This document shows positions 1-38,627 of a stretch of 38,627 bases of DNA, piece by piece. The position numbers and the translations under genes are program-made. The notes beneath the pieces are model-generated. The model worked only from the letters and a program-made list of their open reading frames with translations. It had not been told where the DNA came from and searched no databases. This DNA comes from an uncultured Ruminococcus sp. GTDB taxonomy: Bacteria > Bacillota > Clostridia > Oscillospirales > CAG-272. The stretch lies in contig CAZPPN010000001.1 in assembly GCA_964588425.1 (NCBI GenBank), positions 1-38,627 of the forward strand, written 5' to 3'. The first letter of the stretch is position 1. The number at the start of each line of letters is the position of its first letter.

Positions 1-75
1 TTGCCGGAGTTTACCGCCGCTGATCTGTAGCCGGAGTTTACCGCCGCTGAGCTGTCTCCGGAGTTTACCGCTTTT
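1..75. repeat. 27-bp tandem repeat (gccggagtttaccgccgctgaNctgtN), coding; same array as 38498..38627
   Basis: Direct reading: about 2.7 units at the window start, in frame (9 aa per unit: SAAVNSG[YND][RSE] on the minus strand). Confidence 0.9.
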
Positions 76-509
76 ACTTCGTTCGGTATTTTTGCGATTT
101 TCTCTTTTATGTATTCAGTCTCAGCTTCCACAAGCCCGTCAATTCCGATTTTTGCGCCGATTTTTAGCTTTTTGGCGCAAAACTTCTCGTTGTCATCGGT
201 GTATGTCTCGTCAAGCGCTTCGACTTCGCAAAACTCGTTCAGATCGCCTTTAATGTTGCACGGCTCATAATATAGCAGCACGTCAAGCGGTCGGGCGCAG
301 AAGTGCATGCCTTTTTGGCAAATCTCCGCTTTTTTTTCCTCGAATACGGTGTTTTCGGCGTACTGCTTATCTAAGCACGTCATATCCGGGTTAAATCCTT
401 TGTAGCCTTTCATTTTCTTTTCCTCGCCGTCCGCAGCTTTCACCACCGTCTCAAACGGACGCGCATCGCGGTGATTCTTCAGTTTGAATTTCAGTCTGTA
501 TGTTTTCAT
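1..509 (-). CDS. N-terminal part of the junction-spanning gene: conserved N-domain (KGFNPDMTC...GMHFCARPLDVLLYY) followed by SAAVNSG nonapeptide repeats; continues at 38296..38627
   Basis: ATG at 507-509 with AAGAGGA upstream. The frame is open to the window edge. After collapsing the 49-bp overlap the frame runs into the ORF that stops at 38296 (792 nt, 263 aa). Confidence 0.75.
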   Translation of the reverse strand, partial: MKTYRLKFKLKNHRDARPFETVVKAADGEEKKMKGYKGFNPDMTCLDKQYAENTVFEEKKAEICQKGMHFCARPLDVLLYYEPCNIKGDLNEFCEVEALDETYTDDNEKFCAKKLKIGAKIGIDGLVEAETEYIKEKIAKIPNEVKAVNSGDSSAAVNSGYRSAAVNSG

Positions 510-552
510 GAATGTCCTCTTGATTTGGATTTTGTATTTTTGCAGTTAATAT

Positions 553-1485
553 CTACTTGTTTTTGTGAAATATCCCTTTATGCGTCTCACACCAATCATC
601 CCAATCAATAGTACGCCATTGACCCGAATATATATATTTCTGTGCCATAACATTTTGCCAATGTTCGGGCATTTCGCCAATTCTCATGTCTTTATATGGC
701 ATACCATAAATAGTTACAGATTTTAATTTGCGCATAGCATATATGCGTTGCAAATTATCATTCAAATCTTTTTTCAATAATATGTATATAAACAATTTTG
801 AGGTTGGTATCCCTTTTTCACAAAGAAGATCGGCCGCCCTGTACATACCTTCAATTTGCGGCTTCCTATCCACAGAAAACCGAATATATTTGATCCATTT
901 CAGTTCTGCAAATATGCCGGCAATTTCGGGGGTAATCGTAAATACACTTGTTGCTTGATTTATATCTATTCGATAATCTGTTTGGGATAGTTGTCGCAAT
1001 TGTTCAATTCCATGAGGATGAGATGTTATATTGTTATCCATCAACACAATTTTCTTTGTGTCGGGACGTACTATTTCTTGCCATTTTCTATATGGTTTTA
1101 TTTCGCCTTCTTTTTGAGGTACATAGCAGTTTTTGCATCTATTCGGACAACCTCGCGTTAAAAAACCAATTGCATAATCACAATCAGGATATATCGAATA
1201 GTCGGGAAACATATCATCTATTTCATCAGGCAGGTTCTCATAAATCCCATATCCTGTGCCCCCCTTTACTGTATGCTCTGGCAAATAAGGATTTTCAGGG
1301 GTAAAATCAAACACCTTACTTGAATATACTTTATCATACATCGAAGCGGATAGAGCGTTAAACCACTCAACAATATCACCTTGCTTTTTGTGATACGCAG
1401 ATATTTTCATCAATGCATAGTTGGGAAATTTGTCTTTTCTTTTCAAGTGTTCCGCATCAGCATCGTGCAATGCTATGTACATCAT
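553..1485 (-). CDS. Radical SAM enzyme with B12-binding-like N-terminal domain, function unknown
   Basis: CX3CX2C motif in GFLTRGCPNRCKNCYVP. N-terminal Rossmann-like segment FPNYALMKISAYHKKQGDIVEW. 4-nt overlap with the upstream ORF. Confidence 0.8.
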   Translation of the reverse strand: MMYIALHDADAEHLKRKDKFPNYALMKISAYHKKQGDIVEWFNALSASMYDKVYSSKVFDFTPENPYLPEHTVKGGTGYGIYENLPDEIDDMFPDYSIYPDCDYAIGFLTRGCPNRCKNCYVPQKEGEIKPYRKWQEIVRPDTKKIVLMDNNITSHPHGIEQLRQLSQTDYRIDINQATSVFTITPEIAGIFAELKWIKYIRFSVDRKPQIEGMYRAADLLCEKGIPTSKLFIYILLKKDLNDNLQRIYAMRKLKSVTIYGMPYKDMRIGEMPEHWQNVMAQKYIYSGQWRTIDWDDWCETHKGIFHKNK

Positions 1486-1817
1486 CTTCTCCTCCCGCAG
1501 CGTGCCGCACGTCTGATCTCGTCGGGCGTTACATACCCGAGTCGGCGCGGATCGGGATCGCGTTCATCAATGTACACATCACGTACCGCCGAACGTTTCC
1601 TGCCGCGCTCTGACGTTCCCGGATTTCTGTCGGGTGACATCACGGCAAGCATCACAAGGATCACAATGGACCACATCACACACTCAAGCGCAAGCACCGC
1701 ACGGCAGAGTGTGCCGAATTCCGCCGAATCCATCCCGATCAACGCCGCCGCACTCCCTCCGAAGATCAGCCAGTACAGCACAAATCCGACAGCTGTTTGG
1801 ATTTTGTTCGTTTTCAT
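1482..1817 (-). CDS. Small membrane protein (two predicted TM helices, Arg-rich C-terminal tail)
   Basis: Hydrophobic stretches AVGFVLYWLIFGGSAAALIG and VMWSIVILVMLAVM. Start and stop overlap both neighbours by 4 nt. Confidence 0.6.
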   Translation of the reverse strand: MKTNKIQTAVGFVLYWLIFGGSAAALIGMDSAEFGTLCRAVLALECVMWSIVILVMLAVMSPDRNPGTSERGRKRSAVRDVYIDERDPDPRRLGYVTPDEIRRAARCGRRR

Positions 1818-2050
1818 TCCGCAGCCTCCATCTCAAGCCAGCATTTTATGCATTTCTTGCAAATGTTTTCGTCAAAATCTTCGATATCAAAATCGCCGTA
1901 TTGGTTTTTTATCGTTTTCTTCTGCATACATCTGCCCGAATGATACATCGTATTGCATGGCTGATCCATACCGACTACTCCGTCACATATCATCTCCGCT
2001 AACTTCCCGGGTGTGTTACATGTTTCTATGATCTTATCAAAGTTTGTCAT
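1814..2050 (-). CDS. Cys-rich small protein (78 aa), unknown function
   Basis: ATG at 2050 preceded by GGAGGAAAGAAGA and overlapping the upstream stop (ATGA). 8 Cys, including a C-terminal CKKCIKC. The track start at 2137 lacks an RBS. Confidence 0.6.
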   Translation of the reverse strand: MTNFDKIIETCNTPGKLAEMICDGVVGMDQPCNTMYHSGRCMQKKTIKNQYGDFDIEDFDENICKKCIKCWLEMEAAE

Positions 2051-2475
2051 TCTTCTTTCCTCCTTAAATCTTCTTCCGTGCAGCCGAGAGCATCGCATAA
2101 CTGCCGTACTTTCACAGGCTTCGGATCTGCCGCGCACATCTCGTACAGGTGTACCGAATTAACACATATTCCTGCGGATACCGCAAGCTCCTTCTGAGTC
2201 ATTCCCGCTTTGAGGCGAACCCGCTTCAGTCCGGGCAGTCCTGTTTTTATCGGACGCTTCTTTGCCCGTTCGAGGTCTCTTTGATGCTTGGCAGTCATTA
2301 CGGCGAGATGCCTTTCCTCAGCCTGTCTCTTCTGTTCGCATAAGCATTTCCATGAACAGTAGTATTTGCCCCTCCGATCCCGATATGCCCATATGCTCGG
2401 ATCAAACAACCCGAACTCCCTGCCGCATATCGGGCACGACCGTCGGAAGTTGTTGTATATGTAGTCACGTTCCAT
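2047..2475 (-). CDS. Zn-ribbon plus C-terminal XRE-type HTH protein
   Basis: CPICG...CSWKC pairs. HTH segment GMTQKELAVSAGICVNSVHLYE. Internal ATG at 2475 chosen because the longer ORF overlaps the upstream gene by >140 nt. Confidence 0.6.
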   Translation of the reverse strand: MERDYIYNNFRRSCPICGREFGLFDPSIWAYRDRRGKYYCSWKCLCEQKRQAEERHLAVMTAKHQRDLERAKKRPIKTGLPGLKRVRLKAGMTQKELAVSAGICVNSVHLYEMCAADPKPVKVRQLCDALGCTEEDLRRKEE

Positions 2476-2980
2476 TGCCGTACGCCCTCGATGCTGCTGC
2501 AGCGAAAAATTCATCTGTATCAAAACTGCTCTCGCGTGACTCATCTTCGCTCTTTCCGTTGAGGTACTTTTCGAATTTCGGACCGAAAAGCGTCTCAGGG
2601 CAAAGATACTTCTCAAACCTTGTCCCCTGCCATTCGCGATATTTGACTTCTATAACCTTTTCAAAGTCCTCGCGTTTGAATCCCTCGTTTACTCTTGCAT
2701 TGATGAGTTTTTTTGTATTCGCAGAAGATGTACGATACTTTGTCCCGCAGATATGATTGAGATAACCGACGATGTATGATACTTCTTCAGGCGAAACACT
2801 CACCGTGCGCTTGTTGTCATGGTCGATGATCTTTGTCAGTTCTTCAAACTCATCATCCGAATCGCGCTGTCCGAGACCATATGACATTATGTACTCCATT
2901 GCGTCCGCTTTTCTGCACTCGGGGAGCATCACAAAAGCAGCCGCAAGTTTTCCGCTGAAAAGAAATTTTTTGTTTTCCAT
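2465..2980 (-). CDS. Replisome organizer / DnaD-like protein carrying the conserved phage C-terminal domain
   Basis: YLNHICGTKYR...LINARVNEGFKREDFEKVIEVKYREWQGT..EKYLCPETLFGPKFEKYLN matches my memory of the TIGR02220-type domain. Confidence 0.7.
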   Translation of the reverse strand: MENKKFLFSGKLAAAFVMLPECRKADAMEYIMSYGLGQRDSDDEFEELTKIIDHDNKRTVSVSPEEVSYIVGYLNHICGTKYRTSSANTKKLINARVNEGFKREDFEKVIEVKYREWQGTRFEKYLCPETLFGPKFEKYLNGKSEDESRESSFDTDEFFAAAASRAYGNGT

Positions 2981-2985
2981 ATTTT

Positions 2986-3270
2986 TTACTCCATGTTGAA
3001 TTTCTCGACTGTTGCCTCATATCGCTCTGCCATCCGCTTGAATTCTTCGAAATCGACAGGCTCAACATCTTTGATCTTCGCAATGCTGATCGAATTTCGG
3101 TTTTTGTCTTCGAGTTCAGCCTCTCCCCTCTCCGGCGGATAACCTCTGCGTAAAATCTCGTATTCAGTCGAATATCGAATAGCAAGCGCTGAAATACGGT
3201 TGTATCTGATTCCTTGGCATACCACCGGGATTCTCCACCTTGCCGCTAACTTTGCCTCATCAACCGTCAT
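2986..3270 (-). CDS. Hypothetical early protein
   Basis: 94-aa ORF in the tightly packed early operon; 4-nt overlap with the upstream ORF. Confidence 0.55.
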   Translation of the reverse strand: MTVDEAKLAARWRIPVVCQGIRYNRISALAIRYSTEYEILRRGYPPERGEAELEDKNRNSISIAKIKDVEPVDFEEFKRMAERYEATVEKFNME

Positions 3271-3500
3271 TCTGCTTCAAGCTCCTTTCTTCTTTGTTTT
3301 TCGATTTCCTTTTTGCGTTTTGCCACACACGCCGGAGAACCGGAACAGACTTCTTTCGTGCACGTCCTGCATATATCAGCATCTTTCATGCACTCTATCT
3401 TCTTGTTAGCTCTTGCTCCGTCTCCGCTGACTCTCTCACTGTCAAAAGCGTGAAAACATCCGTCAGCACCGCATGATCTTCTGATTGATCCTCTTGACAA
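3267..3500 (-). CDS. Hypothetical Cys-rich early protein (77 aa)
   Basis: TTG at 3500 preceded by AAGGAGGAATAAA. The longer track ORF (to 3644) would overlap the upstream gene by about 140 nt. Confidence 0.5.
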   Translation of the reverse strand: MSRGSIRRSCGADGCFHAFDSERVSGDGARANKKIECMKDADICRTCTKEVCSGSPACVAKRKKEIEKQRRKELEAE

Positions 3501-3501
3501 T

Positions 3502-3726
3502 TTATTCCTCCTTGTCTGCCGCAAGATGCTCACGAAACCATTCCTCGCCCAGCCGATCGAGAAGCGTTCGACTGAATCGGGCTGCGGCCTTGCGTAATGC
3601 TTCGTTGCGCTTTTCCTGCTGTTCGGGTGTCCTGACAGGATCATATACTATCGTTGTGCAGTTGTTTCCCGATATGTATGTTACGTTGTATTCGATCCCG
3701 TTTACTGTTTCTCTCTGACTTTCCAT
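3502..3726 (-). CDS. Hypothetical early protein
   Basis: ATG with AAGGAAGGTG 7 nt upstream; 74 aa. Confidence 0.6.
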   Translation of the reverse strand: MESQRETVNGIEYNVTYISGNNCTTIVYDPVRTPEQQEKRNEALRKAAARFSRTLLDRLGEEWFREHLAADKEE

Positions 3727-3788
3727 CCGTGAGCACCTTCCTTTCTTTACTTATTCAATCTTATTCCTGTAGTCTTTCGCTAATGCTG

Positions 3789-3965
3789 TCATGATGCCTT
3801 GTCATCTTTGCCTTCCTCGGGCGAAGTCTTTTTTCTGTTCTCCGCGATCTTGATGCCTGCTATGATGCCGTTGAGATGTGTAAGCGCAAGCTCCCTCTCG
3901 ATCGGCGTCATCTCGTTGAGTACGGCTACAATGTTTTCTGCGTTTGTTCTTTCTGCTGTTGTCAT
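3789..3965 (-). CDS. Small first gene of the early operon (58 aa, below the ORF-track cutoff); Cro/early-regulator position
   Basis: ATG at 3963-3965 preceded by GGAGGTCAGAAAA. Translation MTTAERTNAENIVAVLNEMTPIERELALTHLNGIIAGIKIAENRKKTSPEEGKDDKAS. No recognisable HTH, so the functional call is positional only. Confidence 0.55.
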   Translation of the reverse strand: MTTAERTNAENIVAVLNEMTPIERELALTHLNGIIAGIKIAENRKKTSPEEGKDDKAS

Positions 3966-3978
3966 TTTTCTGACCTCC

Positions 3979-4007
3979 TTGATTTTTGTTTTTGTTTGAG
4001 TTATAAT
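3979..4007 (+). promoter_or_regulatory. Sigma-A-type promoter, TTGATT-17 nt-TATAAT
   Basis: Read directly from the sequence; 45 nt upstream of the 4053 ORF. Confidence 0.6.
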
Positions 4008-4052
4008 GTGTTTAAGGTGGTGATTGCTTTGGATAACTACGATTACAAAATT

Positions 4053-4388
4053 ATGAATTTCATTTGTTCTTCAACATCTGATGTTGTTCGGATGTCCGAT
4101 ATTTCCGTGAAGTTCGGTGCTGCCGGACGCGAATCAGCCGTTTCCCTTTGTAAAAACAAACTTCTTTCATGGGCTTATTCGGAAGATGATATCTTTTCCC
4201 ATGATGAATACGGTATTATCAAACCCACACCGAAAGGCTTGCTTGAATACGAAAGGTTCAAATATAACCGCCAGCTCCGAAAAGGTGAGGTTTGGCGCGA
4301 ACGGATCTTCGGCTATGTCATCGGTGTGCTTACTCCGGTTACAGCATACCTTATCACAGAGTTCGTAATACCTCTATTATGTAAATAA
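4053..4388 (+). CDS. Tail-anchored (C-terminal TM) small protein, lysogeny-side accessory gene 'a'
   Basis: ATG at 4053 (alternative TTG at 4029 after AAGGTGG). C-terminal hydrophobic FGYVIGVLTPVTAYLITEFVIPLL. The track start at 3876 overlaps the divergent gene. Confidence 0.6.
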   Translation: MNFICSSTSDVVRMSDISVKFGAAGRESAVSLCKNKLLSWAYSEDDIFSHDEYGIIKPTPKGLLEYERFKYNRQLRKGEVWRERIFGYVIGVLTPVTAYLITEFVIPLLCK

Positions 4389-4458
4389 TCGCAAGCCCCG
4401 TAAAACTCCCTAAGAGGTAAAATATTATGGCTAAAAAATCGAACCCGTTGTCTTTCAC
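4354..4458 (-). CDS. 34-aa hydrophobic peptide ORF (MKDNGFDFLAIIFYLLGSFTGLAIIYIIEVLRTL), type I toxin-like
   Basis: GTG at 4458 preceded by AAGGAGGGCGAGAGG. The same RBS-start block recurs at 5226. One TM-length hydrophobic core. Its 3' end overlaps gene 'a' by 35 nt. Confidence 0.4.
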   Translation of the reverse strand: MKDNGFDFLAIIFYLLGSFTGLAIIYIIEVLRTL

Positions 4459-4478
4459 CCTCTCGCCCTCCTTGTGTG

Positions 4479-4507
4479 TTGATTTTCAAATGTGTTTGGT
4501 GTATAAT
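4479..4507 (+). promoter_or_regulatory. Sigma-A-type promoter, TTGATT-17 nt-TATAAT
   Basis: Read directly. Sequence-similar to the 3979 promoter (TTGATTTT...GTTTG..TATAATG). Confidence 0.55.
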
Positions 4508-4527
4508 GGCTATGGCTGTTGATTTCA

Positions 4528-4677
4528 TTATCTCGAGACTTTCAGCAACAGATCGCCAAGTTCCCGATATACTTTATGTACTGCGGATTCGATTGTCGGC
4601 TTTGGCTTCTCCGGAAAGTTCCGCTGATCTTCACTAAACCATATCTTAATCAGTTCATATATGTTCATTGCTTTCAT
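4528..4677 (-). CDS. Small hypothetical protein (49 aa; MKAMNIYELIKIWFSEDQRNFPEKPKPTIESAVHKVYRELGDLLLKVSR)
   Basis: Sub-threshold ORF. GAGAGGA lies 8 nt upstream of the second ATG (4668). Composition is more protein-like than the overlapping + strand ORF 4519..4716. Confidence 0.4.
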   Translation of the reverse strand: MKAMNIYELIKIWFSEDQRNFPEKPKPTIESAVHKVYRELGDLLLKVSR

Positions 4678-4739
4678 CCTCTCGCTCTTCTAATTTTTTA
4701 TTTTAATGATTTTTAATCAACCGCAGAAAGGATATGATT

Positions 4740-5126
4740 ATGTCTTTACAATCTAAAAAGGTCTTAAACGATCTTATAAGATGTCAACGCTTTGAGGGAA
4801 ACGAAATTTTTGTTGATTATGATTCTCAAACTATCGGGGGATTCCATGAAAATGAAGAAAGCGATTTATCTGTTAATTTTCGTTATCCGGAATCGGAAAT
4901 GATATCAATATTTAACCATCTTGCATCGGAAGATTATATTATTGATACATCCGGCGGATACTGGAATTGTCTGAGCGTTACCCACAAAGGAAATCACCAT
5001 ATTCAAACTGCCGTTTCAAAAATATTTAGGTTTTTGTCCGAATCGGTTGTTGTCCCTATAATTGTCGCGTTTCTGACTTCAGTTGTTTATAATCTCTTGG
5101 CTCGCTGGTTTCCGTGGCTCAGATAG
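4740..5126 (+). CDS. Tail-anchored (C-terminal TM) small protein, accessory gene 'b' (same architecture as 4053..4388)
   Basis: AAAGGA 7 nt upstream of the ATG at 4740 (the ATG at 4734 is too close). C-terminal VVVPIIVAFLTSVVYNLLARWF. Confidence 0.65.
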   Translation: MSLQSKKVLNDLIRCQRFEGNEIFVDYDSQTIGGFHENEESDLSVNFRYPESEMISIFNHLASEDYIIDTSGGYWNCLSVTHKGNHHIQTAVSKIFRFLSESVVVPIIVAFLTSVVYNLLARWFPWLR

Positions 5127-5226
5127 ATATTAACCAATCAAGAATAATGTTGCATATCAAACTTGCAATAAATGCCACGATTGAATTAAATAATATCGGA
5201 TGTTTTTTGCGAAATCTTTTATCCAC
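5119..5226 (-). CDS. 35-aa basic/hydrophobic peptide ORF ((M)DKRFRKKHPILFNSIVAFIASLICNIILDWLISI), type I toxin-like
   Basis: GTG at 5226 preceded by AGGAGGGCGAGAGG (a block identical to that at 4458). A consensus promoter lies 60-85 nt upstream. Its 3' end overlaps gene 'b' by 8 nt. Confidence 0.45.
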   Translation of the reverse strand: MDKRFRKKHPILFNSIVAFIASLICNIILDWLISI

Positions 5227-5284
5227 CCTCTCGCCCTCCTGTGTTTTTGACTCAAAATTCATCACATCTTTGTGTTGTGTACTC

Positions 5285-5313
5285 ATTATATCATATGGTT
5301 TTTGAGTTGTCAA
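5285..5313 (-). promoter_or_regulatory. Leftward consensus promoter TTGACA-17 nt-TATAAT
   Basis: On the plus strand: tgtcaa at 5308-5313 and attata at 5285-5290. Confidence 0.65.
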
Positions 5314-5358
5314 CCACTTTTTCAAAAAAATTAACTCAATATTTTTTCCCAGATTGAG

Positions 5359-5387
5359 TTGACAACTCTTTTTGAGTGTGCTATAAT
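5359..5387 (+). promoter_or_regulatory. Rightward consensus promoter TTGACA-17 nt-TATAAT for the XRE repressor gene
   Basis: Read directly. Its -35 lies in GTTGACAACTC, the inverted repeat of GAGTTGTCAAC, which holds the leftward -35. Confidence 0.7.
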
Positions 5388-5410
5388 ATATTCACACGGA
5401 GGTGAGGACT

Positions 5411-5797
5411 ATGAAAGATAGATTTAAGCTACTACGCAAAACACTAAATCTAACACAAACTGGCATGGGTGAAAAACTCGGAGTGAGTAGAGATGTCATC
5501 ACTAATATCGAACAAGGCCGAGTAGAAGCCAAACCAATTTTTATAACACATCTTTGCGAACTTTACGGCGTAAGTCAAACATGGCTTGAAACAGGCGAGG
5601 GCGAGATGTTTGAACCGCAGACACAGGATGAAGAACTTGCACAGCTGTTCGGTGATCTGCTCGGCGATCCCGATGACACTTTCAAAAAACGCTTCATAGC
5701 CGCCCTGCTCCAGCTCGATCCGAACGAATGGAGCGCAATTGAACAGTTCTGCCGCGCTGTAATCGACTCCCGAAACGAAAAAAAAGAGGACGGATGA
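5411..5797 (+). CDS. XRE-family HTH transcriptional repressor (CI-like, no S24 peptidase domain)
   Basis: GGAGGTGAGGACT precedes the ATG. HTH segment LTQTGMGEKLGVSRDVITNIEQGR. Sits at the divergent promoter region. Confidence 0.8.
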   Translation: MKDRFKLLRKTLNLTQTGMGEKLGVSRDVITNIEQGRVEAKPIFITHLCELYGVSQTWLETGEGEMFEPQTQDEELAQLFGDLLGDPDDTFKKRFIAALLQLDPNEWSAIEQFCRAVIDSRNEKKEDG

Positions 5798-5815
5798 AAA
5801 AATCTGTCCTCTTTT
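5786..5815 (+). terminator. Rho-independent terminator
   Basis: Stem gaggacgga/tctgtcctc (one G-U) followed by TTTT; overlaps the repressor stop codon. Confidence 0.6.
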
Positions 5816-5905
5816 GCTGTTTATTGCGTTTCCCCCTTGATATCTTATGCCGAAAGTAGTATAATTGTTTTATAAACTAAACATTGCATTTACGAGGATT
5901 TTTCT

Positions 5906-6970
5906 GTGATTGTATCAAATATATTACTGTACGGCGGCATATATATATTATTTTGCGGTTTAATTATCGCACCTGAATTTTCATCTCCGGTGTGGTGGAT
6001 TTTGATGATAATTGGTGCTGTAATGATAATTATATCTCGTATATGTTATCGTTCCGCCAAAGAAAAAAAGGAAGCTGCGCTTCAAGCCCATCTTGATGCT
6101 ATTGAGAAAGTAAATCAAGCTCTCCGCGCCGCCGAAGAAGCAAAACGCCAAGCTCGTCTTGAGGCAGAAGCAGCCGAGCGTCAAGCCCGTATTGAGGCAG
6201 AAGCAGCCGAGCGTCAAGCCCGTCTTGAGGCAGAAGCAGCCGAGCGTCAAGCCCGTCTTGAGGTCTATCGGGAAGAGCTGCGACAAAAAGAAGAATATGA
6301 GCGTCTTGAACGCGAACGCTTTCGCGGATTGCTTCTTTCCATTCCGAAATACGATATTACGGTAAATCCCTCTGCCGCAAAACAAAATATCAATGTAAGT
6401 GATTTTTATTTGAACTACACATCTCTACGAAAAAACCTAAATTTATCACGTGTTTCCAGTTTTGTCGCAATCGATACGGAAACCACAGGGCTTGTTCCCG
6501 GCAAAAATAAGATAGTTCAAATTTCCGCTATCCGTTTTGAAGAATTCATACCGTCCGAGATATTCACTACATACATTAACCCGGGGTGTTCGATCCCCTT
6601 AGAAGCCACGGATATACATGGGATTACAGATGAAATGGTATCCGATGCACCTCATTTTGAATGTATATTAGATTCATTGGAAGAATTTATCGGGGCATCC
6701 ACTCTTGTCGGGCATAATCTTCAATTCGATCTGAAGTTTTTGAGAAAATTTGGGTATGACAGCTTTAAACTGAATCGTTCTTATTTCGACACTCTGACAC
6801 TTAGCCGATTATACGATGACATTAGCAGTCATAGACTTTACGATGTGTGTAAAAAACACGGTATATATTATACTGCTCACGATTCATCCGAAGATGCTCT
6901 TGCATCAGGTCTTCTGTTTAAAAAATACTTGAAGATGAAAATCGGAGAGTGGTACGAAAGGCAGATATAA
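5906..6970 (+). CDS. Membrane-anchored, coiled-coil, DEDDh 3'-5' exonuclease (DnaQ/epsilon-like domain)
   Basis: Two N-terminal TM helices, an (RLEAEAAERQA)n repeat, Exo I AIDTETTG, Exo II GHNLQFDLKFL, Exo III HDSSEDA. GTG start with GAGGA 8 nt upstream. Confidence 0.8.
   Translation: MIVSNILLYGGIYILFCGLIIAPEFSSPVWWILMIIGAVMIIISRICYRSAKEKKEAALQAHLDAIEKVNQALRAAEEAKRQARLEAEAAERQARIEAEAAERQARLEAEAAERQARLEVYREELRQKEEYERLERERFRGLLLSIPKYDITVNPSAAKQNINVSDFYLNYTSLRKNLNLSRVSSFVAIDTETTGLVPGKNKIVQISAIRFEEFIPSEIFTTYINPGCSIPLEATDIHGITDEMVSDAPHFECILDSLEEFIGASTLVGHNLQFDLKFLRKFGYDSFKLNRSYFDTLTLSRLYDDISSHRLYDVCKKHGIYYTAHDSSEDALASGLLFKKYLKMKIGEWYERQI
6154..6262. repeat. 33-bp tandem repeat x3.3 (cgtcttgaggcagaagcagccgagcgtcaagcc), coding for the coiled-coil spacer
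   Basis: Read directly. In frame; 11 aa per unit. Confidence 0.9.
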
Positions 6971-6972
6971 TC

Positions 6973-7068
6973 ATGGGACTTAAATTCCGCAAATCAATCA
7001 ACCTCGGCAAACACTTCCGAATAAATATCGGCAAAAACGGTATCGGATACAGCTACTGTGTAAACTGA
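6973..7068 (+). pseudogene. Truncated DUF4236-like ORF (31 aa, MGLKFRKSINLGKHFRINIGKNGIGYSYCVN)
   Basis: The N-terminal motif MGxxFRKSxxLG..RxNxxKxGxG resembles DUF4236 as I recall it. The ORF stops after 31 codons. Confidence 0.4.
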
Positions 7069-7082
7069 TTATTACACAAACC

Positions 7083-7112
7083 AAAAGAGACCCCCTCCAA
7101 GGTCTCTTTTTT
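7083..7112. terminator. Bidirectional rho-independent terminator
   Basis: AAAAGAGACC-ccctccaa-GGTCTCTTTTTT. Confidence 0.7.
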
Positions 7113-7119
7113 GTATGTA

Positions 7120-7245
7120 TTACTTTTTGAGCTTACGCTGTCTGTCTCTCACCCCCACCACAAAATGATATATCATTTTCAGCGATGCGCTGTCCATTGT
7201 GTATAGTATTCCGTTTATTCTCTCTATCCACTGTTCGTTTTCCAC
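7120..7245 (-). CDS. Possible small ORF (41 aa, MENEQWIERINGILYTMDSASLKMIYHFVVGVRDRQRKLKK)
   Basis: GTG preceded by AGGAGAAACAACG; ends at the bidirectional terminator. Confidence 0.3.
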   Translation of the reverse strand: MENEQWIERINGILYTMDSASLKMIYHFVVGVRDRQRKLKK

Positions 7246-7267
7246 CGTTGTTTCTCCTGTAAGATTA

Positions 7268-7296
7268 TTGATTTATGTGATTTTATATGATATAAT
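7268..7296 (+). promoter_or_regulatory. Consensus promoter TTGATT-17 nt-TATAAT
   Basis: Read directly. Drives a leader of about 280 nt ahead of the 7579 ORF. Confidence 0.6.
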
Positions 7297-7335
7297 ATGC
7301 TAAATAATCAAAATTTGCGATTCTCGAAAGGATTC

Positions 7336-7384
7336 CCGATCCCGCTCGTCCAACATCTTCCACAACCGGAGGACGAGCGGTCGG
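7336..7384 (+). promoter_or_regulatory. Strong leader hairpin (10-bp perfect stem ccgctcgtcc/ggacgagcgg, extended by ccga/tcgg)
   Basis: Read directly. A T-rich tract and a CCTCCC anti-SD-like element follow it. Confidence 0.5.
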
Positions 7385-7578
7385 TTACTTGCTTTCGTTT
7401 CCTCCCTTCCTTGTGACTATATTTTATCACGAAAGGATTGGAAATAACAGTGCCAAAATCAAATGATACTTTCCCACTTTCGCAGTCGGATAACCATGAG
7501 TTTGGGAATAACACTTACCTTGATAACGGGAATTTGGGAATAGATTCGGAAATCGCGGAAAAAAAGGAGAAATCGCTC

Positions 7579-8241
7579 ATGCAGCCTACTTCCAAAACGG
7601 ACATTGATGCCTTGATCCATGATCACGGTGAGGAAATCATTCAGTTCCTTCACGAAAAACAAAAAGAAAAAGACCTGTCAAACGCAGATCTTATGTTTAT
7701 CACCCGAATCCCTCAAACATCGTTCTACCGCATCTGGAACAACGAATCCGCGCGTCCTAACTCGGATCATATATGCCGCCTTTGCCTCGCGCTGGGTGTA
7801 TCCATAGACGAATTTAAGCGAGATCCCACAGAGGACTCGACCATCAAACTCCCCGCGCTTAAAGCCAATTCCCATGAGGAGATCATGACTAACATGGTCG
7901 AGGAATACACGCATCAGAAAGAAACTATTGCGGCACTTAACAATGAAATCGATGAGAAAAATACTAAGATAGCTGCACTTGAATCGGCACTCGCAGAAAA
8001 GAACGATGAATTACTGCAATTCCAGCGAAAATCATCCGATAGGATAAATAAACTGACGGATGCACTTTTAGAACGGCACGATCAGATGCATGAACTTAAC
8101 ATCCTTAACAATCGCCGTGTCGACGAGCTGGAAAAGGATCTGCACGCGAGATATGATTTGTTGTATAAATTGTTCAACAAGTTGACATCGCAGAATACCG
8201 ACACGCTAATGTCTTTGATAGATAAAAATGTAACCGAATAG
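7579..8241 (+). CDS. HTH plus long coiled-coil protein upstream of the integrase (regulator or possible recombination directionality factor)
   Basis: AAGGAGA 8 nt upstream of the ATG at 7579. HTH-like LSNADLMFITRIPQTSFYRIWN. C-terminal heptad-rich region. The track start at 7438 (TTG) has no usable RBS spacing. Confidence 0.65.
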   Translation: MQPTSKTDIDALIHDHGEEIIQFLHEKQKEKDLSNADLMFITRIPQTSFYRIWNNESARPNSDHICRLCLALGVSIDEFKRDPTEDSTIKLPALKANSHEEIMTNMVEEYTHQKETIAALNNEIDEKNTKIAALESALAEKNDELLQFQRKSSDRINKLTDALLERHDQMHELNILNNRRVDELEKDLHARYDLLYKLFNKLTSQNTDTLMSLIDKNVTE

Positions 8242-8254
8242 ATTCTAACGGGAA

Positions 8255-8292
8255 GATCGGAAGGATAACATTATATGGTAATTCTTCCGATC
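8255..8292. other. 9-bp perfect inverted repeat (gatcggaag N20 cttccgatc) between 8241 and the integrase start
   Basis: Read directly. No T-run follows, so it is not a typical terminator. Confidence 0.4.
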
Positions 8293-8320
8293 CGCTCAGA
8301 TCGTTTGAAGAGGATATGTT

Positions 8321-9880
8321 ATGTACGAAGAAAAGAAAGTACCGTTTAACAAGATCGTAGCATACTTACGAAAATCCCGCGCTGACGGGGATACGGAAAC
8401 CGTTGAGGAAGTATTGGCCAAGCATGAGAAAATCCTGCAGGAATATATGCTGAGATGCTATAATGCGGAACTTCCGCAGAAGTGCATTTTTCGTGAAATA
8501 ATGTCCGGTGAGACTATCGCGGCACGCCCTGTTGTTCAGCAAATTATCAGCATGATACAAGACGGCGTTGTTGAAGGCGTGTTTGTAGTCGATCTTCAGC
8601 GTCTCTCGCGTGGTGACTTGTCTGATGCAGGAGAGTTTTCGCGGCTCTTCCGTTATTCCGGCTGTTTGATAATCACCCCCGGCAGAACTTTCGATATCAC
8701 AGATGAGTATGATCGGAAATTTTTTGAAACAGAACTGATGCGCGGCAATGATTATCTCGAGTATACCAAAAAGATAATGCTTCGCGGTCGCATCCAGTCA
8801 ACAAAATCGGGAAATTATGTTGGATCTGTACCGCCATATGGCTATGACAAAACATTCGTTGATAAAAGATCTACTTTAATACCCAATCCTGTAGAAGCTG
8901 ATATCGTAAAATTAATATTTGATTTGTATACATCGGATATGAAATACGGTCCCCAACTGATTGCCAATAAGCTCAACGACATGGGATATAAAGCTCGAAA
9001 GGGCGATATTTGGACTCCATACGTTATCAAGGGAATCGTGGAAAATCCGGTTTACATCGGGAAAGTCGTGTGGAATCGCCGTAAAGCGGTTGCTGTGTAT
9101 CAAGACGGAAAACTTATAAAAAAGCGTCCGCGAAATCACGATTACATAATCGCAGACGGTATACATGAGCCATTAATAAGCGAGGAAACATTTAATAAGG
9201 CAAAGGATATTATTAAATCCCGTGCGCATCCGGCCAGCCGTACCGACCGAAAAAATGTTGTCAATCCGCTGCTCGGAATCCTCCATTGCCGATGTGGATA
9301 TGTTATGACATATAAGATTACGTATAGTGATCCTAATGTTTCTCCTGTCTATATGTGTCCTCGCGGCGGAAAGTTGTGTGATTGCCGTGGCGCACTTGTA
9401 GATCGGGTGATAGAAGAATTGTATAATGCACTCAACTCAACTCTCGTTAAACTCAAAATCGAGCTTGCTGAGGATGGCGGAGCAGTACCTGATTCTGCTA
9501 CAGTGCTGATCGATGCGTATAATAAAGAACTTGCGGACCTAAAGAAACAACAATCAAGATTATACGATCTTCTTGAAAAAGGTATTTACAGCGAGGATAT
9601 ATTTATAGAACGAAGCAAACTGTTAAAAGAACGCCATGAAAAAATAACTTCAGAACTGACCGAATTAACAAGTGTTGTAAAAAGCGATGCTGACCGTCAA
9701 CTCTTTGTAACAAATCTCGAAAAGTGTGTGAAAATTCTGAAAGATTCCTCTATTGAGCCGGAAGAAAAGAATGTACTATTGAAAACGATCATAAACCGAA
9801 TAGAATATTCACGCGATAAATCAAGCCGAAGAAAATATGATGATACACCAATTACACTAAAGGTATATTATAATATATGA
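8321..9880 (+). CDS. int: Large serine recombinase (phage integrase)
   Basis: N-terminal resolvase catalytic motif VAYLRKSRADGD. 519 aa with recombinase domain, Cys-rich zinc-ribbon region (CRCG...CPRGG..CDC) and C-terminal coiled coil. Confidence 0.9.
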   Translation: MYEEKKVPFNKIVAYLRKSRADGDTETVEEVLAKHEKILQEYMLRCYNAELPQKCIFREIMSGETIAARPVVQQIISMIQDGVVEGVFVVDLQRLSRGDLSDAGEFSRLFRYSGCLIITPGRTFDITDEYDRKFFETELMRGNDYLEYTKKIMLRGRIQSTKSGNYVGSVPPYGYDKTFVDKRSTLIPNPVEADIVKLIFDLYTSDMKYGPQLIANKLNDMGYKARKGDIWTPYVIKGIVENPVYIGKVVWNRRKAVAVYQDGKLIKKRPRNHDYIIADGIHEPLISEETFNKAKDIIKSRAHPASRTDRKNVVNPLLGILHCRCGYVMTYKITYSDPNVSPVYMCPRGGKLCDCRGALVDRVIEELYNALNSTLVKLKIELAEDGGAVPDSATVLIDAYNKELADLKKQQSRLYDLLEKGIYSEDIFIERSKLLKERHEKITSELTELTSVVKSDADRQLFVTNLEKCVKILKDSSIEPEEKNVLLKTIINRIEYSRDKSSRRKYDDTPITLKVYYNI

Positions 9881-9903
9881 TTATTTAGTTCTATCCTGAC
9901 TTC

Positions 9904-9941
9904 CAACATCAAGGTACTGAAGAATTTGCTCCATGATGTTG
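9904..9941. other. Candidate attP core: caacatca N22 tgatgttg
   Basis: 8-bp inverted repeat 24 nt downstream of the int stop, in the int/cargo intergenic region. Confidence 0.3.
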
Positions 9942-9965
9942 ATAGTGATAAAAACGCACAAAAAA

Positions 9966-9990
9966 GCAGAGGATTGACTCCCCTGCTTTT
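9966..9990. terminator. Weak bidirectional terminator
   Basis: gcagagg/cccctgc stem (one mismatch) flanked by an A-run and a T-run. Confidence 0.4.
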
Positions 9991-9999
9991 ACTTATGCC

Positions 10000-10311
10000 C
10001 TACATTTTTGCAAACATATTCTGCAGTACCGCGATCTCCTCCGCCTCCTCAATGTGCTCTCCATGCTTGTATTCCCATACAGCAAGCATAGCTGCCGGAG
10101 GCTCGCCATTCTTCGCGCGGTACTCTTTGATCATCTTAACCACTTCGCCGTGCAGCATATTCATGTGCTTCATCTCGTCCTGTGACAGCGCATTGTATAT
10201 TCCGGCAAGCGCAGGATGTTCGTCCTTTTCTTTGAGCGCACACTCGGCGTATTTCCTCGCATCGGCTAATTCTTCATCGATCATCTCCGCGAGCTTTTTA
10301 ATGATCGTCAT
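10000..10311 (-). CDS. Ferritin-like/four-helix small protein, unknown function
   Basis: GGAGGAAAA precedes the ATG. Paired acidic-His helices (DEELADARKY...SQDEMKHMNMLH). Confidence 0.6.
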   Translation of the reverse strand: MTIIKKLAEMIDEELADARKYAECALKEKDEHPALAGIYNALSQDEMKHMNMLHGEVVKMIKEYRAKNGEPPAAMLAVWEYKHGEHIEEAEEIAVLQNMFAKM

Positions 10312-10505
10312 TTTTCCTCCTTTTCATTCGGCTCATGCGCCGCATTGCAGTCAGGCTTCTTCAGATAATTCTGCATGACCTTTTTGCCGACTTTGACAGC
10401 CGCATCGGACATTTTGTTCCCCAAAGTACGCCCCTCGTCAGTCAGTGCCAGATAGCCTAAAGCAAAGCCGATAAGCATATCTATCCCTCCGCGTGTTCTT
10501 CCCAT
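10308..10505 (-). CDS. Small protein with N-terminal hydrophobic helix (YtxH-like appearance)
   Basis: 65-aa ORF; 4-nt overlap with the downstream gene. Confidence 0.5.
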   Translation of the reverse strand: MGRTRGGIDMLIGFALGYLALTDEGRTLGNKMSDAAVKVGKKVMQNYLKKPDCNAAHEPNEKEEK

Positions 10506-10516
10506 AACGCTCTGCC

Positions 10517-10915
10517 TCAGCGGATCTTCTCAACCGAAATGATAAGATTGCTCATCACTCCGGCTGCGCTCGTTTCGAATTTCAAACGTGCAAGCGAGCC
10601 GACAAGGGTTGAAACGCGCACGTTCTTTTCGATCACATACGTTGCTTCCTGCGTTGCCGCTGTCGTTTCAAATGCCGAGAGCATTCCCGGAACTGCCGTT
10701 GTCCCCGTATATCCACTGACAGTCACAAGCCCCGCCGCAGTTGCCGCAAAAACAGCCTGCATGAATACCTTGTAAATGCCGGGCTGCAGAAAAATGATCT
10801 CACCCGTACCCGCATCATAACCCAGCATCGCGGAGTTTGTGTTGAAATCCACTCCGGCAGGCAGTACCTCTCCCGCCGTAAGCGCGACCGTACCTGTATT
10901 AATAAGCTGTAACAT
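10517..10915 (-). CDS. BclA C-terminal-domain-like (C1q/TNF-like jelly-roll) protein without a collagen stalk
   Basis: AGGAGGAAAAT precedes the ATG at 10915. Pattern ...F.QPGIYKV......A.......V....G..VPG.......... ending ..NLIISVEKI resembles exosporium BclA-CTD as I recall it. Confidence 0.5.
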   Translation of the reverse strand: MLQLINTGTVALTAGEVLPAGVDFNTNSAMLGYDAGTGEIIFLQPGIYKVFMQAVFAATAAGLVTVSGYTGTTAVPGMLSAFETTAATQEATYVIEKNVRVSTLVGSLARLKFETSAAGVMSNLIISVEKIR

Positions 10916-11015
10916 ATTTTCCTCCTGTTGTTTTTGTGTTAAATTAAAGCGGGAGGATGACATCAGCCACCCTCCCGAAATTGTTCGGATGCCTTAACGC
11001 ACCACTTTTTTCGTT

Positions 11016-11543
11016 TTATGCGATGACCGTACCGCCATAGCCGTAGCCATAGCCATTGTAGCCAAACGCATTCGCCGGAACGATCTGACCGCCGCAAGTA
11101 GCAGCCACACCGGAAAGCGCAGGCTTAGTGAGCATACGCCCCTCGATACCGTCCAAACGGCGGTTGAATTCGCAGCAGCAGTCACCGAGCTGCTTGGAAA
11201 GACCGTTGAACATTGTGTCACTGTAAATGCGGTTTTCGAGAACCATGTTCTTGCCGCGTTCCTGTGCGAGCTGGTCACGCAGATTCTGATATTCGTAGAA
11301 ATCGATCTTTGTGCCGAGGTAATCCTGCGTGTTGTGCGATGTGGTCTCGATAAGATACTGCGTTCTCGCGGAATCGATAATGCCCTGACGTTCTACCTCG
11401 CAGTTGGATACGCGGCCGCAGCCATTGTCATTCCAACCGCGATTCTGATTGCCGAAGCCGAAGCCACCGCCGAAAATCGCCCAGATCACAATGATCACGA
11501 ATAAAATCGGGAACCAACCCATTCCGCTCATTGTTTCATTCAT
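11016..11543 (-). CDS. N-terminally membrane-anchored protein with Gly-rich linker, CCC motif and GYGYGYGG tail; unknown function
   Basis: TM segment GWFPILFVIIVIWAIFGG. GAGGTG 8 nt upstream of the ATG. Confidence 0.65.
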   Translation of the reverse strand: MNETMSGMGWFPILFVIIVIWAIFGGGFGFGNQNRGWNDNGCGRVSNCEVERQGIIDSARTQYLIETTSHNTQDYLGTKIDFYEYQNLRDQLAQERGKNMVLENRIYSDTMFNGLSKQLGDCCCEFNRRLDGIEGRMLTKPALSGVAATCGGQIVPANAFGYNGYGYGYGGTVIA

Positions 11544-11589
11544 TCATTCTTCACCTCACTTTTTTGATAAAATATATTAACTCACACGC

Positions 11590-11949
11590 CTATTTGAGAC
11601 GTGGGAATTTCTTTGTTTCATTGCCGGAAACATTCGTGCCGTTCGCGTTCCCGGACCGAGTCCGCTGTACACCGTTACCGCCGACAATTCGTTCCGCGTC
11701 AGCTTTCAATGCCTCCGGAGTAGTGCCGAGCATACCGCAGACAATGCGCGCCTGACTTGTGTTTCCGTATTTTGTGTAAAATTTCCGGATAAATTCACTG
11801 TCAATGCCGAGATTCGCCGCAGCTTTTGCCACGCCTTCCAACGTGTCCGGAACACCGTTCATTGCCTCCTGCGCTTTATTCACCGCCTGCCCCAGATTCA
11901 CGGACGGAAACATCTTTGCTATGCTTTGCAGAATTGCATTCATATCCAC
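11590..11949 (-). CDS. Hypothetical protein
   Basis: GTG start with AAGGAGA 9 nt upstream; 119 aa. Confidence 0.55.
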   Translation of the reverse strand: MDMNAILQSIAKMFPSVNLGQAVNKAQEAMNGVPDTLEGVAKAAANLGIDSEFIRKFYTKYGNTSQARIVCGMLGTTPEALKADAERIVGGNGVQRTRSGNANGTNVSGNETKKFPRLK

Positions 11950-12250
11950 TGTTCTTCATCTCCTTTATTTCGGAAGTCAAAGCGGCAATGACAGCCGCCA
12001 TGTCACTCATATTTTTCTGCATTTCCTTAACCATTTCTTCCGGCGTCTTCGGTGCTTCGATCACACCCAGCTCCACCAGCTTGTTGTAATATTCCGTGGC
12101 TGTCGATTCAAGCTCACCGTATGCCGCCATGGTCTTGCCTACTATCTTCCGCGTGCCCATGTAATCGACCTGTATGATGTTATCGCCGTCAATAAAGCAC
12201 GTGAGCATATTGGTCGCGGAAAACCCCTGAAATGCATACGTTTCCCCCAT
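11876..12250 (-). CDS. Hypothetical protein
   Basis: GGAAGGAGGGGAATCCC precedes the ATG. An extended -10 (TGGTATAAT) lies upstream. The 3' end overlaps the next gene by 74 nt. Confidence 0.6.
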   Translation of the reverse strand: MGETYAFQGFSATNMLTCFIDGDNIIQVDYMGTRKIVGKTMAAYGELESTATEYYNKLVELGVIEAPKTPEEMVKEMQKNMSDMAAVIAALTSEIKEMKNSGYECNSAKHSKDVSVRESGAGGE

Positions 12251-12379
12251 GGGATTCCCCTCCTTCCTTCCGGGATCTCGCTTTCCCTTTCCTGTGACTG
12301 TATTATACCACGGTATATATTCACGGAAATGTCAACAAAAGGACAGAAATATGACACCGGAACGCAGACAAATACAAAA

Positions 12380-12405
12380 AACCGGATGTGAAATTCCGGT
12401 TTTCT
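12380..12405. terminator. Bidirectional rho-independent terminator
   Basis: aaccgga-tgtgaaat-tccggtt flanked by A6 and TTTCTT. Confidence 0.6.
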
Positions 12406-12412
12406 TCTGTGT

Positions 12413-12658
12413 TTACTTGTATTTCTCTACTATTGCCGCCAGTACAAGCATCGCCTTGCGGTAGTGCCTGTCAACAGTCCGTGTATCCATCCTCTTATCA
12501 AGTGCTATCTCGACTCTGCTCTGACGCTTCACCCAAACGCGCCTCAGTATGTCAAGATCATCAGCCGAAAGATCACAGCGTTCTATGTATGCCTCTTTCT
12601 GTCCACGCTCTTTTAGTGATATAACAATATCGGTTGCTCGGCGCAGATCATCTTTCAT
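12413..12658 (-). CDS. Small sigma-70 region-4-like HTH regulator
   Basis: DLDILRRVWVKRQSRVEIALDKRMDTRTVDRHYRKAM. ATG at 12658 lies 9 nt after GGGGAG. Confidence 0.55.
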   Translation of the reverse strand: MKDDLRRATDIVISLKERGQKEAYIERCDLSADDLDILRRVWVKRQSRVEIALDKRMDTRTVDRHYRKAMLVLAAIVEKYK

Positions 12659-12664
12659 AGGCAA

Positions 12665-12934
12665 TTACTCCCCGGCAGACTCTTTATTTTCACTGTCACT
12701 CGGACTGTCACTCGGTTCGGGGAAATTGACGTTAATCGGCACACTCGCCGCCGCGTCGATCTTTGCTTCTCCGAAGATGTACGCCACCACGGATGCGGCT
12801 GACGTTACAATACCGGCGATCTGCGTGTATTCGCTTGATTCGATGCCGAAAGCCGCCGCCAGTCCAACGACCACACCGACCAGCGCAGCCCACAGCTTGC
12901 GTGATTTGAGTTTTTCGAGAATTGTTCTGTTCAT
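12665..12934 (-). CDS. Holin-like two-TM protein (SPP1-holin-like N-terminus)
   Basis: KLKSRKLWAALVGVVVGLAAAFG plus a second TM IAGIVTSAASVVAYIFG and an acidic tail. AAAGGAGG precedes the ATG. Confidence 0.5.
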   Translation of the reverse strand: MNRTILEKLKSRKLWAALVGVVVGLAAAFGIESSEYTQIAGIVTSAASVVAYIFGEAKIDAAASVPINVNFPEPSDSPSDSENKESAGE

Positions 12935-13010
12935 ATTGAACCTCCTTTGAATTTTTGGGGATTTTTATTGGATTTTTTGTGTATTCCATTTGTTTTTTAT
13001 GGTATACGGT

Positions 13011-13039
13011 TTGACTTTTTAATAAATATCTGCTATAAT
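13011..13039 (+). promoter_or_regulatory. Consensus promoter TTGACT-17 nt-TATAAT for the PanA operon
   Basis: Read directly. Confidence 0.65.
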
Positions 13040-13124
13040 GTAATTGCAGGCAGCAGTGTACTGTTTAAGATAATATCTATACTATTGCATACACTAAATA
13101 ATAACGCATAAGGAGGAGTTGATC

Positions 13125-13565
13125 ATGGCTGCAATTATTGATGTTGCAAAATATATTTTGGAGCAGAATGGCGAAATGTCCACGATGAAGCTCCAAAAAC
13201 TCTGTTATTATTCTCAGGCATGGTCTCTTGTTTGGGATGACGTACCGCTTTTTGATGAGGATTTTGAAGCATGGGCAAACGGTCCGGTGTGTCCCGATCT
13301 TTTCAAACTGCATAAGGGAATGTTCAGCATAACATCAGATTCCGCCGTTCTTGAAAAAGCAAATTCAAACCGCATCGGAGATACTGCACGGGAAACAATA
13401 AACAGCGTTCTTGAATTCTACGGCAGCAAAAGTGCACAATGGCTCAGTTCACTCACACACCTTGAAGACCCGTGGAAAAATGCCCGTGAAAATGTAGCTG
13501 ACGGAGAGCATTGCTCGAATATCATAACAAAAGAATCAATGATGATGTATTATTCAGCTCTTTAA
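13125..13565 (+). CDS. Panacea-domain (DUF4065, SocA/GepA/PanA-type) antitoxin-like protein
   Basis: MKLQKLCYYSQAWSLVWDDVPLFDEDFEAWANGPVCPDLF is the hallmark motif. AAGGAGGAG precedes the ATG. Confidence 0.85.
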   Translation: MAAIIDVAKYILEQNGEMSTMKLQKLCYYSQAWSLVWDDVPLFDEDFEAWANGPVCPDLFKLHKGMFSITSDSAVLEKANSNRIGDTARETINSVLEFYGSKSAQWLSSLTHLEDPWKNARENVADGEHCSNIITKESMMMYYSAL

Positions 13566-13567
13566 TT

Positions 13568-14029
13568 ATGGGAAAAATCAAACAACCAAAAATACAAAGT
13601 ATACCGAAAGATCGCACTGTCCGGGCTAAAGAAAATCCGGACAGTTATCTTTCAGCGCATCCGTCGTGGAACTTTAATCGCGCAGATCAATCCGGAAGAT
13701 GGTCGTTCAATGAACTGAGCTTAAAAGATATCTTCTGGACCGAAATTTTTCAGAAGTTAAAAGACTTCGAAAAAATGACGTGGAGTGATATTGTTATGAA
13801 AAGCAGTGACAAACACCACGCCATACCTGTGCCGAAACTTAATAAAGTCGCACGAGACAGACTTGATGAGTTAAAAATTTACGAGGAAGAAATCTTTTCA
13901 CTCAGACTGACCGGGAATCATAGGATTTACGGCATCAGATACGGAACGGTTTTGTCAATCATTTGGTATGATACAGACCACGGTGACAATGACACCTGTG
14001 TCTGCAGATCACATCTCAAACATACATAG
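13568..14029 (+). CDS. Candidate cognate toxin (153 aa) with RelE/HigB-like C-terminal strand motif
   Basis: ATG 2 nt after the PanA stop. C-terminus FSLRLTGNHRIYGIRYGTVLSIIWYDTDH resembles the RelE/ParE-fold core. The N-terminal 110 aa are unassigned. Confidence 0.5.
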   Translation: MGKIKQPKIQSIPKDRTVRAKENPDSYLSAHPSWNFNRADQSGRWSFNELSLKDIFWTEIFQKLKDFEKMTWSDIVMKSSDKHHAIPVPKLNKVARDRLDELKIYEEEIFSLRLTGNHRIYGIRYGTVLSIIWYDTDHGDNDTCVCRSHLKHT

Positions 14030-14036
14030 TACCAAC

Positions 14037-14070
14037 AGCAGCAGGATTCCCACCCTGCTGTTCTTTTTTT
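14037..14070. terminator. Rho-independent terminator between convergent units
   Basis: cagcagg/cctgctg stem followed by TTCTTTTTTT. Confidence 0.65.
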
Positions 14071-14082
14071 GTCACCGAATGC

Positions 14083-14340
14083 CTATATGTCCCGCTTGCC
14101 TGTGTCTTTCTTTTTCACACTGACAAATTCGTTGTGCTTGAACACATTCTCAACCGTTTTACTGACGATATACAGCATCATCGTGCCGATTATCTCCGTC
14201 GCAATCACCTTTGACAGGCTCTCTGCAATGTCCTCACGCCCGAGGAACGCGAGAATGTATGTAGCATATATCCACACTGTCGAATGTACAATCAGCCACC
14301 ATACAAGCTGCTTAGTTGTTGTCTCAAGCCATTTCTTCAT
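14083..14340 (-). CDS. Two-TM small membrane protein downstream of the endolysin (holin/antiholin-like)
   Basis: ATG at 14340 lies 4 nt after the endolysin stop. TM segments LVWWLIVHSTVWIYATYILAFL and IIGTMMLYIV. Confidence 0.55.
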   Translation of the reverse strand: MKKWLETTTKQLVWWLIVHSTVWIYATYILAFLGREDIAESLSKVIATEIIGTMMLYIVSKTVENVFKHNEFVSVKKKDTGKRDI

Positions 14341-14344
14341 GCCG

Positions 14345-15004
14345 TCACGCCTTTCCGATCGACTGAGCAAATCTGTACAGGAATACAAGCATCTGCTCAC
14401 GTGTGCAGCTCTGCCGGAGCATCAGATCCCCGTCCTGATTGCCGTATATGATCTCATTCTCTACCGCCCATTCGACAGCATCCTTTGCCCATTCATTCGG
14501 CTCGCTGTCGGTGAGCTTTTTTTCGTCTTCCATTGCTGTGTCCTCCTTTGCTGTGACAATGTATGTTCCGATTACATTAGGTACACCGATCACATCCGAC
14601 GGATTGAGTTTTCCGCCGTCCTTGCTGCGTATCTCAAGATGCAGATGTGATCCTGTTGATTTCCCGGTACTTCCCTCTATGCCGATCGCCTGTCCCGCTT
14701 CAACCCGCATACCCGATGTCACAAGACGCTCGGACATATGACAGTAGTAATAATATAAGCCGTCATCACCGTTGATGCGGACATAATTTCCCCATTCCCA
14801 TGTGCTTGTGGTGTCCGTGGATCTGTCGAACATAGTCGATACGCCGACTGTGCCGGATGCGACCGCGCGGATGGTTTTGTCACCGTCTCCGACGAGGTCA
14901 TAACCCCGGTGAGGGGTATCCGGCTCTTTTGTGATCGGGTCAATCCGCACGCCGTAGCCGGATACAAGTCTGACGGGAGTACCATTTGTATAAGGCAGTA
15001 TCAT
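14345..15004 (-). CDS. Endolysin: M23 (LytM-type) peptidase plus C-terminal SLH-like cell-wall-binding domain
   Basis: HRGYDL...GSTGKSTGSHLHLEI metal-binding motifs. C-terminus WAKDAVEWAVENEIIYGNQDGDLMLRQSCTREQMLVFLYRF resembles an SLH repeat. Confidence 0.8.
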   Translation of the reverse strand: MILPYTNGTPVRLVSGYGVRIDPITKEPDTPHRGYDLVGDGDKTIRAVASGTVGVSTMFDRSTDTTSTWEWGNYVRINGDDGLYYYYCHMSERLVTSGMRVEAGQAIGIEGSTGKSTGSHLHLEIRSKDGGKLNPSDVIGVPNVIGTYIVTAKEDTAMEDEKKLTDSEPNEWAKDAVEWAVENEIIYGNQDGDLMLRQSCTREQMLVFLYRFAQSIGKA

Positions 15005-15015
15005 GCGCCCCTCCT

Positions 15016-15309
15016 TTATTCCGTTGGCAGCTCCATGACCTCATCATAGAGCCGCGTTGCTACATCGTTGCCGCCGAGCCTGTGATATGCGCTGTACACT
15101 CGCTTTAGCGCTTCCTTTGCGTAGATCGGACAATGCTTCTTCTCCATGTACTTGTCGTGATTACGGATGATCTCGGCACGGAGCAGGCACTGTACACCAT
15201 CCGCAAGGGCTGTGTTGCGCTGCTTACGCATTTTGACGTATGTAACGATCCCCGTGACTGCACCGCCCAGCGCAAACGGCACAGCCCATTTCAGTATGAT
15301 GTCGAGCAT
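15016..15309 (-). CDS. Putative holin (single N-terminal TM)
   Basis: Immediately upstream of the endolysin. TM segment WAVPFALGGAVTGIVTYV. Confidence 0.5.
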   Translation of the reverse strand: MLDIILKWAVPFALGGAVTGIVTYVKMRKQRNTALADGVQCLLRAEIIRNHDKYMEKKHCPIYAKEALKRVYSAYHRLGGNDVATRLYDEVMELPTE

Positions 15310-15383
15310 TTTGTTTTCTCCTTTGTTTTTTCGTGAAATATTTTTAATAACCTACTTTTCACATTGTGTGATTTTGCTGCATA

Positions 15384-15929
15384 TTAATCTGCGTCATAAA
15401 CGGTTATCGTAGAATTTGAATCGGCAACAGTCGGCGCTTTAATTGCCCACATATTAAACGTTTTTGTGCCAAGAAAAGACGCGCCGTTTTCGAATGTAAA
15501 ACCGTTCCACTCATAGTTATTACATACAGTAATCGCACTTCCACAAATAACATTTTCTAACAAGAAAGATGTACTGGAGTTATTTAAGAATTTACTTGTA
15601 ATAATACCGTCTTCAAACACAGTATATACTAAAGCCATTATGTCGTTAAAACAATTTATCGTTACTGTACAAGTTTCAACAGTTCTCCCGCCGCTCGCCG
15701 CTACATTAACCGTTACAGGCGAGTATCCGTCCACTCCGTCAGGCGTGGTATATGTACCGTTTTCAGTGACTTCAAGAGGCTGTACTACCGCATTGGGTAT
15801 CGTACCAATAGCCTGTTCCAGCCCGGCAACCGTGTACGGTCTTTCTGTCGTACCACCTTTCTCCAGTATTTTGTTATGCGCAGCTTCGACAGCTGAGATG
15901 ATGCGGTCTATCTCTGTCTGTACACTCAT
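15384..15929 (-). CDS. Tail fibre / receptor-binding protein 2
   Basis: The N-terminus MSVQTEIDRIISAVE parallels that of the upstream fibre gene. Last structural ORF before lysis. Confidence 0.55.
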   Translation of the reverse strand: MSVQTEIDRIISAVEAAHNKILEKGGTTERPYTVAGLEQAIGTIPNAVVQPLEVTENGTYTTPDGVDGYSPVTVNVAASGGRTVETCTVTINCFNDIMALVYTVFEDGIITSKFLNNSSTSFLLENVICGSAITVCNNYEWNGFTFENGASFLGTKTFNMWAIKAPTVADSNSTITVYDAD

Positions 15930-15944
15930 ATTCGTACCTCCTTA

Positions 15945-16817
15945 TCAAATCGCCGCCAGTGCATCTTCAATATCGCTTGTAAGCGAAACCGTACCGCCGG
16001 ATGTGTATCCTGCCGGAATTACTTTTGATGTGGTTGTAAGTCCGTCAATAGTTCCCGATACATCGCCGTTGTTTGGCATAGAACCCTCAACCTTTACGCC
16101 GTTTACATAACCGCTCTTGCCGTCGAGAATTTCATTTGCCTTTGCCGTTGCGTCGGTTGTGTCTATGTAATTCTCCGGAATAGCTTCTACCACAACCTCG
16201 GACAATACTTTTCCGCTCGCAGGAGTGACTGTCTGCTTGGATTTTGTGGGAGTGACTGTCTTTGTCTCGAGTGTTATCGTAACCTTGCCTGTACCGTCGT
16301 GATATCCCTTGGGTACGGTGTATGTAATCGTTGTAACATCAAGAGTCTTTGACACTGCACCGTTGTTCGGCATTGTACCCGTTGTCACAGTTCCGTCAGA
16401 CGTTACGAATATCTTGCCTGTCAGTACATCTCCTGCCGCTGTGTTGACCGATGATACATCCTGATAAGCATCCGGAATTGCCGCCACAATGACATCGGAG
16501 AGACCGTAATATCCGCTGTCGGGAGCTACACTCTGCTGTTTCTTGGTGGGAGTGACGGACTTTGACTGGAGAGCATACGATCCTCCGCCTGCGACACCCG
16601 ATACAGTTCCGGCACCGTTATGATATCCTGCAGGAATTGTATAGGTCTCGCCTTCCTTGACATTGATCGACACAGCTCCTTGATTTACAATAGCCTCAAT
16701 AGCCGAAGCGAGTCTGTCGAGATTGTCCGTTGACGTTGCCATACCAAGCTCGACAAGTTTTGCGCGGATCGTATTTCTGTTGGTCTGTATTCTGCTGATT
16801 TCTGTTGCTACACTCAT
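15945..16817 (-). CDS. Tail fibre protein with internal ~75-aa repeats
   Basis: Repeated PxGYHxGxGxV...VTPTKxxQxVxPxSG..LSxVxVxAIPxxY...G(T/S)MPNNGxVS blocks. Confidence 0.65.
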   Translation of the reverse strand: MSVATEISRIQTNRNTIRAKLVELGMATSTDNLDRLASAIEAIVNQGAVSINVKEGETYTIPAGYHNGAGTVSGVAGGGSYALQSKSVTPTKKQQSVAPDSGYYGLSDVIVAAIPDAYQDVSSVNTAAGDVLTGKIFVTSDGTVTTGTMPNNGAVSKTLDVTTITYTVPKGYHDGTGKVTITLETKTVTPTKSKQTVTPASGKVLSEVVVEAIPENYIDTTDATAKANEILDGKSGYVNGVKVEGSMPNNGDVSGTIDGLTTTSKVIPAGYTSGGTVSLTSDIEDALAAI

Positions 16818-16842
16818 TTTGTTTTACCTCCGTTTTTTCGTG

Positions 16843-17412
16843 TTATATAGTTCCGAGCAGGATTTCGATGTTTCCCACCGATGCTGCTACTGCCGCTGAT
16901 GTGATAGGCAATGTGTTGTCGTTTTCTGCCGCACTTGCTGTCTTGACGTTCAGTACACCGTCATCCGTCAGCTCAAGCGCGTTGCCGGGAGTGAAAACCA
17001 TTCCGCCGCCCCCGCCCCCGTATTTCTCCAGCCTGTCAAGCCGCGTCAGCACACTCGCCCACATCGACTCGTCCGGCTGTACTGCGCTGTCGTCGATCAT
17101 CGATGCAATGGACGGAAGCACACAGATCGAACACGGGAGCGTTGTTTTTACATCCCCTTGCTGCACCCCGATAAACATATGCCGCATACGCTTCGTCAGA
17201 ATTTTGGGGACGTTTACGAAATTGTTGACCGTCTCAGCCGGTGCGAATGCGTACCCGTCATCGAGAACGAAGAACACCGTTTTTGACGTGCTCAGCCAGT
17301 CCTCATCGAACGAAAAATGTATCGTGTAATCGCTGTTGTCCGCTACGATACATCGCGTCTCGCTGATGATCGTCGGGGTTTTGTTCCGGATCTCAATTCT
17401 GATTTCGGGCAT
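16843..17412 (-). CDS. Tail-associated structural protein (Gly6 linker, fibre-like C-terminus)
   Basis: Position within the tail module. AAAGGAGGAATAACGA precedes the ATG. Confidence 0.55.
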   Translation of the reverse strand: MPEIRIEIRNKTPTIISETRCIVADNSDYTIHFSFDEDWLSTSKTVFFVLDDGYAFAPAETVNNFVNVPKILTKRMRHMFIGVQQGDVKTTLPCSICVLPSIASMIDDSAVQPDESMWASVLTRLDRLEKYGGGGGGMVFTPGNALELTDDGVLNVKTASAAENDNTLPITSAAVAASVGNIEILLGTI

Positions 17413-17415
17413 TCG

Positions 17416-17778
17416 TTATTCCTCCTTTACGATCTCAATAAAATCCCTGACCGCTTCAAGCTCGTTGTATGAGAGCTTCAGCGGCTCGGATGACGGAATT
17501 CTGACCGGGATCACATCTCCGACGTCTACCTCGGTTTCGAGAAGCTCCGACAGCTTTTCTTCAAACTCAGCCTTGCATTCCGATTTCGGTATGTATTTGT
17601 TTTCGTTGCGGTCGCAGTATTTGCCGAGAAGAAACGCACGTTGTTCGGTGTAAAATCTCAGCTCTGTTTCCAATCTCGAAAAACATTTTGAAATTCCGTA
17701 TAAAGTCCTGCAAGTCAGCTCCTGCCCCGCTATTTTCCGAAGAATCGGAGTTGCATCTACTATTGATTTTAACTTCAT
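17416..17778 (-). CDS. Hypothetical tail-module protein
   Basis: 120-aa ORF with RBS AAGGGGGA. Confidence 0.55.
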   Translation of the reverse strand: MKLKSIVDATPILRKIAGQELTCRTLYGISKCFSRLETELRFYTEQRAFLLGKYCDRNENKYIPKSECKAEFEEKLSELLETEVDVGDVIPVRIPSSEPLKLSYNELEAVRDFIEIVKEE

Positions 17779-17795
17779 TTTTCAAAATCCCCCTT

Positions 17796-19856
17796 TTAGT
17801 AACTTACAAGAGTGTGTATTGTGCCGTTCGGATCGGAGTACCTTAATGAACTCGATGTTTCGTAAATATACCCACCGCGATGTAAATGATAGTAACGCGA
17901 ATATATGTTGTAAAAATAGTAGCTTTCAGAACCTATATCCCATGCGCCGGAATTGGATGGCAATATCTCACGTTCAAGTAAATCAACCGATAATTGATCA
18001 TCGCATTGCGGAGAAGCAAAGATAATCGGTTGCCCCCACAGCATCAAATATTGTAAGTAATCATTGTCAATATCCTTGGGTCCGATGTGTGTATATGTGT
18101 TGTAACCCGACAACTCCGCAGATACGATCGAGTAATACGAAGCTCCGTCGTAATAATAAACTTTCTGCGCGCGCAATGTCGAAGTATCAATACGCTCTGC
18201 CGATATCGTACCCGTGGTAATGTTTGCCCCGTTGATGGTTGTAGATCCGGAAGTCGACAAATCGTTGAACGTGACGAAACCCGAGAACGTGATATCAGCC
18301 GATGCAAGTGTTGTTGATCCCGATTTGAGCGTCAGCGTGCTCGAATTTCCCGAAGTTGAAGCAGAAAGCGTGATGCTCGCTTCAAATGCATTGATCGTCT
18401 GCTCGATGCTCGCTCCCACTTCCGACACCGTCGCATACTCCACACCCTTGACCTTGATCTTAAAGTAATCGCCGTATGAATCAGCCGATCCGTCCTTGAT
18501 GTACTTGAATGTGATGTACGATTCTCCGGCAGGAATATCAAGCGTGATCTCGACCGGAGTGATCGACGATAACCCCTTGAACGATTTCAGCACATTTGAC
18601 GAGTCTGCGGAACTGCTCATAGTCAGATCGGCACCGAGCGTGGAAATAATACCGTAGTCATAATTACTCTCGCCGTAGCTGATACAAGAAAGTGTTATTG
18701 TTGTGGCTTCTGCCGTATTAAACGTGATCTTTCCGTATGAGTAAGACGAACTGATGCCGGTATTGGTTGATGTGTAGTATCCGTCCGATGAAAGTGAAAA
18801 TCCGTATGTCGCACCGGACGGCGTACTGAATACCGCATCGGGCTGCTTTTCCATAAATTTCCCCGACACAGCCGATACAATACTTGCCGTTCCCTCCGCA
18901 CCGTCGAGATATGCCCCGATTTTCGCATCGAGTTCGGTTATTTGCACGTAATCATTAAGAGCATCGGCAGTTATATATGTTCCCTCAAGAGCCGCCGAAA
19001 TTCCTGCTTTGCCTTCTGCCGAATTGATGTAGTTTTCAAACTCGATAGATGCTTCGCTTTTTTTCAGGTATAACTTCTCATAATCGACTGCATCGGAAGT
19101 CGTATCTTTGATATACTCTCCCGCCTCGATGGTTACATCCGTACAGTTAAATGGGTTGTAGCTTATCCCGATTATGCGCGTTACGGTGTCGATACCGAGC
19201 GGCGCGAAAATAAGAGGAACTTCATCACCGACAGCGTATCCGTCAGGCGATAAACCTGTCAGCCGATAGGATTGCGTGTTCGTTTCACCCGTGTACCCCG
19301 TTATTTCGGTAACTTCACGTATGTCATAACATTTCGCAAGAGTGACAATATTTTCATCAAGCGTCTTTCCGCGTTTTTTCAGTATGCGTACGGTAAAACC
19401 GTCATATTCGATCTCTCCGCCGCATAACTCCGCGATTTCAAGAAGCACAGCACGTCTGTTCGTTGATGATGACGATACGTTAATGATGTCGGATATGTCC
19501 GATTCCCCATTAAAAAGCGTCTCGCTTAACAGAAGTGACATGGCTTCCGCTGCCGTTCCGGCAAATTCGAAATTTTCTATCGCGGAGTCCGCAAGAGAGA
19601 TCGAAGCCTGTTCCGCTGTGATATCAAGTAAAAAACCGTTCCCCATAGAACTTTTTTCCAGACTTACGATCGCGTAGCATTGTCCTCGAAAAACAAGAAC
19701 ACATGAGCCGTCAATATCCGGAAGCCTCTTGTATTTCGTCGTAAAATAAAGAGTAAGCTCGCCCGAAAGCCGTTCCGTCAGCTTTGCGGTAACTGTTTCC
19801 GTGATCGTCTCCCTCAAAGTCCATGAATTGTCATATACATAAATATAATCCTGCAT
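17796..19856 (-). CDS. Tail tip / minor structural protein (Tal-like) directly after the tape measure
   Basis: 686 aa, positioned after the TMP. The N-terminus resembles the phage minor structural protein N-terminal region. No separate Dit-sized ORF is present. Confidence 0.65.
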   Translation of the reverse strand: MQDYIYVYDNSWTLRETITETVTAKLTERLSGELTLYFTTKYKRLPDIDGSCVLVFRGQCYAIVSLEKSSMGNGFLLDITAEQASISLADSAIENFEFAGTAAEAMSLLLSETLFNGESDISDIINVSSSSTNRRAVLLEIAELCGGEIEYDGFTVRILKKRGKTLDENIVTLAKCYDIREVTEITGYTGETNTQSYRLTGLSPDGYAVGDEVPLIFAPLGIDTVTRIIGISYNPFNCTDVTIEAGEYIKDTTSDAVDYEKLYLKKSEASIEFENYINSAEGKAGISAALEGTYITADALNDYVQITELDAKIGAYLDGAEGTASIVSAVSGKFMEKQPDAVFSTPSGATYGFSLSSDGYYTSTNTGISSSYSYGKITFNTAEATTITLSCISYGESNYDYGIISTLGADLTMSSSADSSNVLKSFKGLSSITPVEITLDIPAGESYITFKYIKDGSADSYGDYFKIKVKGVEYATVSEVGASIEQTINAFEASITLSASTSGNSSTLTLKSGSTTLASADITFSGFVTFNDLSTSGSTTINGANITTGTISAERIDTSTLRAQKVYYYDGASYYSIVSAELSGYNTYTHIGPKDIDNDYLQYLMLWGQPIIFASPQCDDQLSVDLLEREILPSNSGAWDIGSESYYFYNIYSRYYHLHRGGYIYETSSSLRYSDPNGTIHTLVSY

Positions 19857-19868
19857 CTTCGCCCCCCT

Positions 19869-22800
19869 TTACTTCGATATTCCGTTCGCCCTGAGCGTGA
19901 TTTGATTGTTCTTCCACTGTGTGCGCGATACGGTCTTTGAGAGTACTTCGCCGTCCAGCTGCTGAATTACGGAAATCTCAATCGGAATGCCGTCTCCGGA
20001 AATTCCGATTGCCCTCTCCTGTATCGCCTCGGTCAAACGTATTCCCGAGCGGTATGTCTCATAATCCGGTGAATCCGTTCGCCCTATGCTGCCGAGAGAC
20101 GTGATGCTCGAATTTGCCTTTCCGAACCGTTCTTCCAAATCTGCGGAAATATCGAGCTTTTCCGAAAGAGCCTGCGCCGCCGAATAAACATCCTGTTCCG
20201 ATTCTTCGAGACCTAAAGCTAAACCCTCGCCGAAATACTCACCCAACCGCCGCGCCACTCTTGACGGAGATTTGATTTCAAGCCCGTCTTTAAGAGCCTT
20301 TTCAGCCGCTTTTGCGATTTTTTTTGCCGCGCCGATAACAATATCCTGATTCTCTTCAATACCGTCGGCAAACCCCTGTGCGACATCCCCGCCGGCTTCT
20401 TTTGCACCGTCTGCGGTGTCTTGCATTGCTTCGAGATAATATTTAAGCTGATCTTTTGCATCTGTCAGCAAATCATTGGTATTTCCGAGTTCGGTTTGAA
20501 TGTCATTTTGTGAGTCTTTAAGTGCGTCAAGTGTAGTCTTGGCAGCTCCTTCAGCTGTCTCTAATTCCAAATAGTCGTCTCGTGTCCATTTGAGAATTTG
20601 CTCAAGCCAAGAACAGCTGTCATTAAATTCATCAAGCGCACCTTTCGCCTCTTCATAGTCATCCCGAGCGTCTGCAATACTTTGTGTTGTAAGCCGGTTT
20701 TGAGCTTCAAGCTCCAACTCTTTTTGTGTGAGTTCTTTTATGTAGTCTTGAAGTGCGGATATCTTTGCGGTTATGATCATCTGATCCGCAAAATCTTCCA
20801 TCTCCTGTCGGGAAAGGTTGATATCCTCTGTAAGATCATCGTATGTTAAACCCAATCCGGGCAGCAGCTCGTTAAGTTCGTCTACGGATTCCTTTATCTT
20901 ATCTTTGGATTCCGGTGTCTGATCCATGGTTTGAGTCATGGCTATAATATCTTCAATCAGATAACCGATCTTTTCTCGGTTTATATCGAGCTGGGTATTG
21001 GTAAGATCATAGCTTTGACGCTCTTCTTCAAGTGACTCCATAATTCTTTTGTTTGCGTCAATTACATTTTGAGCACCGTCATTAATTGTGTTTGATGCTG
21101 TTACAAATTCGATTATATCTGTCGCAAGCATTCCGACAGCACCGGCCACCGCCGCGATCGCCGCGCTATGCGGTCCGAGAAGAGAAAGCGCACCGGCTAC
21201 CCCTTTAATGACTCCCGCTACCCCCGTCACTCCCAGAATAGCAGCAAGTCCGCCGCCGACAGCTATAAGCGCATCCGAAAATGCGGGTTCATTCTCCGCA
21301 AGATCAGCCCCGGCAGATGCTAACTTTGTAAGCCATTCGATCAACGGTTCGGCTGTATCCATGATATCGTCACCAATAGCGATCTTGAGATTTGAGAATG
21401 TGTTATCGAGTATCTGAATCTTTGATGCACTTGTCTCATATCTACGCCCGGCTTCCTCAGCTAAAGCACTGTTTTCATCCCATGCACTGTTTGCTTCGTC
21501 GAAAACCTTGTCAAGTCTTTCCGTATCCGATACCAATGCCTGAATTGCATTTGAAAGTCTGACTTCCTCATATCCCATGTCGGCAAGCGTCACGACAACA
21601 CTTCCACCCGATTCATCAAGATAAGATAAACCCTTGATGAACATATTGATAGCACTTGCGGCATCACTGTCCCATAAGCTGTTGAACTCTTCGGGATCTA
21701 TTCCGAGAAAATCCGAGAATTTATGCGCTTCATTTCCGTTAGCCTTTGACAGCTCAACAGTCTTTTCCATATCTTTGAAAAGCTTTGATATCGCTGTTCC
21801 TCCGGCTTCTGCTTCTATTCCGACCGAGTTTAAGGCAGTTGCATACGCAAGTACATCGGGAACGGATAAACCGACAAGATTTGACGTTGACGCCATCCTT
21901 GTGGCAAACTCAATAATAGAGTCCTCCTGTGTCGCGTTGTTGTTTCCCAGCTCAACGATCGCCGATCCTAACTTCTCATAATCATCGCTTGTAATACCCA
22001 TGATATTTGAGAATTTGGCAAGTGCCGTCGCCGCCTCTTCCGCACTCACGTTTGTTGCCGCACCCATCATGAGCATTACCTCGGCAAAATCCATTACTTC
22101 ACTTTTGGCAATACCGAGTTGCCCCGCTGTTTCCACTACTTGGGCGATTTCCGTAGTCGTGAACGGTATCCTCTCAGCCAAACTCTTTATATCTTCCGCC
22201 ATGGCTTCTTCTTCTGCGGCTGTCATGTCGTATACTTTGTATACCCCGGTCACAGCAGTCTCGAATTCGATCGATTTATCTATGCAAGCCTGTATGGAAT
22301 CACGGATCTTCTCAAATGCTTTGTCAATTCCGGCAAGCGATACCGCACTTGCTATTGTATCAAGGCTTTGCGGTACATCACGCTCCATTTCATCCGCTTT
22401 TTCCGTGACGTCCTGTATAGCATCCCCCGTATCTTCAAAACTCGGTGTAAGTTTTTCGGAAAGCTCGCGCATTACTGGATCTATCTTTTGTTCTGTTTCT
22501 TCAAGGTTTTTCTGTGCATTGTAAAGAGCCGTCTCCCAGTTCTGCGCTCCTCTCACAGCCGCGTCTAATTTAGCCTGTTCATTTGAGAGCGTTTTTGTCA
22601 GTTTTTCATAGCTTTCGCGTGCGGCTTTGTACAGATCCGACTCTTTGTCCAGCCCCTCTTCATCCATTTTTTCAAGCTTTTTTTTCGCTTCATCAATGGC
22701 GCTTTCTGTTTCTTTGATCTTTTGTCTGTATTTTTCGGCTGTATCTTTGCAATTGTTCCATGCATCACGGATTTTATTTACTTTTTCTTCCTGCTTGAAG

Positions 22801-22991
22801 TAAAGGTCATTGAGATCCTGCGCTTTCGTTTCGATAGCTTTCATAGAATCTTCCTGCCCCTTAAAATGAGTGGCGTTCAAATCAAGCTTTGCGTTGAGAG
22901 TCTGAATTTCGCGGTTTATATTCTGTATGGCTTTCTTGTAATCACTCTCTCCCTCAACCGCAAAAACTGTCGTAACATTTCTTGTACCCAT
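19869..22991 (-). CDS. Tail tape measure protein
   Basis: 1040 aa. Coiled-coil N- and C-regions, TP901-type core (AERIPFTTTEIAQVVETAGQLGI) and a central Gly/Ala-rich hydrophobic segment. Confidence 0.9.
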   Translation of the reverse strand: MGTRNVTTVFAVEGESDYKKAIQNINREIQTLNAKLDLNATHFKGQEDSMKAIETKAQDLNDLYFKQEEKVNKIRDAWNNCKDTAEKYRQKIKETESAIDEAKKKLEKMDEEGLDKESDLYKAARESYEKLTKTLSNEQAKLDAAVRGAQNWETALYNAQKNLEETEQKIDPVMRELSEKLTPSFEDTGDAIQDVTEKADEMERDVPQSLDTIASAVSLAGIDKAFEKIRDSIQACIDKSIEFETAVTGVYKVYDMTAAEEEAMAEDIKSLAERIPFTTTEIAQVVETAGQLGIAKSEVMDFAEVMLMMGAATNVSAEEAATALAKFSNIMGITSDDYEKLGSAIVELGNNNATQEDSIIEFATRMASTSNLVGLSVPDVLAYATALNSVGIEAEAGGTAISKLFKDMEKTVELSKANGNEAHKFSDFLGIDPEEFNSLWDSDAASAINMFIKGLSYLDESGGSVVVTLADMGYEEVRLSNAIQALVSDTERLDKVFDEANSAWDENSALAEEAGRRYETSASKIQILDNTFSNLKIAIGDDIMDTAEPLIEWLTKLASAGADLAENEPAFSDALIAVGGGLAAILGVTGVAGVIKGVAGALSLLGPHSAAIAAVAGAVGMLATDIIEFVTASNTINDGAQNVIDANKRIMESLEEERQSYDLTNTQLDINREKIGYLIEDIIAMTQTMDQTPESKDKIKESVDELNELLPGLGLTYDDLTEDINLSRQEMEDFADQMIITAKISALQDYIKELTQKELELEAQNRLTTQSIADARDDYEEAKGALDEFNDSCSWLEQILKWTRDDYLELETAEGAAKTTLDALKDSQNDIQTELGNTNDLLTDAKDQLKYYLEAMQDTADGAKEAGGDVAQGFADGIEENQDIVIGAAKKIAKAAEKALKDGLEIKSPSRVARRLGEYFGEGLALGLEESEQDVYSAAQALSEKLDISADLEERFGKANSSITSLGSIGRTDSPDYETYRSGIRLTEAIQERAIGISGDGIPIEISVIQQLDGEVLSKTVSRTQWKNNQITLRANGISK

Positions 22992-22993
22992 GT

Positions 22994-23135
22994 TTATTCC
23001 CCCTTTTGGTGTCGTTCGTTGAACATTTCAAATACCAGCCCGAACCGACACCTCCGGGCTTCATTCATCGAAAGACCGACAAGTGATGCCAGCACATAAA
23101 ATGCCGCCTCACTTATTCCGGTTTCGTTTTTTTTT
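22994..23135 (-). CDS. T-extension of the tail assembly chaperone, reached by a -1 frameshift (G-T fusion)
   Basis: A9 run (plus-strand T9 at 23127-23135) gives the slippery A AAA AAA. The -1 frame is open for 44 codons and stops at 22994-22996, 2 nt before the TMP ATG. Confidence 0.6.
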
Positions 23136-23505
23136 CAAATTCTGCCAAACCCACATCAATAGGCCCATCTTCTTTTTTTGCGTTGTCGATCCTCAAACCC
23201 GCAAACATTGCCCGGGCAACGGCATTCTTTACATTTACCACACCATCGGGCAGTACCGATCTGCGTAAGGTTTCTTCATCGAGCATCGGGAGAGGTTCAT
23301 ATCCCATGTACCGGCGGCAAAGCTCTCCCTCTCTCGCAAGTATTAAAAGACAGCCGACCGCACAATCCCAGCCCGAACGGTCATCGGCACGAAGCCTCTC
23401 CAGAGGATCCGTGCCGTATCGTTCTTTGATCTCGAAATATGCGTCGGCTGTGTATACAAGCCAGTATTCCTTTCCGCCGTGCTTATATAAACAGCCGCCC
23501 GTCAT
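23113..23505 (-). CDS. Tail assembly chaperone (gpG-like)
   Basis: 130 aa between the major tail protein and the TMP; contains the slippery run near its 3' end. Confidence 0.75.
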   Translation of the reverse strand: MTGGCLYKHGGKEYWLVYTADAYFEIKERYGTDPLERLRADDRSGWDCAVGCLLILAREGELCRRYMGYEPLPMLDEETLRRSVLPDGVVNVKNAVARAMFAGLRIDNAKKEDGPIDVGLAEFEKKTKPE

Positions 23506-23506
23506 C

Positions 23507-24100
23507 TTATGTACCCGAAATGCCGAGCTGAGTTTTTACCCATGCTTCGGCTTCGCTTGCCGTCTGGAAAATCTCTGTCTTTTTCCATGTTTTCTTCTCG
23601 TCCTTGCACTGATAAGCCATCATCGAGGTCGTAGCTCCGCTGAATGTTACGTTTTCGCCCTTTGTATCCGTAGTATCATTGCCCAGTGACGCCTTGACCT
23701 TCGGATAAAAAACTCCCTCATAATACTTTACACCGTTGTCCATGAGCGTTCTGTAATAACCGAATCCCCCCATAGGCGCAGTGTCGTCACCACCATATGT
23801 AAGTACGCCTTCCGTGTAATTCATGCCGAATATAGCCGCCATGATCTCGTCGGTTAAACCTTTGTTGTCATATGTCAGCTCACAGTATTTGAATTCCGAT
23901 GTGTTCTCGGAAAGCGCATCGTTGGAATAGAATTCGGTTTCCGCTTTGTTTATGCTCTCGGTCAGCTTGATAAATTCCGAAAAAGCCATGCCGCCCGAGT
24001 AAGTGGGTAATGAGCCGTCGGTTTCGGTGTCGATCAACGCCCAATAAGGCTTTGACGCTCCCATAACCGTTTTTCTTATGCCTTTGTAATTATTCGCCAT
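23507..24100 (-). CDS. Major tail protein
   Basis: 197 aa. Assigned by position and a phi13-family-like N-terminus. Confidence 0.75.
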   Translation of the reverse strand: MANNYKGIRKTVMGASKPYWALIDTETDGSLPTYSGGMAFSEFIKLTESINKAETEFYSNDALSENTSEFKYCELTYDNKGLTDEIMAAIFGMNYTEGVLTYGGDDTAPMGGFGYYRTLMDNGVKYYEGVFYPKVKASLGNDTTDTKGENVTFSGATTSMMAYQCKDEKKTWKKTEIFQTASEAEAWVKTQLGISGT

Positions 24101-24121
24101 AATTAATCCTCCGTTTTTCTG

Positions 24122-24586
24122 TTACATATCGTTTTTCTTCTGCCATTCTCTGAAAATGTTTTCGGCACTTTCGTATGCTTCGTCTGCTTTCTTGTCGATC
24201 GCCGTCTGAATAAAGGGACGCGGCGGGGTTGTGCGCGATCCGTATTCATTCACGAAAGCAATTTCTGCATTTCTTGTCCGATTTTCGGCTTTGTGATAAT
24301 CATCCACTCGGCTTCCCTTGAATGTAAGCGCCACCTGCCGTTGTCCGTTTCCCCGTTTACCAGTCCAGTTGTGAGGTTCTTTGCGTGTCAGAGCTTTCTG
24401 AGTACCGCCCGTCCAGTATTTGCCGTGAAGCATTACATCGGCGTTGTGCTCGATTTCCGGCTCAATAACATCCGCCTTCGCCATCAGCATTTCATCAAGT
24501 ACATCCACCGGAATATCATCGTTAAAAAGAGAAATCCCGTTCTCCGATTTGCTTCCCACAACCATTTTTGTTACGACTTTTGCCAT
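24122..24586 (-). CDS. HK97 gp10-family tail/neck protein
   Basis: FVNEYGSRTTPPRPFIQTAID motif, plus position. Confidence 0.65.
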   Translation of the reverse strand: MAKVVTKMVVGSKSENGISLFNDDIPVDVLDEMLMAKADVIEPEIEHNADVMLHGKYWTGGTQKALTRKEPHNWTGKRGNGQRQVALTFKGSRVDDYHKAENRTRNAEIAFVNEYGSRTTPPRPFIQTAIDKKADEAYESAENIFREWQKKNDM

Positions 24587-24927
24587 TCTTCCACACCGTC
24601 CGTATACTCAAATTCATAAATATACTGCTGCCATCCGTCATCCGTTGCGGTTTGAGTTGACGGGTACGAACCGGAAAACAGTTCAATGATTTCTTTCAAA
24701 TATGTTCGTTCGGTGTAAACAGCAATCCCCTTCCTTGCCCATAGCGTCACAATGACACGCCATGTCTTTGCGCTCGGTCTGTCATCTGCGTGAAAGGTAC
24801 CGTATACATAGTATGAGAAAGTGATATACACATCAACATCCTCACCTGTGTATACCCCCTCCCTTACCAATGCCGTCACTTTTTTCAGCTCGGCAGTAAG
24901 CAGTTCGTTGAATATCTCATCCGTCAT
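24571..24927 (-). CDS. Head-tail joining / tail completion protein
   Basis: Assigned by position and size (118 aa). Confidence 0.5.
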   Translation of the reverse strand: MTDEIFNELLTAELKKVTALVREGVYTGEDVDVYITFSYYVYGTFHADDRPSAKTWRVIVTLWARKGIAVYTERTYLKEIIELFSGSYPSTQTATDDGWQQYIYEFEYTDGVEEWQKS

Positions 24928-25301
24928 AATGCTGCCGTCCGCCTTTCCGCTGTAAATTCAAGCCAGTTCCCGTCCGTGCTTCTTTCGGGTGAACCGATGA
25001 TGTACCACCATACTTCGTTATCTTCCTTCCGTTTCACACGACAAAGAGAAGAAACTGCTTTTGTGTATCGGATCACAACTTCCGCAGTGTCGCTCGCAAA
25101 CACATGGTCATCCTTTTTGTTGTCAACCGTGGAGTCAAAACGTGTCATTTTCCTCTGCCACTTCGCCGGAACACACCGCCCCTCACCGAAAACATTGCGC
25201 CACTCATCTCTCTCTCCGCCTCGTCCATCTTCAACCGGGAACGGAGCTTCAATGAACAGCGGTGTCCTCAGATCCCCTGCAGTAGTTTTGTTAGATGCCA
25301 T
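24924..25301 (-). CDS. Head closure / head-tail adaptor protein (SPP1 gp16-like)
   Basis: GGGAGGTGCTT precedes the ATG at 25301. AGDLRTPLFIE...DGRGGERDEW pattern. Confidence 0.6.
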   Translation of the reverse strand: MASNKTTAGDLRTPLFIEAPFPVEDGRGGERDEWRNVFGEGRCVPAKWQRKMTRFDSTVDNKKDDHVFASDTAEVVIRYTKAVSSLCRVKRKEDNEVWWYIIGSPERSTDGNWLEFTAERRTAAL

Positions 25302-25614
25302 AAGCACCTCCCGAAGCGGCAAGCTCAACGCGCATTTGAGTCATAATGCGCTTTGTGTAGGAATCGCCGGCAAATGTCTGTGAGGTTGACTGAAATCCGC
25401 GATTATCGAACCAATGCAGAGCAAGCGCATATATGTATAACTCAAACTTTGCATTGTTCTCAGCGGTCAGACGGTCAACGTCAATACCGGCTGATTTTGC
25501 ATGATCAAGCGCGGCAGAAAGACAAAGCTGAGCCGCAAATGACTCTCCCTCTTCTTCCAAAGCAGGAATGCTGATGCGTCCGTATGCACAGAAACCGTCA
25601 AAACTCACAGCCAT
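25291..25614 (-). CDS. gp6-like head-tail connector protein
   Basis: Directly downstream of the MCP; 107 aa. Confidence 0.6.
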   Translation of the reverse strand: MAVSFDGFCAYGRISIPALEEEGESFAAQLCLSAALDHAKSAGIDVDRLTAENNAKFELYIYALALHWFDNRGFQSTSQTFAGDSYTKRIMTQMRVELAASGGAYGI

Positions 25615-25626
25615 GCCATTCCCTCC

Positions 25627-26901
25627 TTACCCTCTCGCCGCGAGAGTAATGAAGGGAGAACGAGAGAGAGAAGAATTTTTGATCTTCAGCGGCGCATTGA
25701 CCTTCGGCGCACCGTTGCAGCGGAGAACCATGCGGAAGCACATCTGATCGGTAAGGAATTCAACATGCATAGACCAGTCCTGCTTTGCACTGCCCTTCTT
25801 GAGCAGCAGATACTGAGAAAGGTCTACAAGTGCAATATCACCCTTTGCACCGAGAGCAGCCATGTTGTCATCGTAAATGACAGGTCTGCCGAGAACGCGC
25901 TGATAAGGAGAAGCGGAAAGACCGCCTTCGGGCATCCAGATGGATTCGCTATTGAATGTGAGCTGCTGAAGCTGAATTTCACAGTCGGGATGTGCAAGCC
26001 AGATCATCTTAGAGCGGTTCTGGAAAAGACTTCTCTGCCACATAGCAAAAATGTTGTCGGCTGTGATAGTGCCTGCCGCCTGATCCGCCGCCTTTGCAAC
26101 CTGTACAAGAGCATCGGAATTCATGATACCGAGCGGTTTCTTTTCGCCGTCACCGTGAATGATAGCGTCTTCGAGAAGTCTGCGCGAAGCTACTGTAAAT
26201 GCCTTTCCGTAAAGAGAAGTCATAAAAGATGCGTCCTGCAGAAGCTCATCGGTTGCATAAGCAAAGCCCATCATCTTTTCAAGTTCCAGTCTTGCTTCTC
26301 TGAACTGCGGCTTTGTTGCGGCAACGGTTTCGCCCTCTTCCGCCCAGAACATCTTCACGCCGCCGAATACACCCTCGGAAAGATCGGTTTCTTTCGCGGT
26401 CATCCAGCGTACGGAGTTGGAATTTGCGGAACAGGTGTAAGTATCCACACGGGAGAGAATTTTACCGGTGGTTACAGCGGTTTCAAGGATGTTTCCGGCA
26501 AAATCTTCCTGAATTGCAAAACCTCCATCTTCGCCCACATTGGTATTACCGCCCATAACAGCGTTGTGAACCTTGTACAGTCTTTCGTCAACACGGTCGG
26601 GAGTCTTTGCCGCATTCTTGATCGCCTGAAGCTGTTCGCCAAGGGAGTTGAAGATATGAAGCGGCTTCTTTTCATCCTTCACACCGCCGTCACCATCGTT
26701 GCCTTCATGAACCTGTGCGCCTGCTGCGGATACAGCCGCCTGTTCGGTAAGCTGGTCGATCGCCGCCGCCTTTGCCTTGATATCTTTCTGAATGCCGGAA
26801 AGCTCATCACCGAACTTGTTTTCGGCAATTAGCGCATCCGCCTTTTCAATGAGCTGCTTCTTTTCATTTTTCAGCTCTGTAATTTTCTTGAAGTAATCCA
26901 T
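25627..26901 (-). CDS. Major capsid protein, HK97 family, with N-terminal coiled-coil delta domain
   Basis: 424 aa, follows the ClpP-like protease. N-terminus KKITELKNEKKQLIEKADALIAENK. Confidence 0.9.
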   Translation of the reverse strand: MDYFKKITELKNEKKQLIEKADALIAENKFGDELSGIQKDIKAKAAAIDQLTEQAAVSAAGAQVHEGNDGDGGVKDEKKPLHIFNSLGEQLQAIKNAAKTPDRVDERLYKVHNAVMGGNTNVGEDGGFAIQEDFAGNILETAVTTGKILSRVDTYTCSANSNSVRWMTAKETDLSEGVFGGVKMFWAEEGETVAATKPQFREARLELEKMMGFAYATDELLQDASFMTSLYGKAFTVASRRLLEDAIIHGDGEKKPLGIMNSDALVQVAKAADQAAGTITADNIFAMWQRSLFQNRSKMIWLAHPDCEIQLQQLTFNSESIWMPEGGLSASPYQRVLGRPVIYDDNMAALGAKGDIALVDLSQYLLLKKGSAKQDWSMHVEFLTDQMCFRMVLRCNGAPKVNAPLKIKNSSLSRSPFITLAARG

Positions 26902-26927
26902 GTTTTTCTGTCTCCTTTTCTTTTTTG

Positions 26928-27596
26928 TTATCTGTAATTTTCGAGAAATGCCTTTGCTGCCGCCGCACGGTTTGCGGTTTCGCTTTTTGCCGCACGGTAA
27001 TCGTCAATCATTTTCTGCGTCGGATAAATACTTCTGCCTGCCGCATTCGTGAAATTCTTCGCCGCTGTCGGGCTTTCAATGATTTCATCAATCAGTCCGG
27101 CTTCTTTTGCTGCATACGCGTCAAGCCAGATGTCACGATCCATCAGCGCGGAAATTTCTTCACGGCTTTTATTCATGCGCCCGGTATAAGCGTTCATAAT
27201 AGCGTTTTTTACACTATCAAGCTCGTCCGCAGTCATACGCATCACGTTCGCATCCCCGGCAACATCGGTAGTCGGATTGTGAATAAGCACCAGTGCAACC
27301 GCTTCCGCAACAATTCTGTCACACGCCATCATCGCAACGGTTGCCGAAGAAGCGGCGCGGGACTGAATGTGTGCCGTGACATTGCCCTTGTATTCGCGAA
27401 GAATGGAATAAATCTCCGTTCCTGCCACAAGTGTACCGCCGTCAGAGTTGAAATACAGCGTAATATCGTCACCGTCCGCCTGTGCGCACAGATCGCGGAT
27501 GTCAGACGGACAAACATTCGAGTGCTCGCCGAAATAACGCCAGATTTCCGCATATTCATCCGTCAGCATATCGCCGTTAAAGTTGAATTCAACCAT
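26928..27596 (-). CDS. ClpP-like (S14) prohead maturation protease
   Basis: FNSDGGTLVAGTEIYSIL and SRAASSATVAMMACD motifs. Confidence 0.85.
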   Translation of the reverse strand: MVEFNFNGDMLTDEYAEIWRYFGEHSNVCPSDIRDLCAQADGDDITLYFNSDGGTLVAGTEIYSILREYKGNVTAHIQSRAASSATVAMMACDRIVAEAVALVLIHNPTTDVAGDANVMRMTADELDSVKNAIMNAYTGRMNKSREEISALMDRDIWLDAYAAKEAGLIDEIIESPTAAKNFTNAAGRSIYPTQKMIDDYRAAKSETANRAAAAKAFLENYR

Positions 27597-27598
27597 AC

Positions 27599-28852
27599 TC
27601 AGTCATCCTCCTTTCCTGTGTTCTGTATCGGAGATGAAGAACGGAATGCCGCATCATCGTCAACCGGCGCGAAATTTTTGCTCATCCAAAACTTCTGACC
27701 GAATCCGCCCGGAATCGGTGAACGGTCTTCATCAGCACGGATTTCATCGGCATTCATAGCACCGATTCCGATCATCTTCGTGTAGAAATTCGCCCGGGCT
27801 TCATGTGTGCCGCGCAGAAGCGAAGCCACATTTTTCTTGATGTAATACCCGTTTCGGATGTCTTTCTCAGAAAACAGCTTGTACTTGTATTCCTGTTCCA
27901 TCTGCACCAAATGCGGTGTCAGCGTATCGACAACAAAATCAAGCTTCTGCTGTTCGTTTGAGTTGTAACTCTGCTTTCCGGCCTGCAGCATGTACGCAGG
28001 AATACCCGTGAAGCGGCTGATTTCGTCAACGGTAAACTGCCGGTTTTCAATGTACTGGCTGTCCTGCTGAGAGATACCGAGTTGTGTGTACTTCATGCCG
28101 ATGTCAAGCACAGCCACGCGAAAAGCGTTATTTCCGGAATAGTCCCGGTTAAATTCCTCTTTCAGCATCGCCCTGTGCTCCCGGCTCATTTCGCCGTCAA
28201 CTTCAAGTACACCCGAAGGACGCGCCCCGTTTGAGTAAAAGCGATTTGCATACTTCTGAGCTTTCAGATCGGTGTCAATGGTTTCGCGGGCAATATCAAG
28301 AATCCCTCTCCCACTCGTTCCGTCATAGGATTCAAAACGGTGTATGAGAAGCTGGGAATCCGTAAATTCCCGTGTCAGTGCGTTTCCGTATGTAACAGTA
28401 TCAGGCACCGTGAATCTGTACCATCGCGCATTGTCCCGCTTGTTTACTCGGATTTCGGGATCTGCCGGAATCGGGATGATTTCCGTGATCTTCCCGTTTT
28501 TGTCCCTCTCGATGTAGGCATAACCCACACCATGCCAGAACGCCCACGAAAGAAGCATTTTTTCCGCTGTGTAGATCGACATGTATTCATTTGCCCTTGT
28601 TTTGAGGACATATGAAAGATCATGATCCGCTTCGTATCGGAACTCCCCTTCTTTGCGCCGAATCTGCCACGGCATAGCCGCAATGGAATTGGTGTAAATA
28701 CGGTGAGCCGCCGCCACAGCACCGAGTTTTTCTGCGTTTTCGGGAATAATCGCATCACCGTTTACAGTCAGAATATCCCGAAATATCTGATCAACAGTCT
28801 TTCCGTTGTACGTGATCTTTGGTGTATCGTTTACAGCACCCGAAACAATCAT
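27599..28852 (-). CDS. Portal protein (HK97 family)
   Basis: 417 aa between terminase and protease. Confidence 0.85.
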   Translation of the reverse strand: MIVSGAVNDTPKITYNGKTVDQIFRDILTVNGDAIIPENAEKLGAVAAAHRIYTNSIAAMPWQIRRKEGEFRYEADHDLSYVLKTRANEYMSIYTAEKMLLSWAFWHGVGYAYIERDKNGKITEIIPIPADPEIRVNKRDNARWYRFTVPDTVTYGNALTREFTDSQLLIHRFESYDGTSGRGILDIARETIDTDLKAQKYANRFYSNGARPSGVLEVDGEMSREHRAMLKEEFNRDYSGNNAFRVAVLDIGMKYTQLGISQQDSQYIENRQFTVDEISRFTGIPAYMLQAGKQSYNSNEQQKLDFVVDTLTPHLVQMEQEYKYKLFSEKDIRNGYYIKKNVASLLRGTHEARANFYTKMIGIGAMNADEIRADEDRSPIPGGFGQKFWMSKNFAPVDDDAAFRSSSPIQNTGKEDD

Positions 28853-29013
28853 TTCCTGTCACCATGCCGCGCCCTGTACTTCGCAAAAATCCACGATGTT
28901 ACAAAGCAGCCGATTCCCATAACCACCCCGCCGAGCTGCAAATCATAGGTGAAGGAAGTCACAATCACACATATCCAGCCGAGAAGATACAGAATATCGT
29001 CAATGTATTTCAT
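28849..29013 (-). CDS. Small two-TM membrane protein (54 aa, below track cutoff)
   Basis: AAAGGAGAAAATGCC precedes the ATG. The stop overlaps the portal ATG (ATGA). Translation MKYIDDILYLLGWICVIVTSFTYDLQLGGVVMGIGCFVTSWIFAKYRARHGDRK. Confidence 0.55.
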   Translation of the reverse strand: MKYIDDILYLLGWICVIVTSFTYDLQLGGVVMGIGCFVTSWIFAKYRARHGDRK

Positions 29014-29131
29014 GGCATTTTCTCCTTTCCCGTAAAATGACGAAACAAAAAGCAGAACCGTCGTTTGACAGCTCCGCTTTGCTTCGATGGTATCAGTATA
29101 GCATAAAAAAATGTGCTACTACTGCAATATT

Positions 29132-30991
29132 TTATCCGAGAACGTATCCGCGCTCTTCAATCACACGGTTTACGTCAATCTTGTTGTCTACTTTCACGAT
29201 CAGACGGGTGAGAGCATTCATCAGTCCCGCAACAGGGTCAATTCTCTGCGTGTCGTCCTTGTACCGCTTTGAGAGCTTTATATCACCGTTCGAGTTCTTG
29301 ACTTCAACGGCATTCGATAAGCACCACTCGAAGAGCGGCGAATACTCCGCAACGATTTTTCCGGCAATCACAAGTTCACGGAATTGCTTTGTCGCGTTGT
29401 TCAGAGCCGCGCAGGTCTGCGGAATGTCAACCACCATTTCCTCCGAGTTGTAGTGTTCTCTCATGCGGATTGCCATGTCGTTTGCATTGTGCCCGTCATA
29501 ATCAATTTCTATCGCCCGTCTCCCATTAGCATAGTGAAAATTCTCGTCCTCTGTCTCGCAGGTGTATAAGTAATCCTCAACATAGCTGTTATCGGCGACA
29601 TCTCCCGGCGTGAGAATCACATACCCCTCTTTTGCCCATTCGAGATATGGCACCTTGTCCGATTTCATGTGCTCCGCCGCTCTGTTCTGTGCAATGAATC
29701 CCATGACCGATACCGCAATACGCCCGTCGGGTAGAACACCACACCAGCCTGTTCCGGTCAAGTCTCGCGTTTCACCAAGGTCAAAACCGTAATGCCCTTC
29801 AATGCCCCGCGTCAGCTCACGGAAATCTTCCCGAGATACCTCAAGAGCCTTGAACTTATCCATGTATCCCGTGAAATACTTGTTTACGCCGTCCGCCTGC
29901 CATCTGTCCATTCGCTTGATCATCCAGTCGCGGATTTTCCCGTAATTGTTGGCGGCATACGCATCTTTGTATTCCACAAGAACCTTGTCGAAAAGAATGC
30001 TTCCATACTTTGAGCCGAAGCGGAAAAACGCATTTGCCTTAGCCCAGCAGTTCTGATCATGCGGATCGTCATCATCGTCAATTTCCCGAATCATAACAAA
30101 TACTTCATCCTGCTCAATTGACCCGTCAAGAATCCGCTTGTACTGTAAATAGTCCTGATAACAGGGCTTGTTTTCCGCATCTTCGCCCGCCGTGGTGATA
30201 ATCAGGTCAAGACACTGCGCTTTTTTTCCCATACCGTTGATTGCAGTATCGTGAATCGTTCTTTCCTTGTGTGCGTGCCATTCCTCGCAGATAATCAGAG
30301 AAGGTCTTCCACCGTCCTTGTTGGATTTATCCTTCGAGAATACAACGACTTCTCCACCGCGCTTCTTGTGACGGATATATGTGCGCTTGATATCAAGCCG
30401 CTTTTTGATAGCCGGTGAAGAGTTCGCCATGTCTGCCATGTCTTCTCTGGCTTTTCTTCCCTGAAAACGGTCAACGGCAACAATATCAATTTCCGGCTGC
30501 ATTTCAAACTCTGCAAGCTCGGGATGTCCCGGAGGATACAACGCATCGCCGAGCATCACATAAAGCCCCACACCTGCCGCAACAGTGGTTTTCGCGTGCC
30601 CTCTCGGGTTTTCAATAAACGCATACAAGAAGCGTCTGCGTCCGTCAGCTTTTCTCACCCATCCGAAGATCGAACCGAAGTCAAATATCTGCCATGGCTC
30701 AAATTCAATACTCTGCCCCACAGCATCAAGACGCGGAATATTCGCGAAATGCCTGATGATCCGTTCCGCCCGGGTAACATCAAATACATACGGGAAAGAA
30801 TCATCCTTCGCCCTCTCTATATCTCTGAGATGCCTTTTGCATGATAGGATTTCCTGCTTTCCGCATAATTTCCCGTAATCCGTTTCCGTGACCATTCGGG
30901 CATACGCCGTAACAATATCGTATTTCTCGCAGAATTCATCATATCCGGCGCGGGAAACAATGTCTGCGTAATAACCGAGCGCATCCATCAT
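29132..30991 (-). CDS. terL: Terminase large subunit
   Basis: Walker A-like ENPRGHAKTT, Walker B-like LIICEEWH; 619 aa. Confidence 0.9.
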   Translation of the reverse strand: MMDALGYYADIVSRAGYDEFCEKYDIVTAYARMVTETDYGKLCGKQEILSCKRHLRDIERAKDDSFPYVFDVTRAERIIRHFANIPRLDAVGQSIEFEPWQIFDFGSIFGWVRKADGRRRFLYAFIENPRGHAKTTVAAGVGLYVMLGDALYPPGHPELAEFEMQPEIDIVAVDRFQGRKAREDMADMANSSPAIKKRLDIKRTYIRHKKRGGEVVVFSKDKSNKDGGRPSLIICEEWHAHKERTIHDTAINGMGKKAQCLDLIITTAGEDAENKPCYQDYLQYKRILDGSIEQDEVFVMIREIDDDDDPHDQNCWAKANAFFRFGSKYGSILFDKVLVEYKDAYAANNYGKIRDWMIKRMDRWQADGVNKYFTGYMDKFKALEVSREDFRELTRGIEGHYGFDLGETRDLTGTGWCGVLPDGRIAVSVMGFIAQNRAAEHMKSDKVPYLEWAKEGYVILTPGDVADNSYVEDYLYTCETEDENFHYANGRRAIEIDYDGHNANDMAIRMREHYNSEEMVVDIPQTCAALNNATKQFRELVIAGKIVAEYSPLFEWCLSNAVEVKNSNGDIKLSKRYKDDTQRIDPVAGLMNALTRLIVKVDNKIDVNRVIEERGYVLG

Positions 30992-31443
30992 CCGTAAAGA
31001 TCATCGTCCGGATCTTCTTCGGGAATAATAATTTTCTGCGCCAACCGCATTCTCGCTTCGGGAGTAAGCCCCAGCTTTCCCGCGTAGTTCAGCTGCAGTG
31101 ATTCCTGAAACCGGAGTTCCTTTGAAATTCCCAAAATCTCTGAATTTTTTCTGTGTCCCTTAACCGCAGACCAATACTTACGCCTCAACATCACAACACG
31201 TGACATGATCGAACAATAAGTACCCAACACATCACAGTCAAGATTGTCGAAAATCTTAAACTCTTCTGCATCCGCACAAATCTTTTCCCAAAACTGCCGC
31301 GCCACCGGATCATCCTCCAAATATTCCGGCATGACAAGCGAAACATCATCCCGTTCAAACAGCTCTTCCCGCGCCGCCCGTTCTTCCTTCTCAGCATTCG
31401 TTAAATGCCCCTTGACATTCTCAACAGCCTTAATATTCTGCAA
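30988..31443 (-). CDS. terS: Terminase small subunit (P27 family-like)
   Basis: 4-nt overlap with terL. TTG at 31443 lies 7 nt after AAAGGAG. C-terminus AGKLGLTPEARMRL is typical of P27-type TerS. Confidence 0.7.
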   Translation of the reverse strand: MQNIKAVENVKGHLTNAEKEERAAREELFERDDVSLVMPEYLEDDPVARQFWEKICADAEEFKIFDNLDCDVLGTYCSIMSRVVMLRRKYWSAVKGHRKNSEILGISKELRFQESLQLNYAGKLGLTPEARMRLAQKIIIPEEDPDDDLYG

Positions 31444-31587
31444 ATAATCACTCCTTTCAACTCGCGTACCTTGCGCGCGCAAATATTTTATAATTGTGTA
31501 AGCACTTAAAAAATCTCAAATCCAATAAATCTCAAACAGGAACTTTTCACACAAACGAGAGGCGGCGCGGTTGCGGGGGCACGTGCA

Positions 31588-32007
31588 TCAAACATTTTCG
31601 GCCGGGGGGGAGGTTGCGGACCGTTCCGCGATCGTCTTGCGACTGTGGCAGGAGTGGCACAGGCTTTGGAGGTTGGACGGATCGAAGAATATCTTTTTAT
31701 CTCCCTTGTGTGGCTTGATATGGTCTATGTCCTCCGCTTTGGTACGGATTCCGCGTCGCGCGCATTCCCTGCAAAACGGTTCCGCTGTAAGCTGCTTGGC
31801 GCGTAGCAGCCGCCAGCGTTGCGAGTAATACAAGTTGTGATATGCGGCCGACTCGCGCCGCTCCGGCTGGACTGTCCGCCGAACTTGCTGCGACGCTGTT
31901 TGATGCTTTGCACAGTATCCGCCGCCGCGCACAAGCTCCGTACACCCCGGTCGGCGGCATGGCTTGAGTGGTAATGTACTGTATACTTGATCGGGCATTG
32001 TTTCCAC
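31588..32007 (-). CDS. HNH endonuclease (terminase-associated)
   Basis: DIDHIKPHKGD...NLQSLCHSCHSRKT plus N-terminal Cys pairs. The start may be the ATG at 31998. Confidence 0.85.
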   Translation of the reverse strand: METMPDQVYSTLPLKPCRRPGCTELVRGGGYCAKHQTASQQVRRTVQPERRESAAYHNLYYSQRWRLLRAKQLTAEPFCRECARRGIRTKAEDIDHIKPHKGDKKIFFDPSNLQSLCHSCHSRKTIAERSATSPPAENV

Positions 32008-32066
32008 GACTCCAATAAGAAAAACGACATCCCTAAAGATACCGTTTGTTATGATATTATTATATA

Positions 32067-32282
32067 TTATTTTAACTCTGTACTACTGCAATCTTTTGCC
32101 GCGTCTCGCGCAAGCGCCGCATCCACTGCCGCGTTAATGTATGCGTTTACAGATATACCGCGCCGCGCTGCTGCTGCTTTTAGAATTTCCCTCTTCCCTT
32201 TCTCGATCGTGTAGTTGATCCGATCATATTTTTTCGCGTTGAATTTGTTGTTATACTTGATTTTATCGAATTTCTCCGCCAT
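32067..32282 (-). CDS. Ribbon-helix-helix (Arc/CopG-like) DNA-binding protein
   Basis: YDRINYTIEKGKREILKAAAARRGISVNAYINAAV fits a beta-alpha-alpha pattern. ACGGAGGTTTACGAA precedes the ATG. Confidence 0.6.
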   Translation of the reverse strand: MAEKFDKIKYNNKFNAKKYDRINYTIEKGKREILKAAAARRGISVNAYINAAVDAALARDAAKDCSSTELK

Positions 32283-32311
32283 TTCGTAAACCTCCGTTTT
32301 TTGTTGCTTAC

Positions 32312-32340
32312 ATTATATCATTTTATAACGCATGATGCAA
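32312..32340 (-). promoter_or_regulatory. Leftward promoter TTGCAT-17 nt-TATAAT (head of the late/packaging operon)
   Basis: On the plus strand: atgcaa at 32335-32340 and attata at 32312-32317. Confidence 0.6.
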
Positions 32341-32410
32341 TGTGCATTGTACACAAAAAACATGATGCAATGTTTAGTGATTTCGCCAATTGACAACACA
32401 TTGTATCATG
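32331..32410. promoter_or_regulatory. Three copies of the 13-mer ACATTG(C/T)ATCATG (operators)
   Basis: Copies at 32331-32343 and 32361-32373 (minus orientation) and 32398-32410 (plus orientation, one mismatch). The first overlaps the leftward -35. The third fills the rightward -35/-10 spacer. Confidence 0.6.
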
Positions 32411-32419
32411 TGTTATACT
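32390..32419 (+). promoter_or_regulatory. Rightward promoter TTGACA-18 nt-TATACT with palindrome ACACAT N6 ATGTGT in the spacer
   Basis: Read directly. Confidence 0.6.
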
Positions 32420-32467
32420 ATGGGCACAACGAACAACACACCAACACACACCGAAAGGAGCATGAAA

Positions 32468-32779
32468 ATGAAAATCATCACTATCCATCATGTCATGTAC
32501 GGCGATCTTCACGGAGACAGTGAATCTGTATGGTTTTTCACCGCCAAAGAAGCCGAAAATCACGCCATCAACATAGAAGCCCACCTCACCGAGCGCGAAC
32601 GCAAAAAACGCTATATCACAATCGAAGCAAACAGCATCCGCATTCCCGATGAATATCATCTTTCCACCCCCAAACAGCTCTCAAACGACCTGTTTAACGG
32701 CGATATCGAATGCCCCGACTTTGACGAATGCACCGCCACATTTACTTCCGAACAGGAATATTTCAAGACGATTCTATAA
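32468..32779 (+). CDS. Orphan plus-strand acidic protein (103 aa), unknown function
   Basis: GAAAGGAG 8 nt upstream of the ATG at 32468. It has its own promoter and terminator and is the only + gene in a 24-kb minus-strand run. Confidence 0.65.
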   Translation: MKIITIHHVMYGDLHGDSESVWFFTAKEAENHAINIEAHLTERERKKRYITIEANSIRIPDEYHLSTPKQLSNDLFNGDIECPDFDECTATFTSEQEYFKTIL

Positions 32780-32791
32780 CATCAAATCAAA

Positions 32792-32821
32792 AGCCGAGAG
32801 CCACGAACTCCCGGCTTTTTC
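32792..32821. terminator. Bidirectional terminator
   Basis: agccgagag/ctcccggct stem (one mismatch) flanked by an A-run and T5. Confidence 0.6.
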
Positions 32822-32827
32822 TTTGCC

Positions 32828-33166
32828 TCACCATTCCACATTGTCATCAATTCTCAAACCGCGCTCAATAGCAAACAGATCACGCGCCTGCTCAAGATAA
32901 TAATAAACCTGCCGCTCCGATAACGGCACATCTAAAGCAAATCGCAAAGCTCTCGCCGAATACTCACCCCGTGTCACCTTTCTCCATGGATCGACCATGT
33001 AAACAGCCCGAACCGCAGAACATACCAGTTCACGTCCGGAATTGTTTAACTTCCGGAAAACTGTCTCGCATGCCCGAATATCTTCAAGCCCTGCACGCGC
33101 TTTCTCCACTTCCGCCTCTGCATATTGTTCCGCCTTTTGCGGATCAATTCCCCACGCTTTTGCCAA
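32828..33166 (-). CDS. Putative late-gene transcriptional regulator (ArpU/RinA/sigma-r4-like); start uncertain
   Basis: Last gene of the early operon. C-terminal SERQVYYYLEQARDLFAIERGL HTH-like segment. The frame stays open upstream to about 33318. Confidence 0.45.
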   Translation of the reverse strand: MAKAWGIDPQKAEQYAEAEVEKARAGLEDIRACETVFRKLNNSGRELVCSAVRAVYMVDPWRKVTRGEYSARALRFALDVPLSERQVYYYLEQARDLFAIERGLRIDDNVEW

Positions 33167-33322
33167 TGCCTTTTTGCGTATCCTCTCGATAGCCTCATCA
33201 TAAGTCGGACACCCATGCCGCGCCCAAAATATAAATGCACTTGTCGCATAGTCTCTCAGTGCGTCTTTTTTCGTATTGCTTCCACTCCTTTTCTGCCGAA
33301 AGTCAGCCTTATCCCCTGTTTA

Positions 33323-33772
33323 TCAAACAAGCGTGACAACAAAACCGTATTTCTCATACAGCATCTTTGATTTGTTGATAAATACCCGCGTCTTCGTTCC
33401 CTCGGTCTTCACGTCCTCAACGATAAACTCACCCGAAGATTTTATGTAATACGAAAAGTCAGCCCGATACCGCTGAGCCTTAACAAGCCGACCGTCAGGT
33501 AACCGGTAACTTTCGCTGATCGTAAACTCCGGCTGCAGCTTTAATCTCTCAATCTCACCCGTCCCCAAACGGATCATCAACACTTGATACCTCTCAGCCT
33601 CACGCATGGAATCAAACTTCACGTCCCCGACAAAAGTCACCCTGTTGCCGTATTTTTTTCGGCTCGATGGTTCTTTGCCTGAAAAGTCAGCCGTATACCC
33701 CTCTTTTTCAAGCTGTTTCTTTACTCTTTCCCTCAACTTCTCAGGCATATCGTTTATTGATTCGTATCGCAT
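33323..33772 (-). CDS. DUF1064-family protein (resolvase/nuclease-like)
   Basis: KYGNRVTFVGDVKFDSMREAERYQVL...LQPEF...YRADFSY. GAGGAGGTGAGAGG precedes the ATG at 33772. Confidence 0.8.
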   Translation of the reverse strand: MRYESINDMPEKLRERVKKQLEKEGYTADFSGKEPSSRKKYGNRVTFVGDVKFDSMREAERYQVLMIRLGTGEIERLKLQPEFTISESYRLPDGRLVKAQRYRADFSYYIKSSGEFIVEDVKTEGTKTRVFINKSKMLYEKYGFVVTLV

Positions 33773-33776
33773 CCTC

Positions 33777-34544
33777 TCACCTCCTCGCATACTTCGCAAG
33801 ATTCGCCCCGTCAGGCTTGTACATCACAAACGTCATGTAATACGTCCCGTTCACAGGATTTTTCACGATCTTCGGGAACTCACTCAGATAATACCCCGGA
33901 TATCTGTCCGCAAAAAACTTGTGCGGAGATCCTGCATCATCAATATCGCAAAGATCACGCTTGCTCCATTGGTTTTTGTCTGCCTTTTCTTCCGGCTTTC
34001 TGAGATTACGTGATCCGCTCCATCTGCGCTCACCCACATGACGTTGATCCGCTATGTATGCCGATAAATCCACAACACCGCACTCGTCAAATTCGAGTTC
34101 CTTGTAATTCAGTCGACCCATTCCCCACGCCGCTTTGATCTCATCCTTGCTCACACCGCCGGAGAATATAAAATGCAGATGCAGTCTGCCCTTTTCCTCA
34201 CCGTACGCACGGATACAGATCCACTTGAATTCACATCCGGCTTTTTTGTATAACCGAGCCACACGCTGAATATAATTTCTTATGTCTTTCTCAAATCGCT
34301 CTTTGCTGTCGGGATAACAAGCATCGGAATATGTCGGATCAAAGCTGTATGAGTTCCTGTCAAAGTTCTCGTGAATCAGCCATGTGAGATATTCACGAGA
34401 ATGGCGTTCGTTGAGCTTCTTCTGTACATCAGAGGATTCACGAAATTTGCCGCGTCTTGCTCCGGCTTTGCGATAAGTGCCGTATACTACCCCAAATAAC
34501 ATCTCCCCGGCACTCACGGTCTTGCCCTTGTATTTACACTGCAT
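33777..34544 (-). CDS. HUH-type rolling-circle replication initiator-like protein
   Basis: Motif I-like SFDPTYSD, HUH motif GRLHLHFIFSG, Tyr motif DLSAYIADQ, then WSGSRNLRKP. GGGAGGAATGGAAG precedes the ATG at 34544. Confidence 0.55.
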   Translation of the reverse strand: MQCKYKGKTVSAGEMLFGVVYGTYRKAGARRGKFRESSDVQKKLNERHSREYLTWLIHENFDRNSYSFDPTYSDACYPDSKERFEKDIRNYIQRVARLYKKAGCEFKWICIRAYGEEKGRLHLHFIFSGGVSKDEIKAAWGMGRLNYKELEFDECGVVDLSAYIADQRHVGERRWSGSRNLRKPEEKADKNQWSKRDLCDIDDAGSPHKFFADRYPGYYLSEFPKIVKNPVNGTYYMTFVMYKPDGANLAKYARR

Positions 34545-34595
34545 CTTCCATTCCTCCCATGTGTGTGAATTATTAAGATTACTTACAAGGTTCAA

Positions 34596-34613
34596 TTCGG
34601 GGCGAACCCCGAA
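34596..34613. other. GC hairpin TTCGGGG-(tetraloop)-CCCCGAA in the 125-nt gap upstream of the Rep-like gene
   Basis: Read directly. Flanked by an A/T run and an AT-rich stretch (tatatataatataat). Confidence 0.5.
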
Positions 34614-34669
34614 CGAACTTTTTTATTGTTTTTTCGTTACAGCACTATATATAATATAATGTAGATTTG

Positions 34670-34921
34670 TCATTCCCTCTCGGGTGATTTTTCTTTGTCG
34701 AGATCGTCCATTCTCGGACGCTTTCTCATATTCCATGCGTCTTTGGCTTTCTGTGATGCGGATTTACCACCCGTTTTTGATTTTTCAAAAAACTTTGTTG
34801 ATAATCCACACCGATTACAGTAAGCGCAGACATTCCCGAATCTGTCCCCTCTCAGTACCACATTGATAAATTCGCCGCAGCATGGACAGGCTTTGAGTCC
34901 GTAATAGTTTACTTCCATCAT
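34670..34921 (-). CDS. lar: Lar-family restriction alleviation protein-like zinc-ribbon protein
   Basis: LKACPCCG...CAYCNRCG...AKDAWNMRKRP matches the Lar pattern (CPFCG...C..CG...AWNRR). Confidence 0.65.
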   Translation of the reverse strand: MMEVNYYGLKACPCCGEFINVVLRGDRFGNVCAYCNRCGLSTKFFEKSKTGGKSASQKAKDAWNMRKRPRMDDLDKEKSPERE

Positions 34922-34932
34922 AATAAGTCACC

Positions 34933-35628
34933 TCATTTTGTTCGATTGTCCGTATACCGAATTTCATGATTCCCGCAAATCAGCTCCTCAGCATACGGCA
35001 GAGATTCCACCCATCTGCAGAACTCACGCCACTCCGCGAGCTTGTGATTCCGCCGCGCACGGTACATCCCATAGAGATTCTCATAATCCATCGTACACGT
35101 CCGCATCTGATTTAACGATGACGGCAGCAGCTGAATGATGTTGTCAAAATACGCCTCCTTTGCATCCCTGTCATTCTCCCGGTTGTACAGCGCAATGTTC
35201 TCGTTGATCTCGTCAATCGTGTATTTCAAGAGCTGTATCGCTCTCGTTGATGTGATCCTCTCTGCCGAAAAATCCTCCGATACCAGCGGCCTCGCGCAGA
35301 CCGTGTGCATCGTGGAACACGAATTCGCGACGGTGCCGACCTTGTATGTGTCGTATTCCTTCCACCAGTACAGCGGCGCGGTGATGTCAACCGACACAAA
35401 TATCTGCCGCATGAATTTGCGGTGATCCGATCCCGATCGCACAAGCCGCATCGCAAGATCAAGATCATCATCCCCCATGAAGAACGCAAAATGTGCCGTG
35501 TTCTCCGTTTCCGGATTCTCGATGTGCGACGAATAGCTGTCCGAGCGATCCCACGAGTTCATCGGATTTCTCATGCCCCTGATCGCGTTGTCCATGTTCA
35601 TTACGGATGTGCGTTCAAGTTTGATCAT
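34933..35628 (-). CDS. ThyX-fold (flavin-dependent thymidylate synthase-like) protein lacking the RHR...S.R signature
   Basis: By-eye alignment to T. maritima ThyX. [24 protein letters not shown] aligns with [51 protein letters not shown] aligns with [26 protein letters not shown]. The RHR position reads TYK. Confidence 0.55.
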   Translation of the reverse strand: [231 protein letters not shown]

Positions 35629-36184
35629 TTTCTTTTACCTCCCTTACCGTAAAATCGTCCCACTCCGGCTTGTTCTCCGTCGTCCATATACAGCACATCA
35701 GATTCCAGCAGACTGCGCGATCATGCCGCTCGTCCGTGTCCCCGCGCAGATACTTGAGGAAGTGCCGCAGAGCCGAATCTATGTAGCTGTGTACCGGAAT
35801 CCCCCTCTGCCAGTTGTGTTCGCCGTATTTTGCCGCACCTGCTTCAAAGTGCAAAGCCAGCTCGAGCAGCATATCAGACCAACCGTTCCACTCACGCCAG
35901 CCGATGAACGTCCACAATGCCGACTGCAAGTGTGCCGTATCACCATCCTCACGAAAGAGATGTATCTGCCGGAAGATGTTCGCGATGTCCGGTGATTCCC
36001 CGAGATATCGGTCGTAGATGTCGGCGATCACGTCAAGCGGCATGAGGTCACATCTGCCCTTTGCCTCACCCATGTCACGTACTGCCCCGGAAGCGAACGT
36101 GCGTCGGTGTCCGCTGTCGGGGAGGCTTGCGGAAAGATCAATGTCACACTCCCCATTGGTTGTTTTAATCCATTTGTTTTCCAT
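35615..36184 (-). CDS. MazG-like all-alpha NTP pyrophosphohydrolase (dATP/dGTP diphosphohydrolase-type domain)
   Basis: GAVRD..EAKGRCDLMP...LALHFEAGAAKYGEHNWQRGIP...SALRHFLKY pattern. AAGGAGAACGAAG precedes the ATG. Confidence 0.65.
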   Translation of the reverse strand: MENKWIKTTNGECDIDLSASLPDSGHRRTFASGAVRDMGEAKGRCDLMPLDVIADIYDRYLGESPDIANIFRQIHLFREDGDTAHLQSALWTFIGWREWNGWSDMLLELALHFEAGAAKYGEHNWQRGIPVHSYIDSALRHFLKYLRGDTDERHDRAVCWNLMCCIWTTENKPEWDDFTVREVKENDQT

Positions 36185-36353
36185 CTTCGTTCTCCTTCTC
36201 CGGTACCACGCCGATAATCCATTCGATGATATCTATCGTTCTGTTTATATCATCTACTTCACGGCTGTTCCCTTTAGCTTCCGCGCGTCCCAACGCAATG
36301 CGCTTTTTCTTCAGCTGCGTGTACAGCCACTTCAAGGCGATTTCATAATTCAT
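36165..36353 (-). CDS. Hypothetical small protein (62 aa)
   Basis: GGAGGGCGAAG precedes the ATG at 36353. Confidence 0.5.
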   Translation of the reverse strand: MNYEIALKWLYTQLKKKRIALGRAEAKGNSREVDDINRTIDIIEWIIGVVPEKENEDGKQMD

Positions 36354-36714
36354 CTTCGCCCTCCGTAATTTCGTTGATGTATTCCGCCATATCATCGTCT
36401 GCTTCCTTTTCTACTTCGTATCTGTCGCAGTATTCTCTTGCCGGACAGTCTTCATAATCGCAATCTTCCACGCATTGGAAGCCGCAATCTTTAACAAGAG
36501 CGATCCTGTCTTTGCTGTTGTACCAGTCCATTTCCATCTTGCCGTCTGAATAGTATTTATCCATCTGTGGTTCTCTGTGTACTTCGATGTCGCAAAACCC
36601 CGCATCCTCACACGCTTCTGTATGCATTGCTATTGATCTGGCTTTGCCCCGTGTATCCGCGAATACAACCGTTGCATATTCGCAGTCTCTTGCCCTAACT
36701 AACCACGCTTTCAT
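36343..36714 (-). CDS. Hypothetical Cys-rich acidic protein
   Basis: GGAGGGTGAAG precedes the ATG at 36714. Confidence 0.55.
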   Translation of the reverse strand: MKAWLVRARDCEYATVVFADTRGKARSIAMHTEACEDAGFCDIEVHREPQMDKYYSDGKMEMDWYNSKDRIALVKDCGFQCVEDCDYEDCPAREYCDRYEVEKEADDDMAEYINEITEGEDEL

Positions 36715-37150
36715 CTTCACCCTCCACAAGAATATATCCGTCATTATCCCATTCTGCGAGCGGCAAAGTTTCAACATTCGGAATGCTTTCAGCTATTTCA
36801 CACATTTTGCAAAATCTTTGATCCAATTGTTTGAACATACCCACGGCATACCCGGTTACAGCCTCTGTCAGTTGATAAGATCCATCATCTGTGATTCTAT
36901 CTGAAGTGAAAAACACCCGACCGTTAAACTCAATACGCTTTCCGTAACACTTGCATTTTCCGAGTTCCCCGTTTTTTGTTTTTACGCATTTATAATATTT
37001 TACACCATAATCGGGTTGGTTGTAGTATGGTTCTAAATCATTGCAACCACAGTCAAAACCATCTCCGACCGAAATATAAGATTTTGTGCAATGAAAATCC
37101 GTCATATCGCAATGTATACATTCCGTATTTCCGCATGATACAAGTGTCAT
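36695..37150 (-). CDS. Hypothetical Cys-rich protein (151 aa)
   Basis: GGGGGGAAGAGAA precedes the ATG at 37150, just after the SSB stop. Multiple CxxC/CxC pairs. Confidence 0.55.
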   Translation of the reverse strand: MTLVSCGNTECIHCDMTDFHCTKSYISVGDGFDCGCNDLEPYYNQPDYGVKYYKCVKTKNGELGKCKCYGKRIEFNGRVFFTSDRITDDGSYQLTEAVTGYAVGMFKQLDQRFCKMCEIAESIPNVETLPLAEWDNDGYILVEGEDESVVS

Positions 37151-37163
37151 TTCTCTTCCCCCC

Positions 37164-37616
37164 TCAGAACGGCAGGTCTTCATCATTGCCGATTTCCTCA
37201 AACTTCGGCGCATTCGTGTACTGCTCCGGTATATACGTCTGCTCTGCCGTTTCCGGGGATGTCACCTGTATGGGCATCTCATCCTTTGAGTCCACAAAAT
37301 ACGCCTCTTCCGCCACGATCTCCGTCGAATACCGCTTGTTCCCCTGCTGATCCGTCCATTGCCTGTTCTGCACCGTTCCGATGATGCAGATCGACGAAGC
37401 CTTGCGGAAATACCGCGTGATAAACTCCGCCGTGCCTCTCCATGCCTGTACGTTGAAGAAATCCGATGCCTGTGTCCCCTCTTTCGCCCTCGGTCTGTTC
37501 ACGGCAATTGTGAATGTGGTAACCGATATGCCGCTCGGTGTGGTTTTAAGCTCCGGATCGGCGGTCAGGCGTCCCCCGAGAATTATTTTGTTAAAATTGA
37601 AATTTGCCATTGTCAT
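37164..37616 (-). CDS. ssb: Single-stranded DNA-binding protein
   Basis: OB-fold N-terminus NKIILGGRLTADPELKTTPSGISVTTFTIAVNR and acidic tail DEDLPF. The start may be the ATG at 37610. Confidence 0.9.
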   Translation of the reverse strand: MTMANFNFNKIILGGRLTADPELKTTPSGISVTTFTIAVNRPRAKEGTQASDFFNVQAWRGTAEFITRYFRKASSICIIGTVQNRQWTDQQGNKRYSTEIVAEEAYFVDSKDEMPIQVTSPETAEQTYIPEQYTNAPKFEEIGNDEDLPF

Positions 37617-38296
37617 GATCTCCTTTTTGTATGTTTCTTGCTGATAATCTTACCGTATTCCTCAACCGTGATCCCGATCTTTTCAAGCTCCGATATGTTA
37701 TTCTCAGCATACCGCTTGTACAGTTCTTCGATGTCGCAGTCGCATTTCAGCCACGCTTCTACAAATGCATTGTATTCACTCCGCACAATTTTGTATAACC
37801 GATACAGCCGGACTTTCCCAAACCCCGGTCCACGGACGTACTCGAAGAGATTAAGCAGATATACTCGCACTATAACCTCCTCGTTCTTCGCCCACTCCAA
37901 TCGATTCCGGTGTATCGATTTCAGATCACTGTTCATGTATTTCGCCGTCAGCGGATCATGCCATACCGTCTCCTGCTCTGCCGCCCGGAAGTCAAAACCG
38001 CATTCTTTCAGATGAGACTGCATCATCCACATCGCGCTCTCGGCAGTGTCGCGTATCATGTCGGTGTCATCGTAGTCTACCCTGATCTCTCCCGTCGTGT
38101 CAGCCGCCATGCTCCGTACCATAACGTCGGATAAGGTCTCCTTTGTCTCGTCATACATCCGCTGTACAGCAGCCGCCGTCCATTTAAAATCCCGCCTGAG
38201 AGCCATCCCGGCTGCCGAATCAAGAACCGAAAGGAACAGCGCACCGACCCGATCCCGCGATTTTTTCGCCCGAGTCAGATCAACAGCACATTTCAT
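37613..38296 (-). CDS. Hypothetical early protein (227 aa)
   Basis: The ATG overlaps the upstream stop (TGATG). Confidence 0.6.
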   Translation of the reverse strand: MKCAVDLTRAKKSRDRVGALFLSVLDSAAGMALRRDFKWTAAAVQRMYDETKETLSDVMVRSMAADTTGEIRVDYDDTDMIRDTAESAMWMMQSHLKECGFDFRAAEQETVWHDPLTAKYMNSDLKSIHRNRLEWAKNEEVIVRVYLLNLFEYVRGPGFGKVRLYRLYKIVRSEYNAFVEAWLKCDCDIEELYKRYAENNISELEKIGITVEEYGKIISKKHTKRRS

Positions 38297-38627
38297 CAGT
38301 CTGTTACCTCCACAAACTCACCGTTCACGAGCTTGTACCATGTGTCAGCCTTGATCTTCTCGCCATCTACCTGTACAGACTGCAAGTCGGTTCTGTGCCA
38401 TTCACACTCAATCTCTTTCCACTCGGTCAGCACAAGCCAACCGCCGAGAGCCGCTTTTGCTTTGCTGTCGATTCCGAGCGCGATTGCAACGCCCTCATTG
38501 CCGGAGTTTACCGCCGCTGATCTGTAGCCGGAGTTTACCGCCGCTGAGCTGTAGCCGGAGTTTACCGCCGCTGAGCTGTTGCCGGAGTTTACCGCCGCTG
38601 ATCTGTAGCCGGAGTTTACCGCCGCTG
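38296..38627 (-). CDS. C-terminal part of the junction-spanning repeat protein (see 1..509)
   Basis: Frame ...SAAVNSGYR SAAVNSGNS SAAVNSGYS SAAVNSGYR SAAVNSGNE GVAIALGIDSKAKAALGGWLVLTEW...EFVEVTD, stopping at 38296-38298. Confidence 0.75.
   Translation of the reverse strand, partial: AAVNSGYRSAAVNSGNSSAAVNSGYSSAAVNSGYRSAAVNSGNEGVAIALGIDSKAKAALGGWLVLTEWKEIECEWHRTDLQSVQVDGEKIKADTWYKLVNGEFVEVTD
38498..38627. repeat. 27-bp coding tandem repeat, about 4.8 units; the last 49 nt duplicate nt 1..49
   Basis: Read directly. Confidence 0.9.

Follow-up and report, generated by a model that had tools for sequence, protein, structure and literature searches.

The characterised enzymes closest in shape to the protein studied here are the methylthiotransferases MiaB, MtaB and RimO, in which an N-terminal flavodoxin-like domain with a three-cysteine site for an auxiliary [4Fe-4S] cluster is followed by a radical SAM barrel and a C-terminal TRAM domain. 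A Rossmann-like domain ahead of the CX3CX2C motif is also found in class B cobalamin radical SAM enzymes, including the families TIGR04013 and TIGR04072, and a C-terminal Cys-rich domain is the mark of SPASM/twitch enzymes, RiPP maturases among them. QueE and NrdG are the radical SAM enzymes usually borne by phages. Phage genomes also encode proteins of the group phrog_9298, annotated as 'radical SAM domain protein', with examples in Bacteroides LoVEphage, Phocaeicola phage PV4-TP1, Clostridium phage phiCT453B and Methanomassiliicoccales virus vir215. Full-text searches retrieved no published characterisation of this family, the papers found mentioning radical SAM in other contexts only.

Here we analyse an enzyme of this family that is encoded on a stretch of 38,627 nucleotides from an uncultured Ruminococcus sp., in the following referred to as the window. 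It is a new member of a large family of gut phages and plasmids that comprises thousands of proteins, whose fold is predicted with confidence and which has one clear catalytic motif. What the window adds is a comparison provided by nature: two sibling phages that differ by a clean single-gene indel, the enzyme being present in one and absent from the other. The explanation that fits the locus best, and that we consider fairly likely, is that two unrelated units are placed end to end, a lineage-specific four-gene block followed by a single-gene accessory enzyme cassette, with nucleic acid as the most likely class of substrate of the enzyme.

The window is an entire contig from a genome bin of 458 contigs that is 78% complete. 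Genes for terminase, portal, major head and tape-measure proteins as well as for a serine integrase are present, accompanied by genes for SSB, a Rep-like protein, DUF1064 and a MazZ-like NTP pyrophosphohydrolase domain, and the window is a temperate siphovirus genome. A direct repeat of 49 bp is present at the contig termini; the siphovirus contig is probably complete and circularly assembled, and the DUF7666 repeat protein at its left end (Table 1) probably continues at 38296-38625. The radical SAM gene sits in the early lytic operon with a replication gene close by, as the preliminary description of this DNA had proposed. A perfect sigma-70 promoter probably drives this operon, comprising the genes for the enzyme, the two small proteins, the HTH protein, the Phg_2220_C protein and the DUF7666 protein, and a second perfect promoter, in opposite orientation to the one at 5313-5285, faces a gene for a CI-like HTH protein. 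No terminator-like sites were found between the enzyme, small-protein and HTH genes, and no Rfam elements were found in positions 1-6000.

Table 1. Features of the early region of the window that are referred to in the text.
Feature	Position	Strand	Remarks
DUF7666 repeat protein	3..509	-	downstream flank of the variable slot; runs off contig end
Intergenic spacer 3' of the enzyme gene	510..552	-	distal edge of the variable slot
Radical SAM enzyme, phrog_9298, 310 aa	553..1485	-	N-terminal flavodoxin-like domain (~1-100) and radical SAM partial TIM barrel
2-TM protein, 111 aa	1482..1817	-	two predicted TM segments, basic tail
Cys-rich acidic protein, 78 aa from ATG	1814..2050	-	six invariant Cys
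HTH (Cro/C1-type) protein, N-terminal Cys motif	2047..2475	-	first gene in the ATGA-coupled run
Phg_2220_C (DnaD-like) replication protein	2465..2980	-	head of the conserved four-gene block
Promoter, consensus sigma-70, TTGACA-17-TATAAT	5285..5313	-	12/12 match, TG-extended, faces the early operon

The preliminary description had presented the genes for the Cys-rich protein, the 2-TM protein and the enzyme as a translationally coupled trio with a possible common role. The two 4-nt overlaps on which this rested (1814-1817 and 1482-1485) are indeed present on the minus strand. A third one was found at 2047-2050, where the stop codon of the HTH gene lies on the ATG of the gene for the 78-aa protein, and the coupled run therefore comprises at least four genes and not three. 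The junction sequences GGGAGGAGAAGATGATG, GGAGGCTGCGGAATGAAA and AGGAGGAAAGAAGAATGACA are ATGA start/stop overlaps, each of them preceded by a Shine-Dalgarno-like GGAGG, and the HTH gene in turn overlaps the Phg_2220_C gene by 11 nt. A longer frame of the 78-aa protein starts with GTG and extends to 2137 (1814..2137), the ATG at 2050 being internal to it. Such junctions are common in this genome: the 52 same-strand junctions of the window include eight 4-nt overlaps, eight other overlaps and 15 gaps of at most 20 nt. The 4-nt overlaps are thus ordinary tight operon packing. ATGA overlaps permit translational coupling, and they carry no information on a shared function.

Both small proteins have the properties that had been ascribed to them. 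The 111-aa protein contains hydrophobic segments at residues ~9-29 and 34-60, followed by the basic tail, and the 78-aa protein, which possibly binds metal, has cysteines at positions 22, 32, 41, 64, 67 and 70, all of which recur without change in the four relatives known. The AlphaFold2 model of the 78-aa protein, calculated from an input of 4 sequences only, reached a pLDDT of 51, too low to be informative. A search of 5.8 billion proteins yielded three homologue clusters for each small protein, all with 67-97% identity, and both are lineage-specific near-ORFans. They belong to a conserved, overlap-joined block that consists of the genes for Phg_2220_C (171 aa), HTH (148 aa), Cys-rich (75-78 aa) and 2-TM (111-112 aa) proteins and that was found on independent contigs from different samples (L090, L092/L100, L093, L094/L095, L101 and L102). 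The 4-nt overlaps within the series HTH, Cys-rich and 2-TM are kept in the first four of these lineages (L090, L092/L100, L093 and L094/L095).

In these same lineages, at least four in number, the block is present and the enzyme is absent; the contigs L101 and L102 stop before the relevant position and are uninformative in this respect. Alignment of L090 with the window reveals 92-98% nucleotide homology up to 1482, where the 2-TM gene stops, then a break, and renewed homology from 543; the break is filled by 461 bp with an ORF of 37 aa. In L100, homology likewise breaks at 1482 and resumes at 509, the next start codon, and the intervening 1.8 kb encode a DUF6273 protein and a 179-aa protein. 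No remnants of the enzyme were detected by tblastn in the gaps of the sibling slots. The enzyme gene also stands out in composition: its GC content is 36.3% (GC3 32.8%), whereas the window has 46.3% and the 2-TM gene 56.8%. The slot between the 2-TM and DUF7666 genes is hypervariable, and the enzyme is one among several alternative cargoes. Within the host family, it was encountered in only two of the 200 other genomes searched and in none of the three from the same genus, a patchy distribution as expected of an accessory gene that is mobile. The enzyme is very probably a mobile stand-alone cassette and not part of a trio. The sibling pair could be used for seeking a DNA modification or a host-range effect.

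The view from the other side is the same. We surveyed 86 enzyme loci, 80 of them from IMG/VR (48-76% identity) and the others from annotated phages and closer metagenomic relatives, and not a single one contained a relative of either small protein (phmmer, E<=10). Absence of the small partners beside homologues elsewhere is the very observation that the preliminary description had named as speaking against its trio. Genes directly flanking the enzyme vary between loci. Among the closest relatives (L004, L006, L007, L008, L087 and L088; 69-78% identity), the gene upstream of the enzyme encodes non-membrane proteins of 85, 84, 64 and 100 aa in L006, L087, L007 and L008, respectively, a C5 methyltransferase in L088 and an unrelated 101-aa two-TM protein in L004, where the enzyme is 76% identical to that of the window.

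This information allows us to judge the alternative that the three genes form a functional module, in which the 78-aa protein would serve as an Fe-S or Zn accessory protein or as a RiPP-like precursor to be modified by the enzyme, and the 2-TM protein would anchor, export or provide immunity. ATGA coupling with Shine-Dalgarno sites and the six invariant cysteines are in line with such a module, and so are two further arrangements: the order 2-TM gene then enzyme recurs, exclusively in L103, which at 99% identity is the same phage, and in L104 (78% nucleotide identity), and the two-TM protein of L004, a different one, overlaps the start of the enzyme by 4 nt. The membrane proteins of the window and of L004, however, are not detectably homologous (BLASTP E=0.23; hhalign probability 0.3%), small ORFs rich in Cys show no significant enrichment next to members of the family (12/51 vs 45/268, p=0.24), and the enzyme does not have the SPASM/twitch or RRE domain that RiPP maturases carry. 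Above all, the small genes occur without the enzyme in the sibling lineages and the enzyme occurs without the small genes in at least 80 loci. This presence/absence pattern largely refutes the three-gene module, which we consider highly improbable; the arrangements in L104 and L004 leave some room for a loose link of the enzyme with a small membrane protein. That the three genes stand together is a matter of chance.

The assignment of the enzyme to the radical SAM superfamily is firm. Residues 109-237 match PF04055 with 34.8 bits against a gathering cutoff of 29.5 (Pfam), and the CX3CX2C motif noticed earlier corresponds to Cys113, Cys117 and Cys120, all three of which are present without exception in 36 close relatives and 100 distant representatives; judged by motif and profile, this is a true superfamily protein. 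Comparison with PHROGs placed it in phrog_9298 (E=6.4e-71, residues 17-304 on profile positions 10-296 of 305). Its identity with annotated phrog_9298 phage genes amounts to 28-45%, and these genes occupy the same position in the early/replication module. Homologues numbered 6,615 in the set of 5.8 billion proteins, and representative clusters at 50% identity came to 3,316 with E<=1e-3 and to 509 with E<=1e-30. The relatives span phages and plasmids of Bacillota, Bacteroidota, Thermotogae, Proteobacteria and archaea; phage members come from Bacteroides/Phocaeicola, Clostridium, Oscillospiraceae, Marinitoga and Methanomassiliicoccales, and plasmid members from Bacteroides, Selenomonas, Trichlorobacter, Pelobacter, Methylorubrum, Bosea and one archaeon. 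Across the 100 representatives, which are 26-51% identical to the window enzyme, the three cysteines of the motif are the only conserved ones; Cys102 is invariant within the close clade only. Spore photoproduct lyase activity, RlmN/Cfr-type methylation and RiPP maturation were considered because of motif resemblance and rejected, as the second catalytic cysteine or the domains in question are absent or not conserved.

An AlphaFold2 model of the enzyme built with the 36 relatives (pLDDT 92.3, pTM 0.86) contains an N-terminal alpha/beta domain in front of the barrel and ends at residue 310 in short helices. The preliminary description had spoken of a B12-binding-like Rossmann segment. A Rossmann/flavodoxin-like domain does precede the motif, as it does in class B enzymes; the B12 part of the statement found no support, since the domain matches no B12-binding profile (PF02310 not even at E<=0.1) and in fold it comes closest to the domain that methylthiotransferases have at their N-terminus. 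None of the curated NCBIfam families came near its cutoff, the best score being 14.7 bits against 251; B12-binding/radical SAM families reached 11.6-14.7 bits against cutoffs of 251-360, and this over the cluster loop only. No class B structure appeared among the top 50 Foldseek matches in the PDB. The two exclusions made beforehand proved correct. In contrast to SPASM/twitch enzymes, the protein has no conserved C-terminal cysteines; from QueE and NrdG, which it resembles in being phage-borne, it differs in architecture and in the lack of a match to their Pfam and NCBIfam families, and neither queC, queD and folE nor an nrdD partner gene was seen among the window ORFs surveyed.

The best structural matches in the PDB were MtaB (9a6d), MiaB (7mjw) and RimO (4jc0), with query-normalised TM-scores of 0.63, 0.63 and 0.49 and Foldseek E values of 3.6e-9 to 7e-6 for the methylthiotransferases; BlsE ranks after these three. 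Sequence comparison with the PDB gave nothing below E=0.5 for the single protein, and the family profile produced sub-significant alignments with MiaB (E=0.15, cluster loop and following strand) and spore photoproduct lyase (0.4). The enzyme shares the two-domain layout of MiaB, MtaB and RimO, N-terminal flavodoxin-like domain plus radical SAM barrel. However, it is only 13-15% identical to them and it is devoid of the N-terminal three-cysteine site for the auxiliary [4Fe-4S] cluster, of a Pfam match to UPF0004 and of a match to the C-terminal TRAM domain. Sulfur insertion as in methylthiotransferases can therefore not occur, and the enzyme, although similar in shape, cannot be a methylthiotransferase.

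As a member of the superfamily, the enzyme would bind a single [4Fe-4S] cluster at Cys113, Cys117 and Cys120 and cleave SAM reductively, and the resulting 5'-deoxyadenosyl radical would abstract a hydrogen from the substrate. By comparison with MiaB and RimO, the substrate would be held between the barrel and the N-terminal domain, and the cluster-less flavodoxin-like domain probably forms a pocket for substrate or cofactor in a similar arrangement.

What the substrate might be is indicated by the company that the enzyme keeps. After dereplication, 28 of 61 enzyme loci contain a DNA methyltransferase gene within 4 kb, a count without a matched control for genes that are common in phage early regions, and a gene for a PAPS-reductase/DndC-like PP-loop protein is present within 4 kb in 11/61, typically directly downstream (again without a matched control). 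Other frequent neighbours are Rep-like, RecU and YopX genes. On a Trichlorobacter plasmid, the enzyme gene has two genes for PAPS reductases and one for a cytosine methylase as neighbours, and one family representative is fused to ParB_N and HTH_ParB domains. Taken together, the methylase and PAPS-reductase neighbours and the ParB fusion point, weakly, to nucleic-acid modification, and the location of the gene in an early operon with a consensus promoter fits this reading. In the window itself, neither a DNA methylase nor a PAPS-reductase gene lies beside the enzyme. PHROG searches with the additional domains of two fusion proteins, P0127 and P0143, and with the linker of P0125 gave no match. 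In P0129, the ABC-ATPase that would be the fusion partner comes after a truncated enzyme, and this apparent fusion was set aside as a probable artefact.

Nucleic acid, be it phage DNA, a nucleotide or tRNA, is the most likely class of substrate. By analogy with the neighbouring DNA methyltransferases, the most likely role would be an optional epigenetic or anti-restriction function that is expressed early. That the enzyme carries out nucleic-acid modification is a serious possibility, somewhat short of an even chance. More specifically, phrog_9298 enzymes, that of the window among them, might use radical chemistry to introduce an undescribed modification into the DNA or nucleotide pool of the element that carries them, a proposal that we regard as rather unlikely in this precise form. 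If true, mobile elements would have a means other than methyltransferases of evading restriction by the host, and this would explain why the family has spread to phages, plasmids and conjugative elements in both bacteria and archaea and why it is occasionally fused to ParB.

Two other readings have to be weighed against modification of DNA or nucleotides. The enzyme could act in counter-defence on a host protein or a small-molecule immune signal instead of a nucleic acid. Its position in an early operon, its patchy accessory distribution on phages and plasmids and the unrelated cargo in the sibling slots would fit such a role, and RimO, a structural relative, modifies a protein. On the other hand, the enzyme matches none of the defence-related models of PADLOC, a candidate target is lacking, and the ParB fusion and the neighbourhoods with methylase and PAPS reductase favour DNA. 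Counter-defence of this kind is unlikely.

The fold suggests a further reading, namely an enzyme for tRNA or rRNA modification that shares its target with MiaB, follows a different chemistry and tunes translation during infection. The tRNA methylthiotransferases MtaB and MiaB are the best fold matches, the profile alignment with MiaB points in the same direction (only E=0.15), and the proteins of the family are mildly basic with a median pI of 8.6. The enzyme, however, has neither a TRAM RNA-binding domain nor an auxiliary cluster, and its neighbours are DNA-directed and not RNA-directed enzymes, and we therefore consider this reading quite improbable.

With regard to the preferred reading, an accessory enzyme that may act on nucleic acid, one peculiarity of the window enzyme and its subclade deserves mention. 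Unlike most members of phrog_9298, these proteins have Ala178, Ser180 and Phe182 at positions where Gly, Asp and Arg occur in 92%, 94% and 91% of the representatives, respectively, and the activity of the subclade may differ from that of the rest of the family.

The variable region of the phage genome that holds the radical SAM enzyme gene reshuffles one set of cargo genes. At L007, the locus of a close relative of the enzyme, the DUF7666 protein has long NSGNW repeats and its gene lies upstream of the enzyme gene. The window shows the opposite order, with DUF7666 downstream. The pair of small genes for the Cys-rich and the 2-TM protein is itself separable, because two genes, one of which encodes a 225-aa protein with a weak match to HNH_3, are inserted between them in the sibling phage L090.

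The region around enzyme residues 178-182 reads NQA[T/M]SVF in the window's subclade (about 66-100% identity) as opposed to NQGMDAR in >90% of the wider family. The subclade thus lacks an Asp and an Arg that are otherwise conserved in the family, and this loss may mark an altered substrate.

Of the divergent, back-to-back promoters, one is directed at the early operon and the other at a gene for a CI-like HTH protein, and this pair is probably the lysis/lysogeny switch. The MazZ-like gene shares an operon with the genes for SSB and a REP_ORF2-G2P-like Rep. A 49-bp direct repeat is present at both contig termini and suggests a circular and complete phage genome; since it falls within the part of the DUF7666 gene that encodes tandem NSG repeats, it is also possible that the repeat is an assembly artefact.

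Location of features in the window and in related loci
Feature	Position	Strand	Remarks
Two divergent sigma-70 promoters	5285-5387		each perfect (12/12), TG-extended
CI-like HTH gene	5402-5797		
Rep gene	33777-34595		
MazZ-like gene	35615-36184	-	N-terminal domain of dATP/dGTP diphosphohydrolase (PF18909)
SSB gene	37164-37616		
Terminal direct repeat	1-49 and 38579-38627		
DUF7666 gene, L007	2712-3797		
Inserted genes, L090	4100-5004		76 aa and 225 aa

Within the enzyme family, the representative protein P0237 is interrupted by an intein, which carries a LAGLIDADG homing endonuclease and splits GFL/TRGC immediately N-terminal of the first cluster cysteine, and a homologue on the archaeal plasmid LC711081.1 likewise carries an intein annotation. 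Another representative, P0125 (812 aa), is a single fused protein in which a Cys-rich linker joins the radical SAM enzyme to ParB_N and HTH_ParB domains.

Follow-up and report, generated by a model that had tools for sequence, protein, structure and literature searches.

An accessory array of convergent membrane-protein and micro-peptide genes beside a temperate phage switch looks like an either-or control of lysogeny and lysis

Introduction

What is the role of two single-pass membrane peptides, 34 and 35 aa long, whose genes run tail-to-tail into the genes of larger membrane-anchored proteins beside a phage switch: are they toxins restrained by an opposing RNA, ordinary products of the early lytic transcript, or antagonists of the very proteins that they oppose? 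The question is raised by a locus at 3979-5313 of the window analysed here, by which we mean the whole 38,627-nt stretch of DNA from an uncultured Ruminococcus sp. (contig CAZPPN010000001.1). The window is a complete temperate phage, with a gene content that includes an XRE repressor and serine recombinase, terminase, portal and capsid genes. A first-pass annotation had described the locus as a duplicated convergent cassette resembling a type I toxin-antitoxin (TA) system, and had offered as an alternative that the peptides, here named pepA and pepB and opposed by genes A and B, are simply what the early lytic transcript encodes first.

In prophages of S. aureus, a small overlapping antisense gene, ith, inhibits the prophage defence protein Tha within a noncontiguous operon (PMC11087260). 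Such operons have been formally defined, and peptides of <50 aa are frequent among their members (PMC11034616). The layout of the array described here looks more like a lysogeny/lysis either-or switch than like a classical type I TA system.

Results

Promoters and terminators of the phage switch

The following features frame the locus.

5285..5313, minus strand: PL, the early lytic promoter (TTGACA-17-TATAAT, 12/12)
5359..5387, plus strand: XRE repressor promoter of the PR type (12/12), divergent from PL
5411..5797, plus strand: XRE/HTH_19 repressor-like gene
3789..3965, minus strand: first core early gene, 58 aa, which adjoins PL directly in cassette-free relatives

The promoter at 5285-5313 had been assigned to the second peptide as its own. 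Its perfect match to the consensus holds, but it is not peptide-specific: it is paired with the equally perfect divergent promoter at 5359-5387 and shares operator-like boxes with it (TTGAGTTGWCAAC), and is therefore the promoter of the phage switch, PL. One such box (TTGAGTTGTCAAC, 5302-5314) overlaps PL, and two lie near the PR-type promoter (5354-5366 and 5358-5370). PL is the sole strong promoter reading leftward into pepB, pepA and the core early genes; from PL to position 3966, a consensus scan of the minus strand returned one promoter of at least 9/12 (4404..4376), which lies inside the pepA ORF and leaves pepA without a promoter of its own.

Simple consensus scans predicted no minus-strand terminator between PL (5285) and 3789, and no plus-strand terminator from 3979, cassette gaps included, until the intrinsic terminator at 5782-5815 that follows the repressor gene and is the first downstream of the array. 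Locus L017, a relative of the window, has the same pattern of promoters and terminators. Read-through along the array is plausible, judging by the promoters and terminators missing from these scans.

Two convergent gene pairs

The array itself contains the following features.

3979..4007, plus strand: P3979, promoter of gene A (TTGATT-17-TATAAT, 10/12)
4029..4388, plus strand: gene A, 119 aa, TTG start, MarR-like winged helix with a TM-anchor end
4354..4458, minus strand: pepA, 34 aa, single-TM peptide, convergent with gene A (35-nt ORF overlap)
4456..4471, minus strand: block copy 1, RBS, spacer and GTG of pepA, part of a conserved inter-cassette linker
4479..4507, plus strand: P4479, nearest promoter able to drive gene B (TTGATT-17-TATAAT, 10/12)
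4506..4690, unstranded: relic cassette, with a plus-gene 3' remnant, a 49-aa minus-strand ORF and a degenerate block
4740..5126, plus strand: gene B, 128 aa, C-terminal TM anchor, convergent with pepB (8-nt ORF overlap)
5119..5226, minus strand: pepB, 35 aa, one TM segment and a basic N-terminus, first ORF transcribed from PL
5224..5239, minus strand: block copy 2, GGAGGGCGAGAGG plus GTG, RBS, spacer and start of pepB, mosaic junction with the switch region

Both minus-strand ORFs, their overlaps with the plus-strand genes and the two plus-strand promoters (73% identical to each other) are present as first annotated. P3979 stands directly upstream of gene A and abuts the SD of the leftward 58-aa gene, and gene B, which has no close promoter of its own in the window, has to be transcribed from P4479 across the relic. 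Because the cassette promoters carry no repressor operator, A and B could be expressed in the lysogen.

Gene A had been annotated as a C-terminally TM-anchored protein starting at ATG 4053. The anchor stands, and the true start is TTG 4029, since the family-wide N-terminal motif NYDYKI is encoded ahead of 4053 and P0001 in the database likewise has 119 aa. An AF2 model of the product (pLDDT 88.7) predicts a winged-helix domain and, beyond it, a single long helix (residues 68-118) ending in the TM anchor. When this model was compared with the PDB using Foldseek, the top 50 matches were essentially all MarR-family (best E = 4.8e-4, probability 1.0). Residues 1-85 and the next helix resemble MarR-family regulators such as MepR (5ffx; Foldseek TM about 0.6), whereas the place of the C-terminal dimerisation helices of that family is taken by the single long helix with its TM-anchor end. 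Pfam MarR/HTH models gave no match above threshold to the protein of the window, HTH_24 matched one of 19 gene A relatives (E = 0.022), and a PDB sequence search with the A-family profile returned nothing meaningful; judged by these searches, gene A belongs to a rare family that is absent from Pfam. Its juxtamembrane motif also occurs in the second tail-anchored protein of L017. Gene B weakly matches phrog_12206, whose function is unassigned. Homology between A and B was considered and rejected (hhalign probability 1%).

Both peptides are small (<60 aa) and hydrophobic, with Kyte-Doolittle 17-residue maxima of 2.28 in pepA and 2.25 in pepB. Homologues of pepA were found in L017, L018/L019 and L020, and those of pepB in L021, L022 and L023. 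Over the 72 nt of pepA outside the overlap, pN/pS was 0.27-0.37 in pairs among the window, L017 and L020, in all three of which the pepA frame was the lowest of the six; it rose to 0.48-0.64 in pairs with the swapped L018 variant, one of which has an opposite-strand frame that ties with or narrowly undercuts it. For pepB, pN/pS was 0.21-0.33, with its frame the lowest of six in the window-L022 and window-L023 pairs and an opposite-strand frame tying with or narrowly undercutting it in L022-L023. pepB keeps its N-terminus and TM core, and its C-terminal residues are the least conserved. Between loci, pepB is 62-68% identical and gene B 48-51%. On these comparisons pepA and pepB are genuine conserved protein-coding genes, and the peptides are better conserved than the proteins opposing them. 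In L020, pepA lies directly 3' of an ordinary 89-aa leftward gene. Both peptide genes are unannotated in the window's own record.

A conserved block before every micro-gene

The block CACCCTCTCGCCCTCC occurs twice without a mismatch, at 4456-4471 and 5224-5239, and its earlier reading as SD, spacer and start codon of the peptide ORFs holds well beyond the window: it precedes every such micro-ORF in eight loci. When sought in relatives, it recurred before homologous peptides in seven other contigs, which is stronger evidence than the chance count obtained by scanning at up to 3 mismatches (3 matches against 0.31 expected). The RBS of the micro-genes, GGAGGG(C)GAGAGG followed by the start codon, is strong and conserved. 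In IMG/VR the exact 16-mer gave 16 single matches whose contexts were unrelated, as chance would allow. P4479 does not take its -35 element from the block, as had been proposed for the first copy, since the block ends at 4471 and the -35 begins at 4479.

A third, degenerate block (GAAGAGCGAGAGGATG, 4675-4690) stands before the 49-aa minus-strand ORF (4528..4677), and a fourth, weak copy lies at the start of the 58-aa gene (3959-3992). With these extra copies, the repeated convergent plan of the first-pass annotation survives and its count of two tandem modules does not: the array consists of A, a relic and B. The plus-strand remnant of the relic (4506..4637) is homologous to the C-terminus of a 93-aa protein of L017. 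We considered the 49-aa ORF as a third functional peptide and rejected it, as it is non-hydrophobic and its start codon and frame are lost in the 99%-identical L021.

Homology searches of the region and its products

Searches of viral, JGI metagenome and GTDB genome contigs with back-translated A, B, A-family alignments and the 58-aa protein found no relatives, and neither blastn nor tblastn against GenBank phages returned relatives of the region, A, B or pepB. The cassette proteins had no family match in Pfam or NCBIfam, nor did the peptides at a permissive E-value cut-off; membership of pepA or pepB in the Hok, Ldr, Fst, TxpA/BsrG or clostridial toxin families was not found. PADLOC gave no defence-family match to A, B or the peptides, and hence no recognised defence effector among them, whether a HEPN RNase such as Tha or another known system. 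Across the region, Rfam returned no antisense RNA family, its sole match being a sub-threshold plastid motif. When the leaders and the plus-strand 3' regions were folded, no structure exceeded that of shuffled controls (leader z = -1.1, GGAGGG unpaired), hence neither a terminator nor a hairpin sequestering the SD is predicted.

Cassettes are optional and exchanged at the linker

The comparative set is small, comprising eight cassette-bearing loci of which several are short contigs, and relatives carry from zero to three cassettes. In L024, L025 and L026, PL and a leader of 70-90 nt are followed by the 58-aa gene without cassettes; as PL there lies directly before the core gene, region 3979-5239 is an accessory array. 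Its G+C content is 0.39, against 0.45-0.53 elsewhere. Promoters at 3979 and 4479, low G+C and absence from these three relatives are features of morons, and the downstream terminator of a classical moron is missing from the cassettes.

The cassette plan recurs in four other cassette-bearing loci, with five cassette types in all, and L017, L018 and L019 show the same alternation of strands as the window. Four of the five types combine a TM-like leftward ORF with a membrane protein as rightward product. In the fifth, represented by the 93-aa gene of L017 and the relic of the window, the leftward ORF is non-hydrophobic and poorly maintained, so the pairing rule is not universal. A tail-to-tail ORF overlap of 8-57 nt is kept in all cases, and partners are faithful, A occurring with pepA in 5/5 loci and B with pepB in 4/4.

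Mosaic comparisons placed the break points at the block. Between the window and L018, identity is 93-100% up to 4300 and about 45% over 4304-4445, which covers the TM end of A and pepA; the linker (4448-4507) is 80-90% identical and the flanking cassette bodies are unrelated. The TM segment of A and pepA are thus swapped together in L018, a co-exchange that is confounded by the physical overlap of the two ORFs. Against L021, identity falls from 97-100% to about 45% exactly at 5224-5239. L019 and L021 share PL and its leader, to which different first cassettes are joined at the block, and in L017 there are three near-identical linkers, each roughly 90 nt long. The block coincides with a break point in three independent mosaic comparisons, and the block/promoter linker also provides the homologous stretch through which cassettes and switch regions are exchanged.

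Discussion

The reality of the genes, their architecture, their modularity and, as a predicted model, the fold of A are the observations from which any explanation must start. They are best fitted, with a probability that we put at roughly 0.5, by a shuffled accessory array in the early lytic leader that forms a noncontiguous operon, in which the peptides antagonise partner proteins expressed in the lysogen. The evidence agrees well with the earlier suggestion that the early lytic transcript yields the peptides first. Leftward from PL the order is pepB (minus), B (plus), relic, pepA (minus), A (plus) and the 58-aa gene (minus), with pepB directly behind the promoter. The array (3979-5239) would occupy the leader between PL (5313..5285) and the first core gene (3965..3789), each cassette combining a rightward, self-promoted gene for a membrane-anchored protein with a leftward micro-gene for a single-pass membrane peptide.

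Given PL as the only strong promoter for the peptides and early genes, the leftward transcript must run antisense through B and A; the transcript map, mutual exclusion and, above all, antagonism between peptide and partner are inferences. Hints that a peptide inhibits its partner are indirect, namely the strict co-occurrence of the two and the joint exchange of pepA with the TM segment of A. In the lysogen, PL would be repressed and A and B made from terminator-less transcripts that would run on towards the repressor gene, antisense to the peptide genes and to PL. Upon induction or infection, PL would fire, collide with and silence A and B, and yield pepB and pepA at once. The peptides would act as cognate antagonists of their partner membrane proteins, turning off, by the logic demonstrated for Tha/Ith, a lysogen-specific function harmful to the phage's own lytic cycle; exclusion or defence is a guess at that function, as A and B match no PADLOC family.

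A rather less probable account is that the members of a cassette function independently: the peptides would be membrane micro-proteins of the usual early lytic kind, active in host takeover or membrane modulation, and A and B would be morons unrelated to them. Pairing would arise solely because every moron is inserted or exchanged at the conserved RBS/promoter linker, so that one micro-ORF comes with each unit. In its favour, the linker is a recombination junction, cassettes are optional, the peptides are not evidently similar from one cassette type to another, and one type has a non-hydrophobic, unstable leftward ORF. It sits poorly with the restriction of each peptide type to its own partner, with the membrane nature of both members in most cassette types, with an overlap that is invariably kept and with peptides more conserved than their partners.

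The array could also be a device acting at the level of RNA, with the proteins secondary, in which constitutive transcription from P3979 and P4479 meets PL head-on and reads into the repressor gene, damping early lytic expression and feeding repressor synthesis. We consider this improbable. Interference between convergent phage promoters is established (PMC5001618, PMC11087260), the cassette promoters are repeated two to three times, and no terminator is predicted on the plus strand between 3979 and 5815, where the repressor gene ends, nor is one in L017. However, cassette-free relatives manage with a simple switch, and the peptide and A/B reading frames are under purifying selection or conserved, so the proteins matter.

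The type I TA reading of the first-pass annotation, under which pepA and pepB would be membrane toxins whose translation or mRNA stability is restrained either by the convergent A and B mRNAs, through their 3' parts, or by short RNAs started at weak promoters near the 3' ends of those genes, stabilising the prophage or causing abortive infection, is similarly unlikely, although the peptides could have some toxin-like activity. With one TM segment in 34-35 aa, the peptides are of a size with the type I toxins of C. difficile prophages (34-47 aa; PMC7699646), and the layout is convergent with 3'-end overlap. Internal plus-strand promoter candidates exist at 4353-4380 (9/12), with a 10/12 counterpart at 6325-6352 of L017, and at 5034-5062 (10/12), the latter lacking a counterpart in homologous L022 sequence as judged by eye. 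Yet pepB lies directly behind an operator-flanked lytic promoter and pepA has none of its own, and neither pairs a toxin promoter of its own with a structured leader or sequestered SD; their leader is unstructured and its consensus SD exposed. No dedicated gene for a non-coding antisense RNA was found, by Rfam match or by a delimiting terminator, and the opposite strand codes for A and B. The peptides match no toxin family and lack the lysine-rich C-terminal tail of clostridial toxins. In L020, pepA follows the 89-aa gene like a member of its operon, and relatives show the cassettes to be optional operon-leader insertions, not free-standing addiction loci.

Finally, a pheromone precursor of the SHP, PrgQ or AimP type for phage communication is very improbable: pepB has a basic N-terminus followed by a hydrophobic stretch and no further domain, and streptococci do have convergent overlapping shp/rgg pairs, but the window proteins scanned include no TPR/RRNPP-type receptor (the repressor and a 267-aa HTH protein have no such domains), the C-terminal residues of pepB, its would-be mature signal, are the least conserved part, and the N-terminus of pepA is acidic and non-signal-like.

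Should the antagonist model hold, the Tha/Ith rule would be general and modular, tying prophage accessory functions to the life cycle by a small antagonist encoded antisense in a noncontiguous operon, and membrane proteins as well as the lytic side of the switch would come under it. The model would also provide a signature for functional unannotated phage micro-proteins, namely a micro-ORF with a GGAGGGnGAGAGG RBS lying tail-to-tail with a self-promoted gene. More tentatively, the cassettes may belong to an undescribed phage 'lock-and-key' class, in which a tail-anchored effector is neutralised in the membrane by a cognate micro-protein made only from PL, and in which such pairs are stacked and shuffled by linkers; the bidirectional linker of roughly 60-90 nt would then be RBS, promoter and recombination site at once. 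The analysis further defines a new family of tail-anchored MarR-like proteins, whose role is unassigned, and offers a concrete example of how exchange of cassettes in phage regulatory regions can be driven by short bidirectional linkers.

Comparison with known systems

The closest likeness is to Tha/Ith of phages 80alpha and phi11 (PMC11087260), where a lysogeny gene is likewise opposed by a small, overlapping lytic gene on the other strand, antisense transcription makes expression mutually exclusive and the pair adjoins a cI/cro-type switch; for the cassettes, the timing of expression is proposed and mutual exclusion would follow from the layout, with overlaps of 35 and 8 nt, an operator-free promoter directly before A, and B read from P4479. 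Tha, a HEPN RNase, and Ith, a small protein with a constitutive promoter of its own, are both soluble, whereas the cassettes combine membrane-anchored partners, one a MarR-like winged helix, with single-TM micro-peptides from the main lytic promoter. Searches of PADLOC, Pfam and NCBIfam, in which the cassette proteins match no family, gave no homology to Tha or Ith. In Tha/Ith, the small gene interrupts a lysogenic operon; in the cassettes, lysogenic genes interrupt the lytic operon, which makes the analogy one of logic rather than homology. The cassettes also differ in standing several in tandem, joined by a conserved bidirectional linker.

As in noncontiguous operons and excludons (Saenz-Lahoya 2019; PMC11034616; PMC7154746), pepB, pepA and the 58-aa gene are split by genes on the opposite strand, which a joint transcript would have to cover completely, but here the interruptions form an array of two to three in succession that is mobile and optional. 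With the prophage type I TA loci txpA/RatA and bsrG/SR4 of B. subtilis and CD0977.1/RCd11 of C. difficile, the cassettes share a small hydrophobic peptide, convergent 3' overlap and prophage location; they differ in having neither a dedicated non-coding antitoxin RNA nor an independent toxin promoter, in their strong, exposed RBS and in peptides that are members of a repressor-controlled lytic operon. Lambdoid phages carry morons and undergo modular exchange at conserved boundary (linker) sequences. Like those morons, the cassettes are self-promoted, lower in G+C, variable between core genes and bounded by mosaic junctions at short conserved sequences; unlike them, they lie antisense within an operon leader, are terminator-less and each bring a micro-gene on the opposite strand. 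In contrast to the lambdoid boundary sequences, the cassette linker is RBS, promoter and recombination joint together.

Phage context and the lytic switch

By gene content, the window is the entire genome of a temperate phage. Its minus strand carries terminase, portal, capsid and tape-measure genes and, at positions 1-3965, the early and replication genes (a Phg_2220_C replication-type protein among them); a plus-strand lysogeny module encodes an XRE/HTH_19 repressor, a TM plus DEDDh exonuclease, an HTH_26 protein and a large serine recombinase. The first-pass annotation had assigned the minus-strand TTGACA-17-TATAAT at 5313..5285 to the second hydrophobic peptide as its own promoter; the match is indeed perfect, but the phage gene layout identifies it instead as the early lytic promoter, PL. 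Boxes of TTGAGTTGWCAAC are common to PL and the divergent repressor promoter, with exact copies nowhere else in the window.

Features of the switch and the array in the window
3789-3965, minus: 58-aa gene, first core early gene; a weak fourth block copy lies at its start, adjoining P3979
3979-4007, plus: cassette promoter P3979
4029-4388, plus: gene A
4354-4458, minus: pepA, 34 aa
4456-4471: block, exact copy
4479-4507, plus: cassette promoter P4479
4506-4690: relic of a further cassette
4675-4690: block copy 3, degenerate (GAAGAGCGAGAGGATG), preceding a 49-aa minus-strand ORF at 4528..4677
4740-5126, plus: gene B
5119-5226, minus: pepB, 35 aa
5224-5239: block, exact copy
5313-5285, minus: PL
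5359-5387: repressor gene promoter, 12/12, divergent from PL
5411-5797, plus: XRE/HTH_19 repressor gene, lysogeny module

Within the lysogeny module, the 354-aa protein at 5906-6970 (+) has a TM region at its N-terminus, carries a ~11-residue repeat (AEAAERQARLE-like) four times in tandem and contains a DEDDh/RNase_T exonuclease domain. Its matches to PADLOC models, DEDDh at 1e-38 and PDC-S48 at 7e-32, make it a candidate for a defence gene carried by the prophage. At 7083-7110 lies a strong bidirectional hairpin terminator, and after it a 267-aa HTH_26 and coiled-coil protein (7438-8241) with its own promoter-like site (7268-7296), between the exonuclease and recombinase genes. Among the early genes, a 310-aa radical SAM protein (553-1485, minus strand; PF04055, 2e-8) carries a CPNRCKNC motif. 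The related 38-kb phage L017 encodes a tyrosine integrase (PF00589, 9910-10980) where the window has its large serine recombinase (8321-9880), and also has a DNA methylase gene in its early region; the two phages are mosaic far outside the cassette array.

An accessory array of convergent cassettes

Relatives of A and B were very few among 5.8 billion clusters, and the contigs carrying them were used for comparison. Three further contigs, reached via the 58-aa protein, have the repressor gene and PL divergent, with a leader of 70-90 nt separating PL from the 58-aa gene. The array is accessory: these loci hold no cassette, L020 at least one, L018 and L019 two and L017 three, and the window holds two and a relic. 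G+C is 0.39 over the array and lysogeny module, compared with 0.45-0.53 elsewhere. At least five cassette types, each a rightward gene and a leftward ORF placed tail-to-tail, were recognised.

Cassette types
Type 1: A and pepA
Type 2: B and pepB
Type 3: A-like 122-aa tail-anchored protein and 42-aa TM peptide (L017)
Type 4: 148-aa protein with N-terminal TM and 55-aa two-TM peptide (L018, L019)
Type 5: 93-aa soluble protein and non-hydrophobic leftward ORF (L017)

Two tandem modules had been described in the window. Cassettes A and B are both present, but a third unit lies between them and the block has two extra copies. This middle unit (4506-4690) is the fifth type in decayed form: of the plus-strand gene, intact in L017 (93 aa), only the last 43 codons remain, fused to a promoter, and the 49-aa minus-strand ORF has lost start codon and frame in L021, which is 99% identical. 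Such a relic shows ongoing cassette turnover. Both predicted plus-strand promoters, TTGATT-17-TATAAT, were found (10/12 each, 73% identical to one another). In the window, no proximal promoter is left to gene B, which must be expressed from P4479.

The block as ribosome-binding site and junction

The 16-mer CACCCTCTCGCCCTCC is exact at both 4456-4471 and 5224-5239. Its proposed role as Shine-Dalgarno sequence, spacer and start codon of the peptide ORFs held in all eight cassette-bearing loci, where every leftward micro-ORF is preceded by AAGGAGGG(C)(G/A)AGAGG(G/A)TG or the one-base-shorter GGAGGGAGAGGGATG; the block consists of a consensus Shine-Dalgarno sequence and the start codon, set apart by 7-8 nt of purine spacer. 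It ends 7 nt short of the -35 hexamer of P4479 and so does not supply it, as had been suggested. The block occurs with or without a plus-strand promoter after it; the copies beside PL in four loci (the window, L017, L022, L023), for instance, lack one. Its constant partner is therefore the minus-strand start rather than that promoter. Two related IMG/VR contigs (L003, 1841-1994; L006, 1507-1660) also carry the exact 16-mer, there 5' of a hydrophobic ORF of 46 aa, inside a 154-aa ORF beside a terminase gene and with no convergent partner; we judged this a chance occurrence.

The block serves as a mosaic junction as well. Identity between the window and L018 is 93-100% to ~4300, ~45% over 4304-4445 and 80-90% over 4448-4507, beyond which the two are unrelated. 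The window and L021 are 97-100% identical over 4575-5232; their sequences part exactly at 5224-5239, beyond which the switch regions differ. L019 and L021 have PL and leader in common, with different first cassettes joined at the block. In L017, an almost identical bidirectional linker of ~90 nt occurs three times, with a half copy adjoining PL (5476-5560, 5905-6002, 6431-6518 and 7006-7040), and runs from minus-strand start and block (the RBS) through an A/T-rich stretch and TTGATT-17-TATAAT to a plus-strand Shine-Dalgarno sequence and start codon. The linker promoters of L017 are TG-extended, and its linkers are far better preserved than those of the window.

The peptides and their partners

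Both minus-strand ORFs were confirmed, as were the lengths by which they overlap the plus-strand genes at the stop-codon end (35 nt for pepA, 8 nt for pepB). L017, L018/L019 and L020 pair a pepA homologue tail-to-tail with one of A (the peptide is MKDNGFDFLAIIFYLLGSFTGLAIIYIIEVLRTL in the window, MKQDGGFDIWVIIFYLFGSLTGWAIIYIIEVLRTL in L017, MKRDGGFDIVTLIFYLLGSLTGLAIIYILEELSIL in L020), and L021, L022 and L023 do so with homologues of pepB and B. Over the 72 nt of pepA outside the gene A overlap, pN/pS among the window, L017 and L020 was 0.27-0.37, against 0.44-2.7 in the other five frames; for pepB, whose synonymous sites are almost saturated (pS 0.73-0.88), it was 0.21-0.33, against 0.39-4.6 in control frames. 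Between loci, pepB is 62-68% identical, B only 48-51%. This selection analysis supports a coding function, and pepA and pepB are real genes. Their exact sequences are absent from the protein collection that holds the window's other proteins, and they are therefore unannotated in the window's own record.

The cassette proteins fall into rare families missing from Pfam, NCBIfam and PADLOC. Gene A had been given an ATG start at 4053; because a family-wide N-terminal motif sits 5' of this codon, we place the start at TTG 4029 (119 aa). A matched nothing in Pfam, NCBIfam or PADLOC, and the window protein no PHROG. Its family is small, with 26 matches at E below 1e-3 in a profile search of 1.84 billion representatives, of which ~18, at 105-134 aa, have in common NFDYKIL..., a W(K/R)ERI-G motif in juxtamembrane position and a hydrophobic helix at the C-terminus. 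The profile also matches long proteins of 569-1911 aa (P0016 at 810 aa, P0029, P0031, P0032 and others) in 4-13 repeated short stretches at profile positions ~40-86, the wing and following helix; a comparable motif in repeat proteins, or an artefact of low complexity, may account for this. An AlphaFold model of A from a 19-sequence alignment (pLDDT 88.7) has a winged helix, then one continuous helix over residues 68-118. Essentially all its Foldseek PDB matches are MarR-family regulators (best MepR, E = 4.8e-4, probability 1.0, TM ~0.6), and an earlier model from a shallower alignment pointed weakly the same way. B shares the layout of soluble domain and tail anchor, shows no detectable homology to A, and matched only a PHROG of unknown function.

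Two proposed transcriptional states and a possible role of the peptides

Among leftward promoters only PL is strong, and predictions place no leftward terminator between it and the core early genes; the early transcript would therefore have to cross B and A in antisense. Such a passage over opposite-strand genes is what defines a noncontiguous operon (PMC11034616). P3979 and P4479 lack operator boxes, and their transcripts meet no terminator until past the repressor gene, as in L017. We infer two mutually exclusive states: (i) the lysogen would produce A, B and perhaps additional repressor message from rightward transcripts beginning near 4014 and 4514, with the peptide genes under antisense RNA; (ii) on induction, PL would override, silencing A and B, and pepB and pepA would be made immediately, on one leftward transcript reaching from ~5278 to 3789 and past it.

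The best single hypothesis, to which we give a probability of roughly 0.35, is that pepA and pepB are cognate antagonists of their partner proteins. It is suggested by each peptide type occurring only with its own partner, by both members being membrane proteins in four of the five cassette types, and by the exchange of the TM end of A and pepA as one unit, though this last observation is confounded, since the two ORFs physically overlap. Independent early membrane peptides lying beside unrelated morons are a possible but less likely reading, against which such exclusive partnership speaks. It is improbable that the array, with its peptides under coding selection, is mainly an RNA-level interference device.

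The first-pass annotation favoured type I toxin-antitoxin pairs; its observation is confirmed and extended, its interpretation only partly supported. Peptide size, hydrophobicity and convergent overlap all fit, clostridial prophage toxins being 34-47 aa (PMC7699646). However, no dedicated non-coding antisense RNA was found, and no plus-strand terminator is predicted before 5782-5815. Nor do the peptides have promoters of their own, pepB sitting behind the repressor-controlled PL and pepA, in L020, directly after an 89-aa leftward gene like an operon member. The leader is unstructured with its Shine-Dalgarno sequence exposed, and pepA and pepB match no toxin family and lack the lysine-rich tail. 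Two weak promoter-like sites, 4353-4380 in the 3' end of A (its L017 counterpart scores 10/12) and 5034-5062 in that of B, could yield short antisense RNAs, but both fall in doubly coding sequence, and 5034-5062 has no evident counterpart in L022. We therefore regard pepA and pepB as unlikely type I toxins. A role as pheromone precursors is highly improbable.

Comparison with known systems

The closest logic to that of cognate antagonists is the experimentally established Tha/Ith system of S. aureus prophages, in which a small overlapping antisense gene encodes an inhibitor of a lysogeny-expressed protein, sparing the prophage self-harm on induction (PMC11087260); the two-state antisense logic that we propose for the window array would be the same. 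Noncontiguous operons, antisense-encoded antagonists and morons, all known already, supply the logic. New here are the pairing of membrane-anchored partners, one of them MarR-like, with single-TM micro-proteins, the position of the array on the lytic side of the switch, the tandem stacking of several cassettes, and a conserved bidirectional linker that would act at once as RBS, promoter and recombination joint.
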